64,000 nucleotides of DNA from Shigella phage ChubbyThor. Positions 1 to 64,000 of the stretch are shown piece after piece. How positions within the stretch are numbered: the first letter of the stretch is position 1; each line of letters starts with the position of its first letter. The notes beneath the pieces are model-generated. The model was not told the origin of the DNA. It worked only from the letters and a program-made list of their open reading frames with translations, and did not search any database. Location: the sequence record OL615013, one strand, 5' to 3'. Made by a program: the position numbers and the translations under genes.

Positions 1-518
1 AAGATCTCAACCGCGAACGGGATCTTGGCCTCGTTGGAGTTCATATGGTCATACTGCTCTGCCGCCATCTCCCAATAGATGTGGCCGAGGTATGAATCAA
101 ACCGGATCGCCAGGGCTTCCTGCAACAGGGTCGGGATGTTGTTCATCTCGTCCTTGCGCTTCTCATCCCCATAGATGTTGACGGCGGTCTTGATTGCGTT
201 ATGTACAGCCTTTTGCCGCGCCCAGGTCTCTGTTTCCTTCGCCAGCCACTCTTCATTGAAGGTGTTGTCGTTGATGTTCTCCAGGGCAGATACTGCCTGG
301 TCAAACACATATTCGTTCAGCTTTGTCCGTTCAAGAATGATAGACAGTGCTTCGATGGACGGGCGGGCATTGTACTCTGCGGCATAACTGTCAATCAGGC
401 CAAAGATAACCTTTTCGCCTTCGTTGTCAAAATAATCGGCTTTCAGGTACGGCAGGATCTTTCTTTGATAATCTTCATTGTAAATCAACTGTGAAAGCAC
501 GACAGATTCGAGTAACAT
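1..518 (-). CDS. 41: DnaB-like replicative helicase gp41, N-terminal portion (rest of gene lies beyond window start)
   Basis: Minus-strand frame from ATG at ~518 reads MLLESVVLSQLIYNEDYQRKILPYL... and ...DSYLGHIYWEMAAEQ, collinear with T4 gp41 N-terminus; open to position 1; absent from ORF track only because truncated. Confidence 0.7.
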   Translation of the reverse strand, partial: MLLESVVLSQLIYNEDYQRKILPYLKADYFDNEGEKVIFGLIDSYAAEYNARPSIEALSIILERTKLNEYVFDQAVSALENINDNTFNEEWLAKETETWARQKAVHNAIKTAVNIYGDEKRKDEMNNIPTLLQEALAIRFDSYLGHIYWEMAAEQYDHMNSNEAKIPFAVEI

Positions 519-524
519 TGGCAA

Positions 525-905
525 CTACCCCACCAAAAATTTATTGTATTCCTGAGCATTACGCTGCATGAGGGTTACAAGGATATCCCCTGTCACCTCA
601 GTGAACAAGTCATTTTCTTTCAAATTCACAAACATCAGACGTAATGGTTTCTTCAATATATCGGTCACGAAAGACAGGCGGGGTTCGCCGTCCACTTCGT
701 TGATGGCAACCTTGCCGAACCGGAATTGAACGCCACGGAATTTGCCAGAAGTGATCTTGATGATCGCCAGCTGATCAGCACCAGGGTCGATGATTGTGTA
801 GTTATTGGGGGAGTTGCCTCCCCCTCCGTTGTCACTCGGATGTGTTGATAACATGGTCCATTTGCTCCAGCATGTTCGCAGGCATAACAGTACCGTTAGA
901 AACAC
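525..905 (-). CDS. hypothetical protein; start uncertain (internal Met at ~854 or later)
   Basis: ORF track 126 aa; 5' part overlaps uvsX 3' end and contains a GC hairpin; no recognisable motif. Confidence 0.3.
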   Translation of the reverse strand: MFLTVLLCLRTCWSKWTMLSTHPSDNGGGGNSPNNYTIIDPGADQLAIIKITSGKFRGVQFRFGKVAINEVDGEPRLSFVTDILKKPLRLMFVNLKENDLFTEVTGDILVTLMQRNAQEYNKFLVG

Positions 906-1917
906 CGAACATCTTCTTCACGTCATCGGCGAAGTCGACATTCTCCAGCAGCGGATACCAGAAATCATCATCCATCTGACGCTTCTGATATTTCTTTTCC
1001 TTCTCAGGATCGAAGCCGCCCTTGGCTGTACGCACATACCAGCCGGAAGACGGCATATCAACGTAACCCAGAGCACGAGCGATCTCAAGCAGGCCGCTCC
1101 AGCGGTCAATACCACCGTCGTACAGCACCGTCACAGGGAGCTTGGCTTTCTCTTTGACATGGCGACCTTTCATGATGCCGATGTTGAAGTTCCAGCCCAG
1201 CAGATCTTTGTCTTCCTTCACCTGAGAACGGGTGATGAACCAGATCAGGTTAGACGACAGGAAGCCCTGCTTGCCGCCTTTGATGTTAGGCTCGGCATAG
1301 ACGTTGCCGATCTCGTCATAGTAGGAGTTGATCCACACCAGAACGAGTTCTTTGCTGTTGATTTCGGGAGTAATGACACGCCAGAAGCTGTTGAGGGCAC
1401 GGGCACGGGTCATATCCTGTGTATCTTTACCAGCGATAGCGTCTTCAACTTCTTTGGTAGACGGCAACTGGCTGATTGAGTCGATGAACACGATGACCTT
1501 GTCACCCTTCTTGACTTCCTGAAGGATTTGCAACAGGCGGATCTTGGTCTGCTCAACGTTGTCAATCGGCACGTACAGGACGCGATCCATGTCAATACCC
1601 ATAGACGTCCAGTAATCGGCGTTGGCACCTTTCTCAGAGTCCGCGAAGATACACAGGGCATCAGGGAACTTGTCCATATACGCCTTGACATCTACCAGAC
1701 CGAACATCGTTTTGAAGGTACGGGAATCACCCACCATCATCTTGATACCGGAGATCAGGCCGCCGTCAATACGCCCGGACCAGGCGATGTCGATCAGGGG
1801 AATACCAGTAGAACAGATGATAGACGGTTCCAGAGCGTCTGATTGGGACAGCACTGAAGCCTGGTCGTCATGTTTCTTGGCAACCTTCAGCATGCGGTCC
1901 ATTAATGAACTGGCCAT
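832..1917 (-). CDS. uvsX: UvsX RecA-like recombinase
   Basis: 361 aa; RecA-fold ATPase core (GIPLIDIAWSGRIDGG..., VIVFIDSISQL, acidic C-tail) collinear with T4 UvsX. Confidence 0.9.
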   Translation of the reverse strand: MASSLMDRMLKVAKKHDDQASVLSQSDALEPSIICSTGIPLIDIAWSGRIDGGLISGIKMMVGDSRTFKTMFGLVDVKAYMDKFPDALCIFADSEKGANADYWTSMGIDMDRVLYVPIDNVEQTKIRLLQILQEVKKGDKVIVFIDSISQLPSTKEVEDAIAGKDTQDMTRARALNSFWRVITPEINSKELVLVWINSYYDEIGNVYAEPNIKGGKQGFLSSNLIWFITRSQVKEDKDLLGWNFNIGIMKGRHVKEKAKLPVTVLYDGGIDRWSGLLEIARALGYVDMPSSGWYVRTAKGGFDPEKEKKYQKRQMDDDFWYPLLENVDFADDVKKMFGVSNGTVMPANMLEQMDHVINTSE

Positions 1918-2444
1918 TTCACTTCCTCTTTATTGTTGATCGTCGTTAATAATTCTACACCCATAACCTTCTGGGACAAAATGTTAATCGCCTCTTGGAT
2001 GCTCTTCAGAGACATCATCTCAACAGGCGACGGTGCATCATTATGTCGGTCGGTTAGGTACATATTGCGCAGATTGTTGTAGTTCGTGCGGTTGATGCAC
2101 GCAGCGTTCAGCGCAATATTCAGGATATACATCATCTGTTCAATGGTTACATCCTTCGGCATGGCGTGGATGTAATAGATCGAGCCTTCGAAGTAGACGT
2201 CCAGCAGTTCATCTGGTATCTCGACGCCACCACTGGCATACTCTTCGATCATCCTGAACAGAGACTCTGGTTGCTCGCTGGCGATCTTATGCGTGACAGT
2301 CGCCGAAAGACCATCACCCAGTTTAACAGGCCTGGTGTATTCAGTGATGAATACATTATGACCGCCGCCGATGATGTGCTCGGCGAAATTAGCGGATGCG
2401 TTCGCCGCGTTGTCTGCATGATATGAAACGACGACTGTAAACAT
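1902..2444 (-). CDS. hypothetical protein
   Basis: ORF track 180 aa; no recognisable motif; stop overlaps uvsX start. Confidence 0.45.
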   Translation of the reverse strand: MFTVVVSYHADNAANASANFAEHIIGGGHNVFITEYTRPVKLGDGLSATVTHKIASEQPESLFRMIEEYASGGVEIPDELLDVYFEGSIYYIHAMPKDVTIEQMMYILNIALNAACINRTNYNNLRNMYLTDRHNDAPSPVEMMSLKSIQEAINILSQKVMGVELLTTINNKEEVKWPVH

Positions 2445-2998
2445 TAGAACTCCAGGGTCAGAGGGGTTTCTGCGGACTTGTCGTAATCCGCGCCGCCAGC
2501 AGCACGCAGACGATTGCGATCGTTCTTGCGCTTGTGTGCCAGCATGTAAGTCTCAATATCGATCTCCATGTAAGAACACGCAGCCGACAGGAAGAACATG
2601 AGGGTCTCGACACAAGGTTCGTTCATGAACTGCCCAAGGCGATACGTCACACCGCGATGCCCAACAGCACCCAAAGCAGATGGGGTGAATTCGCGACCAC
2701 CGAGGATTTCGAATTCTTCTTCGATCTCGCCTTTGGTGCGGTCCATAAGGATGAAGCACAGCATGAAGTGTACCACGTCCACCAGTTCATAGACTGCGTT
2801 CGCATGGTCAAACCCGATGTCGTTGCCATAGACCTTCCAGTCGCGGCTGGTTTCGTCAAGGAACTCTGCCCATTCACGATAGATGGAGTTGATGACTGCG
2901 TTCTGACTCCATACATTCTTCCACTCTTCCCCAAAGTAGGCCACGTTGGTGGCCTTTTGGAGTTCGAGCAGGCTTTTGATATGCCCTGCTGTGATCAT
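2444..2998 (-). CDS. 56: dNTP pyrophosphatase, all-alpha NTP-PPase family (T4 gp56 dCTPase/dUTPase-like)
   Basis: 184 aa; ELVDVVHFMLCFIL matches the ELVDIFHFVLNMF core of T4 gp56; EEW/REWAEF acidic helices typical of MazG/dimeric-dUTPase fold; 4-nt overlap with next gene. Confidence 0.6.
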   Translation of the reverse strand: MITAGHIKSLLELQKATNVAYFGEEWKNVWSQNAVINSIYREWAEFLDETSRDWKVYGNDIGFDHANAVYELVDVVHFMLCFILMDRTKGEIEEEFEILGGREFTPSALGAVGHRGVTYRLGQFMNEPCVETLMFFLSAACSYMEIDIETYMLAHKRKNDRNRLRAAGGADYDKSAETPLTLEF

Positions 2999-3564
2999 TT
3001 ACGTTCTCCGTAGAATTTAACGAACGGTGCCCAACCATCAAATGGATTGAGGAATTCGTAGTCCACTTTCATCTCGTCAATGAAAGCCTCTATATCGTCC
3101 TCTATGATACCAGCGCGGTCGGCCTTTGAAATGCGGGTGATAGGACATTTCGTACTCAGCGCCCATTCATATTCCTGAGGGGTGCGCAGATCGCTCACGA
3201 TATAATGTACATGAGGGTTCTGCTCCACCAAAGGAAGCTGGAAGCGCTTGAAGAATGCCAGGAACAGATCGGGCTGCACGTAACGCAAGCCCGTATCGCT
3301 GCCGAGATGGAGCCAGATCTGCCTTGGGGTTAAGCCCTTGGGGTTATCAGGGTGGACGTAAGGAACGTCCTTCACGGCATCCTCTACCTCCGCTGGCAGC
3401 CACGGGTAGATGTAATTGGCAACCCGGCGCAGTTCGTCTGAGAACGAAAGGCGCTGGATATCCATATCACCCTGTAGATGGTGATAGCTGATGAGGGACT
3501 CCAAACAGAAGTCCTTACCGGAGCGCTTGCGCCCCGTAAAGAATTCAAGGTTCGGGTACATCAT
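2995..3564 (-). CDS. 1: deoxynucleoside monophosphate kinase (T4 gp1-like)
   Basis: 189 aa; N-terminal FFTGRKRSGKDF is the GxKRSGKD P-loop of T4 dNMP kinase. Confidence 0.7.
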   Translation of the reverse strand: MMYPNLEFFTGRKRSGKDFCLESLISYHHLQGDMDIQRLSFSDELRRVANYIYPWLPAEVEDAVKDVPYVHPDNPKGLTPRQIWLHLGSDTGLRYVQPDLFLAFFKRFQLPLVEQNPHVHYIVSDLRTPQEYEWALSTKCPITRISKADRAGIIEDDIEAFIDEMKVDYEFLNPFDGWAPFVKFYGERK

Positions 3565-4610
3565 ACCACACCTTCCAGGAACTTAGGATCAACGATCTTG
3601 CGGTCAACTGGAGAATGGGTGAGCGCAATGTTCAAACCATGATCCTGAATCCGGTTCATGTTGATGAGCTTATCGTTCAGTTTGCAGTACAGGCAGTATG
3701 CCATTTGCATGATCAAGCCACGATCAGCATCATATTCCTTCAGGTGGGCGACCACAGTTTCCCACGGGCTACCGATATCACAGTGATGAAGCACACCAGT
3801 GAACAGATTGCGGATATGGTTCTGGTTGGTCACGTTCTTGAAGTGAATCATGGAGTTGATGAACCCAGCTTCTACTTTGGTGTCCTTCGTGATCTTGCCC
3901 AGCTGCTTCTGGCTGACTTCATTGTTATAGTAATGAAGATTGTTAGAGAAGAGCTTGTACTGGCCGACATCAACATCCAGCACCTGAGCAATCACTTCCT
4001 GAAGAATAGAGAACTCAATGAAGTTGATTGAACTCATACCCCACAGAACATCCTGTGAGCGGTTGATGACCGTCAGGTTCAGACGACCTTCAACGATGGC
4101 GAACAACAGAGCCAGGTTACACACCATGTCTTTAGTCTTCGCTTCGCCGCTCTCGCTGAACTTCGCCAGACCAGCATCTGAATCTAGAGCCGGATCATAG
4201 ATGGTGAGGTACGCCTGACGGGTGTTTGGGTTCTTGCGCAGACGGTTGATGACGCTATCCAGCTGGCCATGGGCGTACAGACGCGGACCATAAGCGGCTC
4301 GCCATGTGTGGCCGTTGTCGGAAAAGTTGGCGGCGCGGGGCAACACGCGGGACAGGAAGCGAACGTCATCGCGCCCGGACAGAACCCAGAAGGTCTCGCC
4401 GATGGCAGCGATAGCCGATGAGTTACGGCCTTCAACGGAAAGCCAGCGGTCACGGATGTCACTGACGGTGATAGTCACACCATCAAGGAATCGGGTGCCG
4501 TCCGTGTTGATCTCCGCATTACCAGGATCAGATTCAATTCCGTATTCGCGGATAGCCAAGACAGCCTGCTTCAGCATGTCATTGTTGTTAATTGCTTTGA
4601 TTTCCATCAA
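3561..4610 (-). CDS. thymidylate-synthase-family deoxypyrimidylate C5-hydroxymethylase/methylase (dUMP- or dCMP-modifying)
   Basis: 349 aa; TS core blocks recognisable: RQAYLTIYDP (cf. RRIIVSAWNV), DMVCNLALLF (catalytic Cys region), RSQDVLWGMSSINF (cf. RSCDVFLGLPFNIA), NNLHYY (cf. GDTHLY); ~100-aa N-terminal extension. Confidence 0.75.
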   Translation of the reverse strand: MMEIKAINNNDMLKQAVLAIREYGIESDPGNAEINTDGTRFLDGVTITVSDIRDRWLSVEGRNSSAIAAIGETFWVLSGRDDVRFLSRVLPRAANFSDNGHTWRAAYGPRLYAHGQLDSVINRLRKNPNTRQAYLTIYDPALDSDAGLAKFSESGEAKTKDMVCNLALLFAIVEGRLNLTVINRSQDVLWGMSSINFIEFSILQEVIAQVLDVDVGQYKLFSNNLHYYNNEVSQKQLGKITKDTKVEAGFINSMIHFKNVTNQNHIRNLFTGVLHHCDIGSPWETVVAHLKEYDADRGLIMQMAYCLYCKLNDKLINMNRIQDHGLNIALTHSPVDRKIVDPKFLEGVV

Positions 4611-5281
4611 TCAATACTCCCAAAATCACGACAGAGGAATGCCATTACAGCCTGGTCTACTGTTAGACCGTGAGACTTCATCATACCTGCGGCCACCGTA
4701 GGGAACAAGCCTTTATGGCGCTGGCGATGGTCTTGAACACGCTCCCACTTCTCTACCACGAGGCTCTCATTGAAGTCCGCACCGCCGTTACGTGATTTAA
4801 CACGGGCTATGCAGGTTTCAAGAGGGGTGTCCATGAAGAGAACAACCAGTTCGCGCGGTGGGCGCGTCAGGCGGGGGATCCAGGAACTCAGTAGAGTTGA
4901 AGGGATGATGCCTTCGAAGATCACATCGTATACCTGATATTCAGGTAGATCAGCGATGCTCAGGGCGAATAGCATTTGTTCGGTATCCTTCAGGGAATCA
5001 ACCCCCTTGGACTTTGACTTGTCATATTTGCCGATACACACCACGTTGAATGACGGGCAGACCGTCAACATAATCTTGCCATCATGCGTCACAACATACG
5101 CCTGAGGATCCCTCTCCGCCAGCTGAGACGGTACGGTGGATTTGCCGCTACCATTGGATCCTTTGACGTAATAGAGTTGCCCTCGTGCTGGGTAGATCCC
5201 CTTTACGACAGGCGGTTTAATGAATGTGTGGACGGGGCGCTTGAGCAACCCCTTGAGGGAGTAGGACATAGACTGCTCCAA
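4607..5281 (-). CDS. P-loop kinase, polynucleotide-kinase-like; candidate modified-base (5-hmdU) DNA kinase
   Basis: 224 aa; Walker A YYVKGSNGSGKST resembles T4 PseT kinase domain P-loop; basic lid region ARVKSRNGG; overlaps TS-family gene by 4 nt. Confidence 0.5.
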   Translation of the reverse strand: MEQSMSYSLKGLLKRPVHTFIKPPVVKGIYPARGQLYYVKGSNGSGKSTVPSQLAERDPQAYVVTHDGKIMLTVCPSFNVVCIGKYDKSKSKGVDSLKDTEQMLFALSIADLPEYQVYDVIFEGIIPSTLLSSWIPRLTRPPRELVVLFMDTPLETCIARVKSRNGGADFNESLVVEKWERVQDHRQRHKGLFPTVAAGMMKSHGLTVDQAVMAFLCRDFGSID

Positions 5282-5287
5282 TAAACA

Positions 5288-5318
5288 AAAGGAGCTGCTA
5301 TTATAGCAGCCCCTTCAT
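5288..5318 (-). terminator. intrinsic terminator hairpin (GCUGCUAUAAUAGCAGC) followed by U-run on minus-strand RNA
   Basis: Perfect 7-bp palindrome gctgcta-tta-tagcagc between stop of 5344..6210 gene and kinase start; U-tract on minus strand. Confidence 0.55.
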
Positions 5319-5343
5319 CTATTGAACAGCTTCTGAACTTAAA

Positions 5344-6210
5344 TTACGCGGCAGCTTTCGCTTCGGCCAGCGCCTGAGGCAACCAGGCGTTGATTGCTTT
5401 GACCAGAGACTCGGCATCGGCCTCTTTGATCTTCTGGCGTTTGGTGAAGGACTTGCCGTTCACGTACAGACTGAAGCCCCAGCCACCGGAAACGATAGGC
5501 GCGACGTCAACGTATGTGTTGGTGCGGGCATGCAGGTTTTCAGGGTTGGCCAGTTCGGTGACCGGGAACTGGAACCAGCGCATGTCTGGGTTCACGTAGC
5601 TCAGGAACACACCTGGGACAACTCCTGCTTCAATCGCAGCCAAGACCGGACCGTGGTTAGAAGCGCGAGCCGCGTCAACCATTTCTTCACGTTTGGTATG
5701 ACGGCGTTTACGCTCTTCCAGCGCCGCCTGCGGGGTCAGGGTCTTACCCTTCGCCGCTTCTTTCAGCATAGAAGACGCCAGGGAACCCACTTTCGCGTCG
5801 GACGGCTGATTACCTTCTTCCAGCGCTGCGTTGACTGCGTCTTTAACCGCGTCTACCGGGGCGTCGGACACTGGGGCTTCACCTGCGTCGGCGTTACCAG
5901 CACCAGCGGTTGCGTCGGCGGAGATCGGCGCTTCAGCAACAACGGTTTCAGCGTCTTTCAGGGATACTTCAGCGTGGGCTTGCTCTTGGGCTTGCGCCAG
6001 AGCCTGCTGAGTTTCTTCCTTCTCTTCAGCGCTCAGACCTTCAATCAGTTCGAATCCGTTGGCGGACTGAAGAACGCCTTCCACCATACGGCGCAGGGTA
6101 ACGTTGCCGATCATCAGGCCTGCTTCTTTGATTTCAGCCTGGATAGCCGTAACGTCTTTGCCTTCAATTTCAATTTTGGTTCCAGAATCTACATGAAGAA
6201 TATATGACAT
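5344..6210 (-). CDS. Ala/Glu-rich low-complexity protein, function unknown
   Basis: ORF track 5344..6312; likely true start MSYILHVDSG at ~6210 (upstream codons are leader); own promoter and terminator. Confidence 0.5.
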   Translation of the reverse strand: MSYILHVDSGTKIEIEGKDVTAIQAEIKEAGLMIGNVTLRRMVEGVLQSANGFELIEGLSAEEKEETQQALAQAQEQAHAEVSLKDAETVVAEAPISADATAGAGNADAGEAPVSDAPVDAVKDAVNAALEEGNQPSDAKVGSLASSMLKEAAKGKTLTPQAALEERKRRHTKREEMVDAARASNHGPVLAAIEAGVVPGVFLSYVNPDMRWFQFPVTELANPENLHARTNTYVDVAPIVSGGWGFSLYVNGKSFTKRQKIKEADAESLVKAINAWLPQALAEAKAAA

Positions 6211-6280
6211 AATAAAAACCCTTTCGTTATTAAGACCGTCTTCGCGGCATATTGCTGTTCTGACCGTGTAGTGAGAACAT

Positions 6281-6309
6281 AATATACTGCATTTTTCATA
6301 AATGTAAAC
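6281..6309 (-). promoter_or_regulatory. T4-type early (sigma70) promoter: GTTTAC-17 nt-TATATT
   Basis: Minus-strand reading GTTTACatttatgaaaaatgcagTATATT with A/T-rich UP-like tract upstream; ~70 nt 5' of the 6210 start. Confidence 0.55.
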
Positions 6310-6422
6310 CACTTTTTATTGAAAAGAAGTTTACACCTTAGTGTTAAACCGCGCCCAGCCAAGCGGAGCGCGAACTTGCGTGAATATTAACTTTCAACGT
6401 CAGTATTGAAAACAAGTTTCAG

Positions 6423-7166
6423 TCACTTGTTCAGCAAGTAGAAGTTGGGGATGTCTTCTGAATATTCAGCTGGCGTGAACTCCAGTTTCACTTTGGCTTC
6501 GACGTTTTCCCGAACTTTGCGAATAACTTCTTCCCTTTGTTCAGTGGCCATGACTTCTTCAATCGCGCCGTACAGAGTTTCAACAATCACGCTGATGTAA
6601 TTGTGAATCGCCCGACAGGTGTTCTGGTCATATTCCATGTCTGGGTCAATCTTCAGTTCAACCTGATCACGCCCAACCAGCAAATGCCCGTTAGACACAT
6701 TCACGGTGTGCTTGAACACATCACTCGCTTTCATGGACACGCCATCAGCCTGCGCCAGGTAAAACTCAGTCTTGGAGAACTGCTCCAGAACATCGGCAGG
6801 GAAATCGATTTGAATATCACTACGGTGGCGGCCAAGGTAATACAAGCAATGTGAAAGTCTGAGACACGCTTCTTGTGCCATCTTCACATGGGATTTTGCG
6901 TGTTCGTATCCAGCCAAGACATCACGCAAAAAGTCTGCGATTTCCTGGCTCCCATACTTGACCTGATCTTCTAAATCCAAGGCAGTAGGGCTATCCCACT
7001 CAACGCCCAAGACATCCAAGATGTTTTGTTCACGGACAGATTTACCCTGACGATTAAACCCCAGAGTGCACCCCACTTCAAACCCGGTTGGTTCAAAGGT
7101 GGTCAGTTTCACATCAAGACGAGCTGGAGTGAAATCTAGCCCGAACAGACGATAAATTTGTGACAT
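6423..7166 (-). CDS. hypothetical protein
   Basis: ORF track 247 aa; no recognisable motif. Confidence 0.45.
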   Translation of the reverse strand: MSQIYRLFGLDFTPARLDVKLTTFEPTGFEVGCTLGFNRQGKSVREQNILDVLGVEWDSPTALDLEDQVKYGSQEIADFLRDVLAGYEHAKSHVKMAQEACLRLSHCLYYLGRHRSDIQIDFPADVLEQFSKTEFYLAQADGVSMKASDVFKHTVNVSNGHLLVGRDQVELKIDPDMEYDQNTCRAIHNYISVIVETLYGAIEEVMATEQREEVIRKVRENVEAKVKLEFTPAEYSEDIPNFYLLNK

Positions 7167-7228
7167 GTTATAGCCTCATTGTTTAGGATTACCCGTTCAT
7201 GAATTATCCCTCGGAACGGGTTATAGAA

Positions 7229-7933
7229 CTATTTCTTCTTATGCATCCGACGCGCATCTTTCCAAACAGACATCTGACTCTGTTTCTGGAAGCGAGCGGT
7301 GCGCATGAAGAGGACGATCTCCCAGTACTGTGGCTCGATCTCATAGAGCTGAGTGCGGAAGCGGTCGGCGCGGTACAGCTTCACACAGTGATTGTACAGC
7401 GGGTGGTTGGCAAACCGCTTCAGAGCATCCCAAGTGAGCTTCAGACGCGTCTTTGAGCGGTACGCCCGTTCGTTGCGCAACTTGATGAGATCTTCGAACA
7501 CTAACAGCCTGAGCTTCGGTGGGAGGTAATGCATGTTCAGTCCCCAGAGGTATGTCACGCCCTTCTCTCCAAAGGTGATTCCATCACCCTTGGCAAAGTT
7601 GAAGAAGAACACCAGAGGATACATATCCCAGTACGGCAGTTCGTCCTTCGTCAGAGCATCGTATTTGAAATAGAACATGCGCCCGACCATATACCGCACA
7701 CCCTGTACGGGACGCTTGTGATCAGCGAACGCCTGTTTCATATGGTTGGGAGTCAGGTTGGCGTCCTTAGACACACGCTCCATGAACCACACATGCGAAC
7801 GGCGGATGTTGCGCTTCGCCTCTGGACCGAAGTGTTGGCGGTACTTTCGGATGTATCGCTTGACGAGTTCAGGGGCGTCCATCTCGGCCGGAAACAGCAA
7901 CGGATCTTCTTCGCCAGCTGCATTCTTTGCCAT
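7229..7933 (-). CDS. hypothetical basic protein
   Basis: ORF track 234 aa; Lys/Arg-rich C-terminus; no recognisable motif. Confidence 0.45.
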   Translation of the reverse strand: MAKNAAGEEDPLLFPAEMDAPELVKRYIRKYRQHFGPEAKRNIRRSHVWFMERVSKDANLTPNHMKQAFADHKRPVQGVRYMVGRMFYFKYDALTKDELPYWDMYPLVFFFNFAKGDGITFGEKGVTYLWGLNMHYLPPKLRLLVFEDLIKLRNERAYRSKTRLKLTWDALKRFANHPLYNHCVKLYRADRFRTQLYEIEPQYWEIVLFMRTARFQKQSQMSVWKDARRMHKKK

Positions 7934-7944
7934 TTGTCAACTCC

Positions 7945-7952
7945 TATAAATA
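7945..7952 (+). promoter_or_regulatory. T4-type late promoter TATAAATA
   Basis: Exact TATAAATA ~35 nt upstream of the GTG start at 7987; the window encodes gp55. Confidence 0.6.
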
Positions 7953-7986
7953 ACAACAGTTATCTTATTTAAGTGGAGTCCTCACC

Positions 7987-8931
7987 GTGGAAGACTATCG
8001 CAATTTTATCACACAGATGTTACAGCGGGGCTTGTCACGCAAGAACCGCTTCAGAGTGACCATCCCTCTGCCACCAGGGATCTTTGACTCCAATGCCACT
8101 CTGGCTAATGACGGAAAGGCGTACAGCACCAATTCATCTTTCGGTGACTTGTTTAAGCAGTCAGCCCGTATTGTAAACGCTTTCTTTGGAGGGACAAACC
8201 AGACTTCCCGTTCCCTTCAGATGATGTGTATGGTTGCCTCATTGCCGGGGGTTGGTATTGACACCACCCCAATGACGAACAACGGCAACCACATCAAGAT
8301 GCCGAACAACAAGTCCAACGTCGACCTCGACCTGTCATTCTTGTTGGCTAATGACTATTACGAGAAGTCTGTGATGGACAAGTGGAAGAGTCTGATCTTT
8401 GATCCATACACTACCAAGATGGGCTATTACGAAGACTTCGTCACCGACATCTGCATTGAGCAACTTGATACTGAAGATCAGGTGGTCCACCGCGTCTACA
8501 TCGTCGAGGCTCATCCGATCAACTTCAGTTCCATCGAGTTGGACAAAGGTGCTACAGATCAGTTCAACCAATACAACATCTCTTTCTCTTACAACAAAGT
8601 GCTATCGGAGACAGAATATGAAACACGCAGCCTTTCCAGCGATTTTCTTCCTCTCGGTATTGCTGACGCTCTTACCAGTGGTGACTGGGAAACTGCGGCC
8701 TCAAAAGCCGGACAGCTTTATCGGAAAGTCAAAGAAGGAAACTTCACAGGAGAGGCTCTCCTGGCTTACAAACAGCTTGACCAACTTGTAAACAACCTGG
8801 CTGGGATCAGCCTACAGGACTTCGAGCGCATCTCGGTGGGTATCTCTCGTGACATCATGGGCAACGATAACCTGACGGCGGCGGAGAAGACAAGCCTGTT
8901 GGGGATATTGCAAGATGTGATGGGCAAATAA
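7987..8931 (+). CDS. virion structural protein, tail-tube-family baseplate protein (gp48/gp54-like), late gene
   Basis: 314 aa; N-terminal NRFRVTIPLPPG resembles the opening beta-strand motif of T4 tail-tube family; late promoter upstream; plus-strand island. Confidence 0.4.
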   Translation: MEDYRNFITQMLQRGLSRKNRFRVTIPLPPGIFDSNATLANDGKAYSTNSSFGDLFKQSARIVNAFFGGTNQTSRSLQMMCMVASLPGVGIDTTPMTNNGNHIKMPNNKSNVDLDLSFLLANDYYEKSVMDKWKSLIFDPYTTKMGYYEDFVTDICIEQLDTEDQVVHRVYIVEAHPINFSSIELDKGATDQFNQYNISFSYNKVLSETEYETRSLSSDFLPLGIADALTSGDWETAASKAGQLYRKVKEGNFTGEALLAYKQLDQLVNNLAGISLQDFERISVGISRDIMGNDNLTAAEKTSLLGILQDVMGK

Positions 8932-8955
8932 AAAGCCCTCCGAAGAGGGCTTTTT
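8932..8955. terminator. bidirectional intrinsic terminator (aaaAGCCCTCcgaaGAGGGCTttttt)
   Basis: 9-bp GC stem with A-run 5' and T-run 3', between convergent genes ending at 8931 (+) and 8958 (-). Confidence 0.75.
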
Positions 8956-8957
8956 CA

Positions 8958-10004
8958 TTAGTTAGACTTGAGATACTGCTCGAAGTCGTCAATGGAAGCC
9001 GTGTTCTTGGCATCCGGTGTAGACTGAGACTGAATTTGAGTCTGAGTCTGTGACGGCGCGGCCTGCTGTTGTTTCAGGCTGTCTTGAGCAGTTGGCTGCT
9101 GGTTGACGGGCTGCTGGTGAGCAGTCTGGGTGTTAGGGGCATGTGCCATCGTGGCCGCACCACCTTCAACCAGAGGCTGGCCATCAGGGATTGCCAGAAC
9201 TTTACGCAGACGCTTTTCCAGAGAGTCGTAGTCTTTGAAGTTAGCCGGATTGAAGAATTCAAACAGGCTGTGTTCACGAGACCACACGTCTTCCATGTAG
9301 GCTTCGTCGTCGCTCAGTGGAGCCGGAGCAGCCCAACTGACGTTGGAGAAGTTGGCCACCAGACCTTCCCAGTTCCCAAACTTCTTCTGCTCACCAAAGA
9401 GCTTCAGGTTCAGGTTGGCACCTTCCCACAGATCGAACGGATCGAATTTAGGGTCGGTTGGGAATTTCGGGTTCTGCGCCTGATCCAGGATTTTCTTGAT
9501 GGCGTTACCAAACTCCAGCAGGAAGACCTTGCCGTTGTTTTCCGGTACGTTGGCATCGTTGATCACCAGGATGTTGGCGTAGTATTTGGTGTCAGGCAGA
9601 CGTTTCTTCAGGATGTCCTTCAGCTTTTCGTCGTTCGTTTCTTTCTGCTGCGCCCACAGCGGACGGTCATGGTCGCGCACCGGATCGTCGTTGCCGAACG
9701 TCTGAGGTGAGTTCTCAATGTACCAACCACCAGGTCCCTGGAACTGATGCTTCATGATCATGGCGCAAGGGGTCAGGATCTGATCTTTATCGATCGTTCC
9801 TTCTTCCTGTGCCTTGATGTCTACCAGTGGGACTGGCAGGAAGCGGATGGTGTTCTCGGAGATGCCATCTTTGTTCCAAGTCCATTTCCAGATGCGAGGA
9901 TCCTTCTGGAAGCCGGACTTCTGGCCTTGCTGTGCAAGACGCGCCTGCATTGCGTCAGCTTGCTGACCACGGGACGCTTTCAGACGATCGAATAAATTAC
10001 CCAT
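8958..10004 (-). CDS. 32: single-stranded DNA-binding protein gp32
   Basis: 348 aa; IRFLP, YYANILV, PENNGKVF, LWEGANLNLK blocks collinear with T4 gp32 (IRFLP, YWANILV, PENEGKVF, CPWEGANF); acidic Gln/Ser-rich C-tail. Confidence 0.85.
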   Translation of the reverse strand: MGNLFDRLKASRGQQADAMQARLAQQGQKSGFQKDPRIWKWTWNKDGISENTIRFLPVPLVDIKAQEEGTIDKDQILTPCAMIMKHQFQGPGGWYIENSPQTFGNDDPVRDHDRPLWAQQKETNDEKLKDILKKRLPDTKYYANILVINDANVPENNGKVFLLEFGNAIKKILDQAQNPKFPTDPKFDPFDLWEGANLNLKLFGEQKKFGNWEGLVANFSNVSWAAPAPLSDDEAYMEDVWSREHSLFEFFNPANFKDYDSLEKRLRKVLAIPDGQPLVEGGAATMAHAPNTQTAHQQPVNQQPTAQDSLKQQQAAPSQTQTQIQSQSTPDAKNTASIDDFEQYLKSN

Positions 10005-10071
10005 TTCTTAATTCCTCTGTTTCCGCCCCTCAGGGCTATTCTGTTACATGTATTTTCAGTTTGCTACAAAG

Positions 10072-10089
10072 CGGGGTAATTATACCCCG
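10072..10089 (-). repeat. palindromic stem-loop element, family A copy 1 (CGGGGTAAT-TATACCCCG) in gp32 5' leader
   Basis: 7-bp stem cggggta/taccccg; same element recurs at ~45764 and ~46325. Confidence 0.6.
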
Positions 10090-10102
10090 ATACTACATTG
10101 AT

Positions 10103-10342
10103 TTAACCTTTAAGCACTTGATTTGCTGGGTCAATTTCAATAATGTCGAACACGTCCGAAAACGTCTTCTTGCCTTCCTCGTGGGTATGGTACTCAACGA
10201 CATATGAGCGACCATCAGGGGTAACGTAACGAATACGATCCGTCTGGTCGGCATGCTCGTTCAGGCTACCCACTCGCCAGCGCATTGCGCCAGGAAGAAA
10301 CTCGGCAGCTTTCATTGCGCTGTAAATTGATTCTTTGCTCAT
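10103..10342 (-). CDS. hypothetical protein
   Basis: ORF track 79 aa. Confidence 0.4.
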   Translation of the reverse strand: MSKESIYSAMKAAEFLPGAMRWRVGSLNEHADQTDRIRYVTPDGRSYVVEYHTHEEGKKTFSDVFDIIEIDPANQVLKG

Positions 10343-10349
10343 AATAAAC

Positions 10350-10595
10350 CTACACTAATTTCTTGGACTTCAGCGTGTCTTTGATCAGGCGCGCATCGGA
10401 GCACTCAGCTGTCAGTCGCGACAACAATGGTGCTGTAATCATCTTTCTGACTTTGGTTTCGTCTATGTCGTTCTCTTCACAGACAGCAGCCAGAGTCTCA
10501 AGGATACTATCCTTGGTTTGGGCGGCGCGCAGTAGGACAATTTCAGAAAATGATTCTGGTGTCATTACAAGCGCTGGTAGTTTTTCGTCAGACAT
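10350..10595 (-). CDS. hypothetical protein
   Basis: ORF track 81 aa. Confidence 0.4.
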   Translation of the reverse strand: MSDEKLPALVMTPESFSEIVLLRAAQTKDSILETLAAVCEENDIDETKVRKMITAPLLSRLTAECSDARLIKDTLKSKKLV

Positions 10596-10833
10596 CGATC
10601 GTGTTCCCCTTGCCCGAACCCTTCTTTATCGTGCGCAAGACGTCCTTGAAGCCGTCTGGAGCCGATTGTGGTCCCTTCACCCCAGAGACAATCTTGGGAG
10701 CACCCACCACCATTTTAATCTCCCCTCCGCACTCAGTGCAGGGGTTGGATTCAGGCTCATGGCGATCTGCAATAGATTTACGCAGTGTCAACGCGTTACC
10801 ACAGCCCTTGCATTGATAATCATACAGCGGCAT
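10588..10833 (-). CDS. FmdB-type zinc-ribbon protein
   Basis: 81 aa; MPLYDYQCKGCG ... CTECGG two CxxC pairs typical of FmdB zinc ribbon. Confidence 0.5.
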   Translation of the reverse strand: MPLYDYQCKGCGNALTLRKSIADRHEPESNPCTECGGEIKMVVGAPKIVSGVKGPQSAPDGFKDVLRTIKKGSGKGNTIDV

Positions 10834-11131
10834 GGAACACCCCCACAGTTGTCAGCACAAAACGAACCATAATGATAACCAGCAGCAACACTGTAGAAAA
10901 CACAATGCGCTTAATCATTTTGTCACGGATCTGAATGAACTGATATGAGAGGATAGCCTCGGCCTGTTGATCGGCACGAACGTTCGTGTCACGATGTGGT
11001 GACAGTGTGTAGAAGTTGATCTGGTACACATACGCATGAACCAGAGTGAAGAACGACTTCACCCAGACCAAGACAACCACTAACAACAAAGCGAACGTCA
11101 GGAAGTTCGCCAACAACCAGTAATCGACCAT
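10820..11131 (-). CDS. small membrane protein (two predicted TM helices)
   Basis: 103 aa; hydrophobic stretches LLANFLTFALLLVVVLVWV and IVFSTVLLLVIIMV. Confidence 0.45.
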   Translation of the reverse strand: MVDYWLLANFLTFALLLVVVLVWVKSFFTLVHAYVYQINFYTLSPHRDTNVRADQQAEAILSYQFIQIRDKMIKRIVFSTVLLLVIIMVRFVLTTVGVFHAAV

Positions 11132-11721
11132 TATACACCTCTGTTGAAGTCTGGATTATTCTCAATGAAGTAAGAGCCACAAGCCATTATCGCAAACGAA
11201 TCCACGAGGTCATCGATTGGCTTGGGATCCTTAACTTCCAACATGTCCATTATACCGCGCATATTAACATTGAACAGCGACTCGAAGTGAGCGATCATGG
11301 CGTGTTTATCCGCGTTGCCCTTGTCGGTGAACATCTTCTTCACATGGGATGGCGTCACGATCTGGAAGTCGAAATTGTTACGGCGCAGGGCTTGCTTCAA
11401 CAGAGAGGTATTCTCTGCGGTCTGGCAGATGTTGTTGGAGTTCTTAGAGTTGCCCATGGCATACCCTTCAAGAGTGATCGCATCCGGCTTCTCGGTCAAC
11501 AGGACAGCCTCAGCCCATTTACAGATGTTATAGAAGCGCTCTTCTGGGGTCTCCCACTTCGGCTGCTTCATGATGAGGATGTTCTGGCGAATCTGAGTGC
11601 AGTACTTCTCCACAGTATAATATGCGTAGAAGCGCAGATGATCAAAATCAAGAGGGTCCTTGTCATCCCAGAAGCACAGGGATGGGCAACCATAGGAGTA
11701 GTCGATTCCGCAATATTTCAT
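11131..11721 (-). CDS. RuvC-like Holliday junction resolvase (RNase H fold)
   Basis: 196 aa; MKYCGIDYSYG (first catalytic Asp), ITLEGY (Glu), ...DDLVDSFAIMA (C-terminal acidic pair) in RuvC order. Confidence 0.5.
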   Translation of the reverse strand: MKYCGIDYSYGCPSLCFWDDKDPLDFDHLRFYAYYTVEKYCTQIRQNILIMKQPKWETPEERFYNICKWAEAVLLTEKPDAITLEGYAMGNSKNSNNICQTAENTSLLKQALRRNNFDFQIVTPSHVKKMFTDKGNADKHAMIAHFESLFNVNMRGIMDMLEVKDPKPIDDLVDSFAIMACGSYFIENNPDFNRGV

Positions 11722-11772
11722 GTAAATAGCCCATAACGAAGTTTCATTGGTGTATGGGCTATTTACGCCGGG

Positions 11773-12264
11773 TTAACGGGTGATGATTTTACCTTCAGGT
11801 AGAATCAGACCAGGGTGGTCCAGGTTCTTCTGCATCTGTTGGATACTCTGCAGGATCACGGTAGTGTCGATGTGGCGTTTCACTTTGCGAGCCTCATCAC
11901 CATAAGAGATCTGCCCCTGAGGATCGATATAATGAGCCGACACAACCTGCAGGTCATACCCGCATTTCATCAGGTACTTGGCGATGTTGCTGACTTCCAG
12001 CGACAGGGATTCACCGTCAACGCCGATGTTGGCTGAGTAGACGATAGCGCCGTTTTCTGCTGCTGTCGGGTCAAACAACACCATACCAGCGATCGTCTGG
12101 ATCAAAGGAACTCCCTCGGTATCGAAAGCCACCTGATCGAACGCACCGATGAACTCATCCGGCACTTTACCTTCGGCATCAGAAACTGTGTGTTTCATCA
12201 GGTCCAGGACGTGTTGTTGTACTTCCTCAATCGGAGCACGTTCAACGGGTTTTTCGTTTTGCAT
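11773..12264 (-). CDS. hypothetical protein (start chosen to avoid overlap with upstream ORF)
   Basis: ORF track 11773..12375; internal Met at ~12264 follows stop of 12242..12772. Confidence 0.4.
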   Translation of the reverse strand: MQNEKPVERAPIEEVQQHVLDLMKHTVSDAEGKVPDEFIGAFDQVAFDTEGVPLIQTIAGMVLFDPTAAENGAIVYSANIGVDGESLSLEVSNIAKYLMKCGYDLQVVSAHYIDPQGQISYGDEARKVKRHIDTTVILQSIQQMQKNLDHPGLILPEGKIITR

Positions 12265-12772
12265 TACTTTTCTCCAGTTCATAATCGCGCTCCACAACAT
12301 ATTGGTAGACACGCATCTTAATATAGTCGGCACCACCTGCTGAAGACAGCACCCTCCATCCACTACTGAGGGCATTCATCTTATATTGACCAACCCCCTC
12401 TTGAAAATAACTTTTAATCTGTTCCAGCTTTCGCCCACGATGATAATAAGAGATGAGTTCACCGATAACAATACAATCGGGATAATTTTTGTCAAGGGTG
12501 TCAATATTGCGGTGGACATAGACAGGCAACACTTCTTCATCGTCGATAGGGCTGTAGCACGGGTCTACGATGACCACCTGTAGGCCATACGACAATAAAT
12601 CCTTGACGCCCAGACGACAGAACTTATAATCTTCGTGCTTCATTGCCACCTGGAGAATATTCTCTTTCTTGGCATAATCGGACAGGAAGATAAAGAAGTC
12701 TGTGTTGGGATCGGGATATTGTATAGACAATTCTTTGCCTATTTCACTAAAACAAAATCCGCGCATTTTCAT
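12242..12772 (-). CDS. hypothetical protein
   Basis: ORF track 176 aa. Confidence 0.45.
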   Translation of the reverse strand: MKMRGFCFSEIGKELSIQYPDPNTDFFIFLSDYAKKENILQVAMKHEDYKFCRLGVKDLLSYGLQVVIVDPCYSPIDDEEVLPVYVHRNIDTLDKNYPDCIVIGELISYYHRGRKLEQIKSYFQEGVGQYKMNALSSGWRVLSSAGGADYIKMRVYQYVVERDYELEKSNAKRKTR

Positions 12773-12815
12773 TCCTCGTTATAATTACTCTTACAATATA
12801 CCGTGGAGATACATT

Positions 12816-13622
12816 ATGAATTTGCCATCATTGCCCAGAACAGAAAAGACATATAAAAGCGACTTTTGGCCTACTGTGATCAAATATCGCGCCTTTACTG
12901 CGGGGCAACAAACTTTATTACTTCAGGTGTCAGATCCGCAAACGCCGATTGAAGAACGCGCGGCCATGATGGAGAGCCTCTTCAGCGAATGTGTAAATGC
13001 AGGTGCGCCATTCAGCAAACTACCAATCGGTGTTGTCGAAGAAGTGTTCATCCGTATGCGCATGATCGCCATCGGCGAATTGATGAAGATTCGCTACAAG
13101 TGCAATAATCAGGTTGAAGAAACGATCGATCTGGGAGATGGCCAAGAAAAGCGCCAGATGGTTCCCTGTGAGCAGGAACTGACTCTGCCTATCCCGCTGA
13201 ACAATGTAAAATGCATTGCTCAGGACGGCTTCCAGGAGACGTTTGACCTGCCGGGTGGCTATCACCTCAAGATGCGCCAACCTTCCTTCTCGGACGCCAC
13301 GGCGCTGTCTGATGCTGTAAGTGTTGAGATGATGCTGGCCACCTTTATCGACTGCCTGTACGATGATGACGGTCAGGTGTGGAAGGTTGAGAATCCTGAA
13401 GAAATCGGGATCACTCCGGAAGAGGCTACCGAGCGCCGCCGTGTGAAAGAAGCGTTTGTTGAGTGGGTGAAGGATAACATCGAATCAGATGTCATCGACA
13501 GCATTACGAAGAACTTCTTCCACAAAATACCGCGCATCCACTACAAGAGTTCAATCAAGTGTCCGAAGTGTGGTAAGGAACACAAGATCGAATTCAATAG
13601 CATTAATGAAATTTTCATCTAA
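12816..13622 (+). CDS. hypothetical protein with C-terminal zinc ribbon (CPKCG)
   Basis: ORF track 12702..13622; likely ATG at 12816 (MNLPSLPRTEK); plus-strand island upstream of gp5. Confidence 0.45.
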   Translation: MNLPSLPRTEKTYKSDFWPTVIKYRAFTAGQQTLLLQVSDPQTPIEERAAMMESLFSECVNAGAPFSKLPIGVVEEVFIRMRMIAIGELMKIRYKCNNQVEETIDLGDGQEKRQMVPCEQELTLPIPLNNVKCIAQDGFQETFDLPGGYHLKMRQPSFSDATALSDAVSVEMMLATFIDCLYDDDGQVWKVENPEEIGITPEEATERRRVKEAFVEWVKDNIESDVIDSITKNFFHKIPRIHYKSSIKCPKCGKEHKIEFNSINEIFI

Positions 13623-13771
13623 TGTTTGAAACTGATTTACTATCCTACTTCGTGATGTGTGATGAATTGAAGTTACACGGCTATAGCATATTTGAAATCA
13701 ACGAGTCGATGCCGTGGCATCTTGACTTGTTAACCGAAGCCCTCAAGGTCAGGTTGTCTAAGAAACAGTAA
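13622..13771 (+). CDS. small ORF (49 aa), start overlapping upstream stop (TAATG)
   Basis: MFETDLLSYFVMCDELKLHGYSIFEINESMPWHLDLLTEALKVRLSKKQ; below ORF-track size cut-off; followed immediately by terminator. Confidence 0.3.
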   Translation: MFETDLLSYFVMCDELKLHGYSIFEINESMPWHLDLLTEALKVRLSKKQ

Positions 13772-13795
13772 TCCCGCTTCGGCGGGATTTTTATT
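13771..13795 (+). terminator. intrinsic terminator (ATCCCGCttcgGCGGGATTTTT)
   Basis: 7-bp GC stem, UUCG loop, T-run. Confidence 0.7.
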
Positions 13796-14090
13796 GGCTT
13801 AACTGTAAAACAGGTTAACGCGTGCTCTCTTTACCTGAAATTGTTATAATGGGCTTGTTCCTGAGTCATTTGTTGGGGATCGTCTATTTTGAATCAGATT
13901 GTCAGTAAAATACCATTTTTCAAGGAGTGTTCTGAGGTGTACAGTTATTGCCTCGCTCTTATGCCTCCATGGCATTGGAATGGTGCTGCCTGCATAAGGC
14001 GGTGTGATGAGCGAAGCGAATAGGATCGAATAACAAATAAAATGAACGGAAGCAGAGCTTCCTATAGTATATAAGGCAAAATCCGCTGCG

Positions 14091-14098
14091 CATAAATA
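14091..14098 (+). promoter_or_regulatory. late-promoter-like CATAAATA upstream of gp5
   Basis: 7/8 match to TATAAATA ~35 nt upstream of the 14133 start. Confidence 0.4.
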
Positions 14099-14132
14099 CC
14101 TTCAAATCCTTGTTTGACAACCGGAACTCAAT

Positions 14133-15743
14133 ATGTTAGACAATATGAGATGGTTTTATGGCACCGTTGAAGATGTCAACGATCCAGACCAAAACGGGCG
14201 CGTCGCCGTCCGCATCTATGGCGTCCACACTGATGACACCGTCCTCCTGCCTACGGACAAACTCCCATGGGCGAAGGTGCTGATGCCTGCTTCAAACGCC
14301 TCCTCTGCTGGTTTAGGTTGGTCTCCAACGGGTATCATTCCTGGCACTGAGGTCATGGGGTTCGCCCTTGACGAAGCATACCAGAACTTACGCATCACCT
14401 GGACTTGGCCTGGGGCAAATCCCACTGATGGAGCTGACACGAATCCGCTGGCTCTCGGACAGGTCGTTCAATCTGTAGAACGTCAGGCGTACAACGCTGT
14501 CACTGACGTTCCTGTGAAACAAGAAGACGAACCACAACCAGATCCACAACCACCTGTTGGCGGGTATGATCCTGAAAAATGGATGACCATCGCTCGTGGC
14601 GAGCTGGGTGTCAAGGAGTACGCCGGAAAGTTCAACAACAACCCGCGCATTATAGAATATCACAAGACAACCTCCCTTGGCGCTTCTGAAGATGAAGTGT
14701 CGTGGTGTGCGGCGTTCGTGGGCTGGGTTATGTTGCAGGCTGGATACACGTCTACGCGCTCCGCTCTTGCCCGATCTTACCTTACATGGGGTAGTGCACT
14801 GTCAGCACCACAATATGGTGCTATCGTAGTCTTCCGGCGCGGTAACAACCCTACATTTGGACACGTGGCGTTTGTACAGAAGTTCGACGCAAACTATGTC
14901 TGGTGTATCGGTGGCAACCAATCCGATTCAGTGAAGGTCAGCCGCTTCAGCCGTTCGTCAGTCCTGGGCTACCGCTGGCCTGGTCCGGCGAATACAGCTT
15001 CAGCCGCCCCAGCGCAACAGAACGGGAAATGGTCTGAGCCTATCCCTGATCGTACCCCAAAAGAGCAGGCAACTCCGGCTCCTACAGGGCGCGTACAGGA
15101 TATTGATAACACGGGCGAAACTATGGTTCCGGCAGCGGGTGGCTCCAAGTACCCGTACAACAACGTCATGGCATCCCGAGCAGGTCACATAATGGAGGTG
15201 GACGACACTCCTGGTGGTGAGCGTCTTCATTGGATGCACATGTCCGGTTCCTACAAACAGATGCTCCCGAACGGCGACGTCGTCAACAAGTCAGTGAAGG
15301 ATCATTATGACCTGACCATGTTTGACAAGCGCTATTATGTCGGCGGGGACCACAACCTGACGGTCAAAGGAACTGAAGTGCAGCGCAAGACTGGCGAGGT
15401 CTATCACCTTCACTCCAACAACTACTCCAACGTGGTTGCGGGTACAGCGCTGATGAAATTCAGTGACCTGGCTGAGTTGCAAGCACAGAATATTCTGCGC
15501 ATCATCTGCGAGACTCTGGAGGTCGGCGGGACGTTGAAGGTTCCTAAGATTCTGGCAACAGAGATCATCGCCGACAAACTGACGGTTGCTCAGACGATTA
15601 ATGGTAACATCATATATGCCGAAGGTGCTGGTCGCGCTTCTTCTCTGTCAGGTGCAACCCCTGCATCCCCTACGGGACCAGGTGAGATTGATATCAAGGC
15701 AGAATTAAAAGACAATGGTGGTAATTTCGGCACCGAAGAGTAA
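14133..15743 (+). CDS. 5: baseplate hub / tail-associated cell-puncturing protein gp5-like with Cys-His peptidase (CHAP/NlpC-P60-like) domain
   Basis: 536 aa; N-terminal WFYGTVEDVNDPDQNGRVAVRIYGVHTDD matches T4 gp5 OB-fold opening (WFVGVVEDVMDP...RVRVFGLHTDD); central SWCAAFVGWVM ... GHVAFV Cys/His pair instead of T4 lysozyme domain. Confidence 0.75.
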   Translation: MLDNMRWFYGTVEDVNDPDQNGRVAVRIYGVHTDDTVLLPTDKLPWAKVLMPASNASSAGLGWSPTGIIPGTEVMGFALDEAYQNLRITWTWPGANPTDGADTNPLALGQVVQSVERQAYNAVTDVPVKQEDEPQPDPQPPVGGYDPEKWMTIARGELGVKEYAGKFNNNPRIIEYHKTTSLGASEDEVSWCAAFVGWVMLQAGYTSTRSALARSYLTWGSALSAPQYGAIVVFRRGNNPTFGHVAFVQKFDANYVWCIGGNQSDSVKVSRFSRSSVLGYRWPGPANTASAAPAQQNGKWSEPIPDRTPKEQATPAPTGRVQDIDNTGETMVPAAGGSKYPYNNVMASRAGHIMEVDDTPGGERLHWMHMSGSYKQMLPNGDVVNKSVKDHYDLTMFDKRYYVGGDHNLTVKGTEVQRKTGEVYHLHSNNYSNVVAGTALMKFSDLAELQAQNILRIICETLEVGGTLKVPKILATEIIADKLTVAQTINGNIIYAEGAGRASSLSGATPASPTGPGEIDIKAELKDNGGNFGTEE

Positions 15744-15816
15744 GTTGGTATAAGTTTAGTGGCAGAGGGGCAGCATGCCTCTCTGCTCCTTATAGGCATC
15801 CTGAGAGGATCGCGAA

Positions 15817-16197
15817 ATGAAAGAGTACAAAGATGTCGATCTGAAGTTCGGCATGCACCCGGTGACCAAAGATGTCACCATGAAATCAGGCGTATACGCT
15901 GTCTTGCAATCTGTGCGGAATATTGTCATGTCTTCAGCCGGTGACTGGCCCACTTATCCTGGGATCGGCGCGGGGCTTTATGGGCTGCTGGGTGAAAACA
16001 CGACACCGACTATCCAGGTAGATGTGAAGAACAAAGTAGAGGACGCCATCGCCCTGTATGAACCCAGGGCAGAGGTAGAAGAAGTCACGGTGAGTCTGTC
16101 AGAGGATTACCACTCTCTGGGCGTGACCATCACATTCTATGTGGTCAACAATCCAGATCCAATAACAGACACCGTGTGGTTGAAAAGGACGAATTAG
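15817..16197 (+). CDS. 25: baseplate wedge protein gp25-like (GPW/gp25 family)
   Basis: 126 aa; RNIVMSSAGDWPTYPGIGAGLYGLL matches GPW/gp25 signature. Confidence 0.7.
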   Translation: MKEYKDVDLKFGMHPVTKDVTMKSGVYAVLQSVRNIVMSSAGDWPTYPGIGAGLYGLLGENTTPTIQVDVKNKVEDAIALYEPRAEVEEVTVSLSEDYHSLGVTITFYVVNNPDPITDTVWLKRTN

Positions 16198-16544
16198 AAT
16201 TTCGTCCTGAATGCCGGAGCCACGACTAACATGAAGTGGCTCAATAACCTGAACATCTCCTTACCGTTGAAGTGGTAGAGGATAATTATCGGTCTGACAC
16301 CAACTACCGAACCATCCAGCTTCTTGTTCAACACAAATCTGGAATCGACACTGACCTTCCCACTCTCTTCTTCTCCTTGTTTGTCGTAGACCACGCAACT
16401 TGTGACATAACCGATCTGAGATCCATCCTCAGACTGCAATGGTAGCATGTGCCCTTCAGACAACAGATGATGCAGGTTCTGGTATAAACCTTTGTCTGGT
16501 ATGGGGACTGCCAGCTGCATGCTCAGCTCTTTGTAATCTTGCAT
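16194..16544 (-). CDS. hypothetical protein
   Basis: ORF track 116 aa. Confidence 0.4.
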   Translation of the reverse strand: MQDYKELSMQLAVPIPDKGLYQNLHHLLSEGHMLPLQSEDGSQIGYVTSCVVYDKQGEEESGKVSVDSRFVLNKKLDGSVVGVRPIIILYHFNGKEMFRLLSHFMLVVAPAFRTKF

Positions 16545-16549
16545 GAGGA

Positions 16550-17011
16550 CTACTCCGCCAGGGTGATCACAACCATATTTAAGACTGTGTCGATAGCTCG
16601 GCCTGTTTCCTCTTCATGGAGGGTTTCGGCGCGGAGGTGTACGTCGGTGATGAAATTGTCGATGTGCATTGACGTCAGGTACGGGCGGTGCTGGCTGACC
16701 GGACGGTTGATCAGTACATAGTTGCGCAGTGTGTTGAAGTCCTGCTGAGAGCACCCTGTGGTGTCGATACGAAGGAAGCGTTCATTGTGGCTTGTCTTCA
16801 GTTCAGTTACTTTGCCGAGGTAGACCAGAGGTCCATTGCGACCGATACGGAACATAACATCAACAACAGACTTGAAGATTTCGCGTTCAATCAGTGCGGT
16901 GGGTGACCAGCAGATCTCTTCTTTGTCGTCGGCGTACAGGGTGTCGATCACCAGAGGGAGTTGAATGTAACCGAAGTTGTGCAGTGGATTGGTGAGTACT
17001 TTGTTTGTCAT
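16550..17011 (-). CDS. hypothetical protein
   Basis: ORF track 153 aa; preceded by conserved leader TTGAAAGCGGGAACTATATC-ATG. Confidence 0.5.
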   Translation of the reverse strand: MTNKVLTNPLHNFGYIQLPLVIDTLYADDKEEICWSPTALIEREIFKSVVDVMFRIGRNGPLVYLGKVTELKTSHNERFLRIDTTGCSQQDFNTLRNYVLINRPVSQHRPYLTSMHIDNFITDVHLRAETLHEEETGRAIDTVLNMVVITLAE

Positions 17012-17087
17012 GATATAGTTCCCGCTTTCAATTTGTGGCGAATGCCAATGAATTACTGGGAAGTATAAGCGCAGGGATTATAGAAGT

Positions 17088-17110
17088 AAAGCCCCTCATT
17101 GAGGGGCTTT
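17088..17110 (-). terminator. stem-loop (AAAGCCCCTCattGAGGGGCTTT), probable terminator of nrdH transcript
   Basis: 10-bp perfect stem between nrdH stop and next gene. Confidence 0.5.
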
Positions 17111-17116
17111 GACAGA

Positions 17117-17341
17117 TCAGCGTTTGAGGCTGGCGGCGAGTCCACTAACGTCGGTCACGGTCTGGTCAGCGAGGACGATTACAGGCATAGACATGCGTGG
17201 CTTACCCGTCAACTTCTGAAGTTCTTCCAGCTGGTAGTCTTTGTCCAGCTTGAGGATCTTGTGTTCCAGCCCTTTCATCTTGCACAGATTTTCAGCTGTA
17301 ACACACTGAGCGCAACCTTGTTTGGAATAGATCGTAATCAT
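17117..17341 (-). CDS. nrdH: glutaredoxin-like redoxin NrdH/NrdC
   Basis: 74 aa; MITIYSKQGCAQC CxxC active site at N-terminus; adjacent to nrdB. Confidence 0.65.
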   Translation of the reverse strand: MITIYSKQGCAQCVTAENLCKMKGLEHKILKLDKDYQLEELQKLTGKPRMSMPVIVLADQTVTDVSGLAASLKR

Positions 17342-17350
17342 TTCTCACCT

Positions 17351-18454
17351 TTAAGCGAATTTGAGGCCGTCGGATACTGAACCAGTCAGTACACCCATCA
17401 GATAATCAGGAGCTTCAGCTTCCTGCAATGCGTATTGCATTGTTTTATTATCTAGCCAGTCGTTAATCCATGGGACTGGGTTCTCCTTGCGAGGTTCACC
17501 AGGATATGGGTGTCCGATAGCCCCCATTCGATGGGTTGCCAGCCAGTCTACCATCTGATGAAGGATCTTGGCGTTCAGCCCCAGGATGGAACCGTCTTTG
17601 AACAGGTAGTTCGCCCACTCCTTCTCTTGATGAACCACGTCCAGGAACATCTGGGTCATCTCACCACGCAGTTCCTCACGGATGATTGCAAAGTCGGGGT
17701 CCATGCCAGGCAGGCGGTTTAGCAGCGTCTGGGTCAGGATCAGGTGATCTTGCTCATCACGGGCGATCTGGCGGATAATTTTAGCGTTACCCTCCATCTT
17801 CTGCTGGAACTGCATGAACGCCCAAGAACATGCAAAGGACACGTAGAAGCGGATACCTTCCAGTGTGTTGGCAGCAAACAGAGCACGCCAGAATGCACGT
17901 TTGGCATTCATCAGATCTTCTTGGGTGAAGACGCGCCCAGCCATGCGCATGCCGCTGTAACGAACCATGTCGTCGTAGTACACGCTGATCTGGTGGGCAC
18001 AGTCTACGATCTCTGCAACGTCCAGCACGTGGTCAAACACGATACCAGGATCGTTCACAGTATTGCGCAGGATGTGGGTGTAAGACAGAGAGTGGATGGC
18101 TTCCTGGCGCGTCCATTCAAGGACAGCGAACTGCATTTCAGGGGTGGAAGCCCATGGGCCAAACGCCTCGAACGGAGCCGCACCCTGAATAGAATCCAGC
18201 ATGGTCTGGCGCTTCAGGTTGCTGAAGTAGACGTGCTTCTCTGCTTCATTCAGAGTAGCAAAGTCGGCCTTGTCCTTGGTGATGTCTACCTCTTCAGGGC
18301 GCCAGAACTGGCTGAGGCCTTTTTCATACCACTTCTGTACGAATGGCCAGGCCACGACGTCGTAGCGCTGGATGCTCACTGGGTCACCGAAGAACGGCAG
18401 ACCAGTGTTGTTCGAGCTTGGGTCGAATACGGAGAATTGTTTCTGTTCGCTCAT
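17351..18454 (-). CDS. nrdB: ribonucleotide reductase class Ia beta subunit NrdB
   Basis: 367 aa; di-iron ligand helices (EAIHSLSYTHI etc.); directly downstream of nrdA. Confidence 0.85.
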   Translation of the reverse strand: MSEQKQFSVFDPSSNNTGLPFFGDPVSIQRYDVVAWPFVQKWYEKGLSQFWRPEEVDITKDKADFATLNEAEKHVYFSNLKRQTMLDSIQGAAPFEAFGPWASTPEMQFAVLEWTRQEAIHSLSYTHILRNTVNDPGIVFDHVLDVAEIVDCAHQISVYYDDMVRYSGMRMAGRVFTQEDLMNAKRAFWRALFAANTLEGIRFYVSFACSWAFMQFQQKMEGNAKIIRQIARDEQDHLILTQTLLNRLPGMDPDFAIIREELRGEMTQMFLDVVHQEKEWANYLFKDGSILGLNAKILHQMVDWLATHRMGAIGHPYPGEPRKENPVPWINDWLDNKTMQYALQEAEAPDYLMGVLTGSVSDGLKFA

Positions 18455-18472
18455 GTTTCTTTCCTGATTAAT

Positions 18473-18492
18473 AGGGGTGATCTCTCACCCCT
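18473..18492 (-). repeat. intercistronic stem-loop between nrdA and nrdB (AGGGGTGAtctcTCACCCCT)
   Basis: 8-bp stem, no U-tract. Confidence 0.45.
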
Positions 18493-18523
18493 GATGATAT
18501 AACGGCAGCAGATTTAGACCAAT

Positions 18524-20812
18524 TTATACAACACAGCTATCGCACTGAGTTTCCTCAGCCTGCTTCAGCTCTTCGTCTTCCTTGGCGTCCTTGTTTGTGT
18601 TGTAATACAGAGTCTTGCCACCCCACATATAGAACGACAGGATATCCTGCATCATCTTGGCGCGAGGGATCTTGCCATCTGGGTACTTCTCTGGGTCATA
18701 CCACGTGTTGGTACTGATGGACTGGTCAACCCAGCGCTGGATGACAGCAGCGGTCTTCAGGTACTCAATGCAGTCCAGGTCCCACTTGAGGTCATACAGC
18801 GGTCCAAGGGTCTCTACATCCGGAACAACCTGCTTGTATGCTCCGTCCTTGCTTCCTTTGACGCTCACCAAGCCCTTCGGTGGCTCAATGCCGTTCGTTG
18901 CGTTGAGGACTTGTGAGGAGCTTTCGGTAGGGGCTACCGCCAACAGAGTGGCATTGCGGATACCATAGGTCTTCAGGTCATCCTTCAGCTCATCCCAATC
19001 CAGCCCGTATGCCAGCCCTTCCGGCTTCTTACCATTTGGCAGGATGTCGAGTGGAAGCGGCTGAAGATCGGCGGTGACCTGCCCATTATTGTGGATGGTT
19101 CCGCGTTTACAAGCCCCGAACTTCATAGCCAGACGGTTGGATGCTTTGACCAGATAGAAGTGAAGGTGTGCCATCCACGCATCCAGCATCTCGAGGCCAG
19201 CTGGTGAACCGTAGCCCGTGAAGTTCTTGGCCAGGAAGTGAGCCACGTTCACGATACCAACACCCAGAGGACGATAGTCTTCAACAGCTTTACGAGCCTG
19301 AATCGCTGGATAGTCCTGATATTCCAACAGCATGTCCAGCGCAGACACCAACACGAACGCCACGTCTTCCATTTCCGTAGGATCTTCGAACGCCGTCAGG
19401 TTAAAGGAAGCCAGGGTACACAGAGCCACGCGTCCGTTTTCATCGTTGTACTGCTCGAACTCACGGGTCGGCAGGGTGATTTCAAGACACAGGTTGGAGC
19501 TGTAGATGGTGTCGAGGTTGAATGGGCTGTATTCATTCATGTGATCGACAAATGCGATGTAGATGCGGCCTGTGTCTGAACGCTGGTCTAACAGCATCTG
19601 GAACACTTCTTCGGCCTGCAGCTTCTTAGAACGAACCAGGCCTGCATCGGCGGCCTTGATCATGTTCTCATACAGAGTACGGAACTTGTCAACGTCGGCG
19701 AAGTATGCTTCGTACATTTCGCGGTTGTCTTTCGGGTCGAACAGATACAGAGGCTGCTTGGCAACCAGGCGCTCAAACATCACGCGGTTGATCTGAATAC
19801 CGTAGTCGATACGGCGTTCGCGGTTTTCTTCAGTGCCACGGTTATTCTTCAGTACAACGACGTCATCGAACTGGTAATGCCACAGAGGGATGTACGCTGT
19901 CGCCGCACCACCACGAATGCCGCCCTGGGAGCACGACTTGAGCGCCCCAGTGAGATACTTGATGAATGGGATCAGGCCTGTGTGAACCATCTCTCCACCG
20001 CGAATAGGACTGCCAATCCCACGGATAGCCCCGACGTCAAAGCCGATACCCGCACGTTTGGACACATAGTCAACGATGGTCTTGGCCGTTGCGTTGATAG
20101 AGTCCAGGGTGTCACCAGTTTTGATCAGGACACAGGAACTGAACTGACGGGTAGGAGTACGAACACCTGCCATAATCGGGGTGGGAAGACTGAACTTGCC
20201 TGTGCTGGCATATTCATAGAACTTCTTCACCATCTCCAGGCGGCTGTCTTTGTCCCAGTTAGAGAACAACGCCATGGCGATGCCCATGTACATGACCTGT
20301 GGGGTTTCGTAGAAGATCTTGCTGTCTTTCTTGGAACGGTCGCGCAGCAGATACTTCTCTGTCAGCTGGCCCATGGCCGCCCACGTGAAGTTCTTATCGC
20401 GTTTGTGGTTAATGACATCGTTCAGCTCGTTGAACTCTTCGGTCGTGTAGAGATCAAGGAACTCACGATCATACACGCGCTGTTTGATGTTCTTGACGAA
20501 GATATCCAGCAGGTGAGGCGGCTTGTACTGGCCATAGACAGCCTTGCGCAGATCATATGACTTCAGACGAGCAGCCACATACTGGTAATTGGGTTTGTCT
20601 ACAGAGATCAGTGAAGCCGCAGCCTGGATGAGGATATCCTGAATGCGATCTGTTCTCATGTTGTCGGTGAACTGAATCTTCGATGCAGCGATTACCTCTG
20701 ACATTGATACACCAGTCAGGCCGTCACATGCGCGGTCTACGACTGCGTGTAGTTTCTCAATATCAAAGGGGACAGAAGATCCGTCACGTTTAATAACGTT
20801 AATTTCGCTCAT
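18524..20812 (-). CDS. nrdA: ribonucleotide reductase class Ia alpha subunit NrdA
   Basis: 762 aa; ATP-cone N-terminus, SNLCLEITLPT active-site loop, C-terminal CxxC...C tail. Confidence 0.9.
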   Translation of the reverse strand: MSEINVIKRDGSSVPFDIEKLHAVVDRACDGLTGVSMSEVIAASKIQFTDNMRTDRIQDILIQAAASLISVDKPNYQYVAARLKSYDLRKAVYGQYKPPHLLDIFVKNIKQRVYDREFLDLYTTEEFNELNDVINHKRDKNFTWAAMGQLTEKYLLRDRSKKDSKIFYETPQVMYMGIAMALFSNWDKDSRLEMVKKFYEYASTGKFSLPTPIMAGVRTPTRQFSSCVLIKTGDTLDSINATAKTIVDYVSKRAGIGFDVGAIRGIGSPIRGGEMVHTGLIPFIKYLTGALKSCSQGGIRGGAATAYIPLWHYQFDDVVVLKNNRGTEENRERRIDYGIQINRVMFERLVAKQPLYLFDPKDNREMYEAYFADVDKFRTLYENMIKAADAGLVRSKKLQAEEVFQMLLDQRSDTGRIYIAFVDHMNEYSPFNLDTIYSSNLCLEITLPTREFEQYNDENGRVALCTLASFNLTAFEDPTEMEDVAFVLVSALDMLLEYQDYPAIQARKAVEDYRPLGVGIVNVAHFLAKNFTGYGSPAGLEMLDAWMAHLHFYLVKASNRLAMKFGACKRGTIHNNGQVTADLQPLPLDILPNGKKPEGLAYGLDWDELKDDLKTYGIRNATLLAVAPTESSSQVLNATNGIEPPKGLVSVKGSKDGAYKQVVPDVETLGPLYDLKWDLDCIEYLKTAAVIQRWVDQSISTNTWYDPEKYPDGKIPRAKMMQDILSFYMWGGKTLYYNTNKDAKEDEELKQAEETQCDSCVV

Positions 20813-20871
20813 TTATATTTCCTGGATTTATTGGTGAATGAACTCCACCCCAATAATAAACTCTTCGGGGC

Positions 20872-21531
20872 TTATTGACTTACAAACTCTAACCACTCTG
20901 GGTCGGCTTTGGGATTCCACCCAGATTTAAATTTATTAATCATTGTGAAATGCGGAGTCGTCTTGTTTTTGAACCCAAACGCTTTCGCCATGAACGTGCA
21001 ACCTTTTTGGTTGCACAACCACCAATCATAATATTCGTCGGCGCGTTTCCATATATCCAAAGACTCTTTGGTGGCATGGTTACTTTCCCAAGGTTGTTTT
21101 ATCACGCAGATATTGTTTTCCTTCAAACGTTTAGACTGTATTTCCCGCAAATGAGGATACTTTACATGTGTCTGTTTCATTTGATCGGAACGAATTTTCC
21201 TCAAATTAGGGTTGTCTTTGTACATCTGTTTATTGGAATGAGAAAGTTTTCTCCGCAACCAACCGAATAATTTGTTACAAGATCTACCGGAGAATTCATT
21301 GTTTACGCACATAGCATTAGCTGCAAATGCTAATTTGAAATTTTTGGGATATATTTTGACTAACAATTGATGTGCCAAATAATGTTCTTCTGGTGTCAAC
21401 TCCACCAGATTATGTTTGTCATCTTTCCCTCCCATACATCTAGGGATAATATGGTGGGTTTCAGAATAACCAACCAATGAACGGGTCTTGGCTCTTTGTA
21501 TCAGAGAGTCATAGATATTTTGATAATTCAT
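20872..21531 (-). mobile_element. free-standing HNH homing endonuclease gene
   Basis: 219 aa; ETHHIIPRCMGG...HN...EEHYLAH HNH motif; AT-richer than flanks; sits between nrdA and phoH. Confidence 0.7.
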
Positions 21532-21600
21532 GATTAGTCTCGGAACATATTATACGCCGCCCTCGTAGATTGAAGGCGGCGGGGAGTGTTGGTGAGTTAC

Positions 21601-22443
21601 TTAAATGTCGTACAGATCGTTGACTTCCAGCATCAGGCGGGTGAAGTCACCACGCCCGTTGCGGTCGGACTTGTCGAATTCGATGATACTGAACGGCTGG
21701 ACCCATTCAGGGTACTCATCACCGACACCAACACCATCGATCTTCAGAGTTCCGGCCTCCAGCTTGGCGTTGAAGTCGCGGAAGGAACCGACGTACCTTT
21801 CCAGGGCGCTATCACGCAGGCGCTTGTTGGACTGTTTGATGTCACCGTTGACAAAGATGTAGGTTGAATCAGATGCGCGGGTCAGCAGGTTCTTCAGCTG
21901 CTCCATATCGCATTCTTGGGCTTCTTCGATGATCAAGAAGGTGTCGTCAAAGGTCATCCCCTTGATGGTCTCCAGATCCTGGATCTCGATGATCCGCTTC
22001 TCCCACAGGTAGTTGAAGAAACCGTCGCTGCCAGTATCGGTCTTCAGCACCTTCTTCAACGTCTGAATCAGGGGCATCAGGTATGGCATGAGCTTTTCGT
22101 ACGTGTCGCCAGGACGGAAGCCTGCTGTCTGACCTGTTGGCAGCGGAGAGCGCGTGATGACGATCTTGCTGACAACTTTATCGATCAGTAGCTTGGCGGC
22201 GGCTGAGGCACCACAGTACGATTTACCTGTACCAGCAGGACCGATCGCGATGGTGAGGTTTTCTTCAAGAGCAGATTGATATGCGAGGTTCTGATTCTCT
22301 GAGAGGCCATTGAACGGAGCGATTCTAAAGTCACCTTTGGAGAACTTCATCCAGTCATCTTCTTTCTGAACAGTCTCCTTCTTACGTGCTGACTTGGTCT
22401 TGCCCGCTGGCTTCATACTTACAACTTTGGTGGCAGATTGCAT
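21601..22443 (-). CDS. phoH: PhoH-like ATPase
   Basis: Walker A IAIGPAGTGKSY and PhoH-type C-terminal blocks; start taken at internal Met (~22443). Confidence 0.8.
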   Translation of the reverse strand: MQSATKVVSMKPAGKTKSARKKETVQKEDDWMKFSKGDFRIAPFNGLSENQNLAYQSALEENLTIAIGPAGTGKSYCGASAAAKLLIDKVVSKIVITRSPLPTGQTAGFRPGDTYEKLMPYLMPLIQTLKKVLKTDTGSDGFFNYLWEKRIIEIQDLETIKGMTFDDTFLIIEEAQECDMEQLKNLLTRASDSTYIFVNGDIKQSNKRLRDSALERYVGSFRDFNAKLEAGTLKIDGVGVGDEYPEWVQPFSIIEFDKSDRNGRGDFTRLMLEVNDLYDI

Positions 22444-22522
22444 GGGAACCTTCCTATATCTCAGGGGTGTCATCAACCTTAATTAAGGCGACACACCCAG
22501 CATACCCGAGGGGTGGATAAAG

Positions 22523-22544
22523 AAAAAGGCCGTTTCCGGCCTTT
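22523..22544 (-). terminator. intrinsic terminator (GGCCGgaaaCGGCC + U-run on minus RNA)
   Basis: Between endolysin stop and phoH start. Confidence 0.6.
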
Positions 22545-22547
22545 GAG

Positions 22548-23360
22548 TTAACTGAAACTCTTGTATGCAGCAGCGAGCTTCGTGTCGTACTGGTTCTTGG
22601 CATACGCCGGACCATTATAGCGCCGCGCAAACTCAGCCCAGTTCTTGTCCTTCAGAGCCTGCCAGAGCTTGGCGTCGGCCTTGATGAACTTCACGAATGC
22701 CATCAGATGAGCACGTTCGCCCGTCAAGAAGTCATTGAACATCTCCTTGGCGTTGGCGTACCCACAGACCTGGCAGTTGAAGCCCATGATCTGGAAGAGG
22801 CCGTAAGAGGCGCTCTCGTACGCACAATCCTCGTCGATGTTAATGGCTGCATGGAGTCGATCCAACTCCGCGTCGCCGCCCGTGTACCCGCCTGCCACTG
22901 GACTGACAAGGGTTGGATACATTTGACCAGCCGCGTTCGCCCGAGCCTGCCCGAACTTCGCCATCATCTTCTTGTACATGATGTGACGCTCAAACAACGT
23001 CTTGATCTTACCAGACTTGGTGAAGCCAGTGCCACGGGATTCAACCTGATTGACTGCCTTCACAGAGGCGAGGTCAACTCCCAGCTGGTTGGCTGCGTCG
23101 ATAAGGTCAGCCTCAGTCAGGTGATCCTGATGGGCGTCTCCGGCGTTGCGAATAGCATAGGAGGTCTTTGGACCCACAATACCATCAATGACAAGCCCCG
23201 CACCCGCCTGAACAGTCTTGACAGCGTTCTCTGTTGCCTTACCAAAGATGCCGTCAGCGACGAGGGTGAAGCCGATTTTGTTGAGGCTCTGCTGAAGTGA
23301 TTTGACTTCAGTGCCACGGTTGCCAAGTTTTAGAATGGCCATAAGAAAATACCTCCGCAA
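22548..23360 (-). CDS. endolysin: two N-terminal peptidoglycan-binding repeats plus C-terminal N-acetylmuramidase-like domain
   Basis: 270 aa; repeats GFTLVADGIFGKATENAVKTVQ / GLVIDGIVGPKTSYAIRNAG; catalytic region GLFQIMGFN. Confidence 0.75.
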   Translation of the reverse strand: MRRYFLMAILKLGNRGTEVKSLQQSLNKIGFTLVADGIFGKATENAVKTVQAGAGLVIDGIVGPKTSYAIRNAGDAHQDHLTEADLIDAANQLGVDLASVKAVNQVESRGTGFTKSGKIKTLFERHIMYKKMMAKFGQARANAAGQMYPTLVSPVAGGYTGGDAELDRLHAAINIDEDCAYESASYGLFQIMGFNCQVCGYANAKEMFNDFLTGERAHLMAFVKFIKADAKLWQALKDKNWAEFARRYNGPAYAKNQYDTKLAAAYKSFS

Positions 23361-23411
23361 TGAATGCGAAGGTATTTAAAGTGAAAGTGAACTACTTGAG
23401 GAACTGCTGCA

Positions 23412-23711
23412 CTACATCGATTCGAGCATGGAGTTATATTTGGCTATCTTTCGACCAAAGCCTTGCTTCATGCCATTATAAGCACCGACCGCAGTGTCAT
23501 ACCCCTTTGTGGACATGTACTGATTTATGTCGTCGGTGCGCGCTAACCAATGACCTTCCTGCTGCCTGTAAATCAGAGTCAGGATAGAAGACTCGGACGT
23601 TACCATGATTCTGCCCGTAATCCTGATTACGGATGATACCCAGACTTTGCCCGTCACTTCTTTAAGGTGGGCGCAAGAGGCTTCGGCCAATTGCTCAAGA
23701 GTCATTTTCAT
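23412..23711 (-). CDS. hypothetical protein
   Basis: ORF track 99 aa. Confidence 0.4.
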   Translation of the reverse strand: MKMTLEQLAEASCAHLKEVTGKVWVSSVIRITGRIMVTSESSILTLIYRQQEGHWLARTDDINQYMSTKGYDTAVGAYNGMKQGFGRKIAKYNSMLESM

Positions 23712-23893
23712 CTTGCCACCACAGGCATGACTTCGTTGAAGGACGTACGAACTTCAGTGTCGTACCCGTATTTTTCCAGGACTGCTAACATCGCCTGCTC
23801 GAGTTCCTCTTGGAACTGAGGGAAGACTTTGTTCGGAATGCGGTCAGCAACCCAGAGAGCGCCTGAAGAGGCTTGAATGACAGCGCGGGGCAT
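23708..23893 (-). CDS. hypothetical protein
   Basis: ORF track 61 aa. Confidence 0.35.
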   Translation of the reverse strand: MPRAVIQASSGALWVADRIPNKVFPQFQEELEQAMLAVLEKYGYDTEVRTSFNEVMPVVAR

Positions 23894-23922
23894 GGTAATC
23901 TCCTACCAAAAATCTGAATGAG

Positions 23923-23940
23923 AGGGGAGTTGCCTCCCCT
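23923..23940 (-). repeat. stem-loop element family B copy (AGGGGAG-GCAA-CUCCCCU on minus RNA, GNRA tetraloop)
   Basis: Identical 18-mer also at ~49833; near-identical at ~807. Confidence 0.6.
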
Positions 23941-23954
23941 GTTATGCGTCTGGC

Positions 23955-24443
23955 TTAGGCCAGTTTGCTCACCAGAGCTTCAACTGCGTCGGCGCTCAGT
24001 TTACCCATTTTGACGTACTGGGTTTTGGCTTCGCCGCCTGCTGCTTTCACGATGTCTTCGTTTGCGTAGCCTTTCTTAGGGAAGACCATCACAGAGAAGG
24101 AACCGTTGTTCAGCGGGTTCAGCTGGATGCGACCTTTACCAACTACGATGGTGCCGTAAGTTTCGGTGTTCGCTTCGACGACGTGGATGTCGTGACCCAG
24201 GTCTTTCAGCATGCCAACTTTGTCGGCGGTCTTAGCAACCACAGCTTTGTCAACCACAACCTGCTCTACCAGGGTGAAGCCGTTAGTCGCTTTCACTTTG
24301 CCGTTCAGCAGGTTCATGAAGGAAGTTTTACCACCAGTGAAGCCAGCTGCCTGAGCGATGCGGAACATTTCAACTTTAGCAACTTCGGTGTTCAGTTCGA
24401 AAGAGATGGTGCCGTTGGTGATCAGAGTTTTGGTAGTAGCCAT
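23955..24443 (-). CDS. hypothetical protein, probably highly expressed early product
   Basis: ORF track 23955..24479; start at MATTKT (~24443); strong promoter and leader upstream. Confidence 0.5.
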   Translation of the reverse strand: MATTKTLITNGTISFELNTEVAKVEMFRIAQAAGFTGGKTSFMNLLNGKVKATNGFTLVEQVVVDKAVVAKTADKVGMLKDLGHDIHVVEANTETYGTIVVGKGRIQLNPLNNGSFSVMVFPKKGYANEDIVKAAGGEAKTQYVKMGKLSADAVEALVSKLA

Positions 24444-24516
24444 GATGTAATTCCTCATAATGTAGTTGGTTCGTTTCACTTTTCATTCGGCGGTGTGTTG
24501 CCGCCCTATGTGAACT

Positions 24517-24546
24517 ATAATAGTGCATCATTATTGAAGAGTAAAG
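24517..24546 (-). promoter_or_regulatory. sigma70/T4-early-type promoter (TTTACT-17 nt-TATTAT) with AT-rich UP-like tract
   Basis: Minus-strand motif ~80 nt upstream of the 24443 start. Confidence 0.5.
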
Positions 24547-24582
24547 TCTTTTTCAATAAATTTTTAAAATAATTTTGAAGTA

Positions 24583-24610
24583 TTTTAAAAGGCCTCATTC
24601 GACGAGGCCT
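24583..24610 (-). terminator. intrinsic terminator (AGGCCUCgucgaauGAGGCCU + UUUU)
   Basis: Follows stop of 24639..24845 gene. Confidence 0.55.
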
Positions 24611-24638
24611 GGAGGGAGGTGATGTGAAGTAAAAAGTT

Positions 24639-24845
24639 TTAGCTCGGGCGAACTCTTACAAACTCTCTGGCCAATTCGGCCTGCTCAGCGCTGATAGGAA
24701 CCCCATGGAAGTCCACCTGGCCATTCTTCCAGCCGTGGATGAAACTCGGGGACTCTTCCCCAGATAGGACATACCCCTCACGAGATTTCAAGTATCCCCG
24801 CACGATCTCCCCGTCGTCCAGTTTGTTCAGTTCTTCTAACGTCAT
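24639..24845 (-). CDS. hypothetical protein
   Basis: ORF track 68 aa. Confidence 0.4.
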   Translation of the reverse strand: MTLEELNKLDDGEIVRGYLKSREGYVLSGEESPSFIHGWKNGQVDFHGVPISAEQAELAREFVRVRPS

Positions 24846-25900
24846 TTCACTTTCCTCAGTTCAGCGAATTGTAATGAAGCGGCCATACCCTGGTAGACGT
24901 TCTTGGCGATCAGCTTCAGGAGGTCTTGTATCGGCATGTTGCCCTTTGATGGCATGACCATGTCGTTGATATCCTTCCACGGAACGTCCGGTGGGAACAG
25001 CACGACCTTGACACCTTTATCTATCATCTTCTGAATACCATCACAGACCTGCGGGTTCCGGTACTGGTTGTCAGGGATATAGATGTCGCCCTTCACGCTC
25101 AACAAGTCGGCATCTGCTGACGCCATACAATTCGGCAGGAAGAGGCTATCAATCGGACCTTCCACCACCAGCTTGGTCTTGTGAATGTTCACCCGGTCTT
25201 CCCCATAGACTTTGGTGTCCTCGTCCTTGGGCTTGACTGTCGCGTATCGCAGGGTCGCGTTCTTGTCGAATGCACGCCCCTGAACGACCTTCATCCGCCC
25301 GTCTTGCGTCCAGAATGGAATCACCAGCCGTTCGTCATCAGGGATCTTCAGTTGCTTTTCGGGGTCTGTTTCAAACAGCTTCAGGTCTTCACGAAAGCGC
25401 TGTGTGTAGTACAGTAAGGACCAAGTGCTCTCCGGCAGCCCTCGCCACTGTACGTACTGTCGAGCCTTATGGTCAGGCGGTAGTAGATCAAGCCGGAGCA
25501 TATTGCCGAGGAGGCTTTCGTCGCGTTTTGCCGCCACTGAGCCAATACGGGCGGTCTGTGTCAGCTTTGGCAACGGCTTCAGGGAAGGAAGTGGTCTGCC
25601 TGACGTATCACCCAGCAGGCGGAACTTCTCCATGTTGTACTCTGTTGAGAGGCGTTCGTCGAACTTCTTCAGCCAGAACTCAAATGACCAGCCATTCATC
25701 TGGTTGCAGTTGTGGCACTTGAACCGGAAGCAGTCATGATCCCGATCATAGAAGAAGTATCCACGGCGCTTGTTAGCAGACTTCGTGGAGTCACCACACA
25801 GGGGACAACGGAAGTTTGCGACAGTACCAACGCGCTCCCACTTGAACTTGTCAAGGCGGGGCGACACGTTGTTGATAAATTGCTCGTCAAGAAATTTCAT
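24842..25900 (-). CDS. 61: DNA primase gp61
   Basis: Cys4 zinc ribbon CPLCGDS...CHNCN followed by TOPRIM VEGPIDSLFLPN; start at MKFLDEQ (~25900). Confidence 0.75.
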   Translation of the reverse strand: MKFLDEQFINNVSPRLDKFKWERVGTVANFRCPLCGDSTKSANKRRGYFFYDRDHDCFRFKCHNCNQMNGWSFEFWLKKFDERLSTEYNMEKFRLLGDTSGRPLPSLKPLPKLTQTARIGSVAAKRDESLLGNMLRLDLLPPDHKARQYVQWRGLPESTWSLLYYTQRFREDLKLFETDPEKQLKIPDDERLVIPFWTQDGRMKVVQGRAFDKNATLRYATVKPKDEDTKVYGEDRVNIHKTKLVVEGPIDSLFLPNCMASADADLLSVKGDIYIPDNQYRNPQVCDGIQKMIDKGVKVVLFPPDVPWKDINDMVMPSKGNMPIQDLLKLIAKNVYQGMAASLQFAELRKVK

Positions 25901-26511
25901 TAGATCTTCGGCCTCTGGAACACTTCGGTCACAGTATAGTCTACACCACGACTTTGAGCTATACACAGTTGGCGCCAAGCCCCATACAGGATATTCTGCT
26001 CCCCAGCCGTGTTGCGCTCAAAGTGGGCGAAGCCGTCGAGGAGTTCCATGTAGCTGCGCATATGTCGGGTAACGGTTCTTCCTCTCTTGATCTGTTCATC
26101 AAGATACTTCTGATAATGCTCTGGTGATGACAATGAAGAGTACTGCATGTCTGGCACATGAACTGGCATCAGGGACTTGCGGGGTGTGAAGTAGAACAAC
26201 CCCCACTTTGGTGGCAGGTCTTCAACCCTGATCACATCCTGAGGGCAGACATAAAAGCGGTATGCGCCCATCCCTGTTGTGGGGTCCATCCGATGGGGCT
26301 TCTTCTTGTCAGTGAGGAAGTCGGCGCGGGACACCTTCACTTCCATCAGGACAGAGCACCCGCCTGAACGAAACCCGATGGCATCAGGTGATTCTTTGTT
26401 GTCAAACGAATTTGGCTCGATGAAGACAGCGCCGCAGTTCATGCGACCGCGCAGGTAGTTGGCCGCGATCTCACATCCTTCACGATGTGTCGGGGTAAAG
26501 ATTTTGCTCAT
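25900..26511 (-). CDS. putative PD-(D/E)xK-family nuclease
   Basis: PDAIGF...SVLMEVKVSRADF (D...E-x-K arrangement); start at MSKIFTPT (~26511). Confidence 0.35.
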   Translation of the reverse strand: MSKIFTPTHREGCEIAANYLRGRMNCGAVFIEPNSFDNKESPDAIGFRSGGCSVLMEVKVSRADFLTDKKKPHRMDPTTGMGAYRFYVCPQDVIRVEDLPPKWGLFYFTPRKSLMPVHVPDMQYSSLSSPEHYQKYLDEQIKRGRTVTRHMRSYMELLDGFAHFERNTAGEQNILYGAWRQLCIAQSRGVDYTVTEVFQRPKI

Positions 26512-26568
26512 TGTCCTTTCCTTTCGGTGAATAATGAGCAAAATTATATGCCTTTATTTCGTATTGAC

Positions 26569-26922
26569 TTACGACAGCTGCTTCAGTTTGTAGATCGTCT
26601 GATAGCACAGCGTCTTGATTTCATCAAGCGTGTTCTGAAGGTGGGAGTCACACTGCCTGTAGATGCCATCGACGTCTATCACCACGCTGTTGACATAGGA
26701 GATAGGGTCTGGGTTATAGAGCTTGATGTTCTCAAACGACGGAACGTACTGGCCACCCGCACCGATGTATGCTTCGGTAAACGTGTCCAGCAAGTCCTCC
26801 AGTTCCCCGTAGAACTCCCCGAGTGCCTTGTGCTTGGCGTAGGACGTTGTAACGAAGTGCAGGGCATGAGAGTGGGCTATAGCAAGCAGTCCACGGTTGA
26901 TGAAAATACTCGCGTTAACCAT
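26569..26922 (-). CDS. hypothetical protein
   Basis: ORF track 117 aa. Confidence 0.4.
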   Translation of the reverse strand: MVNASIFINRGLLAIAHSHALHFVTTSYAKHKALGEFYGELEDLLDTFTEAYIGAGGQYVPSFENIKLYNPDPISYVNSVVIDVDGIYRQCDSHLQNTLDEIKTLCYQTIYKLKQLS

Positions 26923-26971
26923 GATGTTGTCCTCAGAAAAAGAAATCCCCCTGTATTTAGGGGGATTGTCA

Positions 26972-27211
26972 TCACGGCTTGACCAGAGTCATCTTGACGG
27001 TTTCACCCGTGTCGGTGTCTGTCAGGGTCATGACGTCTTGTGCGTTCACAGACTTCACTTTCCCTTGTCTCTTGTCGCCGTTGCGATTGTAGTAGTCGAT
27101 CAGTTCGCCTTTGGTTGGGCGGCCAACATCGGTGATGTCATACTGTCCACGCTTGCCCAGCGCCCGGTGGTCGACCTTTGCCTCTGTCAGGAAGTCTTTA
27201 AACCCTTTCAT
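26972..27211 (-). CDS. hypothetical protein
   Basis: ORF track 79 aa. Confidence 0.4.
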   Translation of the reverse strand: MKGFKDFLTEAKVDHRALGKRGQYDITDVGRPTKGELIDYYNRNGDKRQGKVKSVNAQDVMTLTDTDTGETVKMTLVKP

Positions 27212-27220
27212 ACAACCTCC

Positions 27221-27790
27221 TTAGACAGGCTTGACGCCGAGGAACTTGGCGATATCAGCAGCCAGGTTTTTACCCTTGCTGATGTCGTGTTCTTTACCGC
27301 CGACAGTAACGATCACATATGGGTCGTCTTCACCGCCGAAGTTCACAGACACAGCCTTACCATGGCCGGGGATGCCAGAGTATTCGAACTCAGTGCGACC
27401 ACTCTTGCGAGACTTGCCAACACCCAGTGCTTTACCGATCATCTTGTCCATGTTCGCCAGTTCCTGAGCATAGGCTTCGGTCACCTGGCCTTTGTCAGCA
27501 GACTTGCCAAAGAAGAATTCGAAGCCGTCATGGACAGCAACGACTTCCTGACCTTGGGAGATACCGTGAGTCTGGTCTGGGGTCAGCTTCACCTTGATGG
27601 TATTGCCGTTGGTTAACTCCAGGTTGTAGACATCCGCCTGATTGTCAGGAGTGATCTGGGTCACGGTAGCACCGGAGCACCACTGAGTGCCGTCAGCTTG
27701 CTTGGTGATGGATACGCTTTTGCCCTGGACACCAGCATGGGTCTGAGGCTGAGCAGCTTGTTCTTTAAAGTATTGAAGGAACGGTTTCAT
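27221..27790 (-). CDS. hypothetical protein, probable late (virion-associated?) product
   Basis: 189 aa; minus-strand TATAAATA ~26 nt upstream of start. Confidence 0.45.
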   Translation of the reverse strand: MKPFLQYFKEQAAQPQTHAGVQGKSVSITKQADGTQWCSGATVTQITPDNQADVYNLELTNGNTIKVKLTPDQTHGISQGQEVVAVHDGFEFFFGKSADKGQVTEAYAQELANMDKMIGKALGVGKSRKSGRTEFEYSGIPGHGKAVSVNFGGEDDPYVIVTVGGKEHDISKGKNLAADIAKFLGVKPV

Positions 27791-27815
27791 CTCGAATCTC
27801 CTCGGGGATTTCAGT

Positions 27816-27823
27816 TATTTATA
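27816..27823 (-). promoter_or_regulatory. T4-type late promoter TATAAATA (minus strand), overlapping a GC hairpin
   Basis: Plus-strand tatttata; hairpin AAGCCCCcgaaGGGGCTT immediately 3' on plus. Confidence 0.5.
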
Positions 27824-27865
27824 AGCCCCCGAAGGGGCTTTATTCTGTTCAAGTCCAGCTAGTTT

Positions 27866-29917
27866 TCACCAAACATTCAGAAATAGTGCATGACCCATAC
27901 CACCGTTTGACTGAAGAGACCATTTTCCTGTTTCTCTTCCCAGGCGTTCTATGTTGTTGAGTTGGTTTATCGACAATTCAGAAGAGTCAAATAATACCAC
28001 ATCACGTTTTTTGGGTTCTCTCAAATAAGGTCCGAGATCAATATCAATCATCCGGTTTATAAATTCTACTACTTCGGCTTGTTTCTTTGGTAATGTGATA
28101 TCCGGATTGTTTGTCACTTTCTCCAAGCGTTTATTTTCTGCGCTTATCATGGATAGCATAATTTGTGTAACTTTGCCGTCAGACAAGTTGTAATCGTTCC
28201 AAATCACTTCACCTTTATCCGTGATGGTTATATCATTCAAGAAAACCTGGTTTGGGTTGTATGTCTGACTTTTCAACTGTTGGAGGTTTCTGGAAAGATA
28301 TTCCATTTTTGATGAGATTTCATTAATCACACTCTGGACCAAATCTTTGTTCAAAGGAAGTTCATATGTCTTCGGATTGTTCAGGGTACGCCCTTTCTGA
28401 GAGACAATTGGGGTGAATGCAACTTTGCCTTTGTCATGATAATAGGTTACGTTGGTTATCATAGAAGTACCGGCATATTTTCCCGTTTCGGGGAAATTGA
28501 TTCCAGACCAAGTGATGGACATGCCGTTCTCTGTTTCCCCGAACACTGATGCGTTTTTCGGGATTCGCAGGTCTTTGGAACTGATAGTTGGGCCAGAAGA
28601 ATACTTCTTATACAGGTCGTGGAACTGGGCGACAATCGCCTGCGCCGCACTTTTGAAGTCGCGGTATTTCAGATCTGCTGCTTTATCTACCAGTTTACCA
28701 TCTTTATAAACCAGGTAATCTGATTTGATGGTGGTGTCAGAAGGTTCCCAAGCAGCGCCAGTAGCACTGATCAAAATCTCACTGAACTTGGAAGACAGGA
28801 CGAAAACATGATCGTCTTTGCGGCGTATATTAGAATCAAGTTTGTTGATCTCAGCCCAAACTTTGTCCGCCTTCGCTTTCGCCACATAGTTGTTACGGGC
28901 TGTGGTAGAAAGACCTGGAGGAGGGATAATGTCATCACCCTGGATACTGGTTGCCCCCACCCCAAATTCGACGTATGCGATGATCTTACCACCAGACTTC
29001 AGTTCCCAACCCATACCCTGACGGTCAGACGCTGCCATCAGTTTGCGGTCCACTTCACCACGACCAACATACTCTTTGTTGAACACAGTTACCTGGGCGA
29101 TGGTTTGGGTGCGGGCAATCTTCGCCATTGCGCCGTCTTTGACCATGATGGCCAGATCATTGGAACTCAGAGTCACGTCGTTGGCACCGACTACCTTCAC
29201 AACAGAACTGAAGATACCGTTGGATTTTGCCATGACGGAGATGTTCCAGTCGGGGTTGTTTGACGAAGTCCCCACATCAGGGGTGTTGTTCTGAACCGGA
29301 ACGTCACCGACCTTGTCCGGGTCATCCCAGGTGATACCCTGCATCTTCGGACCGTCGAATACCTGAGCCGGATCTTTACCCTTACGAACGAGCCACACAT
29401 AACCACGGTCAGGGACAGGCGCGTAGGTCAGGTCCATCACGTTCAGCTTCTGCTTCAGGCCGGACTGGCGGATGATCTTAGGAATCAGGGTCATCCCGCG
29501 TTCCAGCGCTTTCTTAGAGAAGTTGACAGCATAACCATCGATGGTCTTGCCCAGAGGGGTCGCCAGGAACTGCTTGGTCGCTTCGATCATGGAGGCGATG
29601 ACGCGCATTGGGTTCTTGAAGCGAGCGATGGCATCAGGATAAACAGAGCCGCGCTTCTGGCCGATGAAGACCTGACGAACGTTCTTGCCCAGCCCCTGAG
29701 GGGTATAGAACTGAATGCGGTATTCCTTTTCATCTTCGTCGATGAAGGTGAAGAACACATCGCCTGCGTTCTTCTTGCCCATGGTCAGCTCATACGGAGC
29801 AGAGTTGAACGCTTCGTCCAACTGATCCTTTTCCTGCATGAACTGAAGGAAATTTGGCTTTGACATTTTGTATCTCCTGATGGAATTATGGCGGTTTCTT
29901 CTAATTAGCGAAACCAA
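27866..29917 (-). CDS. large hypothetical protein (about 666 aa from internal start MSKPNFLQF)
   Basis: ORF track 683 aa; no recognisable catalytic motif. Confidence 0.5.
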   Translation of the reverse strand: MVSLIRRNRHNSIRRYKMSKPNFLQFMQEKDQLDEAFNSAPYELTMGKKNAGDVFFTFIDEDEKEYRIQFYTPQGLGKNVRQVFIGQKRGSVYPDAIARFKNPMRVIASMIEATKQFLATPLGKTIDGYAVNFSKKALERGMTLIPKIIRQSGLKQKLNVMDLTYAPVPDRGYVWLVRKGKDPAQVFDGPKMQGITWDDPDKVGDVPVQNNTPDVGTSSNNPDWNISVMAKSNGIFSSVVKVVGANDVTLSSNDLAIMVKDGAMAKIARTQTIAQVTVFNKEYVGRGEVDRKLMAASDRQGMGWELKSGGKIIAYVEFGVGATSIQGDDIIPPPGLSTTARNNYVAKAKADKVWAEINKLDSNIRRKDDHVFVLSSKFSEILISATGAAWEPSDTTIKSDYLVYKDGKLVDKAADLKYRDFKSAAQAIVAQFHDLYKKYSSGPTISSKDLRIPKNASVFGETENGMSITWSGINFPETGKYAGTSMITNVTYYHDKGKVAFTPIVSQKGRTLNNPKTYELPLNKDLVQSVINEISSKMEYLSRNLQQLKSQTYNPNQVFLNDITITDKGEVIWNDYNLSDGKVTQIMLSMISAENKRLEKVTNNPDITLPKKQAEVVEFINRMIDIDLGPYLREPKKRDVVLFDSSELSINQLNNIERLGRETGKWSLQSNGGMGHALFLNVW

Positions 29918-29943
29918 AAGAGAGCCGAAGCTCTCTTGTCAGA

Positions 29944-30315
29944 TCATGCCCAGGTGGATTTACTTACGGAAAGGTAGTGATCTTTAGACTCGATCAGTTC
30001 TTTACCGGATTTGACGATGGCGTCCATGGAGTAGAATCCAATCTGGAACCCATCTTTCAGGAAGATCGTGTGGTGCATGTGGTCAACTGGCAAACCATTC
30101 ACTGGGGAATTTTTGAAATTCCAACCTTCAGCCAGGAATTTTGCGTGGACCGCTTTCATCGTAGCGTCGCGATCACCGTTTGTCATGATACCCATTTCAA
30201 CGTTGTCTGCCAAACCACGGTCAACAATCTGACCTTCGAGGGTTACAACGCCGAAGCCAAGGGATTCAAGGATAGACATTTCTGGTTTGGTGAAATCTGT
30301 TTTGATCGCGTTCAT
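29944..30315 (-). CDS. hypothetical protein
   Basis: ORF track 29944..30336; first 7 codons are the conserved leader (TTGAAACGAAGGAACTATATC), true start ATG ~30315. Confidence 0.5.
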   Translation of the reverse strand: MNAIKTDFTKPEMSILESLGFGVVTLEGQIVDRGLADNVEMGIMTNGDRDATMKAVHAKFLAEGWNFKNSPVNGLPVDHMHHTIFLKDGFQIGFYSMDAIVKSGKELIESKDHYLSVSKSTWA

Positions 30316-30389
30316 GATATAGTTCCTTCGTTTCAAGTTGGTGTCGTACTGCTTATGGAATGAAGTATAGGGAAGGATATTGAAGAAGT

Positions 30390-30410
30390 AAAGGGGCGAA
30401 AGCCCCTTTT
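30390..30410 (-). terminator. intercistronic hairpin/terminator (AGGGGCgaaaGCCCCT with flanking A/T runs)
   Basis: Between stop at 30423 and conserved leader of next gene. Confidence 0.5.
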
Positions 30411-30422
30411 ATTGAATTATTT

Positions 30423-31061
30423 TTACGGCGTTGGGTTCACCACAGGAATATGGAATCTGATCCCGGCGATGATATCCTTCAGCTGAGGCTTCCAACCATC
30501 CACCAAACGGGGGAGAGCGATAGCACCAGGCTGAACTAAAATGATGTCGCTGCCTGTGATATTGTGCTGAGGGAACTGGGCAAGGTACTGCTCCATGGTG
30601 ACACCCTCATCAATCAGAACCGCACCGACGTCAGACGATGCGTAGGTTGCACCCAGACCGTCAACGCCCCACGCCAAGATGCCCCAGTCAGGGATGTTGG
30701 CTTCAGATGTGATGGTGAATCCAAACACGGTGTTCAGGGAGGTGAAGGAATAGACATCGTGAGTTATGTCATACACCAGATACCCCTTGGCCAGCATATC
30801 GGCAAAGATCGCGTCCGTATCTCCCGCCGCCGGAGTTGGCACAGAAAACAACAGCTCGCCCTCAGGAGGGGCAGGATACGTGCCGAGGGCATAGAGGCAC
30901 CATGCATCAATGCACTTCTTAATGAATGCCTCGGGTGCGACGTAATCGGCAAGGCGCACAGTCCCCGAGTACTCGGATACGATGATGCCTTCCTTCGCGC
31001 CCTGTAGAGCGATGAAGACCAAGATATGTTCATATCCGGTCTGAGATGGAGTGATGTTCAT
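30423..31061 (-). CDS. hypothetical protein
   Basis: ORF track 30423..31157; start at MNITPSQ (~31061) abutting upstream stop. Confidence 0.45.
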   Translation of the reverse strand: MNITPSQTGYEHILVFIALQGAKEGIIVSEYSGTVRLADYVAPEAFIKKCIDAWCLYALGTYPAPPEGELLFSVPTPAAGDTDAIFADMLAKGYLVYDITHDVYSFTSLNTVFGFTITSEANIPDWGILAWGVDGLGATYASSDVGAVLIDEGVTMEQYLAQFPQHNITGSDIILVQPGAIALPRLVDGWKPQLKDIIAGIRFHIPVVNPTP

Positions 31062-31675
31062 TATCTTGTCCTCTTCAGTTTCTCTATCGTGCGCTTGTTC
31101 ATGGCGATCACCCGAGGATCTACCTCGGAGATGGTCCGGCCTTTGAAGGACACACATTTCTGAAGATATTTAGCTTTCTTCACGACGTCAGCGGCATAAG
31201 CGTTCGATGCGGGATTACGGGCGAAGCCAGCATTGTAAGAGGAGAGGGATTTGCGTACATTCTGCTTGTGATATGTCAGCCAGAACTGCATCTCATCGAG
31301 GGCGGCTTGCGCGGCATATTCTTGGTCGGTCAACAACTTGATGGCGACATTGGCATAGCACTTGCGATTCTTACAACCTTCGCGATCACCAACTGTCTTC
31401 ACCTTGTTCTGAAAGGCTCCCATGTTGGCCGCCTTGAGACCGTAGCGCATTGACACTACATCTTCACCAGCACGGCTCTCTCGCCAAGATATGGCAGCCA
31501 GGGTGTAACCAAGATCTTGTGTCTTGCCTATGTGATAGGCAGTTGCCAGCGTATTAAGTTGTTGCTCGGAGAAATCATAAACACATTGACTTGTATTTTG
31601 GGAAGCGTGCACATTCCCGCTGGCAATGGTAAAGGTCACGGACAAGGCCATGGCCTTCAACGTTGTCATCGTCAT
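31061..31675 (-). CDS. secreted soluble lytic transglycosylase-like protein
   Basis: 204 aa; signal peptide MTMTTLKAMALSVTFTIASGNVHA; SLT motifs ISWRESRAG and SSYNAGFARN. Confidence 0.65.
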   Translation of the reverse strand: MTMTTLKAMALSVTFTIASGNVHASQNTSQCVYDFSEQQLNTLATAYHIGKTQDLGYTLAAISWRESRAGEDVVSMRYGLKAANMGAFQNKVKTVGDREGCKNRKCYANVAIKLLTDQEYAAQAALDEMQFWLTYHKQNVRKSLSSYNAGFARNPASNAYAADVVKKAKYLQKCVSFKGRTISEVDPRVIAMNKRTIEKLKRTR

Positions 31676-31774
31676 GATGGCGTTCCTTATGTGGATTGTC
31701 GACTTGCAGCTCGCTTGAGCCTCCTGACAGGGGTTAAAAGATAAAGGGCACGTGGTATTTAGTGCCCTTTGGCC

Positions 31775-32053
31775 TCATTCATAGATGAGGTGGTAGGATT
31801 CTTCGATGCACTCCAGCCAGCCGTAGACGAACTGTAGAGGGTCATCCCAGTCACACGCCTTGCCGATCGTGAACTGACCGTCTAGACAATCCCCGCGCTC
31901 GTAGAAGTTCACGGTGCCATCAATCGTGATAACGTTTCCAGTCTGCATCACTGTTTTGACACCAACCGCAACCTTGTGGTGTTTATGTTTCGCATTCCAG
32001 GTATCAGCAGCAATCTGGCCTGCCGAAAACAGTTCAACGTTGTCTTCTTTCAT
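31775..32053 (-). CDS. hypothetical protein
   Basis: ORF track 92 aa. Confidence 0.4.
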   Translation of the reverse strand: MKEDNVELFSAGQIAADTWNAKHKHHKVAVGVKTVMQTGNVITIDGTVNFYERGDCLDGQFTIGKACDWDDPLQFVYGWLECIEESYHLIYE

Positions 32054-32429
32054 ACGTTTGTCTCAGGTGTTCAGTAAAGGATTTACCCAGCTTGCGGAAT
32101 AGTTTAATACGACCAATGACTTTGACGTAAACATCTCCGTGGCAGGGGCGTGGCTTACACCAGCACCCCAATACCTTCCCGTCAAGCTCAAGGAGTTCAT
32201 CCTCGGTGATATCCCCTTCAATCAGGCGCACATACAGGTCTTCTTCAAACAGTTCGATGCAGACGCCTCGTCCATGGTCTTTGACCTCGAACGGGTTCCC
32301 CCATTTACCAGGCCGACCAATGTAGACGTCATATGGCTCCTTCTTGAAGTGGACGACTTTCATTTGAAGATCTCTACAGCGAACCCAATCGCGAAGTAGA
32401 GGGCGGCCACGCCGATAAGAGAGCAGCAC
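32034..32429 (-). CDS. conserved small protein with GKWGNPF and CWCxPxPCH motifs, function unknown (likely starts at internal MKVVHF)
   Basis: ORF track 131 aa; motif pattern typical of a widespread uncharacterised phage/bacterial domain. Confidence 0.4.
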   Translation of the reverse strand: MLLSYRRGRPLLRDWVRCRDLQMKVVHFKKEPYDVYIGRPGKWGNPFEVKDHGRGVCIELFEEDLYVRLIEGDITEDELLELDGKVLGCWCKPRPCHGDVYVKVIGRIKLFRKLGKSFTEHLRQTYERRQR

Positions 32430-32529
32430 ACCATCTCCCTGACTTTGGACTCCCTGCTCATCTCGTATACCCCCAGTAACGCGTCAAAGAACATGAAGAC
32501 ACTAATGGCCAACAACAGATGATCCCAGT

Positions 32530-32844
32530 TCATGACATATCCTCATGGTTAGACAGACTGATCAAGAAGGACAGATTCCGGTCATGTATGAGGTCAATGG
32601 CCTTGCGGCTGCCCACGGCATCACATGTCCAACAACTGTAATTCCCCGCGATCTTCAATGCTAATCTGACGACATGGCGTCTCATATTGTACTGAGCCAA
32701 CTGATATCGGGCACGTGTCTTCTTGCGCCAGCACTGATTCTCAGCAATGTATTTGTAGAGAATCATCAACCGGACGGCTTTGTACAGGCGCTTTTCAGCG
32801 CCCTTGGATTTCTTTGAAACACGGATCAGACTACCCATGATCAA
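32530..32844 (-). CDS. hypothetical basic protein
   Basis: ORF track 104 aa. Confidence 0.4.
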   Translation of the reverse strand: MIMGSLIRVSKKSKGAEKRLYKAVRLMILYKYIAENQCWRKKTRARYQLAQYNMRRHVVRLALKIAGNYSCWTCDAVGSRKAIDLIHDRNLSFLISLSNHEDMS

Positions 32845-35177
32845 TCCTTCTTGATAACTTCGGTCAGGCCGTTGCGCAGGCCATAGCGGATGTTGTGAGG
32901 GAAGTACTCTTGGAACTCCTGCTCACGCTGACTGATGACAAACAGGTTGTTCCCGCCGAACTTATGCTTCAGCATCTCAACCGATTCCTGCACCCCGCGC
33001 TCGCTCATGTTCTCAAGGATTTCGTCCAGGACAAACAGGTTACATTGCACCGATGCCTTGAGGTTAGCCACGTCACGCAGAGCTAATGTCACAGCCAGGT
33101 TCAGGCGGCTGCGCTGGCCAGTAGACAGGGAGAAGATGCTCTGTCCCTTGCGGCCTGCTGCGCTCATGGTGATCTCAAAGGTATCGTCAACAACGATGTC
33201 CAGGAACATGTTGAGGGCTTCAAGATACTCGTTGATCTTGCTATTGAGGAATGGCAAGTACAGGGCGATGATACGCGCCTTGGTCTGGTCATCCTTCAGG
33301 AAGAATAACAGGTGCTGTAGATCCTGGAGTTCCTCATCTGCATCTTCACGTAGTTCATACAGAGCCTCCAGTTCACCTTCCAACGCAGCGATAGAGTTCT
33401 CCAGGTCGGCGGTAGGCGTCGGCTGTACAGCCAATTTACGCTCCAGATCGGCAATGGACGCCACGAGAGGAGCACGACGGGCTTTCAGCTCGGCGATCTT
33501 ATCATCGACGGCTTTAATCCCGCTGACGGCATTCTCTCGCGTCTGTTGCAGCGACGCAGTGATATCTTCAAAACGAACGTTCAGCGCCTTGCGGATGTCA
33601 AGAATCTTCTGTTGGCATTCACGGTTCAGCGAATTACACTCAATCGTGGCCGCTTCATGGAAGCCCTGAATGTCACGGTGCAGCTGCTTGATGTTGTCAA
33701 CGATTTCGTCGGCCTGCTTGCGCATTGCATCCAGTTCGGCATCCAACACAGCAATGTCAGCAACCAGCTTGTCGTCCTGAGCCTTGTGACCATCAATCAG
33801 GGTTGTGACATCGGCAGTGACCTTATCCAGCTGATCCAACTTCGCCTGCAGTTCCTGTATCTGAGGGCTGTACTCGCTCTCAATGCGCGCTTTGGTATCG
33901 TCGGACACCAGCTGGGTGCATGTTGGGCAAGTCCCCATATCGTGGAAGCGCTTGATGGCCGCTTGATGACCATCCATTTCTGTTTGGAAACGGATACGGA
34001 AGTTCTCACCCTGTTGGCGGCGCTGGATAGCAGCGTTCAGGGTGTCCAGGTTGGCGTTGCGTTCGGTGAGCAGGGTGTTCTTGCTTTCGGCCACTGTAAA
34101 GGCACGGTCACGCAAGACCTGAAGATCATGCTCCGCAGTAGACACTTCGATGCGCTCATAATCATCGGCCTTTTCCTGAGCGGCATCCTTCACCGCCTGG
34201 ATCTTGGCTTCAAAGTCTTTCTTGACAGCCTCGATCTCCACCATGGATTCGTCATGAAGGCGGCTTTCCACCGTCTTCATTTCCTGAGTGGCTTCGAATT
34301 CCACGGCAGTGAGACGGGTTCGTTCTTCATTCTGGGCAGCGATGTCTGCATCCAGGGAATTCAGGGCTTCCTGTTGCTGTACAAGGATATCGGCCGACTG
34401 CTGTTGGATAAGGGCATTGGATTGCTCTATCTGCTGCAGCTGCGTCTTCTTGTTGGTGTGGTCAACAACCTTCAACGCACATTCATTCGCGATCGTGTCC
34501 AGCTTTTCGTTCGCTTTCTTGATGGATGCCTTGACATCTTCGTTCATCAGGCTGAAGAAGCCCAAGTCCCAGATAGTCTCCACCATGGCGCGGCGGTCGG
34601 CTGTGTACATCTCCGTGAACGGAATGAACTTCTCTTTGCCCAGCACCAGAGAGTTCTCAAACATCTTCTGGTCCACGCCGATGAGGTTCACGATGTACTT
34701 GTTCATGTCGGCTTTGGCTGCTTCGTTATCGATCTGCAACCACTTGCCGTCCACCATCTGGTAGACTTCAACAAAGTCAGGTTTAATGCCACGGCGAACC
34801 TTCCATTCGCTACCACGGCAGGCAAACTCCACCTCACCCACACATTCCTTGCGGCTCTGTGAGTTTACCAGGCCTGCCTTCTTCTCCTTCTTGCTGTACG
34901 TGTCGTTGTACAGTACGAAGAATAGCAACCACACCAGCATCGTGGATTTACCCGCGCCGTTATCGTCAGACGTGACGAGGGTAGCCGGGTTGCGCTGGTA
35001 ATCAATCTCCATGAACTGATTACCGATGGAGCGGAAGTTCTTTGCGCGGCCTTTGCGGAAGGTCAGTTTGTGCGTAATGTTGTCACGCACTTCAAATGGG
35101 ACTTCGACCTCAACCGGAGTGTCGGCTTCCTTCAAAAGATTGCCAAATTTGGCCAGGATATCTGTGCTCTGAGTCAT
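32841..35177 (-). CDS. 46: recombination endonuclease subunit gp46 (Rad50/SbcC-like ATPase)
   Basis: 778 aa; Walker A SDDNGAGKST, long coiled coil, zinc hook CPTC, C-terminal LSTGQRSRLNLAV...LFVLDEIL signature/Walker B. Confidence 0.85.
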   Translation of the reverse strand: MTQSTDILAKFGNLLKEADTPVEVEVPFEVRDNITHKLTFRKGRAKNFRSIGNQFMEIDYQRNPATLVTSDDNGAGKSTMLVWLLFFVLYNDTYSKKEKKAGLVNSQSRKECVGEVEFACRGSEWKVRRGIKPDFVEVYQMVDGKWLQIDNEAAKADMNKYIVNLIGVDQKMFENSLVLGKEKFIPFTEMYTADRRAMVETIWDLGFFSLMNEDVKASIKKANEKLDTIANECALKVVDHTNKKTQLQQIEQSNALIQQQSADILVQQQEALNSLDADIAAQNEERTRLTAVEFEATQEMKTVESRLHDESMVEIEAVKKDFEAKIQAVKDAAQEKADDYERIEVSTAEHDLQVLRDRAFTVAESKNTLLTERNANLDTLNAAIQRRQQGENFRIRFQTEMDGHQAAIKRFHDMGTCPTCTQLVSDDTKARIESEYSPQIQELQAKLDQLDKVTADVTTLIDGHKAQDDKLVADIAVLDAELDAMRKQADEIVDNIKQLHRDIQGFHEAATIECNSLNRECQQKILDIRKALNVRFEDITASLQQTRENAVSGIKAVDDKIAELKARRAPLVASIADLERKLAVQPTPTADLENSIAALEGELEALYELREDADEELQDLQHLLFFLKDDQTKARIIALYLPFLNSKINEYLEALNMFLDIVVDDTFEITMSAAGRKGQSIFSLSTGQRSRLNLAVTLALRDVANLKASVQCNLFVLDEILENMSERGVQESVEMLKHKFGGNNLFVISQREQEFQEYFPHNIRYGLRNGLTEVIKKD

Positions 35178-35178
35178 G

Positions 35179-36294
35179 TTATGCGTCCAGTTTGTTCAGG
35201 CGTTGTTGGGCAGCATTGTAGAAGTGCTCTGCCAGTTTACAGACGTTGTCAGGGCGCTGGATGTTGTTCCCGGCGCGGATATCCTTCTTCAGGACTTCCA
35301 CTGCATCGGTTGCCACCATCTCTTCGGTGACCTCAACCTTCTCAGCCGCCACGGTGATAGTCCGGTCGATGAAGTTGTAGTCAATGCACTTGCAGCGCTT
35401 CATGGCATCACAGAACTTTTCATAATGCTTAGCATTGTCGCGGTTCTGTACGATAACCTTAACGATCTGTCCTTCAATACCCAAGCCTGTGTTCAGCCAT
35501 TCCGGGTCGATCCAGTTACCCTCATCGTCTGAGGACAACTTGGTGTAGTCATACTCCACATAGCGGAACAACGTCTGGTGCTCGCTGTTGGGGATGAATA
35601 CCTCGCCGCCGCGCATATCGTCTACATAGAAACCACGGTTGGTGCCGTCTTTGTAGTCTTCCCAGTTCAGGTGATACGGAGTCCCAATATATTGAATGTT
35701 ACCTTCCATCGAACGGGTATGGAAATGTCCCGTGTCGACCCTGGTAAACTTGGAAAGCAGAGCAACGTCGATCTGACCGTGATCACAAGTAGAAGACTGG
35801 TACATTTTGAACCCTGCCAGCTCCAGATGCGCAAAACAGTACTCGGCGTCTGTATCTTGTATCGCTTTAATAGACGCATCATAGTTCTCCTTGTTGATCC
35901 AAGGCAGCAGCAGAGTCTTGACACCCTCGATCATCACTTCGGTCGGTTCGCTGTAGTAGCAGTACACATCTGGGTCGAGTTCGTTCAGGTAGGATGGCCA
36001 GTTGATGCGGTTGGACTCTTCCAGGGTGATGTCGTGGTTGCCAACAATGCCATTCCACTTGATGTCAGCCGCTTTCAGCGCTGGAGTTAATTCATCCTTC
36101 AGCCAGTCTTTGTCGCGCCCGTACATGAATTTTCGGACGTCAAACGTGTCACCCAATTGCCAGACCTCATGGATGTCCGAGTCGACAAGCTCGGGGATGA
36201 AATAGTTGATGAGGTAGTTCTTGATGAAGTCGCGAACGTAACGGGAACCATTACGGCTCCCGATATGCAGATCGCCTATTTTAGCAATCGCCAT
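35179..36294 (-). CDS. 47: recombination endonuclease subunit gp47 (Mre11/SbcD-like phosphoesterase)
   Basis: 371 aa; IGDLHIG, GDTFDV, GNHD metallophosphatase motifs. Confidence 0.85.
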   Translation of the reverse strand: MAIAKIGDLHIGSRNGSRYVRDFIKNYLINYFIPELVDSDIHEVWQLGDTFDVRKFMYGRDKDWLKDELTPALKAADIKWNGIVGNHDITLEESNRINWPSYLNELDPDVYCYYSEPTEVMIEGVKTLLLPWINKENYDASIKAIQDTDAEYCFAHLELAGFKMYQSSTCDHGQIDVALLSKFTRVDTGHFHTRSMEGNIQYIGTPYHLNWEDYKDGTNRGFYVDDMRGGEVFIPNSEHQTLFRYVEYDYTKLSSDDEGNWIDPEWLNTGLGIEGQIVKVIVQNRDNAKHYEKFCDAMKRCKCIDYNFIDRTITVAAEKVEVTEEMVATDAVEVLKKDIRAGNNIQRPDNVCKLAEHFYNAAQQRLNKLDA

Positions 36295-37022
36295 TATTCT
36301 GTTTCTCCTTCGGTTTCGTCCAAATCGAATTGGGTTTTGCCAAAGTCCTGATCTGAATTGTCTTCGGCCTGCGCTGTTACCGTATTCTTAGCCTGCGCCA
36401 TGTATTGAAGTATGCCTTTCGCAATCTTTTTATTCGATTCTGCGAGACGAGCCGCCTCCACCTTCTCTCGCTCCTTCTGCCTTTGAGCGTCCTTTTTGTT
36501 CTCAAAGTTACCGATACGTTCACGGAAGTCCATGCCAATCCCTGTCGCGTCAACAAAGATCTCTTGTTGGAAGTCGGGATCGTCTGCCAGGCCTGCGAAC
36601 CCACCCGCCTCTTCAAATGAGCGCAATTTGATGTACGTGTGTTCTTCTTCGATGTTCAGTTTACGAGCAAATGAGCGATCCGCACACATGGTCACCCAAG
36701 AGAAGAAGTTGATCTTCCCTTTCTTTCCAATGTGGTCGACGTCAAAGGTGTGGAGGTAACGCAGGATGTTGACGATTGCTTCAGAGACCATGTCTTCACG
36801 GAAGGGATAGTCGCGATAGTTGTAGCGGGTGCTCATCTTGGTGATGATGCGCTGGACCTGTAGAGCAACATAGTTGGGGATCTTTGGAAGCCTGGTGCCT
36901 TCAGCCAGAGCCTTCTTACGAGCAGGGATCCAATCACGAAGGATACTGATGACACGCTCGTTATCTTCGTCCGTGAAATATTTGACGACATTCTCGCCAC
37001 GATCAACATAATTCATACCCAT
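36294..37022 (-). CDS. 55: late transcription sigma factor gp55
   Basis: 242 aa; blocks VISILRDW, PNYVALQVQRIITKMSTRYNYRDY, NFFSWVTMCADRSFARK collinear with T4 gp55; acidic C-terminal extension. Confidence 0.7.
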   Translation of the reverse strand: MGMNYVDRGENVVKYFTDEDNERVISILRDWIPARKKALAEGTRLPKIPNYVALQVQRIITKMSTRYNYRDYPFREDMVSEAIVNILRYLHTFDVDHIGKKGKINFFSWVTMCADRSFARKLNIEEEHTYIKLRSFEEAGGFAGLADDPDFQQEIFVDATGIGMDFRERIGNFENKKDAQRQKEREKVEAARLAESNKKIAKGILQYMAQAKNTVTAQAEDNSDQDFGKTQFDLDETEGETE

Positions 37023-37033
37023 TGTGGGAACCC

Positions 37034-37561
37034 TCAGATACCGATAAATTCATCAAAAGATCCAACAACCTTCTTCACTGAGATCTTGTCATTCTCAATC
37101 AGGAAGTTGCTGTCGTTTTTGGCTGCTGTGGCCCAGTCATCGGCAAGTTCGTTACCTTCGTGCCCCGCATGACCCTTAACCCATTTTAGTTCAACTTCAC
37201 AAATTGAACAAACGAGATCATAGATTCTGAACAGATCTTTGATGAGTTCAACGTTCTTGTCTGGGAAGCCCTGATACTCCCACTTCGCTCGCCATTCGGT
37301 GACGCTCTTGATGGTGTATTGACTGTCAGACCAAATTGTTGCCTTTGGTATTCTGCGCTCACCCTTTCCTGAGAATGCCCACAGCAGCTTCAATGCGTTG
37401 GTCACACCCAACAACTCGGCGATGTTGTTGGTGGACGGGGGAGGTAGGTGACCGAAGAACACCTTCCATTGCATACCCGATATTGGCCTGATGACAAATG
37501 CCCATCCTGCGGCCTGGTTGGTCTTCGGGTTAGAACCCCCGTCAGAATAAATTTCTATCAT
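37034..37561 (-). CDS. rnh: RNase HI-type ribonuclease H
   Basis: ORF track 37034..37657; start MIEIYSDGG; catalytic blocks YSDGGS, NNIAEL, WSDSQY, KWVKGHAGHEGNELADDWA. Confidence 0.8.
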   Translation of the reverse strand: MIEIYSDGGSNPKTNQAAGWAFVIRPISGMQWKVFFGHLPPPSTNNIAELLGVTNALKLLWAFSGKGERRIPKATIWSDSQYTIKSVTEWRAKWEYQGFPDKNVELIKDLFRIYDLVCSICEVELKWVKGHAGHEGNELADDWATAAKNDSNFLIENDKISVKKVVGSFDEFIGI

Positions 37562-37563
37562 GA

Positions 37564-37571
37564 TATAAATA
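37564..37571 (+). promoter_or_regulatory. T4-type late promoter TATAAATA
   Basis: Exact octamer ~36 nt upstream of ATG 37607; lies in the divergent region next to the rnh start. Confidence 0.45.
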
Positions 37572-37606
37572 TCCCAAACTGGTTTTATAGAAAGAGGAAT
37601 GAAACT

Positions 37607-38374
37607 ATGGCACCCCGCGCATATCGTTTCAGTCTCACCGCCCCGCAGATTGAGCAATTGCTCCTTTCTATCAATGATGCTATCAAGTCAGAAGATATCA
37701 TCTATGATTATGCTGCAGGTGGGACTGTTGGGCAAGTCGCAGCAGCGTCTGCCGTCAAGAACATGTGGTTGAAGCTCAACGAGATGGTAACAGGCCAAGG
37801 CCTCAAAGATGCCATCAACGCTGCAGAAGACAGCAACGTGTTCACCGACTATTATAAGTCTTTACTGGATCGCGAAGGCTGGAAATTTATTGGGTCTCCG
37901 GCAGATGAACTTGAGCGAGGCGACATCGACACCGCGAACTTCACGGGTGGTGAGGTCATTCTACTTCAGAAGAACGCTTCAGGCAACCCCGAATTCCAAT
38001 ACTGGAAGCGTACCCCGGTTGCTGGGGGTGATCCGACCTTCGCCTGGGCTTCGGTCTATGAAGGGAACTCCAACGACTCCAGCATCGAAATCCCGGTGAT
38101 TGGCACCAGCGTCCTCAAAGACATTCCCAAGGCTCTCTTCCATATGGTGGAGTTCCGGGTTCATGTCTATGATGAAACGCTGGGGCACTGGCAAGATACA
38201 GATGGCAAGGTGGGGTATCGTGGCGAGGATCTGTTCTACAGCACGTATAACCATGTGCAGACCAAACCGCTCGCCACCATTGACTTCAGTCAAGACACAG
38301 ATAGCATGACAGTCTCTGTGACTTCCCTGGAGCCGAATGTCAAATGCCATCTGTCGTTTATCGCTGGTTACTAA
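37607..38374 (+). CDS. hypothetical protein, probable late/structural product
   Basis: ORF track 37448..38374; ATG at 37607 with RBS aaagaggaa; plus-strand island. Confidence 0.5.
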   Translation: MAPRAYRFSLTAPQIEQLLLSINDAIKSEDIIYDYAAGGTVGQVAAASAVKNMWLKLNEMVTGQGLKDAINAAEDSNVFTDYYKSLLDREGWKFIGSPADELERGDIDTANFTGGEVILLQKNASGNPEFQYWKRTPVAGGDPTFAWASVYEGNSNDSSIEIPVIGTSVLKDIPKALFHMVEFRVHVYDETLGHWQDTDGKVGYRGEDLFYSTYNHVQTKPLATIDFSQDTDSMTVSVTSLEPNVKCHLSFIAGY

Positions 38375-40089
38375 ACCTCAAACACGGCATCAGTAAACCA
38401 AGCGGGGAAGAACTCTGGGTTGCGCATCATCAGTGATTCAAAAGAAGAATCAAGGATGTATGTCGCAGCCCAGTCATTCACGCCCCTGACCGAACGCCCG
38501 CACATCTGAACGATACGCAGTACCGCCATCCTGAAGTACGCCGATGGGTCTACACTGTTGACGTGAGCCACCAGAGGATCACCAAGGTAATCGTATGGAA
38601 CCTTGATCAAGATCTGAAATCGGCTGTAATCGCCTTTGAAGTCATACCCCTCTTCCATAGCCGGACTGGCGATGACACAAGGCGTCTTCGTCCGGAACGC
38701 GTGTTCCATGATGTCCATCAGAGCCTTACGAGTACGAGGAACGTGAATCATATTCCGGTACTTGCTAAACTTCTGTAGAGCCAGGGCGCGGTCATAGCTG
38801 ACGGTGTGGATGATACCAGACTGACCGGGGTGGAATGCGATGATCTCGTCCACGTATTCAGCCAGCTTCTTCATCTCATAGTCACCCATGTTGGACGACA
38901 TCTTCATGACGGGCATGTAGTTGACTTTGCGGTTCTCAATCGGGATAGGGTTGCCGATCTGAATCTTGTGGTACTCACCATCACGGATACCCAGTGACCG
39001 AGCGTACGAGTCAATCCCACAAATGGTCGCCGACATGTGAACATGATAGTCACCCTTGCGGAACAGGCCGAACTGAGACACATCAGAGGCAATGACAGGC
39101 TTGAACTGGATCATGCCCTTGTCCTTCTCCTGCACGATGAAGGTGCTGGCGTTGGTCTGCCCCATGATACCACAGTAGTCACTGAGGTTGTGAAGGGTGT
39201 CAATGATGTCAGACAACTTCATCACCTGGGCTTCAGTCAGGCGCTCGTCCTCTACCAGTTCCTCAAGGGTTTCTAAGAGGGCTTCAACCTTGTCATGCAG
39301 GTCGTCAAAGATCGCATGCATCTCACCTGTCAGTGAGTACAGCTTACCCAACTCGTAATTCTCTGTGCGTCTGACGATATCCGTGATGATCTCCACGATA
39401 GGCACCCCCTCGGGGATTGTCAGCAACCCCCTTACAGCATTTATGCTGTATTCCATGATCGTGTGCTCTAGGAGCGTAGAGGGCATTTTATGGCACTCGT
39501 CAAGGATCAGCATATCGGCGCGGTTTTCCGGCTTCATACAGATCGTCGTGCACATCTCCACCATCATGGCGGCGTTGGTGCAGCGCAGAGAAGAGATGTC
39601 CGTCCAAAGACGACGAGCCTGAACATATGGGCAACGATTTTTATTACAGTGGCCATCTCGGCATGCCATACGGCACTGGATAGCGTTGTAATACAGGTCA
39701 GGACTGATATGACAACGATAGTTCTTCTTGCCCTTCAGGATGTCTATCGCCACGGCTTTCTCCGCCGCATACTGATCTTGTAACCCTTTGGTCGGCGTCG
39801 TGATAGACGTGCGGAACTGACCATACGGATTGCGCTCAAGAACCAGATGGCGAAGCACGTTATGGATGGTAGTGCCAATGAGGGATTTGCCCACACCAGT
39901 CGGAGCCTCGATGATCACGTGTTTGAATTTCTTATTCACAAGGGCATCAACGGCTTCAACGATGCACTCCATCTGGCCGGGGTTGGCGGTGTCGTATGGG
40001 AAGGACTCAGTGGCAAGAGACTTGATGCGGTCTATGCTAACTGGTCCGACGCCATCAAGCGCCTTGGTATATTGGTTGAATGCTGTCAC
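38371..40089 (-). CDS. DinG/Rad3(XPD)-like Fe-S ATP-dependent DNA helicase
   Basis: 572 aa; Walker A EAPTGVGKS, DECH box, Cys cluster CRMACRDGHCNKNRCP (Fe-S domain), C-terminal helicase motifs (QMCGRSVRG). Confidence 0.6.
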   Translation of the reverse strand: MTAFNQYTKALDGVGPVSIDRIKSLATESFPYDTANPGQMECIVEAVDALVNKKFKHVIIEAPTGVGKSLIGTTIHNVLRHLVLERNPYGQFRTSITTPTKGLQDQYAAEKAVAIDILKGKKNYRCHISPDLYYNAIQCRMACRDGHCNKNRCPYVQARRLWTDISSLRCTNAAMMVEMCTTICMKPENRADMLILDECHKMPSTLLEHTIMEYSINAVRGLLTIPEGVPIVEIITDIVRRTENYELGKLYSLTGEMHAIFDDLHDKVEALLETLEELVEDERLTEAQVMKLSDIIDTLHNLSDYCGIMGQTNASTFIVQEKDKGMIQFKPVIASDVSQFGLFRKGDYHVHMSATICGIDSYARSLGIRDGEYHKIQIGNPIPIENRKVNYMPVMKMSSNMGDYEMKKLAEYVDEIIAFHPGQSGIIHTVSYDRALALQKFSKYRNMIHVPRTRKALMDIMEHAFRTKTPCVIASPAMEEGYDFKGDYSRFQILIKVPYDYLGDPLVAHVNSVDPSAYFRMAVLRIVQMCGRSVRGVNDWAATYILDSSFESLMMRNPEFFPAWFTDAVFEV

Positions 40090-40138
40090 TTTCTTCCTCC
40101 TATGGGATTCGCCTTTAGTTTAACCGATTCCCAGGAAC

Positions 40139-40175
40139 GAAAAAGCCGGAGTACAATGCTCCGGCTTTCTCTTTT
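40139..40175 (-). terminator. intrinsic terminator (AGCCGGAGcauuguaCUCCGGCU + U-run), symmetric
   Basis: Between HU stop and helicase start; A-run and T-run on both sides. Confidence 0.7.
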
Positions 40176-40218
40176 GTCACGCCCCCGCGTTGCAGAGGCC
40201 GGACCGAACCAGGTTGAA

Positions 40219-40497
40219 TTACTTGCCGTTGGCAGCGTTCTTCAGACCTTCGCCCACTTTAAATTTCACAACGTTTTTCGCTTCGATCTGAATGGTCTGA
40301 CCGTTCAGAGGGTTACGACCTTCACGAGCTTCCTGGTGCTTCACTTCGAACGCGCCGAAGCCGACCAGCTGTACAGATGCGCCTGCAGCAACTGCAGTTT
40401 TAACGCCGTCGATAAAGGATGCCACTACTTTCTCCGCTTCGCCTTTGGTGATGTTCTGGGTCGAAGCAATGTGGGCAACAAATTCAGTACGATTCAT
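40219..40497 (-). CDS. HU/IHF-family histone-like DNA-binding protein
   Basis: 92 aa; NRTEFVAHIA...GFGAFEVKHQEAREGRNPLNGQTIQI HU signature. Confidence 0.8.
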   Translation of the reverse strand: MNRTEFVAHIASTQNITKGEAEKVVASFIDGVKTAVAAGASVQLVGFGAFEVKHQEAREGRNPLNGQTIQIEAKNVVKFKVGEGLKNAANGK

Positions 40498-40587
40498 CTG
40501 GATTTCTCCGTTGGGTTAATGTTTACTTTCATGTTCACTACAAGAGGACTACAGTTTAACTAACAAATTTTATTGAATAAAGCGGAA

Positions 40588-40872
40588 TTATTGGGTGTTT
40601 CCTTTGGAGATGAATGATTCCATGTCTTCCCGAGAAATAATCGTTTCCACACGATCTTCATCGATCAACATTTCGTTCAGAAGGTCATAGCCCAGGACTT
40701 TCACACCACGCACGCCCCAAGACTTTTCCCTCAGCTCTGACTCAATACTGAGAACTCTCTGAACCGTCAGGCCACCAGAAGAGAATGGGACCGGAAAGAA
40801 AGCAGAACACACTTGGGCGCACCCATTTACACTGTAACGAACCAGCAAGACATCACACCATACGCCAGCCAT
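40588..40872 (-). CDS. hypothetical protein
   Basis: ORF track 94 aa. Confidence 0.35.
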   Translation of the reverse strand: MAGVWCDVLLVRYSVNGCAQVCSAFFPVPFSSGGLTVQRVLSIESELREKSWGVRGVKVLGYDLLNEMLIDEDRVETIISREDMESFISKGNTQ

Positions 40873-40873
40873 G

Positions 40874-41557
40874 TTACACCTCCACCGCGTGAGACTTCAG
40901 GAGTTCATCAATCGCTTTCTGACCCATGTAGGAGAATGGGGTGCGCTGGTAGAATGCCCACAGAACCAACTGAACTACAGCGCGGGAACGGGTTTCGGCT
41001 CGCATCACCAGGTCGCTGAAATGAGGAGACTCAGCCGTCCATTGGATCTCTTCGCCCAGGTCTTGATTACAGGTCACAGAGATGCGGAACTTGTTGCACA
41101 GATTGTCGACTTCTTTGTACGCATCGGTAGACACCCGAAGTTGGTCTGCATGCGCCCATGGTGTCGTGACGATTCTTTCTCCCATCACTTTATCAGAGAT
41201 AAACCAATCAATGGATTCAACAAACTTGCCGAAATGGTCGATGCGATAAATGCAGTCTCCCCCTTCCATAGAACGCATGGCATGATAGCGAGCGTCGATT
41301 TCGTTGTTGTGCATCGCGTTGAAGTCGATGAACACGCGACGCGCCAACACAACATCTTCCGGCTCCAGAGGGATGTATTCCCCTTCGTTGCTAGACCTCC
41401 GGATGTTCGGATAATGTAGAATGCCGCTTAAATGCCCAGTGCAATATACATAACGAGGTCCAACACCCCCGACACGAGCATGAGCGACATAGGATGGTTC
41501 TGTGAATCGCAAGTGGCCTTGATCGGCACCGACGATAATAGAATAAAGGTTTTCCAT
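40874..41557 (-). CDS. hypothetical protein
   Basis: ORF track 227 aa; preceded by conserved leader ...TTTGAGAGAACTATATC-ATG. Confidence 0.5.
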   Translation of the reverse strand: MENLYSIIVGADQGHLRFTEPSYVAHARVGGVGPRYVYCTGHLSGILHYPNIRRSSNEGEYIPLEPEDVVLARRVFIDFNAMHNNEIDARYHAMRSMEGGDCIYRIDHFGKFVESIDWFISDKVMGERIVTTPWAHADQLRVSTDAYKEVDNLCNKFRISVTCNQDLGEEIQWTAESPHFSDLVMRAETRSRAVVQLVLWAFYQRTPFSYMGQKAIDELLKSHAVEV

Positions 41558-41614
41558 GATATAGTTCTCTCAAATGAAAGGGCGACCTTATGATAAGCCG
41601 CCCTGGATTATTGA

Positions 41615-42523
41615 TTATTGGAAATCGCCGACATACATGTTCAGCTTGTCATCCCAGTTCAGAACGATGCGGATCGTTCCGGAATCTTCAGGGAATGACA
41701 GCTTAGAGCACATGGCGCGATTGACATAAGTCCCGCTCTGGTTGACGTTGTAGTCCTTGCCTTGCATAATACCGAAGCGCTTGAAGTCGCGAGTGACCAT
41801 CATGTTCAACGTGGTCCACGGAATGATGTCACGCAAGGCTTTACACAGGATGATCTTGCCATCCGACCTGAACGACACAAACAGCTCGTTGGCGATACGA
41901 CGGCGAGCAGGCGGCTCGAGTTCGCGCAGGGAGATAAATTCAGAGGGATCGTCCAATGCACCCAGGGTGATCATGTCTTCGCGAACTTTATTGACAATTT
42001 CAGTTACTGCTGACACGACTTCAACTGCCGGATTCGTCTTAAATGGCTCAACAGTCGTGGACATCTTGGATACAGACATCCCGTTGCCGTTGCGCTTCTC
42101 TGCATATTGCTCGACGGACTTGTCGCTCACCGGAGGCAGTTTGGTGGCAGGAGTTATGACCGGGCTTGCATCTGGTTTCGCCTTTGGGGTACTCCGAGCC
42201 GCACGCAGCTTTTCCTGGGCTTCCAGAATGCGCTCTTGACGAGAAAGTGGAGCCTTTGGGGTGATCTTCGTACTGAAATCTGAAACGCCGACCCAATCAC
42301 CCTGGTCATTACGCTTGGCGACCAGAGTCAGTTTGTGGATGATGCCCTGAAGTTTGCTCTCACGCAAGTTGTCGGCATACCAGAACTTCGCGCCCATCTC
42401 GAACTTCTCGGCGAAGATCACGCGAGCGTCTTCGTGTACCAACATAACTTTGGCTGTGTTGGGGGCAAAAGCCTTATTCTTTTCGATAATCGCCGCAGCG
42501 ATTGATTTGGTCAGGAGCATCAC
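41615..42523 (-). CDS. hypothetical two-domain protein with Ala/Pro/Lys-rich linker
   Basis: ORF track 302 aa. Confidence 0.45.
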   Translation of the reverse strand: MMLLTKSIAAAIIEKNKAFAPNTAKVMLVHEDARVIFAEKFEMGAKFWYADNLRESKLQGIIHKLTLVAKRNDQGDWVGVSDFSTKITPKAPLSRQERILEAQEKLRAARSTPKAKPDASPVITPATKLPPVSDKSVEQYAEKRNGNGMSVSKMSTTVEPFKTNPAVEVVSAVTEIVNKVREDMITLGALDDPSEFISLRELEPPARRRIANELFVSFRSDGKIILCKALRDIIPWTTLNMMVTRDFKRFGIMQGKDYNVNQSGTYVNRAMCSKLSFPEDSGTIRIVLNWDDKLNMYVGDFQ

Positions 42524-42571
42524 AGTGTATTCCTTCAGTTCACAATGTAGGGCTAAATTTTAACCCGAAAC

Positions 42572-42889
42572 TTATTTTTGAAATCCGACAAAGTCCTGGG
42601 CAATCCCCCGACAATACATCAAGTCTTTCTTCGTTTGTGGGCTGTTTTCGGCCGCAGACATCATCATTGGTAGGTCCAGCGCATTCTCTATCTGATCAAC
42701 ACTGAACAGATCAAGGCGCTTCAGCTCTCCCTCGAAGTCAGACAGGAGGATAGATGTATCTTTGTCGTCCGGATGGAATTGCTGGTACGTCTCCATCCAG
42801 GCGGCGCAGGTATTCAGTTTAGACGGTGGTGTGGCGTTTACACACCCGGCCATCAGTAACAGCAGGAGTAGGATTTTACCTTTCATCAC
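42572..42889 (-). CDS. lipoprotein, candidate o-spanin
   Basis: 105 aa; signal peptide with lipobox LLMAGC, Pro-rich mature N-terminus; start overlaps stop of upstream secreted-protein gene. Confidence 0.4.
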   Translation of the reverse strand: MMKGKILLLLLLMAGCVNATPPSKLNTCAAWMETYQQFHPDDKDTSILLSDFEGELKRLDLFSVDQIENALDLPMMMSAAENSPQTKKDLMYCRGIAQDFVGFQK

Positions 42890-43572
42890 TCGTTCTCCTT
42901 CATCATATTGTCGCAGTCAACACGAGTCTGCTGGAGTTCGCGCGACATGCGAGGATCATCAAGGTTCACGCTCAGATTCGTGGCCAAGTCTTTCAGACCG
43001 TTCTGAACACGATCCTCAAAATAATGGTCGTTCTCAACCAGCCAGGCTCTGAGGCCAAGAGCGCGAGTACGCCATTCCTTCTTCAGGACGCGATCAGAGG
43101 TCTGCGTAGCGCTGTATTCGAATACTTTGATGCACTGATTGCCATCGTTGATGAGGTTCAGGTGACGGCGGCCTATCTGCACACCCTTCTGTAATGCCGG
43201 AGAAGGGAGAGAACGGCACTGTCTGACTGTCATGCGGCCTTGGGTGCCCATTCGACCAGTCATGATAAGATCGCCAGCCTCCATGCCGCCTCGGTTAAAT
43301 TCGTCGTCATTGAGGTAGCCCTTGAGGTTATAGGCTCCCTGTTTGTATCGGTTGAACTCAATCCCGGCGTTAACAACAGCAGTGGAGACGTTGCCTGTGT
43401 TCCAGAGTTCAGCAAAGTTCTCTATGGAACCAGACTTGTCGATGGCGACTGCCTGGGAGAACCCAGCACAGTAGGAAAGATCAGACCACAGTTTGTCACC
43501 TGTGGAGTTCAGCTTGGCGGCGGCGGGTAATGCCAGACCAGCCAGCACGACCCCGAGGATTAAACGTTTCAT
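42886..43572 (-). CDS. secreted/periplasmic protein, candidate i-spanin partner
   Basis: ORF track 42886..43698; start at MKRLILGVVLAGLALPAAA signal/anchor; overlaps the lipoprotein gene in spanin-like arrangement. Confidence 0.3.
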   Translation of the reverse strand: MKRLILGVVLAGLALPAAAKLNSTGDKLWSDLSYCAGFSQAVAIDKSGSIENFAELWNTGNVSTAVVNAGIEFNRYKQGAYNLKGYLNDDEFNRGGMEAGDLIMTGRMGTQGRMTVRQCRSLPSPALQKGVQIGRRHLNLINDGNQCIKVFEYSATQTSDRVLKKEWRTRALGLRAWLVENDHYFEDRVQNGLKDLATNLSVNLDDPRMSRELQQTRVDCDNMMKENE

Positions 43573-43657
43573 GGTGATTCTCCTTATTTCATTGGATGAA
43601 ATGATAGGCGGCTCACCATGTTGAGTAAAGGGTTTCAATAAACTATCGTATTCAGAA

Positions 43658-44488
43658 TCATTGGAATTCAACTCCATACCTTTCAAGCCATTTATCACAA
43701 GTTAAAGGATCCCAACCATTATCTAACCTTCGAATAATCGGATTCACTTTAGCCCAGATCCCAGAAGAATTGGAACCGAATACTTCTTTAATGGCTTCTC
43801 CCTTGGTCTTACCTTTCAATATATGGTAATGTATGTGGGCTGCCCAACACCACCAATTATCCCTATCCGGAGTCCATCTTGGCTTCTCCCAAGGCATTTG
43901 CTCTCTGGAGGTTCTGGTAAAAGCCTCAACACGTTTCCTTTCTTGGTCCGATGTCAATTTATTGGTTAGGCTCTTTCCATAACAGTGATGGTGCTCTCCT
44001 CTCTTGACACCTGCATTTCTCTTCGCAAAGAATTGTTTCAGTTCAGGGTCTTCCTTGCGCTTGTCTTCATAGAATTTCAGCAGTGAATCTGAAGTTGCAT
44101 CTTTGGCTGCCTGAGACTTCTTTTTACCATACATCGGGTTGTTAGCCCCTCTGTTCTCTTCGGACAATCTCGCGGCGTATTTCTTACGCATTTTGGCGAA
44201 GAGATGTGAATTAACTCTGTGGCCATTCCTTCTCAGGATCATCAGCGCCTTTACCATACACGTATCCGGCAGCGCCAGAGCGAGACACACGTGAGCAATA
44301 TAGTGGACGCGGTGTGGTAATTTGATTAAATTGTTCTTATCTTTCTTGAATTGAGGAAATAGGGCGGCTGGAAGGATGTGGTGAAATTCTCCTTCCCCGT
44401 TGTAATCTGAATAGGCTGAAAGCAATTTCACATATTTGCCTACAAAGTGCGGTTTGCCACCTATTGTTAAAAGATATTCTCTTTTCAT
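43658..44488 (-). mobile_element. free-standing HNH homing endonuclease gene
   Basis: 276 aa; EFHHILPAALFP...HRVHYIAH HNH motif plus basic repeat region. Confidence 0.65.
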
Positions 44489-44946
44489 TTGTAGTGACTA
44501 TCACTGACCGTCCGGTACTTCACACCCTTGAACTGCTTGGCGACCTTGACGAACTCCATCGCTGGCATGCCCACTTTGTAGACCTTGATGCGCTGGCGGT
44601 CATCCATGTTCAGGGCGGCGACATAGCGGTGTGAGCCGTCGACCACATAGTTATCAGAAGACACCCAAACCCGACCCATGGGCTTCTTGTTTCTGATGTT
44701 CTTCATGATCTTCCAGACCTTCATCTTGTTGATTTCGTTCTGGGTGAGACGGAGCGATTTGATAGGAACCTGACCAGCGTCGATGGTGATGCCAAGTTCC
44801 TCCAAGTAGTCATGGAACGCCTGCTGCTTGTCATCGTCGATCTGTGGCATAGAAGAACGAGAAAGCCCGAGGTTTCCAACAGGAATCCTCAGGCCGTTGA
44901 TAATGTTCAACCAGTCTATGAAGGAAGACATGAACATGAGATTCAC
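44485..44946 (-). CDS. ParB/sulfiredoxin-fold nuclease-domain protein
   Basis: 153 aa; LRLTQNEINK and VVDGSHRYVAA (DGxHR-type motif). Confidence 0.4.
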   Translation of the reverse strand: MNLMFMSSFIDWLNIINGLRIPVGNLGLSRSSMPQIDDDKQQAFHDYLEELGITIDAGQVPIKSLRLTQNEINKMKVWKIMKNIRNKKPMGRVWVSSDNYVVDGSHRYVAALNMDDRQRIKVYKVGMPAMEFVKVAKQFKGVKYRTVSDSHYK

Positions 44947-44970
44947 CTCGGGATATGGATTATCCCTTAG

Positions 44971-45081
44971 TTAGGCGTGAAAAGTCTTACACAGGACGGC
45001 TCCGAGATATTCACACAACAAAACGATCACGACGCCCAATGAACACCCAATAAGCCAACCCCAAAATTCAATACTCACCAT
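44971..45081 (-). CDS. small hydrophobic peptide (~36 aa), translationally coupled (TGATG) to upstream gene
   Basis: MVSIEFWGWLIGCSLGVVIVLLCEYLGAVLCKTFHA; below ORF-track cut-off. Confidence 0.3.
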   Translation of the reverse strand: MVSIEFWGWLIGCSLGVVIVLLCEYLGAVLCKTFHA

Positions 45082-45368
45082 CACACCTCGTCTTCTTCAG
45101 GTCCACCATCAATCAGGATACGAGCGGTGTCGAAACCTTCCCCGCCTGTGTTCAACAGCTTGGTCAGATCATCAAGGGTATCGACAGGACCAAGATCAGC
45201 CTTGCGCAGAATGAACTCGAGAAGGCCGTAGAGCGCTGTTTTGTACCGTTCACCGTCGATATCGTTTTTGACTTTCATTAAGTCAATAATCGCGTCTGTC
45301 TCCCTGAAACCTGTTTCAACTTCACTGCGCACCATAGAGAATAGAGCGAGTTCTTCGTCCCTTTTCAT
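45081..45368 (-). CDS. hypothetical acidic protein
   Basis: ORF track 95 aa. Confidence 0.4.
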   Translation of the reverse strand: MKRDEELALFSMVRSEVETGFRETDAIIDLMKVKNDIDGERYKTALYGLLEFILRKADLGPVDTLDDLTKLLNTGGEGFDTARILIDGGPEEDEV

Positions 45369-45739
45369 AACGTACCCCCAACAGAGATCATGAACTCTTC
45401 TTCAATGGTCGTGACAGGGCGGCGGTTGCGGGTTTCGATCATGAAGCCCCAGCCGCCGTCGGCGACGTTGCCAAAGGTCTTGACGCCAAAGGTCTTCTTC
45501 CCGTTGGAGCAGGCATAGAAGTCCAAGATGAACGGACTGCCCTGATTGTCGATCCCACGGTTTACACCATCCGCTACACAGCGCTCAATCATCTTCCCGT
45601 TCTTATACAGAACGAGGTCTTGACCATATGCCTTGAAAGCATAAACGCCGTTGGTAGACACTCCGGTGATGACAGGAGGAGCGGAAACAGCAGAGAAGGA
45701 AGCGCCCAGCAGGGCAACGGCGAGGATTAACTTTTTCAT
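45365..45739 (-). CDS. secreted protein (signal peptide), function unknown
   Basis: ORF track 45365..45931; start at MKKLILAVALLGASFSAVSA (~45739); conserved leader upstream. Confidence 0.5.
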   Translation of the reverse strand: MKKLILAVALLGASFSAVSAPPVITGVSTNGVYAFKAYGQDLVLYKNGKMIERCVADGVNRGIDNQGSPFILDFYACSNGKKTFGVKTFGNVADGGWGFMIETRNRRPVTTIEEEFMISVGGTL

Positions 45740-45763
45740 GATATAGTCTCTTGGTTTCAAATG
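45740..45763 (-). promoter_or_regulatory. conserved translation-initiation leader (TTTGAAACCAAGAGACTATATC-ATG)
   Basis: Member of a recurrent leader family seen also at ~17012, 30316, 41558, 46299, 46598. Confidence 0.55.
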
Positions 45764-45785
45764 GGCGGGGTAATCATACCCCGCC
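45764..45785 (-). repeat. palindromic stem-loop element family A copy 2 (GGCGGGGTAAT-CA-TACCCCGCC)
   Basis: 9-bp stem; near-identical to copies at ~10072 and ~46325. Confidence 0.65.
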
Positions 45786-45791
45786 GTGGGT

Positions 45792-46298
45792 TTATAGGGT
45801 AACAAGTGATACGGTAAAAACCATCGTCCCGTCTGTTGCCATTTTTCTTGAAACTGGTATGACGCGAGGCTGGCAGAATATCCATTCTTTCTCCATGGAC
45901 GCCAAGTCCAGCATATCCATTTCTGATTCATCGCCTTTGTTCACAAATTTTTCTAGAGAACCATAGACATTAAGCCCCTCCGGGAGTCCGTTTCGATGTT
46001 TGTAACAAATGCGGGCAACAGCTTTGGTTCCGTACGATTTAGAAAATTGTTTGGCCACATGCTTCAGTTCACTGAAGCTAAGACAAGAATCCCATGTCTG
46101 GAACATGTCGCCTCGTTCAAACAACATCTCTAAACGCGCAACGTCCTCCTTAGGCAGCCCGCGATAAAGTGTGGTCGTCTGTGGCTCGCGTAATTCTTGC
46201 ACCAGATCACGGACGGCAGGGGAAACAGTACCGGGGCGCATGATGTGGGACTTATCATGGGCGAGGTAAAATAAATCTTGAATTTGTTGATCGGTCAT
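45792..46298 (-). CDS. candidate mono-ADP-ribosyltransferase (R-S-E type), low confidence
   Basis: 169 aa (start MTDQQIQ); ordered motifs TTLYRG (aromatic-Arg), WDSCLSFS (STS-like), GDESEMD/MEKEWIF (ExE candidates). Confidence 0.3.
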   Translation of the reverse strand: MTDQQIQDLFYLAHDKSHIMRPGTVSPAVRDLVQELREPQTTTLYRGLPKEDVARLEMLFERGDMFQTWDSCLSFSELKHVAKQFSKSYGTKAVARICYKHRNGLPEGLNVYGSLEKFVNKGDESEMDMLDLASMEKEWIFCQPRVIPVSRKMATDGTMVFTVSLVTL

Positions 46299-46322
46299 GA
46301 TATAGTTCCTGCATTTCAAATA
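46299..46322 (-). promoter_or_regulatory. conserved translation-initiation leader (TTTGAAATGCAGGAACTATATC-ATG)
   Basis: Same leader family. Confidence 0.55.
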
Positions 46323-46324
46323 GA

Positions 46325-46342
46325 CGGGGTAATCATACCCCG
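46325..46342 (-). repeat. palindromic stem-loop element family A copy 3 (CGGGGTAAT-CA-TACCCCG)
   Basis: Identical core to copy 2. Confidence 0.65.
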
Positions 46343-46357
46343 CCCAAAGTTATAGAA

Positions 46358-46597
46358 TTAACTGATGTGCTTCAGAAGAGCGAAGAGGATCGCGGCCTTG
46401 GCTTTCACCTTGCCGACGACGCCTGTCTCAACATCGACTTCTTCAGCAACCCACTCTTTGCCCTTCTTGCTGATGATAACGTCACGGCGCTGGGCATATA
46501 CCTCTTTGGTCGCATACACACGACGGAACCCTTTAGCGCGGAGCAAGCCCCAATTGCGATCAATCTCTACTGAAGTTTCGACCATTTTGTTCTTCAT
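46358..46597 (-). CDS. hypothetical basic protein
   Basis: ORF track 79 aa; leader variant GTTGAAAGGTAAGATTATATC-ATG. Confidence 0.45.
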   Translation of the reverse strand: MKNKMVETSVEIDRNWGLLRAKGFRRVYATKEVYAQRRDVIISKKGKEWVAEEVDVETGVVGKVKAKAAILFALLKHIS

Positions 46598-46720
46598 GAT
46601 ATAATCTTACCTTTCAACCTGGTGAACCCCATCGTTCGCCAGTTATTGAATAATAGGATATTCCTTAGAGGAAGTAAACCCCTAAAAGTAAAAATCCCCA
46701 ACAAACGTTGGGGACTTCTG

Positions 46721-47047
46721 TTATTTGCGCAGGGCAACCACGAGTTCAGCGAGTTCGCCCATGGTAGGGTCATCGCCTTTACTACCCAGCCAGCCGTCGT
46801 CGATTTCGACCTGAAACTCTTCTTCGAGGTCCATTACAATTTCGATAGCGTCCAGTTCGTCGCCGCCGAGATCCTTCTTGGTGCGGAGACCAGCCAGCTT
46901 GTCCAGGGCATCGTTGATTACCACTTCGGCATCGACGATCCCTTTGATGCTACTCTTGTCCTCATCACTGACTTCCAGATTCAGATTGTCAGTGGCGTAC
47001 TGAGCCAGATGACGCATGACTTCAACATATGTTGGTTTACTGCTCAT
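46721..47047 (-). CDS. acyl-carrier-protein homolog lacking the phosphopantetheine-attachment Ser (GGDELD instead of GADSLD)
   Basis: 108 aa; ACP helix II signature KDLGGDELDAIEIVMDLEEEFQVEI; acidic. Confidence 0.6.
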   Translation of the reverse strand: MSSKPTYVEVMRHLAQYATDNLNLEVSDEDKSSIKGIVDAEVVINDALDKLAGLRTKKDLGGDELDAIEIVMDLEEEFQVEIDDGWLGSKGDDPTMGELAELVVALRK

Positions 47048-47089
47048 GCTACTTCTCCCAAAGAAAGGCGGGTTGCCCCGCCCGTTGGA

Positions 47090-49294
47090 TTAGATTTTGA
47101 TCTCTTTCTCTGCCAGTTCGGCAGTGACCTTGTACTTCACGCCATCCACTTCAACTTCCATGGTTGACTCTTCCAGGTCGAGGTCGGTGAACCAGCCGTG
47201 GCCAGCAACGATACCATACACCACTTTAGACAGCGTCTTGTTCAAGGCGCGGACTTCAGTGATGGCCGCCTTGGCAGCAGCGTCGATCCAGTTTTCGATC
47301 AGCTGTTTCTGTACGGCTTCAGGCACGGCAGTGATCGCAGGAGACTTCACGAATGCTTCGTATTCCTTCAGAGCATTGGCGATGAACAAGTCACCCGCAT
47401 TGAGTTTCTTGTTCTCGGCAATCTTCTTCTGTACTGCCGCGATGCTAGGCAGAGAAGACGCTCCAGCGATCTTAACGTTCAGCTCACGGCTCATGTAGAC
47501 ATCCGTGGAGTCCTTCAGTTCGGTCTTCGGTGAGAAGCCGTAATCGCGGATGCCGTAGGAGGACAGGAACTCTGCCGCCTCAGCGCCGTACTGTACTGCC
47601 AGGCCTTTGGCGTTACCTTTGCCAACCAGTTCATCACGGAAGAACTTCAGCACCTTCTGCTTGCCTTTCAGGGCTTCCAGACGGACATTATCCGCAAAGA
47701 ACTGAGCAGCACTGATGTTCTTGACCATGGCGCGGTTGACCAGCGGTACGCTTTCCAGGTTCAGGACAAACACTTCCGGACCACCGAACACATGGACGCC
47801 CATCTGGCACAGATTGGTTACAACTTCAACATCAGCCCTGAACGGCAGAGTCTTCACGTTGATGATGCCGTCTTTGACGATGGTGTAGTTGCGCCACTGG
47901 AAAGTATCCAGTTCTTCAGGCAGACCGAACTTCTTCTGCACGAACTCCGGAATCGCCACAGTGCCGTGCTGGACAGTGCGTACACTGATATTAGGGCGTT
48001 CGGAGTTATAGACCAAATCGCTGATTGGCACAACACCCAGATCGTTGTTAGGTTCGAACGTCGGGTTCCACTCTTCGTGCTCGGCCAGCTTGAGAGCCAG
48101 GGCTTTGCGCTCTTCTTTGGACTCGGCGTTCGCGATCTGTTCTGCCAGCTTGTCTTCGGTATCGTCCAGTTTCTGAGCCGTACCGCGACCGATGCTCTTG
48201 TAGGAGAACATAGGATGTTTGGTAGCAACACACACGCCAGCTTCAGCCAGATACGTCAGCACGTCAACGACGGTCGTCGCATCTTCAGCTGGAACCAGGT
48301 CATAATCAATACCGTCAACGCCGCGCAGCTGGTCATCAACGATGGCCTGGGTCAGATCAACTTTGATGTTGGAGTAGTCCTGCTTGGTGAAGCAGTTGCT
48401 GTACTGTTTGATGAAGCGAACGTCACCCGTTTTCTTCAGGGCAGCCCACACCAGGTCTGCGTCCATGATGTGTACGCCGTAGAACGCCAGCACGTATGCC
48501 GCCTGGATGTCCGCCAGCGCATCAAGCTGGTCGATCATGTTAGGATTGACGACCCACAGCTTCGTGACGCTCTCAGGGATGCTCACGTGGCCGATAGGAT
48601 GGTCTTCATCCGGCTGTACCGCCAGCACAGTTGCTACGCCGTTTTCAACGTAGATGGCATGATCATACAGCAACGGAACATCAACAACCACTTTCGGCAC
48701 CGAGGACTTCAGTACGTTTTCCAGCTCGGTCTGATATTCGGTCTGGCCTTCGGCGAACACGTGAGTCGCGCCGGAACGTTCAGACATCAGAGCCAGCAGT
48801 TCGCGGTTACAGTACCAGCCGTATTCGATGAATGTGACGTTGTCGAAAGCGGAAGGAAGTTTTTCGGCGGTCTCCAGGATCTCATTGGAGCGCCAGCAGT
48901 TGTCATAACCATCGGTCATGAACGCCAGGTTGTTGACGTAGCCGGGTTTCTTCAGGTCACGCGCAGTATCCATCGCCAGTTTCAATGGTTCAACAAAACC
49001 AGTACAGCCGGATGGTTGTAGGAAGCGGTCGATCAGTTTGTTCAGCTCGCTCAGGTCAGATGCTGCACTAACCTGACGGCCAGCGAACACAGTACCAAAG
49101 TCGCCACGGGATGAGAAATACAGAACACTCACAGTATCTTCCGGTTTCACCAGAGAAGGCAGGTTCTCCTTCAGATGCTTACGGACTTCAGGGAGCGCAC
49201 GGTACATCGAATAAGAGATGTCCACAACGATTACATGGTTGGACGGGGCAGCAGTCGCAACCGCATTCTTAAATTCTAATGATTCAATCATCGT
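47090..49294 (-). CDS. von Willebrand factor A (vWA) domain protein, large
   Basis: ORF track 47090..49375; start MIESLEF; MIDAS motif VVDISYSM (DxSxS) near N-terminus; rest unassigned. Confidence 0.55.
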   Translation of the reverse strand, partial: TMIESLEFKNAVATAAPSNHVIVVDISYSMYRALPEVRKHLKENLPSLVKPEDTVSVLYFSSRGDFGTVFAGRQVSAASDLSELNKLIDRFLQPSGCTGFVEPLKLAMDTARDLKKPGYVNNLAFMTDGYDNCWRSNEILETAEKLPSAFDNVTFIEYGWYCNRELLALMSERSGATHVFAEGQTEYQTELENVLKSSVPKVVVDVPLLYDHAIYVENGVATVLAVQPDEDHPIGHVSIPESVTKLWVVNPNMIDQLDALADIQAAYVLAFYGVHIMDADLVWAALKKTGDVRFIKQYSNCFTKQDYSNIKVDLTQAIVDDQLRGVDGIDYDLVPAEDATTVVDVLTYLAEAGVCVATKHPMFSYKSIGRGTAQKLDDTEDKLAEQIANAESKEERKALALKLAEHEEWNPTFEPNNDLGVVPISDLVYNSERPNISVRTVQHGTVAIPEFVQKKFGLPEELDTFQWRNYTIVKDGIINVKTLPFRADVEVVTNLCQMGVHVFGGPEVFVLNLESVPLVNRAMVKNISAAQFFADNVRLEALKGKQKVLKFFRDELVGKGNAKGLAVQYGAEAAEFLSSYGIRDYGFSPKTELKDSTDVYMSRELNVKIAGASSLPSIAAVQKKIAENKKLNAGDLFIANALKEYEAFVKSPAITAVPEAVQKQLIENWIDAAAKAAITEVRALNKTLSKVVYGIVAGHGWFTDLDLEESTMEVEVDGVKYKVTAELAEKEIKI

Positions 49295-49511
49295 TATTGC
49301 CTTCTTCAGGGTTGTCTTCGGCCTCACCTTCCGGCTTGACCAGCATATGTTCAAGGAAATCGCGATTGAGTTCAATCTGACTCATCAGCGTTTCCGATGG
49401 GCTAAAGCGGCGGTCGAGGTTGTCGACGCCCGCACGTTCAAATGGTTTGGCCATATCAGCCGCCCTTGACTTCAGTAACGCCAGGGATCGACCGCAGGGC
49501 TTGGCGAACAT
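49284..49511 (-). CDS. small acidic protein (start uncertain)
   Basis: ORF track 75 aa; overlaps vWA gene start. Confidence 0.3.
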   Translation of the reverse strand: MFAKPCGRSLALLKSRAADMAKPFERAGVDNLDRRFSPSETLMSQIELNRDFLEHMLVKPEGEAEDNPEEGNNDD

Positions 49512-49815
49512 CGGCGACCTTGTCCTTCTCCACAGTCACCACAATGAACGAGAAGTTCCTTTGTTTACGCCATTTCTTGAAGTGTGAGACAAGCTGTACT
49601 TCGTTTTCTTCTGCGCCGCTTCCCCCTTCTACAGGGACGTAAACGACACCAGATTCAATAACTACATCGGCGTCATCGGGGATATCTGCGTCTACATCTT
49701 CGCGATATTCACCATTGACTTTGATGCAATGATCGTCGTGCCAAGCGCCGTTCACCCAATATTCATCATCGTGGTAGTACGCATTGAACTCGACACCTTT
49801 CATCTTCACAGACAT
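49456..49815 (-). CDS. hypothetical acidic protein
   Basis: ORF track 119 aa. Confidence 0.45.
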   Translation of the reverse strand: MSVKMKGVEFNAYYHDDEYWVNGAWHDDHCIKVNGEYREDVDADIPDDADVVIESGVVYVPVEGGSGAEENEVQLVSHFKKWRKQRNFSFIVVTVEKDKVADVRQALRSIPGVTEVKGG

Positions 49816-49832
49816 CAGGATTCCCTCGAAAC

Positions 49833-49850
49833 AGGGGAGTTGCCTCCCCT
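49833..49850 (-). repeat. stem-loop element family B copy (AGGGGAG-GCAA-CUCCCCU)
   Basis: Identical 18-mer to ~23923. Confidence 0.6.
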
Positions 49851-49857
49851 TCGGTTA

Positions 49858-51522
49858 TCAGATTTGTGATGCCAGTTCTACTACGAGAGGAGCGGCACGG
49901 ACACGCGCATCTTCCAGAGTTTGAGTGTTGAAGAACTTGCCGTCACGATACACCAGCTGGTGCTGGTTGTCGGCGTCTTGCACCTGATCAAAGGTGATAC
50001 CGTCAACCAACACTAGTTTACCCTGAGAGTCTTTAATGACTTTAAGGAAACCACGCGCAGACTTTTTAGTCCCGCCTTTGTCGGTCTTCGGCTCTTTGAA
50101 GATCTCACGGAATTCGCCGTTCACCTTACCAGCCGTTGCTTTCACCGCCGTGCCAGTACTGTCACGGGTGTTCATCTGGTAGGTGTAGGAACCGATACCG
50201 AACACCACGTTGATGGAAGCGAAGTTCCGGCCAGCCAGACGACTAAAGATCTGGTCTTCACGTGCCAGGGTGATGGAGTCACCGTAGATCAGACCGATGT
50301 GTTCGTCCAACAGGAAGTGGCCAGTTTCAGTTTGAGTACCGCCAAAGATCTCCCACAGGCGCTGGATAGAGCCGACTGCTTCAGAACGGCTGATGATATT
50401 ACGGTCGTCTGCCATCAGAGAGTTGATCGTGCCTTCGCCTGTGATCAGGTGATAGGTGTTCGTCTCTTCGATGTGAATGACTTCAGTGCTGCTAGACACG
50501 CCGCTGATGTTCAGCGTGGCGCGGTCTTTGAACCCCTCAATGCGGTAGCCGCCGACGATATGAACTGGGTCGCCCGAGTCAGGGCGGATCACGACTTTAC
50601 CGTTACGCGCCATGATAATGTCTTTCAGGCGAGGGAGATAGTCGTCGATGACCTGCCAGTAATCCCACGCATCAGACACGATGCTGACGATGCCATCAGG
50701 ATACACGTCCTGCACCAGGCGGCGGAAGGTTTCGAATTCGCCATCCTTCGTACCCATACACATCACGGCGTGTTCGGTAGCCGCAACAGAACCAGCAACG
50801 ACATAGTCTTCGTCGATGTCTGCGCCATAATACTCTTCTACGAAGTCCAGGGCAGGGTTGGTATCGGTGCCTTTGAAGAACACCAGATGACCGGAACCGG
50901 AAGACGCCGCGTCATGCCATCCACTCATGCCACGGAAGGAGAAGTCGTGGCCTTGGTAGTCGATGAACCAATGGTCCGGCGACACGCCTGTAGCGAGGGC
51001 AGCTTTCACCATCAGTGCCTTGTAATGCAGGGCGATGGTGGCGTTCGTCATCGGCTTCCAGATCTCAGAGCTGAACACAGTCTCCAGATAGTTGGTCAGC
51101 CAGTAGAACTCCGGCAGGGTGTTGAACATCACATACACCGGAACGCCATATGGGCACATGGTGCCTTCAGGCAGAGCACGGACTTCGATAGGCAGGTAGC
51201 CGAGGTCATGCAGGGCTTCAATATGCTCTGTGCCGACGCGGCCTGGACCCAGGACTTTGTTCATGCGACGGGCATACTTCTTCAACACCTTGGCCTTTGG
51301 GCGCTGGAAGAATGCTTCGTCAAACAGTTCGTGGAACCAGGTCATGAAGCCCTGGATGCCCCAGACCACCACGCCGTTCTTCGGCAGGTGAGAGTTGAAC
51401 AGTTTGTTGGAGCGCGGAGTTCCGTTGGAGAACACCAGCTCGCTGCCTTCAGGGAACTGATAGATGTGCCCTGATTTGTAGAAGTCGATTGCATGGATTG
51501 GGTCTAAGTGGCGCATGCTCAT
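49858..51522 (-). CDS. nicotinamide phosphoribosyltransferase-family enzyme (NadV/Nampt-like; candidate nicotinamide ADP-ribose transferase of an NAD+ reconstitution pathway)
   Basis: 554 aa; Nampt blocks HDFSFRGMSG, GTDTNPALD, VVIRPDSGDP; 4-nt overlap with upstream Prs-like gene. Confidence 0.8.
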   Translation of the reverse strand: MSMRHLDPIHAIDFYKSGHIYQFPEGSELVFSNGTPRSNKLFNSHLPKNGVVVWGIQGFMTWFHELFDEAFFQRPKAKVLKKYARRMNKVLGPGRVGTEHIEALHDLGYLPIEVRALPEGTMCPYGVPVYVMFNTLPEFYWLTNYLETVFSSEIWKPMTNATIALHYKALMVKAALATGVSPDHWFIDYQGHDFSFRGMSGWHDAASSGSGHLVFFKGTDTNPALDFVEEYYGADIDEDYVVAGSVAATEHAVMCMGTKDGEFETFRRLVQDVYPDGIVSIVSDAWDYWQVIDDYLPRLKDIIMARNGKVVIRPDSGDPVHIVGGYRIEGFKDRATLNISGVSSSTEVIHIEETNTYHLITGEGTINSLMADDRNIISRSEAVGSIQRLWEIFGGTQTETGHFLLDEHIGLIYGDSITLAREDQIFSRLAGRNFASINVVFGIGSYTYQMNTRDSTGTAVKATAGKVNGEFREIFKEPKTDKGGTKKSARGFLKVIKDSQGKLVLVDGITFDQVQDADNQHQLVYRDGKFFNTQTLEDARVRAAPLVVELASQI

Positions 51523-52373
51523 TTTACACGTCCTGTATTTTCAGTTTTGAAAGGAAGACCGTCGGCGGTGATATTCTCCCACCAGACAGTGTCGGCATAC
51601 ACAGCATCGTAAATCCCGTCGAAAACAGAGAGACCTTTGCTGAAGATGCCATGGGTAACGAAGAGCGTCATGTGTTTGGGCTTGTGCTTCTGAAGCTCTT
51701 TGCCTAACTCAACGAACGTGCGCCCACCGTCGCAGATATCATCAACCACAACCAGATAGCGGTCTTTGATCAGTTCAGGGTTTGTAATGCTCACCCCAAT
51801 GATCTCACCAGTCTTGGTGTCACGGTTCTTGTGTCCGTAGACAACAGGAACACCATCCAGAGACAGGCTGAGGGCTTCGGTCTTCTTCGCCGCGCCACCG
51901 TCAGGGGCTACCAACACAGCATTGTTCCCACGGATGAACCAGCCCAGATACTGACGCACGATGTAATCTTGCGGGACAACATGGACGTTGTTGATCAGAG
52001 AAGTCACAACATGGCTGTGAGGGTCTTTGATCGCCACGCGGTCAAAGTTCATGCTATTGATGAACTCAGCCGCCCACTTCACAGACAGAGGCTCGCCGAA
52101 GTCGCAATGGCGGTCCTGGCGAGCATACGGGAAGTAAGGGATATACGCATGGAATGTCGTCAGACGATCCACGTTGCCCAGGCCACGCACGGCGTTTACC
52201 AGAAGCGCCAGCTCAATGAAGTCGGCTGATGATTTGATGTGAGCATCAATCACCACGTTCTGGACGTGACCGACAGGGATGCCAGCCTTTTGGATCTTGA
52301 TATGTTCCTCACCACCTGGGAAGGTGAAGTGCTTGTAGAACACATCTTGGTCGTTCAATTTCAAACGAAACAT
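51519..52373 (-). CDS. ribose-phosphate pyrophosphokinase-family enzyme (Prs-like; candidate ADP-ribose pyrophosphokinase)
   Basis: 284 aa; IPYFPYARQDRH (cf. IPYFGYARQDRR) and PRPP-binding loop VVVDDICDGGRT. Confidence 0.8.
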   Translation of the reverse strand: MFRLKLNDQDVFYKHFTFPGGEEHIKIQKAGIPVGHVQNVVIDAHIKSSADFIELALLVNAVRGLGNVDRLTTFHAYIPYFPYARQDRHCDFGEPLSVKWAAEFINSMNFDRVAIKDPHSHVVTSLINNVHVVPQDYIVRQYLGWFIRGNNAVLVAPDGGAAKKTEALSLSLDGVPVVYGHKNRDTKTGEIIGVSITNPELIKDRYLVVVDDICDGGRTFVELGKELQKHKPKHMTLFVTHGIFSKGLSVFDGIYDAVYADTVWWENITADGLPFKTENTGRVK

Positions 52374-52483
52374 AATGTAGCCTCATGGTGTATTGTACAG
52401 CCGTATTATACTGTGATGCACAAATTGAAACACCCAGCAAATATACTGGGCGTCATTGATATTGAAGGAGTTTGATAATTCAG

Positions 52484-53278
52484 TTATTTGTAGGAATCGA
52501 CGATGGCCTTGAACAGCGCGTCCTTCTGGTCGGTTGGGATATAATCCGCCGGAGCCAGCAAGAGCCGCCTGATGTCTTCACAGCAGCCTTTCTGCTCTTC
52601 GGCGCTCATCTTATCCCAAGTGGTGGCATTAAAGTAGATCCCACCCTTGTAAGCCGCCGTGCAAGTCTTGGCCAGGCGAACAACGAGTTCTGAATACAGT
52701 TCATCAGGCCGCATGTGTGAACGCAAATATGTTTCCACTCTGGCCTGGACTTTGCTGTTGTGTTGGTCATTGTGAAGTTCGTTGTCGGTATGAATAAATT
52801 CAGCACCGAATCCGCGACTTGGGTCTCGTGGATGATGGAACACGAAAGACTGGCTATGACCTTTCAAGAATTCCATCCCAGCCATATGATTTATCTTCCC
52901 CCTTTCGGAGATGTACTGCAAGATATCTATCTTCGCATCGGCGGTGGCCGCCTCCAACATCTGCTTCTCCACGACGGCGCGGTAGGCTTCCAGTTCCCAC
53001 AACTGGGAGAAAGTCTTGTCATAGGCCAGCTTCTTACCCAACTCTTCATCAAAGTTGGCAGGGTCGATGGAAGTAGAGCTATTCTTGCCCCAGACGACAA
53101 AGCCGTTGTCCATCTTGAAATGGCAGGTGATGACACGATGACCGCCGACTTCACGGTCTTCATAGATGACTTCAGCAATGTGGGACTTCAGGAGGTCTGG
53201 AGACAGCTTCAGACCTTCGCGAACAGATTTACCCTTCAGCTCAACACCTTTGGGTTCATTACGATTGATGGTTGCCAT
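52484..53278 (-). CDS. hypothetical protein
   Basis: ORF track 52484..53311; start MATINRNEPK. Confidence 0.45.
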   Translation of the reverse strand: MATINRNEPKGVELKGKSVREGLKLSPDLLKSHIAEVIYEDREVGGHRVITCHFKMDNGFVVWGKNSSTSIDPANFDEELGKKLAYDKTFSQLWELEAYRAVVEKQMLEAATADAKIDILQYISERGKINHMAGMEFLKGHSQSFVFHHPRDPSRGFGAEFIHTDNELHNDQHNSKVQARVETYLRSHMRPDELYSELVVRLAKTCTAAYKGGIYFNATTWDKMSAEEQKGCCEDIRRLLLAPADYIPTDQKDALFKAIVDSYK

Positions 53279-53660
53279 TCTGTGTTTCCCGTAATTGGTT
53301 GCATACAACAACTACTTTACGGCACATGTCGATATCGAACAAGCCGATATGGCAATCACGCTTCTTGATCCCCAGCTTATGCGCCAGCCAACTGTAAGCG
53401 TCGCTCCTGCTCCTCTCTCCGCTTTTCCACAATGGGTCAAACGATCTATGGGCTTTTCGCTTCTCGGCACGGAGAGCGGCATTCGCCATCCTTCCCAGAG
53501 GTTGTCTGCCGTCGCCATGGGCATGGCAACCGACACGAGCGTCACATGGAGTGCATACCCAGAACTTCAGATTGCGGAGGTCAGGGCGATGAGGGTGGAG
53601 GACGTCACCACCGACGAATTCGGCTGGGTGGCCGCAGTAATCACAGATGACAGGTTTCAT
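53259..53660 (-). CDS. zinc-ribbon protein
   Basis: ORF track 53259..53687; MKPVICDYCGHP ... WVCTPCDARVGCHAH Cys/His cluster. Confidence 0.4.
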   Translation of the reverse strand: MKPVICDYCGHPAEFVGGDVLHPHRPDLRNLKFWVCTPCDARVGCHAHGDGRQPLGRMANAALRAEKRKAHRSFDPLWKSGERSRSDAYSWLAHKLGIKKRDCHIGLFDIDMCRKVVVVCNQLRETQNGNHQS

Positions 53661-53720
53661 ATTCTTTGTCCAAAAGAAACCCCGCACATGGCGGGGTTGC
53701 TCAGGCCGAGGCCAACAGGG

Positions 53721-54092
53721 TTATTTCAGCAGCGCTTCCAGTTCTTCAACAGATTTGCCTTCCAGCTCCTGCTGTTTCTTACGCTGGATCAGCTCCAGGA
53801 TAACCTGGTTGTTCGCCTTACGCTCTGCCGCGTCTTTGCTGTCGTCACGCTCTTTCAGCTTAACGCCGATGATGTGCTTGACAACGTCGAAGCGCAGCTG
53901 CAGTTCGGAGTCAACGTTGCTTTTGGTGCCGATGAAATCTTCTTCATCGGTTTCCGCTGCCTTCACCTGACGGCTCAGACCTTTGGCCATTTCGTTCAGG
54001 GCGGTCAGGCTAAGGTCCCAGACCTGCTCAACAGACAGCAGACCTTTGTTGGATTCGAAGCGCAGTTTCAGACGGGTTGCTTTATCAAACAT
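53721..54092 (-). CDS. hypothetical coiled-coil protein
   Basis: ORF track 123 aa. Confidence 0.45.
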   Translation of the reverse strand: MFDKATRLKLRFESNKGLLSVEQVWDLSLTALNEMAKGLSRQVKAAETDEEDFIGTKSNVDSELQLRFDVVKHIIGVKLKERDDSKDAAERKANNQVILELIQRKKQQELEGKSVEELEALLK

Positions 54093-54136
54093 TTTACTAT
54101 CCTCAATGATGAATGGGTTACAATTTCAAATCAGGT

Positions 54137-56155
54137 TTAGAACACAACTTTCACAGTGCGGTTGAACGAGCCGCTCACCTTCACGAACACGTGGTTGCGT
54201 TGGGTGGTAGAGAAGCCCAGACCGGACAGCTGCTCAGTGCTTGGCTGTACTTTAATCTTACCACCTAACATTTCAAAAACCTTGCGGTGTTTATCAAGTT
54301 CCGGCTTCAGATATTCGTTGTAGAAGCCACGGGTGCCGACAGGGTTAGCACAACCTTCCAGGATGAAGAACACGTGCTTGTTGCCCGTCTGCTCGCCGTC
54401 CCAATGGTTTGGTGAGTTCAGAACCAGCTGTACCTTCTGGAAGACGGAGGTCTTGATGCCCCAGATTTCCTGAGAGCGAGCGTCGTCTTTCAGGGTAGAA
54501 CTGATGTCGACCACCTGACCAGCGCGTACCTGAACCACAACAGCCAACGTGCGGTCTTTGTTTCCCAGACCAGGATGCGAGAAGCGCTTGGTCTGGCCTT
54601 TGTATTCAACTTCGATTTCGAAGCCCACATCGCAGGTTTCGCGCTTGCTGTAGTTGGTGACATAGAACTCATAGTTCCCGTCACGCAGCTTGCATTCATC
54701 GCTGAAGAAGATGTTCTCCACCGGACGGCGGTTCGGGTCAATACCGTCCATACCGTTCATGTCGATGTCCAGGGTTGCACCAGTTGCCGAACGACGGTTG
54801 TTGAAATACACGTGGTTGTGAAGAGGATCGTTCAGGCTCAGATCCAGGTCGTCGTTGTTATGCCAAGCCAGCGACACACGGAGGAAGCTGTCGACGTTGC
54901 CGCCTGCGGTCTTCACGCGCTCTTTGATGGAGTCGGCCACTTCACCGTTGTATGACCAGCTGAAGCCGTTGTTCCACTTGAACAGGTTAGGAGCACCTGC
55001 CGTAGCCGGAGCGATCAGGGACATCAGGTTGCCAGTGTGAGAGTTTTCAACCAGCACTTCCAGGGAATGCGCCTTTGGCAACACGTTGGTCAGGAAGTCG
55101 TCGATGGTGATCTCTTCAACCTTGTCCAGGGACTTGGTCGGAGTCTTCACTTCAGACGCCAGCTGAGCAAACGGGTCCATCTTCTTCTGCGCTGCCAGGT
55201 CGGCGAACAGAACGTTGTTGATGGTCAGATCGTCATACACGGCATAACGGCGACCCAGTGAATCGGTCAGACCCAGCGCTTCGACTTCTTTCTGCGCGTT
55301 TTCAATCATGGACTTCGTGACCAGCGCGGTTGGGCGCTTGTAGTTCGTCGGAGCGACTTTGGCTTCAAAGGACTTCACGGCGGTTTCCAGATCCCGACCT
55401 TCATTGAGGTCTACCAACAGAGAGCCAATCACGGTATTGCGGATGCCGTGAGGGGTGTGTCCGTTTGCACGGTAGCCAGTACGCCAAGCCCACAGAGCGC
55501 GTTTCTCTTCTGCAGTTTGTTCGTACAGGGTCTTGCTCGTCACGAACGCCTGTACTGCTGCTTTGTGCTCTTCACCACGATACAGAGAATTCTGATCAAT
55601 CAGTTCCAGAACGATTTCGGCCGATTCCAGAGACAGTTCACGCAGGCCGCGCTCAAACACTTCAATCGCCTGGCGGATTTCACCCTTCTTAGAAGCGATG
55701 ACATCAGCCCGCAGAACATAGCTGGGCAGCAGGTCGGTGTGGAAGTGGTTGTAGGTGCGGACATTACCGTCTTTCATTTCGTGATTCGACTCAACACCGA
55801 CTTTCTTGGTATCGTTGAAGTACACGTCGACGATTGCGTGTTGCTTGACATACGCAGACAGCGCCGCGGCGACAACGTCGTATTCGTTACCCAGCTGAAT
55901 GTTATCCCAGATAGAGATCACGTTCAGGTCGGCGTCGATGGTCACCACACCGCCGATGTTACGGATGAATTGTTTACAGCAGGTGCAGTCGTGCTCGGTG
56001 CGCTCACGGTAGAGCGGGTTGGTGCCAGCAGGGAAAGAAGACAGATACAGATCCCACAGAGCATCTTTATCGATGTTGGTCATGAACAGACCAGTTGCTG
56101 ACATGGCCAGCACATTATTGTTTACAGCTACTGCGAAGGGCTTAAATTCTGACAT
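54137..56155 (-). CDS. large hypothetical protein (672 aa)
   Basis: ORF track; no motif recognised by eye. Confidence 0.55.
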   Translation of the reverse strand: MSEFKPFAVAVNNNVLAMSATGLFMTNIDKDALWDLYLSSFPAGTNPLYRERTEHDCTCCKQFIRNIGGVVTIDADLNVISIWDNIQLGNEYDVVAAALSAYVKQHAIVDVYFNDTKKVGVESNHEMKDGNVRTYNHFHTDLLPSYVLRADVIASKKGEIRQAIEVFERGLRELSLESAEIVLELIDQNSLYRGEEHKAAVQAFVTSKTLYEQTAEEKRALWAWRTGYRANGHTPHGIRNTVIGSLLVDLNEGRDLETAVKSFEAKVAPTNYKRPTALVTKSMIENAQKEVEALGLTDSLGRRYAVYDDLTINNVLFADLAAQKKMDPFAQLASEVKTPTKSLDKVEEITIDDFLTNVLPKAHSLEVLVENSHTGNLMSLIAPATAGAPNLFKWNNGFSWSYNGEVADSIKERVKTAGGNVDSFLRVSLAWHNNDDLDLSLNDPLHNHVYFNNRRSATGATLDIDMNGMDGIDPNRRPVENIFFSDECKLRDGNYEFYVTNYSKRETCDVGFEIEVEYKGQTKRFSHPGLGNKDRTLAVVVQVRAGQVVDISSTLKDDARSQEIWGIKTSVFQKVQLVLNSPNHWDGEQTGNKHVFFILEGCANPVGTRGFYNEYLKPELDKHRKVFEMLGGKIKVQPSTEQLSGLGFSTTQRNHVFVKVSGSFNRTVKVVF

Positions 56156-56270
56156 GATGTAGTCTTCCTGTTTCAGTTCAAATGTGCGCCCCGTTTGCCA
56201 GGGCGCTTCGTTTAAGTGAGGTCAATAATACGTTGAAAAAAGTTATTGAAGAATGAAGTAAAGGGAATCT

Positions 56271-57494
56271 TTATTCAGGTTTCTTCAAACGGTCCAGCAA
56301 ATTGACGGAACCACGTTTGAGCACGACTTCATCACAGCGCTTTTTGTATTCCCCACCGCCGTCATAGCTGACCTTGCCCCGAGGTTTTTCACCGCGCCCA
56401 ACCGCCTCAACACAGCGAGTGTACTTGCTCAGTTCACAGAACATGTTCTCCAGCTGCATGACGTTCATGCATTGGTCTACAGGCTCTTCGGCCGACCAGA
56501 ATTGCTCGCGAACATACCCATATTGGGAGTATACCGCGTCCTGATTATCCCGTAGCCAGAATATGCATTCTTCGTGAGTCATGCCGTCCTTGTTCAGGAA
56601 CAGCAGATCAATACCTGCGCGACAGCCCGGTCCGGCGATCGTGAAGTGATTCTCGCTGAACGGATAACCAGGCATGTACGTGAAATCAACCCAGATCTGA
56701 TAGGCCAGGAATGGACCAAGCCCTTCAATGTCGTCGTACATGCGCTGGTATACTTCCAGAGGAGTATCAAGACGCAGCAGGTCATGGAAGTAATTTGGGT
56801 GCTTGTTGACGAATGCCTTCAGGGAACGGATAACACGCATCGGCATGTATGGTTCCCATCCCTCGATGGTATATTCACCAGGATTCTCTTCGACCAGCTT
56901 CTTGGCGACCTTGTAGTCCATCTCGTCCACAATACCCTGGCCAACGCGATACACTTTCACCATCATCCCACCGAAGCGCTGCTCCTTGTGGTTGACAACC
57001 AGCTCAGGGAAAGCCAGGCATTGCTTCAGGCCGCCTGTGTTGAAGGCATTGGTGAACACCTTGCCGCCGTCGGCCTCGAACTTCTGAAGTCGTTCGCGGG
57101 TTGCGTCAAGGTTGATCTTGGCGAAGTCTTTGATCGTCATCGCGCCGCCGATAGCCTGGATCGGATCCCAGAGGTTGAACATGCGGAACAGAACGCAGTT
57201 GAACATCTTGTCTGCCATGCCCAGAGCATCGTTCTTGACGATGTTATTGATCAGGTTGAGAGACTGCCTGTCGTGCTCTCTCCGGACGTTACAGAACTTG
57301 ACCTGCCGTAGTATAGGATTATTGGTCCAAGGGGCAGGAAGACGCTGGACGTCCTTCTTGACGTGGATCTTATAGCGCTCGCTCATCCATTCGTAAGACA
57401 GGCGGGTATGGGTCGGACTGAGAACCGGTTTGGCCGACTTTATCTTTTCTTCACGGACACCGCAGTACGGGACGTCCAGGGCTTTATCTTTCAT
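56271..57494 (-). CDS. hypothetical protein (407 aa)
   Basis: ORF track; no motif recognised by eye. Confidence 0.55.
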   Translation of the reverse strand: MKDKALDVPYCGVREEKIKSAKPVLSPTHTRLSYEWMSERYKIHVKKDVQRLPAPWTNNPILRQVKFCNVRREHDRQSLNLINNIVKNDALGMADKMFNCVLFRMFNLWDPIQAIGGAMTIKDFAKINLDATRERLQKFEADGGKVFTNAFNTGGLKQCLAFPELVVNHKEQRFGGMMVKVYRVGQGIVDEMDYKVAKKLVEENPGEYTIEGWEPYMPMRVIRSLKAFVNKHPNYFHDLLRLDTPLEVYQRMYDDIEGLGPFLAYQIWVDFTYMPGYPFSENHFTIAGPGCRAGIDLLFLNKDGMTHEECIFWLRDNQDAVYSQYGYVREQFWSAEEPVDQCMNVMQLENMFCELSKYTRCVEAVGRGEKPRGKVSYDGGGEYKKRCDEVVLKRGSVNLLDRLKKPE

Positions 57495-57510
57495 GGTATC
57501 CTCTTAGAAT

Positions 57511-57540
57511 ACGAAAAACAGAGGCCATTATAGCCTCTGT
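57511..57540 (-). terminator. intrinsic terminator (ACAGAGGCuauaaugGCCUCUGU + UUUUU)
   Basis: Between stop at 57564 and start at 57494. Confidence 0.65.
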
Positions 57541-57563
57541 TGTTTAGTGAATAACTGTATATC

Positions 57564-58445
57564 TTAATCGATACGGGTCAGCTGGGTGATAGATGATTGC
57601 ACTGGGCTGGCCACATAGATACGGACGTTGGCTTTCCATTCACCCCAGATCAACGGCAGAGTTGGGAAGTTGTCTTCATTGAAAACAAACACGGGAATAT
57701 AACTCTCGACTGTTTCACCAGAGAACGCCTGGAAGCCCATCTTGGCGTACCCCATAATCTCGTCAACAAAGTCGAACGGAGCGAAGGCAACACCAGCGTG
57801 TTCGTTGCATCCGAGTCGACCTGGGGTAGCCGTGCCCGTCAGAATGATTTCGGTTATCTGGCGCTTAGGCTCGGTGGTCAACATATCAGAGAAGTCCGGC
57901 TCTTTGAATGCTGCCATGTTCTTCAGGAACTTGCCAGCCGGGTACTCTTTGCCGTCGACGGTGATGGTGTCTACCACTTTGATGCACGCCTGGGGGAATT
58001 CCCCTTCGATGCGTAGACTTTCGCGTGGGAAGCCTTTGTTGTAGTAGTAATCCAGTGCAGGCACAACTTCACCTTCATTACGAATGAACTTGCTCATGTT
58101 GGAAGCATAAACGCGCTGTAGGCACTCATCGCCGTCGAAACCAGCAATGTGAGCCACGCCGTCATTGACGGTGGTGATATCACCCTGGGCGTCCATGATC
58201 TTTTTCATGGCATTGATACGAGCTTCCGGATCAGCATAAACCGGGTTATCGCTCGGCTTGGGGGTGACAGACAGAGTCAATGCCACGTCATGGTCAAAGA
58301 ATGCCGCTTCCATCAGTTCGCGGGTTTCTTCCAGCACCAGTTTCGCCTGATTGCGGATCTTACCAAAGTCGGGCGATGTGACGTCGCCCTTTGCATTACC
58401 GAAAGCCAGATTCAGATTCACGTTCTTAGAAAATGTAGTTGTCAT
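57564..58445 (-). CDS. hypothetical protein (293 aa)
   Basis: ORF track. Confidence 0.5.
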   Translation of the reverse strand: MTTTFSKNVNLNLAFGNAKGDVTSPDFGKIRNQAKLVLEETRELMEAAFFDHDVALTLSVTPKPSDNPVYADPEARINAMKKIMDAQGDITTVNDGVAHIAGFDGDECLQRVYASNMSKFIRNEGEVVPALDYYYNKGFPRESLRIEGEFPQACIKVVDTITVDGKEYPAGKFLKNMAAFKEPDFSDMLTTEPKRQITEIILTGTATPGRLGCNEHAGVAFAPFDFVDEIMGYAKMGFQAFSGETVESYIPVFVFNEDNFPTLPLIWGEWKANVRIYVASPVQSSITQLTRID

Positions 58446-58461
58446 GATTTAGCGACTCCAG

Positions 58462-58857
58462 TTATTCGCTTTTGGCCTTTGTAGGCCGGATAATGTATTT
58501 TGGAACCAGCTTCCATTCAGGAACCTGATCGTGTTTAACCACTTTAATGCGTGACATATCGGCGGCTTCGGTGACCTGCTCGGGATGAATGACCTTCACC
58601 ATGTTCCACTGCTCAAGCAGCTTGATGATGCGGTTCATCCTCAGGACATCTTCGCGGTTAAACCCGTTGTAATGCCCGTCCAGCATAAACAGATGCTTGA
58701 AGTGGACGATATAATACTTGCCATACTTATGAAGAATATGACAAGTCTGATACAGAGTATTCGGCTCTTGGCGCGTGTTTACCCCAATTCGGCTCAGTGT
58801 TTCCTTGATCCCCAGGAATATTCCTGGCCGATCTTGGTTCAATTGAACTTCAACCAT
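58462..58857 (-). CDS. regA: RegA translational repressor
   Basis: LYQTCHILHKYGKYYIVHFKHLFMLDG and PEWKLVPKYIIRP match T4 RegA (LYQSCHILQKKGLYYIVHFKEMLRMDG, HEWKLVPKYTIG); start at internal Met (track 58462..58926). Confidence 0.8.
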   Translation of the reverse strand: MVEVQLNQDRPGIFLGIKETLSRIGVNTRQEPNTLYQTCHILHKYGKYYIVHFKHLFMLDGHYNGFNREDVLRMNRIIKLLEQWNMVKVIHPEQVTEAADMSRIKVVKHDQVPEWKLVPKYIIRPTKAKSE

Positions 58858-58955
58858 ACAATCAACGATGCTGGCCTCATCGTTGACGGCTGAAATGTTC
58901 AATATGTCTAGCGTATTGCGCGCCATGACTCATTCCCCTTTTACAATAGTTTGAA

Positions 58956-59378
58956 CTACTTAGCCTTGCGCGGTTTCGCTTTGGCGTTCAGCTCAGTACG
59001 TCCCATCTTCTCGCGTATCTCGGCCAGGACTTCCTTCGGCAAGAAACGGACGTACTCGGATGCCTTCTCCATGCTGATGTAGAAGTACTCGGAGAGTAAC
59101 TTCACGTCAGGATCAATCGGACCTTTCTTAGACCATTTGTCGTAGCGTTTCCGCGCCGGAATGGTGTGAAAGGCATATGACCATTGCATCCATGGAGTGA
59201 CAGCATGCAGCTTGTTCATCTGCTGTGCAGTCACCAGAGTGTCTTTGCTCTGAGCTAAACCACGCCGCGTCATAAACGGGTCGAATCCTTTCAACACTTC
59301 TGGGTCATCAGACTGCAGAAGGTTTTCTTTGCTGCTGTTCAGAGCAGCCAGGTAATCGAACAATCCAGGGGCGGCCAT
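58956..59378 (-). CDS. 62: clamp-loader small subunit gp62-like
   Basis: 140 aa; RKRYDKWSKKG (cf. T4 RGKRYGKWAKL); position between gp44 and regA as in T4. Confidence 0.5.
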   Translation of the reverse strand: MAAPGLFDYLAALNSSKENLLQSDDPEVLKGFDPFMTRRGLAQSKDTLVTAQQMNKLHAVTPWMQWSYAFHTIPARKRYDKWSKKGPIDPDVKLLSEYFYISMEKASEYVRFLPKEVLAEIREKMGRTELNAKAKPRKAK

Positions 59379-59382
59379 AGTA

Positions 59383-60372
59383 TCACTTCCACTTGATGTT
59401 GAGCATGACGTTTGTCAGGAAAAACACAGCATGCAGCCAGACATCGCCGACCTGACGGTGTTCAATCTGAGACTGACCACATACGCATACCAGATCAGGG
59501 ATAGACTCATTCTGAACCAGCATCGGCTTCTCTTTATCCTGTGGTACACAGAACTGGAAGAAGCGGGAATAGAAGTCTTCGGTGATGTAGTTCTGGTTGT
59601 CAGTCACCCACTGCTTCATGCCAGCCCAGTCATTGGCTTTCAACATAGCAACCAGCGTACCGAGGTCAGCCGCTTTCAATACAGCCAGAGCGCGTTCGTC
59701 GATCTTGCCATAGGTGGTGACGTTGTCCTGTAGGGCACCCATGATGCGGCGGTTGTCAGGGAAGTTGCGCTTGACGATGGCGGCCAACACCTGAGGAACG
59801 AACTCAACACCTTCGGCGCGAAGGATTTCAACGCAACGGAGGCAGAACTTGTTCTGAACTTCCAGTGCTTCCTGCTCGTTCCAGATAAAGTCGATCTCAC
59901 GGCAACGGGAGCGCAGAGGTTCGTTGACACGCTGCTTGGCGTTGGTGGTCAGAATGAACGAGCAGTTCTTGGAGACCTTCTCTACGATACCCTTCAGAGA
60001 CTCCTGCGCCGCCATAGACAGGCGCTCCACTTCGTCGAGGATAACGACTTTGCGACCACCGAAGACACTCACGCCAGTAGAGTACTGAATCACGCGATCA
60101 CGGATAACATCAATGCTGTTGTCCAGGGATGCGTTGATCAACAGAGGTTGCTTACAGCCGATTTCGTTACACACGGCCAGAGCAGAGGTGGTCTTGCCAG
60201 TACCAGGTCCAGGGGAGTAGAACAGCATCGAAGGGATGTTGCCGTTGCCACTTGTGATATAACCGTGGATTTTAGCGCGGACGTCCTGGGGGATGATGAT
60301 CTCATCCAGGTTGTCTGGACGATATTTGTTTTCCCATGCGTACTGGTCGGAAACGATAGTGATATTAGACAT
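59383..60372 (-). CDS. 44: clamp-loader ATPase gp44 (AAA+)
   Basis: Walker A SPGPGTGKTT, DEVERL Walker B, SRC motif (LRSRCREI); start MSNITIV (track 59383..60426). Confidence 0.85.
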   Translation of the reverse strand: MSNITIVSDQYAWENKYRPDNLDEIIIPQDVRAKIHGYITSGNGNIPSMLFYSPGPGTGKTTSALAVCNEIGCKQPLLINASLDNSIDVIRDRVIQYSTGVSVFGGRKVVILDEVERLSMAAQESLKGIVEKVSKNCSFILTTNAKQRVNEPLRSRCREIDFIWNEQEALEVQNKFCLRCVEILRAEGVEFVPQVLAAIVKRNFPDNRRIMGALQDNVTTYGKIDERALAVLKAADLGTLVAMLKANDWAGMKQWVTDNQNYITEDFYSRFFQFCVPQDKEKPMLVQNESIPDLVCVCGQSQIEHRQVGDVWLHAVFFLTNVMLNIKWK

Positions 60373-60451
60373 TTCAGCCTCTTGTAGAAGAATCATTTCA
60401 AACGGGCGGGAAAGCCCCGCCCACACATTATAGCATCAGGCTGGAGATTGA

Positions 60452-61120
60452 TTACTCAATCTGTGCGCCGACGAAGTAATTGATCGTCGCATCGGAGGAC
60501 TGGAAGTTCACCATCTGCAGTTCGGCACAGGCGCGCAGAGTGTAGTTGCCTTCGATCATCTTCAGGTTGGCAACGTCCAGCGGCATTACGAAGTCCGGCA
60601 ACGCGGTTTCACCCAGCTCAACAGTGTAGTTGTTGGAGTTATCCAGGGTAGTGGTGGTCGCAACCAGACGAGTTTTGCCGCCCTGAGCAACCAGACGCAC
60701 TGTCTTGTGACCGAGGGTAGAACAGGCGCGGGTCAGTTCTTTCATCTTCTCTGGAGTGATGATCGCTTCAAAGTCGACAGACGGCAGTTCAATGGTGTCA
60801 GCCGGAACGACAGTGAGTTCTTTAGCAGAACGCCAGAATTGCAGCTGAGAGCTTTCGCCTTTCAACAGGATGTAGTCCTGATGGAATTCGGCTTTACCGC
60901 CTTTGAAGGAAGGCAGGCGCTGGATGGCCAGAAGTTTGGTCAGGTCCAGGATAGGGAACTCAAACGGGAAGTCTTCTTCGATCTGTGCCACGGCGATAAC
61001 AGTAGACGAATCGTTGATGCTGCGCAGCATCTTACCCGGTGTCAGAACGATAGATGGGTTGATGGTCTCAAAGTTGGCCAGCAACTGGAGTGTACGTTCG
61101 GAGAGAGTGATCTCTTGCAT
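60452..61120 (-). CDS. 45: sliding clamp gp45
   Basis: 222 aa; N-terminus TLQLLANFETINPSIVL (cf. T4 TALLKNFATINSGIML); upstream of gp44 as in T4. Confidence 0.7.
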   Translation of the reverse strand: MQEITLSERTLQLLANFETINPSIVLTPGKMLRSINDSSTVIAVAQIEEDFPFEFPILDLTKLLAIQRLPSFKGGKAEFHQDYILLKGESSQLQFWRSAKELTVVPADTIELPSVDFEAIITPEKMKELTRACSTLGHKTVRLVAQGGKTRLVATTTTLDNSNNYTVELGETALPDFVMPLDVANLKMIEGNYTLRACAELQMVNFQSSDATINYFVGAQIE

Positions 61121-61226
61121 TTATGTATCCTCAAAATATAGTGGGGTTCAAGTCATGTTTGACGCAATCTAGTATCGCTGTGTTGTGCTTATAGAACAAG
61201 TGGCAAATTGCGCTACGCGTTATTAA

Positions 61227-61246
61227 TAAATGCCTTCGGCATTTAT
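61227..61246. repeat. UUCG-tetraloop hairpin (TAAATGCCttcgGGCATTTA) within AT-rich control region
   Basis: 8-bp stem in the 320-bp noncoding gap between gp45 and the 61461 gene. Confidence 0.45.
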
Positions 61247-61310
61247 GGACTTTATTAAAGATAATAACCTTTATTAATCCTATTCGCTTCGCTCATAAAA
61301 CAAATACTCG

Positions 61311-61426
61311 TTGTTCGTTAACACTCACAACTCGTATAATACCACGCCATTTGTTCAACAGGAAAGCAATTTTTATTCAACAGCAAAATTAATTTATTTG
61401 GTCTAAACATGCACGCGAAATAATAT
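61311..61426 (+). promoter_or_regulatory. two tandem sigma70-like promoters (TTGTTC-18-TATAAT; TTGGTC-17-TAATAT)
   Basis: Read directly; upstream of the plus-strand gene starting at 61461. Confidence 0.45.
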
Positions 61427-61460
61427 GTATGTCATGTTAACCAACACACGAGAGTAATAT

Positions 61461-61838
61461 ATGAAACAGTTCGTAGGATTATATGCGGTCGGATGCAGTA
61501 AGCCAGACGCCATCCTCACCGCAGGGCAATTTGTCACAGGCACCCCAGTTTATCTGGCGCAGCTGGCGTCAGACAAGAACTTACCATCGGAGCCGCGATT
61601 TGTCCCTCTGGGTTTGATGACAGGCCTGAAAGTTGGTCTGTATGTCGGTGTGGTGACGTTTGAAAACGGCGTCGAAGCGAAAGTTCTGCCATTCAAATTG
61701 GGCAGCGAACAAATGCTGAAGGATACGATCAGTGAACACCTGAACACACAATGTCTGGCTTCTCTGGACAAATTGTTCGGCGCAGTATCTGATGAAGGCG
61801 AGGCCACCCCCGCCTATGTGAATCAAGATCAGTCGTGA
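61461..61838 (+). CDS. hypothetical protein
   Basis: ORF track 125 aa; RBS gagag upstream. Confidence 0.5.
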   Translation: MKQFVGLYAVGCSKPDAILTAGQFVTGTPVYLAQLASDKNLPSEPRFVPLGLMTGLKVGLYVGVVTFENGVEAKVLPFKLGSEQMLKDTISEHLNTQCLASLDKLFGAVSDEGEATPAYVNQDQS

Positions 61839-63334
61839 TTACCCAGCGCCACCTTCATGAACTCCACAGGGTGGCGCTCTGTCAGGTAGAACTTGTAACG
61901 CTCATGAGAGTGCCTGATAGCGTGGTTCGTGCTGGCGTTGTACGACACATCATCCACTAAGTCCCATATCCACGCGACGTCCTTGGAGGAGTGCTGACGC
62001 ATCAGACGACCCAATGTCTGTATGACGCGGATATATGACTTGCTCGGGTGCGCCAGTACAAGGTGGTGTAGCTTCTTGATTGACACACCCTGTTGCATTG
62101 TCCCGTATGAAGCCAACAACGTGATATCCTCTCCATCCTCCATCGCTTTCTGTATGCGGCGGCGGTCTTCGATCTTCACTTCCCCGTTGATGACAAACAC
62201 GTTGGGCTTGACTGCGCTCAGCATATCGTACACAACCATCATGTGGGCGTCAATACGCTCGAACATGATGGCCACGTTCCCTTTCAGATTCAGTGCCATC
62301 TTGGCGATCAGTTCGTTGCGGGACTGGTGTGTAATAAGGTATTCTATTTCCTTGGTATAATCCCCGTCCAGACCAACAGCATCCGCCGGAGTGTGCTTCA
62401 ACTGAATCATCTTCACTTTGATGTCAGTGGCGTACCCGAGATTGATAAGGTCGCGAGCCGTGATGATCTTATGGTACGCCCCGAAGTGAGCCACCACCTG
62501 AAGCCCGGCAACTTTGGTGTTCGACAGCGTACCTGTAACCCCCAGGCGCTGGTCGGCGTAGATGCAGTTGTTGAGGATGTAGGACAGTTTCTCAGACTTG
62601 GAGGTATGCACTTCATCCACCACGATGTCGCCGAACTGGTGGAACCATTCTTTCGGCTGGTCTTGAATGCCCTGCCATGTACTGATGACGATTGGTTTGC
62701 TGATTTCCTTTGTCGCGCCCTCAAAGATCAACTGAGTGTTGGCAACGGGCTTCCAATCGCTGCCGTGTGCGTACTCTTCAAAGTTGTCGTACAGCTGAGT
62801 GACCAGGTGAATCGACGGCACCACGATAAGCGTCTTCAGAGGACTTTCGAGAGCTTCTCTGCGCTGCCTGTAGTACCGCGCCATGACATACAGAATAAAG
62901 GACTTACCAGCACTCGTAGCCAGTTCACAGACGCATCTGGTTTGACGCATAGCCTTGGCGATGGTGTCGTACTGATAGTCGCGGGTCTCAGCATCGATGT
63001 ATTCGTGATTTTCGGTGCGGATCTTTGGATGGAGACTGTCGATGAAGTCATGGATTTCTTGATCTGGGATGTCCTGAATGTACTTCAGAGCCGGATCCAG
63101 TTCAATGGTGTATTTGTTGTTCTTGCAGAACTTGAACACCTCAAACAGTAGGCCGATATCAATCAGACCGGATGACTTGGTGAACAAGCGAACAACCCCG
63201 TCCCATTTAGAGAAGGGGTTGGGAACGAAGTTCGGGTCTTCGAATTTGAAGTAGTCATTCAGCTCTTCCCTGATAGAAAGATCTGCGATGCAACGCATGC
63301 GGACTTCGTTAACCTTAACAATCTGAATGTCTGC
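61829..63334 (-). CDS. uvsW: UvsW-like SF2 DNA helicase
   Basis: Walker A ELATSAGKS, DEVH box, C-terminal helicase motifs (QTLGRLMR); start MADIQIV (track 61829..63430). Confidence 0.75.
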   Translation of the reverse strand, partial: ADIQIVKVNEVRMRCIADLSIREELNDYFKFEDPNFVPNPFSKWDGVVRLFTKSSGLIDIGLLFEVFKFCKNNKYTIELDPALKYIQDIPDQEIHDFIDSLHPKIRTENHEYIDAETRDYQYDTIAKAMRQTRCVCELATSAGKSFILYVMARYYRQRREALESPLKTLIVVPSIHLVTQLYDNFEEYAHGSDWKPVANTQLIFEGATKEISKPIVISTWQGIQDQPKEWFHQFGDIVVDEVHTSKSEKLSYILNNCIYADQRLGVTGTLSNTKVAGLQVVAHFGAYHKIITARDLINLGYATDIKVKMIQLKHTPADAVGLDGDYTKEIEYLITHQSRNELIAKMALNLKGNVAIMFERIDAHMMVVYDMLSAVKPNVFVINGEVKIEDRRRIQKAMEDGEDITLLASYGTMQQGVSIKKLHHLVLAHPSKSYIRVIQTLGRLMRQHSSKDVAWIWDLVDDVSYNASTNHAIRHSHERYKFYLTERHPVEFMKVALGNHD

Positions 63335-63365
63335 CATACAAAATCTCCCAAGGAATATGGGGTAT

Positions 63366-63989
63366 TTAGCGATCCGGCCAGACTCCGTTCTGTTCTTTAT
63401 CCATGCGATGGTACAGACGAACACGCTCAAACATCTTTGTCAGGATGTCATCGCGGTTGAACTCTATGATGGTTGGCGTCAACGATGACTCGTTGGCAAT
63501 CACATTGATGAGGCGGGTGATCTTGACACCGAACATCTGCTGGAACATAACAGAGTACAAGCACAGCTGGATACTGTAGTCCTCGATCATTCCCCGCGTC
63601 TTCATGGTGTTCGATGTCTTGAAGTCGATGATAGCAGGCTTACCCTCATAAACCCCGATAAGGTCCACTCGACCTGCGAGACCAAGCACCTCGCTATATA
63701 ACGGGATCTCCTGAGCATAGATCTTTGTCATCTTGTTCAGATAGGGGAACAGCTGCTTGAACATGAACATGTATTCGCCAGCCGCTTCCAACACTTCTTT
63801 CATTGGGCGGTTCTTCAAATACAGTTCACATGCAAGGTGCAGCTTCTCCCCTCGGTCAGCGCAACGCATGGTCTCAAGGTCGGCGGCCTCTGCACCCAGC
63901 TTCTCCCTCCAAGCCTCAAGCCATTCATGATCACCAGTACGCCCCAGCATCGTCGTGACAGACGTCAGCTTGACACCAGTTGGTGACAC
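63366..63989 (-). CDS. putative PD-(D/E)xK nuclease (RecB/Cas4-like exonuclease fold); may extend beyond window end
   Basis: 207 aa; GRVDLIGVYEGKPAIIDFKTS (D...D/E-x-K); ORF start within 11 nt of window end. Confidence 0.35.
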   Translation of the reverse strand: MSPTGVKLTSVTTMLGRTGDHEWLEAWREKLGAEAADLETMRCADRGEKLHLACELYLKNRPMKEVLEAAGEYMFMFKQLFPYLNKMTKIYAQEIPLYSEVLGLAGRVDLIGVYEGKPAIIDFKTSNTMKTRGMIEDYSIQLCLYSVMFQQMFGVKITRLINVIANESSLTPTIIEFNRDDILTKMFERVRLYHRMDKEQNGVWPDR

Positions 63990-64000
63990 ATAATGACGAC

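Follow-up and report, generated by a model that had tools for sequence, protein, structure and literature searches.

The leader at 46298 and its copies

The 168-aa gene that starts with the ATG at position 46298 on the minus strand is adjoined by a leader of the sequence TTTGAAATGCAGGAACTATATC. In relatives the gene is annotated as 'RNA polymerase ADP-ribosylase', no Pfam match was obtained for it here, and a search for loci related to the 168-aa protein returned four loci. In an alignment of seven sequences, made up of this leader and its orthologues in six related genomes or contigs, the leader varied at 4-5 positions, with flanks about 95% identical. The gene lies in a 64-kb stretch of DNA, the whole of which was analysed and is referred to below as the window. 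The window has a G + C content of about 50% and carries nearly all of its genes on the minus strand. Leaders of the same kind, including variant and degenerate forms, were found at the following places:

46299-46320, minus strand: leader TTTGAAATGCAGGAACTATATC, adjoining the ATG at 46298 of the 168-aa gene
45740-45761, minus strand: leader TTTGAAACCAAGAGACTATATC, 5′ of the ATG at 45739 of a 124-aa gene
46598-46618, minus strand: leader GTTGAAAGGTAAGATTATATC, 5′ of the ATG at 46597 of a 79-aa gene
41558-41574, minus strand: short leader TTTGAGAGAACTATATC, 5′ of the ATG at 41557 of a 227-aa gene
30316-30336, minus strand: leader TTGAAACGAAGGAACTATATC, 5′ of the ATG at 30315 of a 123-aa gene
17012-17032, minus strand: leader ATTGAAAGCGGGAACTATATC, 5′ of the ATG at 17011 of a 153-aa gene, at a deletion junction relative to phage MK-13
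56156-56182, minus strand: variant leader TTTGAACTGAAACAGGAAGACTACATC, 5′ of the ATG at 56155 of a 672-aa gene
24444-24479, minus strand: tandem variant, a degenerate GTGAAACGAACCAACTACATT-ATG followed 15 nt later by GAGGAATTACATC-ATG (24443)
42521-42543, minus strand: degenerate leader GTGAACTGAAGGAATACACTGTG, 5′ of the ATG at 42520 of a 301-aa gene

The six leaders of the original prediction and its variant at 24443 were all present as quoted on the minus strand; the copies at 56156-56182 (TTTGAACTGAAACAGGAAGACTACATC) and 42521-42543 (degenerate) are additional to them. The two ATGs of the tandem variant share one reading frame. The description of the genes behind the leaders as unrelated hypotheticals also held, in that their proteins showed neither pairwise similarity nor a Pfam match. 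No conservation was seen 3′ of the ATG among the leader genes, and eight of the window proteins were found to be mutually unrelated and free of Pfam matches; the 124-aa protein starting at 45739 has a signal-peptide-like N-terminus. Rfam at gathering thresholds and a tRNA scan gave no matches in the window.

Source of the window and comparison genomes

For most of its length the window shares 96-98% identity with Shigella phage MK-13 (Agtrevirus, Ackermannviridae), its other relatives being Ag3, SKML-39, the Dickeya Limestone-type phages and the Salmonella Kuttervirus phages. It is assigned to an Agtrevirus-like (Vi1-like) phage of the Ackermannviridae. The genomes used for comparison were those of MK-13 (complete) and Det7 (Kuttervirus, complete), together with 100 kb of Serratia phage phiMAM1 (Miltonvirus). 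Two insertions specific to the window relative to MK-13, at 20872-21531 and 43658-44488, contain homing-endonuclease-like genes and are not events of the cassette type described below.

Frequency and consensus of the leader

The sequence ACTATATC occurs five times in the window, always on the minus strand, against 0.88 occurrences expected, and at least five occurrences were obtained in 0 of 100 shuffles; TATATCATG has seven occurrences on the minus strand and none on the plus strand. A weight matrix of 14 nt was built from the leader with the start codon left out. At a threshold of at least 14 bits it found six matches in the window, each followed directly by an ATG. In the complete genome of MK-13 the matrix gave 20 matches of at least 16 bits, compared with 0.85 in shuffled genomes; an ATG adjoins 18 of these 20, and at 16 of them a coding sequence is annotated to start. 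The leader is found only just 5′ of start codons and only on the coding strand.

An alignment of 37 copies from MK-13 and Det7, anchored at the ATG, gave the consensus TTGAA(-21)-N4-AGGAAC-TAYATC-ATG, with a leader of about 21 nt. TTGAA occupies positions -21 to -17, a loosely conserved stretch -16 to -13, AGGAAC -12 to -7 and TAYATC -6 to -1; positions -3 and -2 are invariant in the 37 copies. The RNA form is UUGAAAYGAAGGAACUAUAUC. The family consensus is matched best by the 30315 leader TTGAAACGAAGGAACTATATC, and a second allele, GGAAATACATC, was found repeatedly, in several copies. A search for an antisense or small RNA partner found no complementary copy of the leader beyond chance matches with three mismatches within coding sequences.

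Properties of the start region

The Shine-Dalgarno sequence of the leader is AAGGA, which pairs with UCCUU of the 16S rRNA 3′ end at -5.7 kcal/mol and lies 8 nt from the AUG. Pairing with 16S rRNA 5-10 nt from a genuine start, as in a Shine-Dalgarno initiation region, is therefore present, and the pairing is weaker than that of the T7 gene 10 site (-8.8 kcal/mol) or of a GGAGG site in the window (-10.2 kcal/mol). The T7 gene 10 leader (AAGAAGGAGATATACATATG) is an example of a strong phage ribosome-binding site. Both leaders have a purine-rich Shine-Dalgarno sequence followed by an A+U-rich spacer of the ATAT/ACAT type (GAAGGAAATACATCATG, cf. GAAGGAGATATACATATG), but the Ackermannviridae leader has the weaker Shine-Dalgarno sequence (-5.7 versus -8.8 kcal/mol), lacks epsilon-like complementarity to 16S rRNA and is repeated on about 10% of the genes of a genome. 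For additional 16S complementarity of the epsilon type, the longest pairing run in the leader was 9, no better than in shuffles. The start regions with a leader are predicted to be more open than those of other genes, with a mean unpaired probability of 0.58 versus 0.49 (p = 2e-4).

Could the conserved block instead be the coding sequence of an N-terminal peptide, M-K-x-R-N-Y-I-M, begun at an in-frame TTG at -21? The TTG is in frame in several copies, ORF finders reach back to it, and the TAT/TAC and AAC/AAT variants would be synonymous. Several copies, however, have an in-frame TGA at -15 to -13 (e.g. TTGAATTGAAGGAAC and TTGAAATGAAGGAAA); copies and orthologues differ by 1-nt indels, as in GGACTATATC versus GGAACTATATC and in the window 41557 leader versus its MK-13 orthologue (124792), where the MK-13 leader has a 1-nt deletion; and no Shine-Dalgarno sequence is found upstream of the TTG. 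A peptide encoded by the block therefore has next to no probability, and a coding extension from the TTG was ruled out by the in-frame TGA codons and the frame-breaking indels. Because of these two features the leader block is non-coding. It had been predicted that the motif makes ORF calls over-extend their N-termini, and this is the case: the TTG at -21 does lengthen ORF calls, and it is not a real start.

Hairpins and promoters upstream of the leaders

The elements predicted upstream of the window leaders are as follows:

46321-46346, minus strand: GC-rich hairpin GGGCGGGGTATGATTACCCCGTC, directly 5′ of the 46298 leader (MFE -18.8 kcal/mol, z -5.8)
45764-45785, minus strand: GC-rich hairpin GGCGGGGTATGATTACCCCGCC, directly 5′ of the 45739 leader (z -5.3)
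41579-41604, minus strand: terminator-like hairpin AGGGCGGCTTATCATAAGGTCGCCCT, directly 5′ of the 41557 leader (z -4.9)
56186-56206, minus strand: hairpin GCGCCCTGGCAAACGGGGCGC, 5′ of the 56155 variant leader (z -4.5)
17088-17110, minus strand: terminator-type hairpin AAAGCCCC..GGGGCTTT, overlapping the -35 box and located at the gp106 deletion junction
30387-30413, minus strand: hairpin AAAAGGGGCTTTCGCCCCTTT, overlapping the -35 box of the 30315 promoter
46695-46714, minus strand: hairpin TCCCCAACGTTTGTTGGGGA, upstream of the 46597 promoter
46650-46678, minus strand: sigma-70-like early promoter TTTACT-N17-TATTAT, 52 nt upstream of the 46597 start
30364-30392, minus strand: sigma-70-like early promoter TTTACT-N17-TATACT, 48 nt upstream of the 30315 start
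17062-17090, minus strand: sigma-70-like early promoter TTTACT-N17-TATACT, 50 nt upstream of the 17011 start
24517-24545, minus strand: sigma-70-like promoter TTTACT-N17-TATTAT, upstream of the 24443 variant leader

That a GC-rich stem-loop directly precedes each leader proved true of part of the set. Strong hairpins stand before 41557, 45739, 46298 and 56155 (z -4.5 to -5.8), and those at 46298 (GGGCGGGGTATGATTACCCCGTC) and 45739 (GGCGGGGTATGATTACCCCGCC) are near-identical; 46597 and 24443 are preceded by weak ones (z about -2.3); and 17011 and 30315 have little or no hairpin at this place, with a sigma-70-like promoter about 50 nt upstream instead.

The promoter (TTTACT-N17-TATACT or TTTACT-N17-TATTAT) is present upstream of four of the nine window leaders, the other copies being without it, and the window promoters were also found by a promoter scan. 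In MK-13, a regular-expression search for TTTACT-N17-TATAYT 48-52 nt from the start found the promoter at 5/21 leader genes versus 0/186 others (Fisher p = 7e-6). Some of the TTTACT promoters driving leader genes have TTCAAT within their spacer. The leader genes of MK-13 cluster in a handful of units, each headed by a near-consensus promoter to which a terminator-type hairpin is fused (GGGGCTTTACTTC...TATACTTC); genes further along the units have a hairpin followed by an (A)TTTGAA... leader, or the leader alone. Judging by the promoter type, the leader units would be immediate-early. The hairpin TCCCCAACGTTTGTTGGGGA and the 46597 promoter form a unit of about 75 nt, which in Det7 is directly repeated around an extra gene.

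Distribution and conservation

The leader precedes 21 of the 207 coding sequences of MK-13, all of them small genes of unknown function save one annotated as an ADP-ribosylase. In Det7 the consensus is the same, and most of the roughly 18 copies stand at orthologous positions. In phiMAM1 the leader takes the variant form CTTGAAAYGAAGGAACTTTAC, in which CTTGAAAYGAAGGAAC is kept and several copies share another spacer, CTTTAC(A). A 31-nt consensus query found 729 places in 285 phage records, essentially all of them of Ackermannviridae, with hosts in Salmonella, Klebsiella, Escherichia, Dickeya, Shigella, Serratia, Enterobacter, Erwinia and Providencia. Across these records, the leader is family-wide and essentially restricted to the Ackermannviridae. 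A scan of IMG/VR for exact 14-mers returned mostly single chance matches in unrelated contigs.

Between MK-13 and Det7 the upstream cassettes are 85-88% identical and the first 60 nt of the downstream coding sequences about 70%. Extra purifying selection on the leader relative to the remaining cassette was not seen in this comparison (87.6% versus 85%).

Of such elements, the genome papers on AG3 and LIMEstone report just promoters and terminators, and the promoter motifs published for these genomes are distinct from the leader, which is a separate element at the start codon. Our literature search, made with motif strings and for regulatory motifs of Viunalikevirus/Ackermannviridae, found no published description of the leader; it included Kuttervirus transcriptomes, and no transcriptome was found for the Ackermannviridae. 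The element has apparently not been described so far.

Recombination junctions

The window is without MK-13 genes gp105 and gp106. At the gp105 site the flanks overlap by 24 nt in GGAACTATATCATG (window 17007-17030), inside the 17011 leader, and at the gp106 site the junction lies in the hairpin-promoter repeat with an overlap of 29 nt (17084-17112). Det7 is without gp083, the junction being the repeated GAAGGACTATATCATG inside a leader. It is also without gp174, where the remaining leader, GAAGGAAATATATC, is a chimera of the MK-13 leaders GAAGGAAATACATC and GAAGGAACTATATC with its breakpoint between GAAGGAAATA and TATCATG; the crossover therefore occurred inside the leader.

Gene replacements were seen at the same element. 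The gene 3′ of the 45739 leader encodes 124-125 aa in the window, MK-13 and L129, and an unrelated product of 92 aa in Det7, L130 and L131; homology between the window and Det7 at this locus stops 3 nt into the ORF, right after the ATG. Dickeya phage JA15 has the same hairpin and leader (...GCAGGAACTATATC ATGACC), followed by denV in place of the 168-aa gene. This denV lies between two leaders, and homology restarts at the core of the next one. Det7 also has an extra promoter-leader-gene unit flanked on both sides by the 75-nt direct terminator-promoter repeats.

Altogether, five junctions between related genomes fall in the leader and two in the terminator-promoter repeat. Genome-wide, the enrichment is modest: MK-13/Det7 homology breakpoints were found within 25 nt of 7/21 leader starts versus 25/186 others (p = 0.026), and within 5 nt of 4/21 versus 15/186, which is not significant (p = 0.11). 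Given the junctions observed, the leader is best read as a recombination linker, whose 14-24-nt identities would be used by phage recombination.

A probable start-codon module of an early-gene cassette

Modular regulatory cassettes copied around the genome had been one of two explanations offered for the leaders, and they are well supported: repeated terminator/promoter/leader units have the leader as their 3′ end, and the junctions of gene presence/absence and replacement fall inside the leader or the promoter repeat. We consider it probable (about 0.6) that the leader is the translation-initiation module of an early-gene cassette, present in about 20 copies per Ackermannviridae genome, and a recombination linker as well. 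The full cassette would consist of a GC-rich terminator-type hairpin, a TTTACT-N17-TATACT promoter of sigma-70 type, a 5′ UTR of about 45 nt and the 21-nt leader, and downstream genes of the same early units would reuse hairpin plus leader or the leader alone. On the mRNA the leader would offer a modest Shine-Dalgarno sequence, AAGGA, in an open A+U-rich context, so that host ribosomes may load on each small early ORF without a phage factor. In the DNA the direct repeats of leader and promoter would serve the phage recombination system as short homologies, at which whole ORFs could be precisely deleted, inserted or exchanged with a working start region kept by each product. Common descent, recombination among cassettes and selection for a working start region would then account for how alike the copies are.

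A similar organisation has been described in the T4-type phages RB49 and phi1, whose PeSLs (promoter-early stem-loops) are mobile regulatory cassettes (Arbiol et al. 2010, PMC2839356). PeSLs consist of a sigma-70 promoter and a stem-loop with a Shine-Dalgarno sequence and start codon at the end, stand before ORFans and are shuffled as modules (PMC2839356). The units described here are likewise short, intergenic and present in tens of copies, with a strong sigma-70-like early promoter (at 4/9 window leaders) and a stem-loop, here the predicted hairpins, including the predicted terminators at 17088-17110 and 30387-30413. They too end in a Shine-Dalgarno sequence and start codon (an ATG after 18/20 strong MK-13 matches), mostly before small ORFans in plastic regions, where the products have no Pfam match and no mutual similarity and several genes have been replaced. 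Insertion, deletion and replacement junctions between close relatives fall in the repeats in both systems, here five in the leader and two in the terminator-promoter repeat with the modest genome-wide enrichment given above. The likeness is close in organisation and behaviour, as judged by setting the units beside the PeSL descriptions, and the phages belong to different families, Ackermannviridae here and Straboviridae for the PeSLs. PeSLs are defined by their repeated promoter and stem-loop and have a generic Shine-Dalgarno sequence, whereas here the 21-nt start-codon leader is the most conserved and most often recombining piece, which also occurs promoter-free inside polycistronic units, as hairpin plus leader or leader alone.

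Several observations weigh against the cassette model. The 'early' status of the genes comes from the promoter type only, the breakpoint enrichment at leader starts is modest (p = 0.026 at 25 nt and p = 0.11 at 5 nt), and the leader is conserved no better than the remaining upstream cassette. Moreover, the conserved TTGAA at -21 and the fixed TAYATC spacer are not obviously needed by a generic start region, and TTGAAAYGAAGGAAC persists in a phage as distant as the Miltonvirus phiMAM1, where the spacer is altered in several copies at once; this looks like selection at the sequence level or co-evolution with a factor.

Alternative explanations

The other explanation offered with the original prediction was a shared operator for a translational repressor, with RegA as the candidate. 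RegA is indeed encoded in the window:

58462-58926, minus strand: regA (translational repressor), PF01818, E = 1.9e-34, its own start region without the leader

The window protein matches T4 RegA (1REG) with E = 3.8e-26, and T18, R21 and W81 are conserved. On this explanation, which we regard as unlikely, the leader would be an RNA operator for a phage translational repressor, most obviously RegA (58462-58926). RegA binding to the unstructured segment from Shine-Dalgarno sequence to AUG in about 20 early mRNAs, with their joint shut-off as the protein accumulates, is equally doubtful. The known RegA sites, found in about 30 early and middle mRNAs, either overlap the AUG or directly adjoin it on the 5′ side; their sequence is rich in A+U and free of structure, and with RB69 RegA the spacer between Shine-Dalgarno sequence and AUG is protected (PMC3014915). 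The leader resembles the T4 and RB69 operators in these respects: its block at -12 to -1 has the position of such a site, next to the start codon in many early mRNAs, is A+U-rich and predicted to be open (0.58 versus 0.49), and a clear RegA homologue is encoded nearby. It is also confined to one phage family, and in phiMAM1 the spacer consensus differs together with the RNA-binding helix of RegA (FLGIKETLSR versus FFMITETLTR). The preservation of TTGAAAYGAAGGAAC across distant genera and the concerted change of spacer and RegA helix 1 in phiMAM1 keep the RegA idea alive; the phiMAM1 pattern would equally follow from turnover of copies by recombination.

The operator is less favoured because the classical T4 targets regA, 44, 45, 62 and rIIA are without the leader in the window and MK-13. 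No leader was found in the start regions of the window genes at 58926, 59378, 60372 and 61120 or of MK-13 rIIA, and the matrix score of the rIIB start was below the leader threshold. The leader does not resemble the consensus of T4 (aaAAUUGUUAUGUAA) or RB69 (AAUAAUAAUAA) and has neither poly(A)-UU-AUG nor UAA repeats. T4 operators are little conserved, whereas the Ackermannviridae motif is far more conserved and, with 21 nt, longer than the footprint of about 12 nt; nothing is conserved 3′ of the AUG; and two RNA-contact residues of T4 RegA are altered (K14 to G, F106 to H). In addition, no trans-acting factor is needed to explain why the copies are so alike, since the recombination evidence already does so. 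The specificity of RegA could be different in the Ackermannviridae, and the RegA explanation is compatible with a role of the leader in cassettes and recombination. In its broader form, to which we give a low probability, UUGAAAYGAAGGAAC(UAYAUC), 16-21 nt, would be a dedicated RNA operator of about 20 immediate-early mRNAs in all Ackermannviridae, read by a phage factor. That this factor would be RegA, or another protein or nuclease, turning early translation off in one step is just as tentative. If true, a sharply defined operator common to a whole regulon would be known for the first time for a RegA-type repressor, with a genus-specific spacer that tracks repressor specificity.

It is more doubtful still, and improbable on present evidence, that the leader is an endoribonuclease site at which early mRNAs are cut in or near the Shine-Dalgarno sequence. 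The precedent is T4 RegB with ribosomal protein S1, which cuts an unusually long motif containing the Shine-Dalgarno sequence of early mRNAs, GG*AGRAYARAA; on its own RegB recognises GGA, with an influence of the bases that follow on the 3′ side (PMC3014915). Like that site, the leader is a long motif around the GGA of a Shine-Dalgarno sequence, common to many early but not late mRNAs; its GGA is invariant, is followed by a conserved A/U-rich stretch and is restricted to promoter-proximal early units. Its tetranucleotide, however, is GGAA or GAGA and not GGAG, the 3′ sequence (CUAUAUC or AUACAUC) does not fit RAYARAA, and tblastn against the window, MK-13 and Det7 detected no RegB homologue (best E-value 6).

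The motif could also act at the DNA level, as a phage-specific promoter of the middle type or as the operator of a DNA-binding regulator, and TTGAAA (as upstream box) and TATATC (as -10) are superficially like -35/-10 hexamers. In T4, middle promoters are made up of an upstream activator box and a -10 element. A DNA-level role is very improbable here, as the two blocks stand 4-14 bp apart, depending on the copy, and never 16-18, a transcription start about 7 nt after TATATC would be inside the ORF, the sequence is non-palindromic, and the motif is always directly followed by an ATG on the coding strand, with GGA at Shine-Dalgarno distance. A promoter or bipartite DNA site was ruled out by the variable spacing and the constant adjacency to ATG.

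Significance for the Ackermannviridae

In the Ackermannviridae, a family that is widely used in phage therapy and biocontrol, the leader offers an easy way to recognise by sequence about 20 genes per genome that are probably immediate-early and nearly all of unknown function. Knowledge of it corrects start calls that run back to the in-frame TTG. The junctions provide concrete cases of the exchange of small accessory genes by crossover within a standard ribosome-binding leader, over 14-24 nt, and with them the 'mobile regulatory cassette' idea of the PeSLs, described for T4-type phages and centred on the promoter, comes to cover another phage family and the start region itself. If a trans-acting factor reads the leader, these genes would form a co-regulated early regulon, and the leader would be a compact, portable expression and regulation tag for phage engineering.

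Second cassette class and other promoter-type motifs

The motif TTCAAT-N13-15-TATAAT, published as a Vi1-like motif, gave 4 matches in the window against 0.03 expected. These sites constitute a second cassette class in the window, alongside the first, in which a hairpin and a TTTACT-N17-TATACT promoter precede the leader (the repeated start-region element of about 21 nt). The sites are:

5300-5326, minus strand: motif with its TATAAT box straddled by a GC-rich inverted repeat
11249-11274, minus strand: motif
21549-21574, minus strand: motif with its TATAAT box straddled by a GC-rich inverted repeat
52405-52429, minus strand: motif

One subclass of PeSLs, the mobile promoter-early stem-loop cassettes of T4-type phages, likewise carries an inverted repeat across TATAAT; here the repeat is GC-rich and found at 5300-5326 and 21549-21574. 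The 14 nt spacing of the TTCAAT/TATAAT motif is shorter than a normal sigma-70 promoter needs. A late-promoter-type motif, CTAAATACCCC, was also found on the minus strand at 63359-63369 and 31752-31762, one copy being exact and the other having a single mismatch; for the window by itself, two copies do not exceed the chance expectation.

HDV-family ribozymes have been reported in Ackermannviridae (PMC13635239; bioRxiv 10.64898/2026.02.27.708514), and an Rfam scan at the gathering threshold found none in the window. Outside the window, annotated CDS are almost absent from a stretch of some 4 kb surrounding the tRNA genes in the record of the closely related phage MK-13 (59359-63357), and the CDS gaps of 1.1 and 2.6 kb there are possible room for non-coding RNAs.

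Comparison with related phages

Two minus-strand genes, 20872-21531 and 43658-44488, have no counterpart in MK-13, their surroundings being collinear. One of them, which lies between the nrdA promoter and nrdA, has a weak HNH match (E = 0.003), and the other a NUMOD3 motif (E = 5e-5). Both are probably homing endonucleases, and the origin of these two indels therefore differs from that of the leader-bounded indels.

The leader gene at 45792-46298 (minus strand, 168 aa) is a putative 'RNA polymerase ADP-ribosylase' by the annotation of its RefSeq relatives; its protein had no Pfam match at E <= 0.01. Its first ~60 nt (46239-46298) are near-invariant across all relatives (L129-L132 and Det7), L132 included, whose protein has an overall identity of only 56%. 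This makes the gene look like a mosaic whose recombination breakpoint lies ~65-100 nt into the ORF.

Two phage database records labelled 'Enterococcus phage Efm 3-10' (OR844942.1 and OR844945.1) show 72-84% identity to this Ackermannviridae region, and the deposit is probably mislabelled or contaminated.

Decayed and partial leaders

At 24444-24479 (minus strand) a tandem pair of leader-like blocks was found, each closed by an in-frame ATG (24458 and 24443), and the upstream block has lost its Shine-Dalgarno sequence (GAACCAAC). The pair looks like a decayed duplication of the leader, and either ATG may be the true start. Upstream of the gene 44 homologue (59383-60372, minus strand), in the region 60373-60420, the leader's 5′ half (GTTTGAAATG) comes directly after a hairpin and is itself succeeded by an unrelated Shine-Dalgarno region. 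This arrangement suggests that 'hairpin-TTTGAA' is able to exist as an independent unit.

Follow-up and report, generated by a model that had tools for sequence, protein, structure and literature searches.

A serine-less acyl carrier protein look-alike in Ackermannviridae phages, possibly a mimic of the ACP recognition helix

The acyl carrier protein AcpP is an essential interaction hub of the bacterial cell, and its clients comprise fatty-acid, phospholipid, lipid A and biotin enzymes together with SpoT, MukB and IscS. Helix II of ACP is where the Fab enzymes, PlsX and SpoT are documented to dock, and the interaction with MukB, too, is impaired by mutations in this helix or close to it (PMC3340395). 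AcpP accounts for 0.25% of the soluble protein and is among the most abundant proteins of the cell (PMC3896788). The apo form reportedly has a greater inhibitory effect on glycerol-3-phosphate acyltransferase than the holo form, and apo-ACP produced together with 'TesA stops the growth of E. coli (review PMC3896788). Literature searches turned up no phage effector that imitates AcpP, and when they were directed at serine-less or mimic phage ACPs they returned genome-annotation tables alone; none of the papers found notes the missing serine described here or reports a function for the gene that lacks it.

This gene lies on the minus strand at 46721..47047 of the window, by which is meant the whole stretch of 64,000 nt that was analysed, and encodes 108 amino acids (phrog_4154) from an ATG start preceded by GGGAGA. 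The first-pass annotation had framed the stretch by comparison with T4; the window shares 97% identity with Shigella phage Ag3 and comes from an Ag3-like phage of the Ackermannviridae, and for this reason a T4-family context was rejected. In GenBank, relatives of the gene carry the product name 'acyl carrier protein' in hundreds of genomes.

The profile for PP-binding proteins in Pfam (PF00550) matches the protein with 25.0 bits, above its gathering cut-off of 20.8, while the best of the NCBIfam ACP models gives 38.4 bits against a cut-off of 71, with the match confined to residues 57-84. When the PDB is searched with phmmer, the stretch dlggdeld...dleeef pairs with B. subtilis ACP at an E value of about 1e-5, and a single-chain model predicts the four-helix fold of the carrier proteins, with an extra N-terminal helix at residues 7-21. 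The helix II signature that had been recognised at the outset is present as K58-F78 (KDLGGDELDAIEIVMDLEEEF; 46814..46876, minus strand), modelled as a helix over residues 64-78. This recognition helix is the part most similar to AcpP, with 14 of 21 residues identical (17 of 27 over residues 58-84), and outside it the sequence diverges fast. Conserved D63, L65, D66, E69, V71, M72 and E75 correspond to D35, L37, D38, E41, V43, M44 and E47 of AcpP, and the equivalents of AcpP I54 and D56 are likewise conserved; in the wider family D63, L65, E69 and E75 do not vary, D66 and M72 are nearly invariant, and so is V71 among the 28 close sequences. The recognition surface that a mimic would have to present, an acidic rim around an L/I-V-M centre, is therefore retained. 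Between helix II and the last helix there is a family-specific insertion, G85-T95 (GWLGSKGDDPT; 46763..46795, minus strand), which AcpP lacks and in which W86, G88, D92, D93, P94 and T95 are invariant.

Consider now the column of AcpP Ser36, the residue that carries phosphopantetheine. Because the MAFFT alignment with E. coli AcpP has the same register as the phmmer alignment with B. subtilis ACP, Glu64 (codon GAA; 46856..46858, minus strand) is placed on this column, and the proposed change from Ser to Glu is thereby confirmed. The change extends to the homologues, since the column holds Glu or Asp in 37 of 37 family sequences, the window included: of the 28 close sequences 26 have Glu and 2 have Asp, Erwinia phage Bue1 and Serratia phage 3M both have Glu, seven distant full-length relatives (P0109-P0116) have D or E, and the carboxylate is kept down to relatives of about 30% identity. 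A one-off mutation or a sequencing error is rejected, as E or D is found family-wide and the GAA codon is common to three diverged genes. A serine at a shifted position was also looked for; none of the six serines of the protein (S2, S3, S27, S32, S33 and S89) is conserved and no column of the alignment is invariantly Ser, so that, with two alignment methods in one register, this possibility too is rejected. Since Glu or Asp replaces the serine that bears the prosthetic group, the protein, as judged from its sequence, can neither be loaded nor carry acyl groups, and is not expected to function as a carrier.

The reading that we favour, tentatively and short of conviction, is that of a non-chargeable ACP mimic, which would compete for proteins that recognise ACP helix II, and as a proposal from sequence such a decoy is plausible. 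A pseudo-ACP of this kind combines the four-helix fold with a helix II whose acidic and hydrophobic face is preserved, and has an obligatory carboxylate in place of the serine. It would act by binding: helix II would dock on basic patches of those host proteins that recognise AcpP, the candidate clients being enzymes of fatty-acid, phospholipid and lipid A synthesis and the non-lipid proteins SpoT, MukB and IscS, and the phage protein would then be a dead-end competitor. The side chain of Glu or Asp would supply the negative charge that in holo-ACP is given by the phosphodiester of the prosthetic group. It is in this sense that we infer the binding of host ACP clients, the charge mimicry by Glu64 and a benefit to the phage. 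The fast divergence outside helix II, discordant with that of the neighbouring gene for a vWA protein, fits the pattern of a host-interaction factor.

Other considerations weigh against a mimic. The sequence of the ACP-like protein points to no specific host target, and helix III of AcpP, a contact for many partners, is replaced by the insertion with W86 and DDPT; from this replacement and the extra N-terminal helix it follows that the surface is only partly AcpP-like. The conservation of residues of the D35/D38 type may reflect helix capping and not binding. Given the abundance of host AcpP, a competitor must bind tightly or be strongly expressed, and a hairpin upstream of the ACP-like gene may instead lower its expression. 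The conserved linkage to the vWA gene, finally, points to a phage partner rather than to a host one.

The vWA gene (47090..49291, minus strand; phrog_2426) encodes a protein of 733 residues in which a beta-sandwich region comes after the N-terminal vWA domain. Its start, earlier put at 49294, is the ATG at 49291-49289, which overlaps (at ATGATTGA) the stop codon of an upstream 75-aa ORF with an acidic C-terminus (49284..49511, minus strand; phrog_8656), and this ORF is, to judge from the sequence, translationally coupled to the vWA gene. The MIDAS (D24-I-S26-Y-S28; 49208..49222, minus strand) is intact, as had been claimed, with all elements of DxSxS...T...D present, and among 49 homologues conservation of the D/S/S columns is 90% or more while the Thr and Asp columns are invariant. 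A vWA alpha/beta fold is predicted by the structure model; VWA_3 scores 25.9 bits, just under its gathering cut-off of 27, and VWA_2 is matched by 41 of the 49 family members at E values up to 0.01. For residues from about 300 to 733 no fold was recognised, and no AAA+ partner gene was seen adjoining the vWA gene.

The vWA stop and the ACP-like start are separated by a G+C-rich hairpin followed by TTTCTTT (47066..47083, minus strand; -18.3 kcal/mol), which appears terminator-like or attenuating, and the equivalent site is an annotated terminator in LIMEstone1. Directly past the ACP-like stop codon stands an intrinsic-terminator hairpin with a U-run (46695..46714, minus strand; 13 bp with flanks, -18.5 kcal/mol, z -4.1), which was rated strong. 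If the vWA and ACP-like genes are cotranscribed, transcription would have to pass the first of these hairpins.

The main rival to the mimic is built on this gene pair. In integrin I-domains and anthrax-toxin receptors an Asp or Glu of the ligand completes the metal coordination of the MIDAS. By analogy, the exposed Glu or Asp at the tip of helix II could complete the coordination in the vWA protein. In that case the ACP-like protein would serve a possibly virion-associated vWA protein as subunit, regulator or assembly chaperone; we regard this as rather unlikely, though deserving of weight. It would account for a Ser column that always holds a carboxylate and accepts both D and E, as well as for MIDAS residues that are invariant or nearly so in the 49 homologues, and it is favoured by the fact that no promoter-like site was found between the two genes. 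The genes are adjoining or near each other in all Ackermannviridae checked (the window, L001, L015, L016, Bue1 at L006 and 3M at L014), a pairing that reaches down to about 50% identity of the vWA protein and about 30% of the ACP-like protein. In LIMEstone1, mass spectrometry of virions identified the vWA protein with 6 peptides, but the ACP-like protein was not detected (PMC3296691).

When vWA homologues outside the Ackermannviridae are considered, the pairing is not seen. The same invariant MIDAS occurs at four such loci, one of them in a T4-like phage, where the ACP-like gene is absent within flanks of 4-5 kb (Yersinia phage JC221, Shewanella phage Thanatos-1, a 452-kb contig and a 144-kb contig), and from this follows that the MIDAS must have another ligand there. 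None of the genes after the vWA homologue in JC221 and in the two contigs is ACP-like, and a profile search of five flanks, that of Thanatos-1 included, found no ACP-like gene there; in Bue1 the search recovered an ACP-like ORF that had not been called. Conversely, a phage-like contig (P0125) has a related ACP-like gene of the Glu type (DEL) with no vWA gene called within 6 kb. An obligatory module of the two genes was accordingly not upheld outside the Ackermannviridae. In CRW-SP2 the two proteins have diverged discordantly, with 38% identity for the ACP-like protein and 81% for the vWA protein, and since the ACP-like protein has 26 acidic residues, Glu64 is not the sole candidate ligand. The proposed functional tie between the two proteins rests on synteny within one phage family.

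A further alternative sees in the protein a general decoy of acidic character or an agent against host defences, for instance a nucleic-acid mimic, in which the ACP ancestry is incidental and the target unrelated to ACP clients. The protein is indeed as acidic as had been proposed (pI 4.18, net charge about -15), its sequence changes rapidly beyond one helix, and its region is rich in genes of counter-defence type (a NARP1-like Prs/NAMPT pair and an Alt-like ADP-ribosyltransferase domain). Genuine ACPs are, however, just as acidic (pI 4.05 for E. coli AcpP), and the residues that are kept are those of the ACP recognition helix and not a general charge array; a small globular four-helix bundle would also be unlike the elongated charge patterns of known DNA mimics. 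We consider a general acidic decoy improbable.

Very improbable is a non-canonical carrier with covalent attachment on the carboxylate of Glu or Asp or on another residue. LysW-type amino-group carrier proteins hold their cargo on a glutamate and offer a comparison, a carboxylate occupies precisely the carrier position without exception, Ackermannviridae DNA is modified with amine-bearing groups, and in a relative a thymine pyrophosphorylase gene lies several kb off. To our knowledge, however, no such covalent chemistry exists for the ACP fold; that Asp and Glu replace each other freely speaks against an acceptor site of precise geometry, and no gene of ligase or ATP-grasp type is annotated adjacent in the neighbourhoods that were read. 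The view that a phage ACP gene has lost its serine and is decaying without function, for which one could cite the uniform 'acyl carrier protein' annotation and the lack of a reported function in the papers found, is hardly credible, as about 270 phage records have an intact copy and a dN/dS of 0.10-0.19 shows purifying selection at the sequence level, as 33 alignment columns are invariant, the family-specific W86 and DDPT among them, as the acidic residue is kept across relatives of about 30% identity, and as the Sajous1 homologue (gp186) has been detected by mass spectrometry with one peptide (PMC10892097).

The mimic can be combined with elements of its main rival. In the Ackermannviridae, and in some other phages with D-E/D/N-L at this site, mimicry of holo-ACP might serve host takeover or counter-defence, with a dead ACP, its carboxylate standing for the phosphate of phosphopantetheine, locked onto a client of host AcpP (PlsB, SpoT, MukB or a lipid A enzyme) and perhaps anchored, again through this Glu, at the MIDAS of a partly virion-associated vWA protein; in this complete form the proposal is doubtful. 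If the ACP-like protein is a mimic, it would represent a new class of phage effector aimed at the ACP interaction hub, and a strictly conserved, non-chargeable ACP look-alike in widespread phages would suggest a new route by which host metabolism is shut down or rewired. Among the Ackermannviridae are phages under study as biocontrol agents against plant-pathogenic Dickeya and Enterobacter and against Salmonella in food production, and the look-alike would be a natural, pre-optimised binder of an antibacterial target surface. Several hundred GenBank/RefSeq entries, moreover, bear the name 'acyl carrier protein', a function that, taken literally, is chemically impossible for the gene product.

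Compared with AcpP of type II fatty-acid synthesis (PF00550), the phage protein has Glu or Asp for Ser36 in every family member, is longer (108 versus 78 residues), begins with the additional helix 7-21, carries an insertion of eight residues (W86...DDPT) where the helix III region stands, and remains far below every NCBIfam cut-off for AcpP (38 versus 71 bits). With apo-ACP, the inhibitor of E. coli growth, it shares the lack of a prosthetic group and the presentation of helix II; apo-ACP can be converted by AcpS, whereas the phage protein cannot; it has a carboxylate instead of a hydroxyl, and extra structural elements. The genuine ACPs of Pseudomonas jumbo phage HRDY3 (phrog_5934) are also small PP-binding proteins, with a helix II that is 80% identical over residues 59-84, but they keep the serine (GGDSLD, HMDSLD), which is never present in the Ackermannviridae family. 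Other serine-less ACP-like proteins, from metagenomes (P0125, P0118, P0121, P0128), from the N-terminal domain of a Vibrio phage 277E43-1 protein and from a bacterial chromosomal context (P0212), have the same helix II with D-E/D/N-L for D-S-L (DEL in P0125, DNL in 277E43-1); the DDPT motif recurs in P0118, P0125 and P0128 and is DDK in P0121, and all of them differ from the phage family in being without the N-terminal helix. The 733-aa protein, when set beside the ligand-binding vWA/MIDAS domains of integrin I-domains, anthrax toxin receptor, ITIH, ArnB and the Sec23/24 trunk, is distinguished by its C-terminal part of 450 residues, which is without a detectable relative, and by a Pfam vWA score just below the cut-off.

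The window comes from a member of the Ackermannviridae. Over the 3.3 kb surrounding the ACP-like and vWA genes, its identity is 97% with Shigella phage Ag3 and 89-95% with Salmonella phage SKML-39, Shigella phage MK-13, Yersinia phage CAU_YEP3 and the Dickeya Limestoneviruses; by identity and taxonomy this replaces the T4-family setting of the first-pass annotation, although T4-like replication and structural genes are nonetheless present. The ACP-like gene (46721-47047, minus strand, 108 aa) has GGGAGA ahead of its ATG start and lies downstream, on the same strand, of the vWA gene (47090-49291, 733 aa). The latter starts at the ATG at 49291-49289, three bases inside the position first assigned, and this ATG overlaps the stop codon of a 75-aa ORF (phrog_8656; 49284-49511, minus strand) as ATGATTGA. 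The 75-aa product, translationally coupled to the vWA gene by this overlap and strongly acidic at its C-terminus (...EAEDNPEEGNNDD), could be another partner of the vWA protein. At three of the loci compared (L001, L015 and L016), small ORFs likewise overlap the vWA start.

The homology of the small protein to ACP, originally read from a helix II signature, is borne out by profile and structure comparisons. Pfam PP-binding scores 25.0 bits against a gathering cut-off of 20.8, phrog_4154 ('acyl carrier protein') matches the full length, and phmmer retrieves about 95 ACPs among PDB sequences, with a best E of about 1e-5. Matches to the NCBIfam ACP models are confined to residues 57-84 and score far under the cut-offs. 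An AlphaFold2 model from 28 homologues (mean pLDDT 81) is helical and ACP-like, with helices at residues 7-21, 28-39, 45-52, 64-78 and 96-106, and nearly every Foldseek match to it is an ACP, albeit with weak statistics. The protein has two elements that AcpP lacks: a further helix at the N-terminus, and an insertion separating helix II from the last helix.

The replacement of the carrier serine by glutamate holds as well. Glu64 (codon GAA, 46858-46856) falls in the Ser36 column both by phmmer against Bacillus subtilis ACP and by MAFFT against Escherichia coli AcpP, and 17 of 27 residues in the stretch KDLGGDELDAIEIVMDLEEEFQVEIDD are identical to the AcpP counterpart. An acidic residue occupies this column throughout the family: Glu in 26 and Asp in two of the 28 close sequences (58-96% identity, window protein included), and Glu or Asp in all seven further full-length relatives (32-48% identity) returned by a profile searched exhaustively against 1.8 billion representatives. 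A profile and motif scan of the fetched loci added two more D-E-L versions. The first is an unannotated ORF in Erwinia phage vB_EamM-Bue1 (MG973030; L006, about 6253-6612; HMM E 1.6e-8), situated in a 440-bp gap directly after the vWA gene, and is a gene call missed in the public record. The second is a 90-aa protein of Serratia phage vB_SmaA_3M (L014, 6070-6342), whose gene follows the vWA gene at a distance of about 0.9 kb; because it has neither the N-terminal helix nor the W...DDPT insertion, it may resemble the family's ancestral form more closely. A serine shifted to another position can be excluded, as none of the six serines of the ACP-like protein is conserved. The dN/dS values, 0.10-0.19 for the ACP-like gene and 0.07-0.09 for the vWA gene, mean that the small gene is under purifying selection, and one peptide of its homologue Sajous1 gp186 has been found by mass spectrometry (PMC10892097). 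From the family-wide loss of the serine, together with this conservation, the sequences predict a conserved ACP-fold protein for which phosphopantetheinylation at the canonical site is impossible.

Conservation is concentrated in helix II. D63, L65, E69 and E75 are invariant in the whole family, D66, M72, I82 and D84 nearly so, and V71 hardly varies in the 28 close sequences. These residues, which correspond to D35, L37, D38, E41, V43, M44, E47, I54 and D56 of AcpP, make up the acidic rim of helix II and its hydrophobic L-V-M centre. For ACP, docking of fatty-acid synthesis enzymes, PlsX and SpoT on helix II is documented, and the interaction with MukB is also impaired by mutations in this helix or close to it (PMC3340395). 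The insertion holds invariant residues specific to the family (W86, G88 and D92-D93-P94-T95), and the remainder of the protein diverges fast. In Salmonella phage CRW-SP2 (P0040 and P0112) the vWA protein shares 81% identity with that of the window but the adjacent ACP-like protein only 38%, a discordance that suggests either a replaced allele or very fast evolution of the small gene.

The pattern fits a protein that acts by binding and not as a carrier. The reading we favour, tentatively, sharpens the decoy idea of the first-pass annotation to a non-chargeable ACP mimic: helix II would dock on proteins that recognise AcpP, and the obligatory carboxylate would stand in for the negative charge of the prosthetic-group phosphodiester. 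Apo-ACP is reported to inhibit glycerol-3-phosphate acyltransferase more strongly than holo-ACP, and E. coli growth stops when apo-ACP is co-produced with 'TesA (review PMC3896788).

The MIDAS of the vWA protein is intact, as first described. D24-x-S26-x-S28 is present; among 49 homologues, the most distant of them 33% identical, these columns are at least 90% conserved, and the MIDAS Thr and Asp further downstream do not vary. Metal coordination in a MIDAS is completed by a ligand Asp or Glu. The main rival, which we consider less probable than the mimic, is that the carboxylate which every family member carries at the exposed tip of helix II serves as such a ligand for this MIDAS. It would join the two original observations, the lost serine and the vWA neighbour, but the two proteins diverge discordantly, and the same MIDAS is conserved without a nearby ACP-like gene. 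The pairing runs deep in Ackermannviridae (the window, CAU_YEP3, LIMEstone1, metagenomic contig L015, Bue1 and 3M) and breaks down beyond them: no ACP-like gene was found within 4-5 kb of the vWA homologues of the T4-like Yersinia phage JC221, Shewanella phage Thanatos-1 and two contigs of 452 and 144 kb, and no vWA gene is called within 6 kb of P0125, a related D-E-L protein on a phage-like contig. The ligand and mimic readings are compatible, as the vWA protein could serve as a tether for the mimic. The vWA protein may itself be a minor virion component, since its orthologue was found in LIMEstone1 virion preparations (six peptides, 11% coverage), where the ACP-like protein was not detected (PMC3296691). 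A generic acidic or nucleic-acid mimic and a non-canonical, Glu-linked carrier are less likely than either of these, as is a dead remnant, which conservation effectively excludes.

The two genes are separated by a G+C-rich hairpin (47083-47066, minus strand, -18.3 kcal/mol) with TTTCTTT after it, and a strong terminator comes just after the ACP-like stop codon; the LIMEstone1 annotation marks terminators at both equivalent sites. From this hairpin, and from the lack of a promoter-like site between it and the ACP-like start codon, it follows that expression of the small gene probably relies on read-through from the vWA transcript and is possibly attenuated. Right after its terminator, a sigma-70-like promoter (TTTACT-17-TATTAT, 46650-46678, minus strand) precedes a 79-aa gene (46358-46597, minus strand); the LIMEstone1 annotators placed an early promoter at the equivalent position.

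Two genes downstream of the ACP-like gene, a 175-aa protein (45792-46319, minus strand) aligns with the C-terminal portion of phrog_832, 'RNA polymerase ADP-ribosylase' (Alt-like, E 1.8e-15), with no match in Pfam or NCBIfam. On the other side, a NAMPT-like gene (49858-51522, minus strand; PRK09198, 471 bits) overlaps by 4 nt a divergent Prs-like gene (51519-52373, minus strand; TIGR01251, 105.7 bits, under the cut-off of 113). In L015 this pair is directly upstream of the vWA gene, and in LIMEstone1 only a NadV fragment of it is left. The arrangement resembles that of Adps and Namat in NARP1, a phage NAD+ reconstitution pathway (bioRxiv 10.1101/2024.02.11.579819). Bue1 encodes a RyR-domain protein (L006, 2344-3183) some genes upstream of its vWA gene, a further feature that gives the region a counter-defence character; phage RyR-domain proteins are reported to degrade ADPR-based immune signals (2026 preprint).

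The gene itself is not new: hundreds of phage records name it 'acyl carrier protein', as do genome papers (PMC3220722; PMC10892097). Full-text literature searches returned no paper that remarks on the absence of the carrier serine or proposes a function. The observation on sequence and fold is firm, and the mechanism is a proposal. Other serine-less D-E/D/N-L proteins occur in uncultured phages, in Vibrio phage 277E43-1 and on a bacterial chromosome. The Vibrio phage protein (L012, 3980-4513, 177 aa) has an N-terminal ACP-like domain with Asn for the carrier serine (LGFDNLDFVELLMALEEEF), whereas its C-terminal half is unrelated. P0212, a 139-aa PP-binding protein with D-D-L for D-S-L on metagenomic bacterial contigs (L009, L010 and L011), belongs to a bacterial chromosomal setting, where its gene adjoins that of a mandelate racemase/muconate lactonizing-family enzyme, and serine-less ACP-like proteins are thus not confined to phages. 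Jumbo phage HRDY3, by contrast, encodes two ACPs, and both, unlike the protein described here, retain the serine.

Follow-up and report, generated by a model that had tools for sequence, protein, structure and literature searches.

The question raised by this locus was whether two overlapping genes of Shigella phage ChubbyThor, one Prs-like and the other Nampt-like, encode a classical NAD+ precursor salvage or a pathway that rebuilds NAD+ after its cleavage by host defences. The window analysed here is a stretch of 64,000 nucleotides from sequence record OL615013. A sequence-only reading had described the pair as a candidate NARP1 (NAD+ reconstitution pathway 1) module, and the gene pair is very probably an intact NARP1 operon of an Agtrevirus-type Ackermannviridae phage. 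The evidence consists of the gene structure (adjacency and apparent coupling), clade membership on profiles, catalytic and clamp residues, the fold (by superposition), the absence of an Nmnat and purifying selection, all of which support the architectural match that had been proposed.

The following features were assigned to the operon, with the source of each assignment in brackets:

52374..52483 (-): upstream intergenic region, 110 nt (direct sequence reading)
52433-52450 (-): hairpin CCCAG-N8-CTGGG in the upstream intergenic region (sequence)
52405-52410 (-): TATAAT hexamer in the upstream intergenic region (sequence)
52381-52384 (-): SD-like GAGG, 7 nt 5' of the adps ATG (sequence)
51519..52373 (-): adps, predicted ADP-ribose pyrophosphokinase (Prs-family, Adps clade), 284 aa, ATG start (ORF list)
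51828-51830 (-): codon of the catalytic Lys182 of adps (alignment)
51531..51534 (-): SD-like AGGA within the adps 3' end, 8 nt 5' of the namat ATG (sequence)
51519..51522 (-): ATGA start/stop overlap of adps and namat, 4 nt (direct sequence reading)
49858..51522 (-): namat, predicted nicotinamide ADP-ribose transferase (Nampt-family, Adps-associated clade), 554 aa, ATG start (ORF list)
50374..50547 (-): 58-residue insertion relative to SpβL1 Namat, residues 326-383 (alignment)
50161..50193 (-): Namat selectivity-clamp helix motif GSYTYQMNTRD, residues 444-454 (consensus fit and alignment)
49834..49849 (-): G+C-rich hairpin GGGGAG-gcaa-CTCCCC, 8 nt 3' of the namat stop codon (sequence)

The minus-strand pair and its 4-nt overlap had been described exactly, as verified with the ORF list and the sequence: adps ends with TGA at 51521-51519 (context ...GTA AAA TGA), and namat begins with ATG at 51522-51520. 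This ATGA overlap suggests that adps and namat are translationally coupled. The upstream intergenic region is a putative promoter, and the hairpin that follows namat may serve as a weak terminator or RNA-stabilising element. When the region was scanned for consensus promoters and terminators, sites were no commoner than in shuffled sequence and none was located at the operon borders; the hairpin at 49834..49849 was not called because its T-tail is too short.

The pair could not be regarded as a new candidate. Each of four window proteins that were compared, the pair among them, is the same as in ChubbyThor. The Adps and Namat of the window are exactly the proteins UGO47100.1 (OL615013_00159) and UGO47099.1 (OL615013_00158, labelled 'Adps-associated') of Shigella phage vB_SboA_ChubbyThor, and both are included in NARP1 Tables S1 and S2 of the discovery paper, as are the genes of SKML-39, MK-13, Ag3, P46FS4 and 0507-KN2-1 (Osterman et al., 2024). 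The NARP1 reading is correct but already known, because these exact genes stand as NARP1 in that paper; a 2024 review of the Ackermannviridae had also drawn the anti-defence link for Agtrevirus. The chemistry and structural basis of NARP1 are published, as is its occurrence in about 4% of phages, and protection against NAD+-depleting defences (SIR2-HerA, DSR, Thoeris I, SEFIR) was reported for three phages only, Bas63, FADO and SpβL1 (Osterman et al., 2024). A literature search with NARP1 and Ackermannviridae names returned a review remark and no experimental study of the family. In Pfam, NCBIfam and all public annotations, the two proteins are named Prs ('ribose-phosphate pyrophosphokinase') and Nampt ('nicotinamide phosphoribosyltransferase').

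By homology with Bas63 (in vivo) and with SpβL1 and DyoEdafos (in vitro), both chemical reactions and a counter-defence phenotype would be expected of the window pair. A host defence effector (SIR2, TIR, SEFIR and similar) would split NAD+ into ADP-ribose and nicotinamide. Adps would turn ADP-ribose into ADPR-PP by placing a pyrophosphate, supplied by ATP, on its free ribose C1'', and Namat would replace this pyrophosphate with nicotinamide, giving NAD+ directly, without an NMN intermediate and without an Nmnat. With NAD+ regenerated, phage replication would go on. The module would be a compact, translationally coupled cassette, gained, lost and exchanged among the Ackermannviridae.

Assignment of the two proteins to the Prs and Nampt families was far beyond chance (Pfam, NCBIfam, PHROGs), and each of the four motifs quoted by the earlier reading was found, the Prs-like protein having IPYFPYARQDRH and VVVDDICDGGRT and the Nampt-like one HDFSFRGMSG and VVIRPDSGDP. 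The Prs-like protein matched PF00156 (2e-9), PF13793 (2e-6), TIGR01251 (2e-30) and phrog_619 of the PHROGs (7e-91). Its TIGR01251 score of 105.7 bits was next to that of SpβL1 Adps (106.0), with Bas63 Adps at 138.5 and E. coli Prs at 422.7, and it stayed below the curated Prs cutoffs (105.7 vs 113 for TIGR01251; 83.2 vs 297 for NF002320). An independent Adps HMM, built from 14 Adps with the Ackermannviridae sequences left out, gave the window protein 271 bits vs 138 for E. coli Prs. These reciprocal profiles support the view that the protein scores as validated Adps do, and unlike real Prs.

K182 of the window Adps aligned with K162 of SpβL1 Adps and was invariant across the 18 Adps aligned (18/18); the SpβL1 K162A variant is inactive (Osterman et al., 2024). 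The window protein carries the Adps-type motifs DPHS, PDxGAxKK, K-x-R-D/N-x-x-TGEI and DDICDGGRT, the Prs counterparts of which are DLHA, PDIGGVVR, DKRRPRANVS and DDMIDTGGT. Identity to the biochemically characterised SpβL1 Adps was only about 29-33%, the gap in blastp between this enzyme (1e-26) and E. coli Prs (1.5e-18) was not dramatic, and FADO Adps scored worse than Prs. Because pairwise scores separate Adps and Prs poorly, clade membership was based on the profiles and on the published tree, in which OL615013_00159, identical in sequence, is an Adps representative with a Namat neighbour (Osterman et al., 2024, Table S1). A PDB search with the window Adps returned no solved Adps structure, and the best matches were Prs (1e-17). 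Its homology indicates that the window Adps would convert ADPR and ATP to ADPR-PP.

The Nampt-like protein matched PF04095 (7e-32), NF006629 (2e-141) and phrog_448 of the PHROGs (2e-193). It was 46.1% identical to Bas63 Namat, 46.9% to SpβL1 Namat and 27-30% to NARP2-type Nampts, and a phmmer search of the PDB gave 456 bits for SpβL1 Namat (9W5X/9W5W), 358 for HdNadV and 174 for human NAMPT. The AF2 model (pLDDT 94.1) superposed on 9W5X with a TM score of 0.95 (rmsd 2.0 A); fold comparison ranked Namat (0.95) above HdNadV (0.92) and NAMPT (0.89), an order that is right with differences too small to discriminate Namat from Nampt. NCBIfam NF006629 was useless for the same purpose, because both classes score 464-594 bits. 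Overall identity was also discarded as a Namat discriminator, since bacterial homologs (about 50%) exceed the validated phage Namats.

The catalytic core of the window Namat is kept (F194, D220, R313, D315, the ATEH His, D13 and Y15; compared with F189, D215, R306, D308, the catalytic His and D13'/Y15' of SpβL1 Namat). Of 20 ligand contacts in SpβL1 Namat, 17 are the same residue in the window protein, R313 (= R306) among them. The three substituted contacts (window/SpβL1: K40/R40, S416/A362, M450/Y396) involve no loss of a catalytic residue. Namat enzymes were described as carrying the clamp consensus GS-X-Φ-X-Φ-X-Φ-TRD, in which X is mostly aromatic, together with a basic SCL-loop residue (Lan et al., 2026, PMC12774641). 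GSYTYQMNTRD matches this consensus in length and anchors; its Y446 stands at the adenine-stacking site of F392, and the window protein shares with Bas63 a Lys (K40) in place of R40. The sole clamp deviation is M450, at a site where SpβL1 (Tyr396) and Bas63 carry Tyr. Met occupies this position in 13/120 homologs, and the biochemically active Namat of DyoEdafos has His there. The corresponding sequences are GGGLLQ..RD in NARP2-type Nampts and GAQTYQRNTRD in the true Nampt HdNadV, with Q and R at its two adenine-stacking clamp positions. Among all the Ackermannviridae Namats sampled, GSYTYQMNTRD is invariant. The view that Adps/Namat and Prs/Nampt are inseparable by sequence alone is partly outdated, as the window protein carries the Namat motif of Lan et al. 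(2026).

The 58-residue insertion is predicted by AF2 (pLDDT about 89-97; strands 328-331, 348-351 and 356-359) to form a small β-rich subdomain, and insertions of at least 25 aa were found at the same site in 51/120 top homologs. Namat enzymes keep PRPP-to-NMN activity in vitro (Lan et al., 2026, PMC12774641); judged by its clamp motif, 47% identity and TM score of 0.95 to 9W5W, the window Namat would be expected to prefer ADPR-PP over PRPP and to yield NAD+.

The earlier claim that the window encodes no Nmnat holds at the level of homology (tblastn, phmmer --max, motif). Three NadR-type queries (NadR of E. coli, an Nmnat of a T5-like phage and a NadR-like protein of a Schizotequatrovirus), which detected one another at 1e-11 to 1e-56, gave no match stronger than E about 1 when run against the window and the complete genome of SKML-39, a close relative. 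The 64-kb window showed no GxFxPxHxGH-type motif, and the SKML-39 genome annotation names no Nmnat product. A NARP2 system of the KVP40 type was rejected, with an Nmnat undetected in the window and in SKML-39 and the Nampt outside the Nmnat-associated clade: the NARP2-type Nampts of Matisse, D480 and phiAS5 are 47-50% identical mutually and 27-30% identical to the window Namat.

Both genes are under strong purifying selection, with dN/dS of 0.02-0.06 against four relatives. An ungapped value of 0.255 for the Namat of locus L024 (nucleotide identity 0.75) was set aside because it was probably distorted by an indel.

Of the other explanations, a classical salvage is the one that the database names suggest: a true PRPP synthetase and a true Nampt would make NMN from ribose-5-phosphate, ATP and nicotinamide, and host NadR/NadD/PncC would complete NAD+. 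It can appeal to the Prs and Nampt labels of Pfam, NCBIfam and public annotations, to the like NF006629 scores of Namats and Nampts, to the formation of NMN from PRPP by Namat in vitro and to the non-aromatic residue at clamp position 7 of the window Namat. It is nevertheless improbable: the window protein misses both Prs cutoffs (NF002320 by 83 vs 297) and is scored by the Adps profile at double E. coli Prs; adenine-stacking clamp position 3 is Tyr in the window and Gln in HdNadV; the anti-defence activity of Bas63 is independent of host pncC and nadR, with ADPR-PP seen in vivo; and SpβL1 Adps gave no product in a ribose-5-phosphate/PRPP control incubation, yet converted ADPR and ATP to ADPR-PP.

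We consider it highly improbable that the pair is an auxiliary metabolic module supplying PRPP for the nucleotide demand of the phage (the family modifies thymidine), with no role in counter-defence. The SKML-39 neighbourhood is indeed rich in replication and nucleotide genes (clamp loader, helicases, MazG-like pyrophosphatase), RNR and thymidylate synthase are encoded elsewhere in SKML-39, and an HMUDK_hel-domain gene lies a few kb off in SeF6a. Such a role leaves the obligatory pairing with a Nampt-family gene unexplained (a Namat neighbour accompanies 97% of Adps-clade genes; Osterman et al., 2024), and a dispensable cassette, patchy among collinear relatives, suits accessory counter-defence better than core metabolism. 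Just as hard to credit is a decaying, non-functional cassette, whose genes would be relics heading for loss as in some relatives, such as Ag3 with its fused Adps::Namat, the L018 fragments and the many Ackermannviridae that are devoid of it. In the window, neither ORF is truncated, all catalytic residues are kept, the dN/dS values are low and the AF2 model is highly confident. An intact NARP1 operon is the preferred reading.

The surroundings of the operon were compared among related loci, for which two further features are needed:

49824..52513 (-): cassette seemingly exchanged as a block, comprising the upstream intergenic region, adps, namat and the terminal hairpin (blastn)
52484-53278: gene upstream of adps, RyR (RyDEP) family (homology to Kuttervirus proteins)

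In blastn against a Kuttervirus-like locus (L028), the cassette block was 91.7% identical and both flanks 79-80%. In three relatives without NARP1 (L015, L020, L027), homology was lost between roughly 52650-52977 and 49379. The NARP1 cassette appears to be a variable unit that is exchanged as a block. It is dispensable and patchily present among otherwise collinear relatives, and many Ackermannviridae are without it; in Ag3 the two genes are fused in frame, as Adps(1-222)::Namat(226-), and the IMG/VR locus L018 is reduced to pieces of 93 aa and 44 aa.

The upstream gene at 52484-53278 belongs to the RyR (RyDEP) family but is decayed. PF02026 gave no match to it at E <= 5, and a block of about 40 residues with H75, W78 and H100 is absent, so that it is not classed as RyDEP (RyR/R12-domain, PF02026: H75, W78, H100, D117). 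In its Kuttervirus orthologs a RyDEP-like RyR domain is intact (42 bits; blastp against RyDEP, 3e-14) and would degrade Thoeris cADPR signals or act as a sponge for them. Mutual exclusion of an intact RyR core and NARP1 was considered and rejected: among 22 loci, both were found in 1 (L028, where they occur together), RyR only in 7, NARP1 only in 6 and neither in 8 (Fisher p = 0.19). We tentatively propose, as a doubtful extension, that the interval from the gp49_66/RyR-family gene to the VWA gene is an Ackermannviridae anti-NAD-defence hot spot, in which the NARP1 cassette and the RyDEP-like RyR domain are independently gained, lost or exchanged, and in which the Namat with Met in place of the clamp Tyr and a 58-aa insertion possibly differs in donor specificity or regulation. 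On this reading, only NARP1 would be left in the window phage, the RyR core being deleted.

The variant NARP1-AP (NARP1 with the Macro-domain ADPR-1P phosphatase Adpp) was rejected, no Macro-domain gene having been found in the flanks: hmmscan with Pfam gave no PF01661, PF14519 or PF20016 at E <= 5 in the first upstream and two downstream genes, nor at E <= 0.01 in the second upstream gene (DUF3268). The candidate ADP-ribosyltransferase that the sequence-only reading had placed downstream is present (45792..46298 (-); phrog_832 'RNA polymerase ADP-ribosylase', E 1.8e-15), PHROGs being the sole support, as the PDB sequence search and Pfam gave no match. A link to the operon has no support other than a common orientation, and the gene lies outside the operon, being about 3.5 kb and six genes off.

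With these genes in a published catalogue, little is added to biology at large. For over 100 Ackermannviridae phages, including several biocontrol or therapy candidates, the public records mislabel the genes as Prs and Nampt and can be corrected. Whether an Ackermannviridae phage has the cassette may plausibly predict its ability to infect hosts with SIR2-, TIR- or SEFIR-type NAD+-depleting defences, and the variable locus (RyR intact or decayed, NARP1 present or absent) offers a natural comparative series on combining anti-Thoeris and anti-NADase strategies.

Among known systems, NARP2 (KVP40-type Nampt with Nmnat/Nudix) has in common with the window a Nampt-family enzyme and the rebuilding of NAD+ against NAD+-depleting defences, but has a GGGLLQ..RD loop instead of the clamp, requires an Nmnat and has no Prs-like partner. 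Bacterial chromosomal homologs (P. foliorum pfNARP1, Lan et al., 2026; NrtR-linked Prs-like/NadV-like operons) encode Namat-like proteins about 50% identical to that of the window, with the clamp motif and an adjacent Prs-like gene; they adjoin an NrtR-type (Nudix-related) regulator gene and sometimes ADP-ribosylglycohydrolase or Tpt1 genes, and presumably serve housekeeping ADPR recycling. Because they adjoin Prs-like genes, they are probably bacterial NARP1 and not counter-examples.

In mycobacteriophage DyoEdafos (NARP1 with RyDEP, gp77-gp78-gp79), Adps and Namat adjoin a RyR-family gene as in the window, but this gene lies between the two enzymes, whereas that of the window is upstream of both and has its RyR core (H75, W78, H100) deleted. 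NARP1 of Bacillus phage SpβL1 (genes 190-191) was biochemically characterised, with crystal structures of Namat (9W5X/9W5W); its genes abut as in the window, the two Namats (47% identity, TM 0.95) have the clamp motif and every catalytic residue in common, and the Adps catalytic Lys is likewise conserved. The SpβL1 system differs in an Adps only about 29% identical, with the motif variants DDLSSFGGT and THAENS, and in a Namat that lacks the 58-aa insertion and carries R40 and Y396. NARP1 of Escherichia phage Bas63 (JohannRWettstein, genes 79-80) was validated in vivo: its deletion sensitises the phage to SIR2-HerA, and ADPR-PP was detected. The two genes are in the same order as in the window; the Namat (46% identical) likewise has K for R40, S for A362 and an insertion at the same site, and the Adps (33-36% identical, blastp 3e-40) has identical DPHS, DDICDGGRTF and THGIFS motifs. 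Bas63 belongs to another phage family (Felixounavirus), its genes are 45 nt apart instead of overlapping, its Namat insertion is about 30 aa longer and Tyr takes the place of Met450. From the NARP1 of Agtrevirus, Kuttervirus and Taipeivirus (ChubbyThor, SKML-39, MK-13, P46FS4, 0507-KN2-1), the window shows no substantive difference: its Adps is 99.6% identical to that of SKML-39, 97.5% to MK-13 and 96.8% to KN2-1, and SKML-39 gp048/gp049 have the gene order and the 4-nt overlap of the window.

The gene pair lies on the minus strand, where both open reading frames (ORFs) and the four peptide motifs quoted for them by the sequence-only reading were found, as follows:

51519-52373, minus strand: adps, Prs-like, 284-aa ORF (UGO47100.1, OL615013_00159)
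49858-51522, minus strand: namat, Nampt-like, 554-aa ORF (UGO47099.1, OL615013_00158)
7 nt ahead of the adps ATG, minus strand: SD-like GAGG (sequence read)
8 nt ahead of the namat ATG, minus strand: SD-like AGGA (sequence read)
49834-49849, minus strand: G+C-rich hairpin, 3' of the namat stop codon (sequence read)

The 4-nt overlap described earlier was read directly: adps ends ...GTA AAA TGA and the namat ATG occupies 51522-51520 (ATGA). In profile searches, the adps protein carried Pribosyltran and Pribosyltran_N domains and matched TIGR01251 (2e-30), and the namat protein matched NAPRTase (7e-32) and NF006629 (2e-141); the corresponding PHROGs are phrog_619 and phrog_448. On these profiles, the Prs-like and Nampt-like family assignments are unambiguous. 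The DNA of the region is 96.8% identical to that of Shigella phage MK-13 and Salmonella phage SKML-39 (Ackermannviridae, genus Agtrevirus), and the four window proteins submitted to exact-sequence look-up were ChubbyThor proteins, residue for residue.

The NARP1-like interpretation of the sequence-only reading was right, and the pair is already known rather than new. NARP1 was defined by Osterman et al. (bioRxiv 10.1101/2024.02.11.579819; Nature 2024) as a pathway in which Adps converts ADPR to ADPR-PP by pyrophosphorylation and Namat forms NAD+ from ADPR-PP and nicotinamide. In the same study, deletion of the operon sensitised Bas63 to SIR2-HerA and FADO to DSR2, and the SpβL1 operon protected phages against several NAD+-depleting systems, type I Thoeris among them. 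The tables of that work list OL615013_00159 of ChubbyThor as a Prs/Adps homolog with a Namat gene at most 10 genes away (Table S1), which represents its own cluster in the tree, and OL615013_00158 as an 'Adps-associated' Namat (Table S2), together with entries from SKML-39, MK-13, Ag3, P46FS4 and 0507-KN2-1. A 2024 review of the Ackermannviridae (PMC11721090), citing Osterman et al., proposed that the Agtrevirus-variable NAMPT and RPPK genes could evade NAD+-depleting defence; no experimental study of NARP1 in Ackermannviridae was found in the literature search. Public databases use the pre-NARP1 names 'ribose-phosphate pyrophosphokinase' and 'nicotinamide phosphoribosyltransferase' (clusters of 114 and 116 members), no named entry of these clusters is called Adps or Namat, and one public entry labels Adps as Nampt.

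The profile-HMM comparison suggested by the sequence-only reading was carried out for the Prs-like protein, and the reciprocal scores were Adps-like, the mirror image of those of E. coli Prs. With the curated Prs model TIGR01251 the protein scored 105.7 bits, under the cutoff of 113, and with the NF002320 subfamily model 83.2 against a cutoff of 297; TIGR01251 scores were 422.7 for E. coli Prs and 106.0 and 138.5 for the validated Adps of SpβL1 and Bas63, respectively. With an Adps HMM made from 14 sequences of other phage families (each validated or with a Namat neighbour in Osterman Table S1), the window protein scored 271 bits versus 138 for E. coli Prs. In alignments, it reads DPHS, PDGGAAKK, GHKNRDTKTGEI and DDICDGGRTF where Prs reads DLHA, PDIGGVVR, DKRRPRANVS and DDMIDTGGT, and its K182, kept in 18/18 aligned Adps, corresponds to K162 of SpβL1 Adps, a lysine whose mutation inactivates that enzyme. 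The SpβL1 Adps, the one characterised biochemically, is only about 29-33% identical to the window protein in pairwise alignment, and in blastp FADO Adps scores below E. coli Prs; among validated Adps, that of Bas63 comes nearest (36% identity, 3e-40). The PDB search turned up no Adps structure.

For the Nampt-like protein, NF006629 (NCBIfam) fails to tell Namat from Nampt. In alignments, the protein's identity is 46.1% with the Namat of Bas63 and 46.9% with that of SpβL1, and 27-30% with three phage Nampts of the Nmnat-associated (NARP2) type, which share 47-50% among themselves. Seventeen of the 20 nicotinamide/NAD+ contact residues listed for SpβL1 Namat by Lan et al. (PMC12774641) are identical in the window Namat; the three substitutions are K40 for R40, S416 for A362 and M450 for Y396, the first two of which also occur in Bas63 Namat. 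Lan et al. (PMC12774641) give the Namat signature as GS-X-Φ1-X-Φ2-X-Φ3-TRD, and the clamp of the window Namat reads GSYTYQMNTRD, with Tyr at the adenine-stacking position of F392 and Met at position 7 as the sole deviation. This Met is invariant in the sampled Ackermannviridae Namats and present in 13/120 best homologs; at this position the Namat of DyoEdafos, an enzyme with activity in vitro, has His. In contrast, NARP2-type Nampts have a GGGLLQ..RD loop at the clamp site, and HdNadV, a genuine bacterial Nampt, has GAQTYQRNTRD, with both stacking positions non-aromatic.

Among proteins of known structure, SpβL1 Namat (9W5X/9W5W) was the best match in the PDB sequence search (456 bits; HdNadV 358, human NAMPT 174), and the AlphaFold2 model (pLDDT 94.1, pTM 0.93) superposed best on 9W5X (TM 0.95, 2.0 A), with TM 0.91-0.92 for HdNadV and 0.88-0.90 for mammalian NAMPT. 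One segment is additional:

50374-50547, minus strand: Namat insertion, residues 326-383 (58 aa), not in the crystallised SpβL1 Namat

This insertion was predicted with high confidence as a small β-rich subdomain in the AlphaFold2 model. Insertions of 25-80 aa occur at this site in 51/120 closest homologs, including Bas63 Namat, where the insertion is larger.

The absence of an Nmnat from the window, noted in the sequence-only reading, was borne out by homology search, and the search proposed beyond the window was run on the complete SKML-39 genome, also without finding an Nmnat. Three NadR-type queries (E. coli NadR, a T5-like phage Nmnat and a Schizotequatrovirus NadR-like protein) gave a best E of about 1 across the window and that genome, and detected each other at 1e-11 to 1e-56 as a control. 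No Nmnat or Nudix product is annotated in SKML-39. Osterman et al. (10.1101/2024.02.11.579819) had searched the KVP40 Nmnat against all phage genomes and tagged these Namats 'Adps-associated'. Elsewhere in the phage collection, 773 phage records contain NadR-like Nmnat/RNK genes. The neighbour of such a gene in T5-like phages is one for a nicotinamide mononucleotide transporter, and in Vibrio phage ICP1 it coexists with an Adps-associated Namat, so some phages join NARP1 to another NAD+ route.

Against four Ackermannviridae relatives, dN/dS was 0.02-0.06 for adps and namat alike, which places the cassette under strong purifying selection. The window pair is very probably a real, intact NARP1 operon under selection, for which we infer chemistry and phenotype by homology.

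The genes around the operon are as follows:

45792-46298, minus strand: ART-like protein, 168 aa (phrog_832 'RNA polymerase ADP-ribosylase', 1.8e-15)
46721-47047, minus strand: phage acyl-carrier-protein homolog (PP-binding, phrog_4154), downstream, conserved across Ackermannviridae
47090-49375, minus strand: VWA-domain protein, about 733-761 aa (phrog_2426), downstream, conserved across Ackermannviridae
52484-53278, minus strand: RyR-family gene, CHUBBYTHOR_163 (UGO47101.1), 264 aa from a conserved Met, directly upstream of adps
53259-53687, minus strand: DUF3268 zinc-finger protein, upstream, conserved
53721-54092, minus strand: 123-aa protein (phrog_2018), upstream, conserved
54137-56155, minus strand: 672-aa protein (phrog_1735), upstream, conserved; DUF8224 in precomputed Pfam matches of its SeF6a ortholog

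The ADP-ribosyltransferase candidate placed just downstream by the sequence-only reading does exist at 45792-46298, but it probably does not belong to the module: it lies six genes from NARP1 and is kept in relatives with and without it. The 168-aa form is an exact MK-13 protein, and the ORF-length form (175 aa, TTG start) is CHUBBYTHOR_155 (UGO47093.1). The 168-aa protein matches the C-terminal ART domain of phrog_832, with an R...S...E-like pattern (LYRG, SFS, EKEW); Pfam and PDB sequence searches gave no match, and the MK-13, CBA120 and Det7 homologs are named 'RNA polymerase ADP-ribosylase'. Its probable role is that of an Alt/Mod-like enzyme of host takeover.

The RyR-family protein has an N-terminal Phage_gp49_66 domain (Pfam). 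Its Kuttervirus orthologs (290 aa; e.g. SeF6a_040) differ in an extra C-terminal RyR domain (PF02026, about 42 bits, cutoff 27.4), which aligns with RyDEP, the DyoEdafos glycosidase (blastp 3e-14), with the catalytic/ligand residues H75, W78, H100 and D117 all in register. The window protein lacks a block of about 40 residues that contains H75, W78 and H100; its RyR-family C-terminus is thus decayed, and it is unlikely to act as RyDEP.

Ackermannviridae differ in whether they have the NARP1 cassette, which sits between the RyR-family and VWA genes. Homology with NARP1-less relatives (IMG/VR loci L015, L020 and L027) is lost between about 52650-52977 and 49379. Compared with locus L028, identity is 91.7% across the block 52513-49824 and 79-80% in both flanks, a contrast which suggests that the block was swapped as one unit. 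In Kuttervirus SeF6a there is no NARP1, and the VWA gene comes straight after the intact RyR gene, an arrangement which suggested that RyR and NARP1 might replace each other. This was dropped because all four combinations were seen among 19 IMG/VR loci and the references (RyR core and NARP1 both, 1; RyR only, 7; NARP1 only, 6; neither, 8), without significant anti-correlation (Fisher p = 0.19). Locus L028 is the case with both, SeF6a has RyR only and the window NARP1 only. Locus L018 retains NARP1 gene fragments only. Ag3 (FJ373894_00125) carries an in-frame fusion, Adps(1-222)::Namat(226-), which lacks the C-terminus of Adps and the N-terminal domain of Namat; the Ag3 operon has probably lost its activity as a result, unless the fusion arose in assembly. 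PHROGs derives an entire family, phrog_12872, from this chimera.

Among known arrangements, DyoEdafos has RyDEP between Adps and Namat, and the Macro-domain gene of NARP1-AP (NARP1 with a Macro-domain phosphatase) was not found in a Pfam scan of the genes flanking the ChubbyThor operon. Bacterial chromosomal Namat homologs are about 50% identical to the window Namat and have the same clamp motif. In each of the three operons examined (L036, Fibrella aestuarina; L037, Chitinophaga caseinilytica; L038, from a metagenomic contig), the homolog is accompanied by genes for an NrtR-type regulator and a Prs-like protein, which backs the link between the clamp motif and an Adps partner. Some of the operons have a gene for ADP-ribosylglycohydrolase, Tpt1/KptA or DUF4291 close by. 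These operons look like cellular, ADPR-recycling versions of NARP1, and their make-up agrees with that of the published bacterial NARP1 homologs (Lan et al. 2026, PMC12774641).
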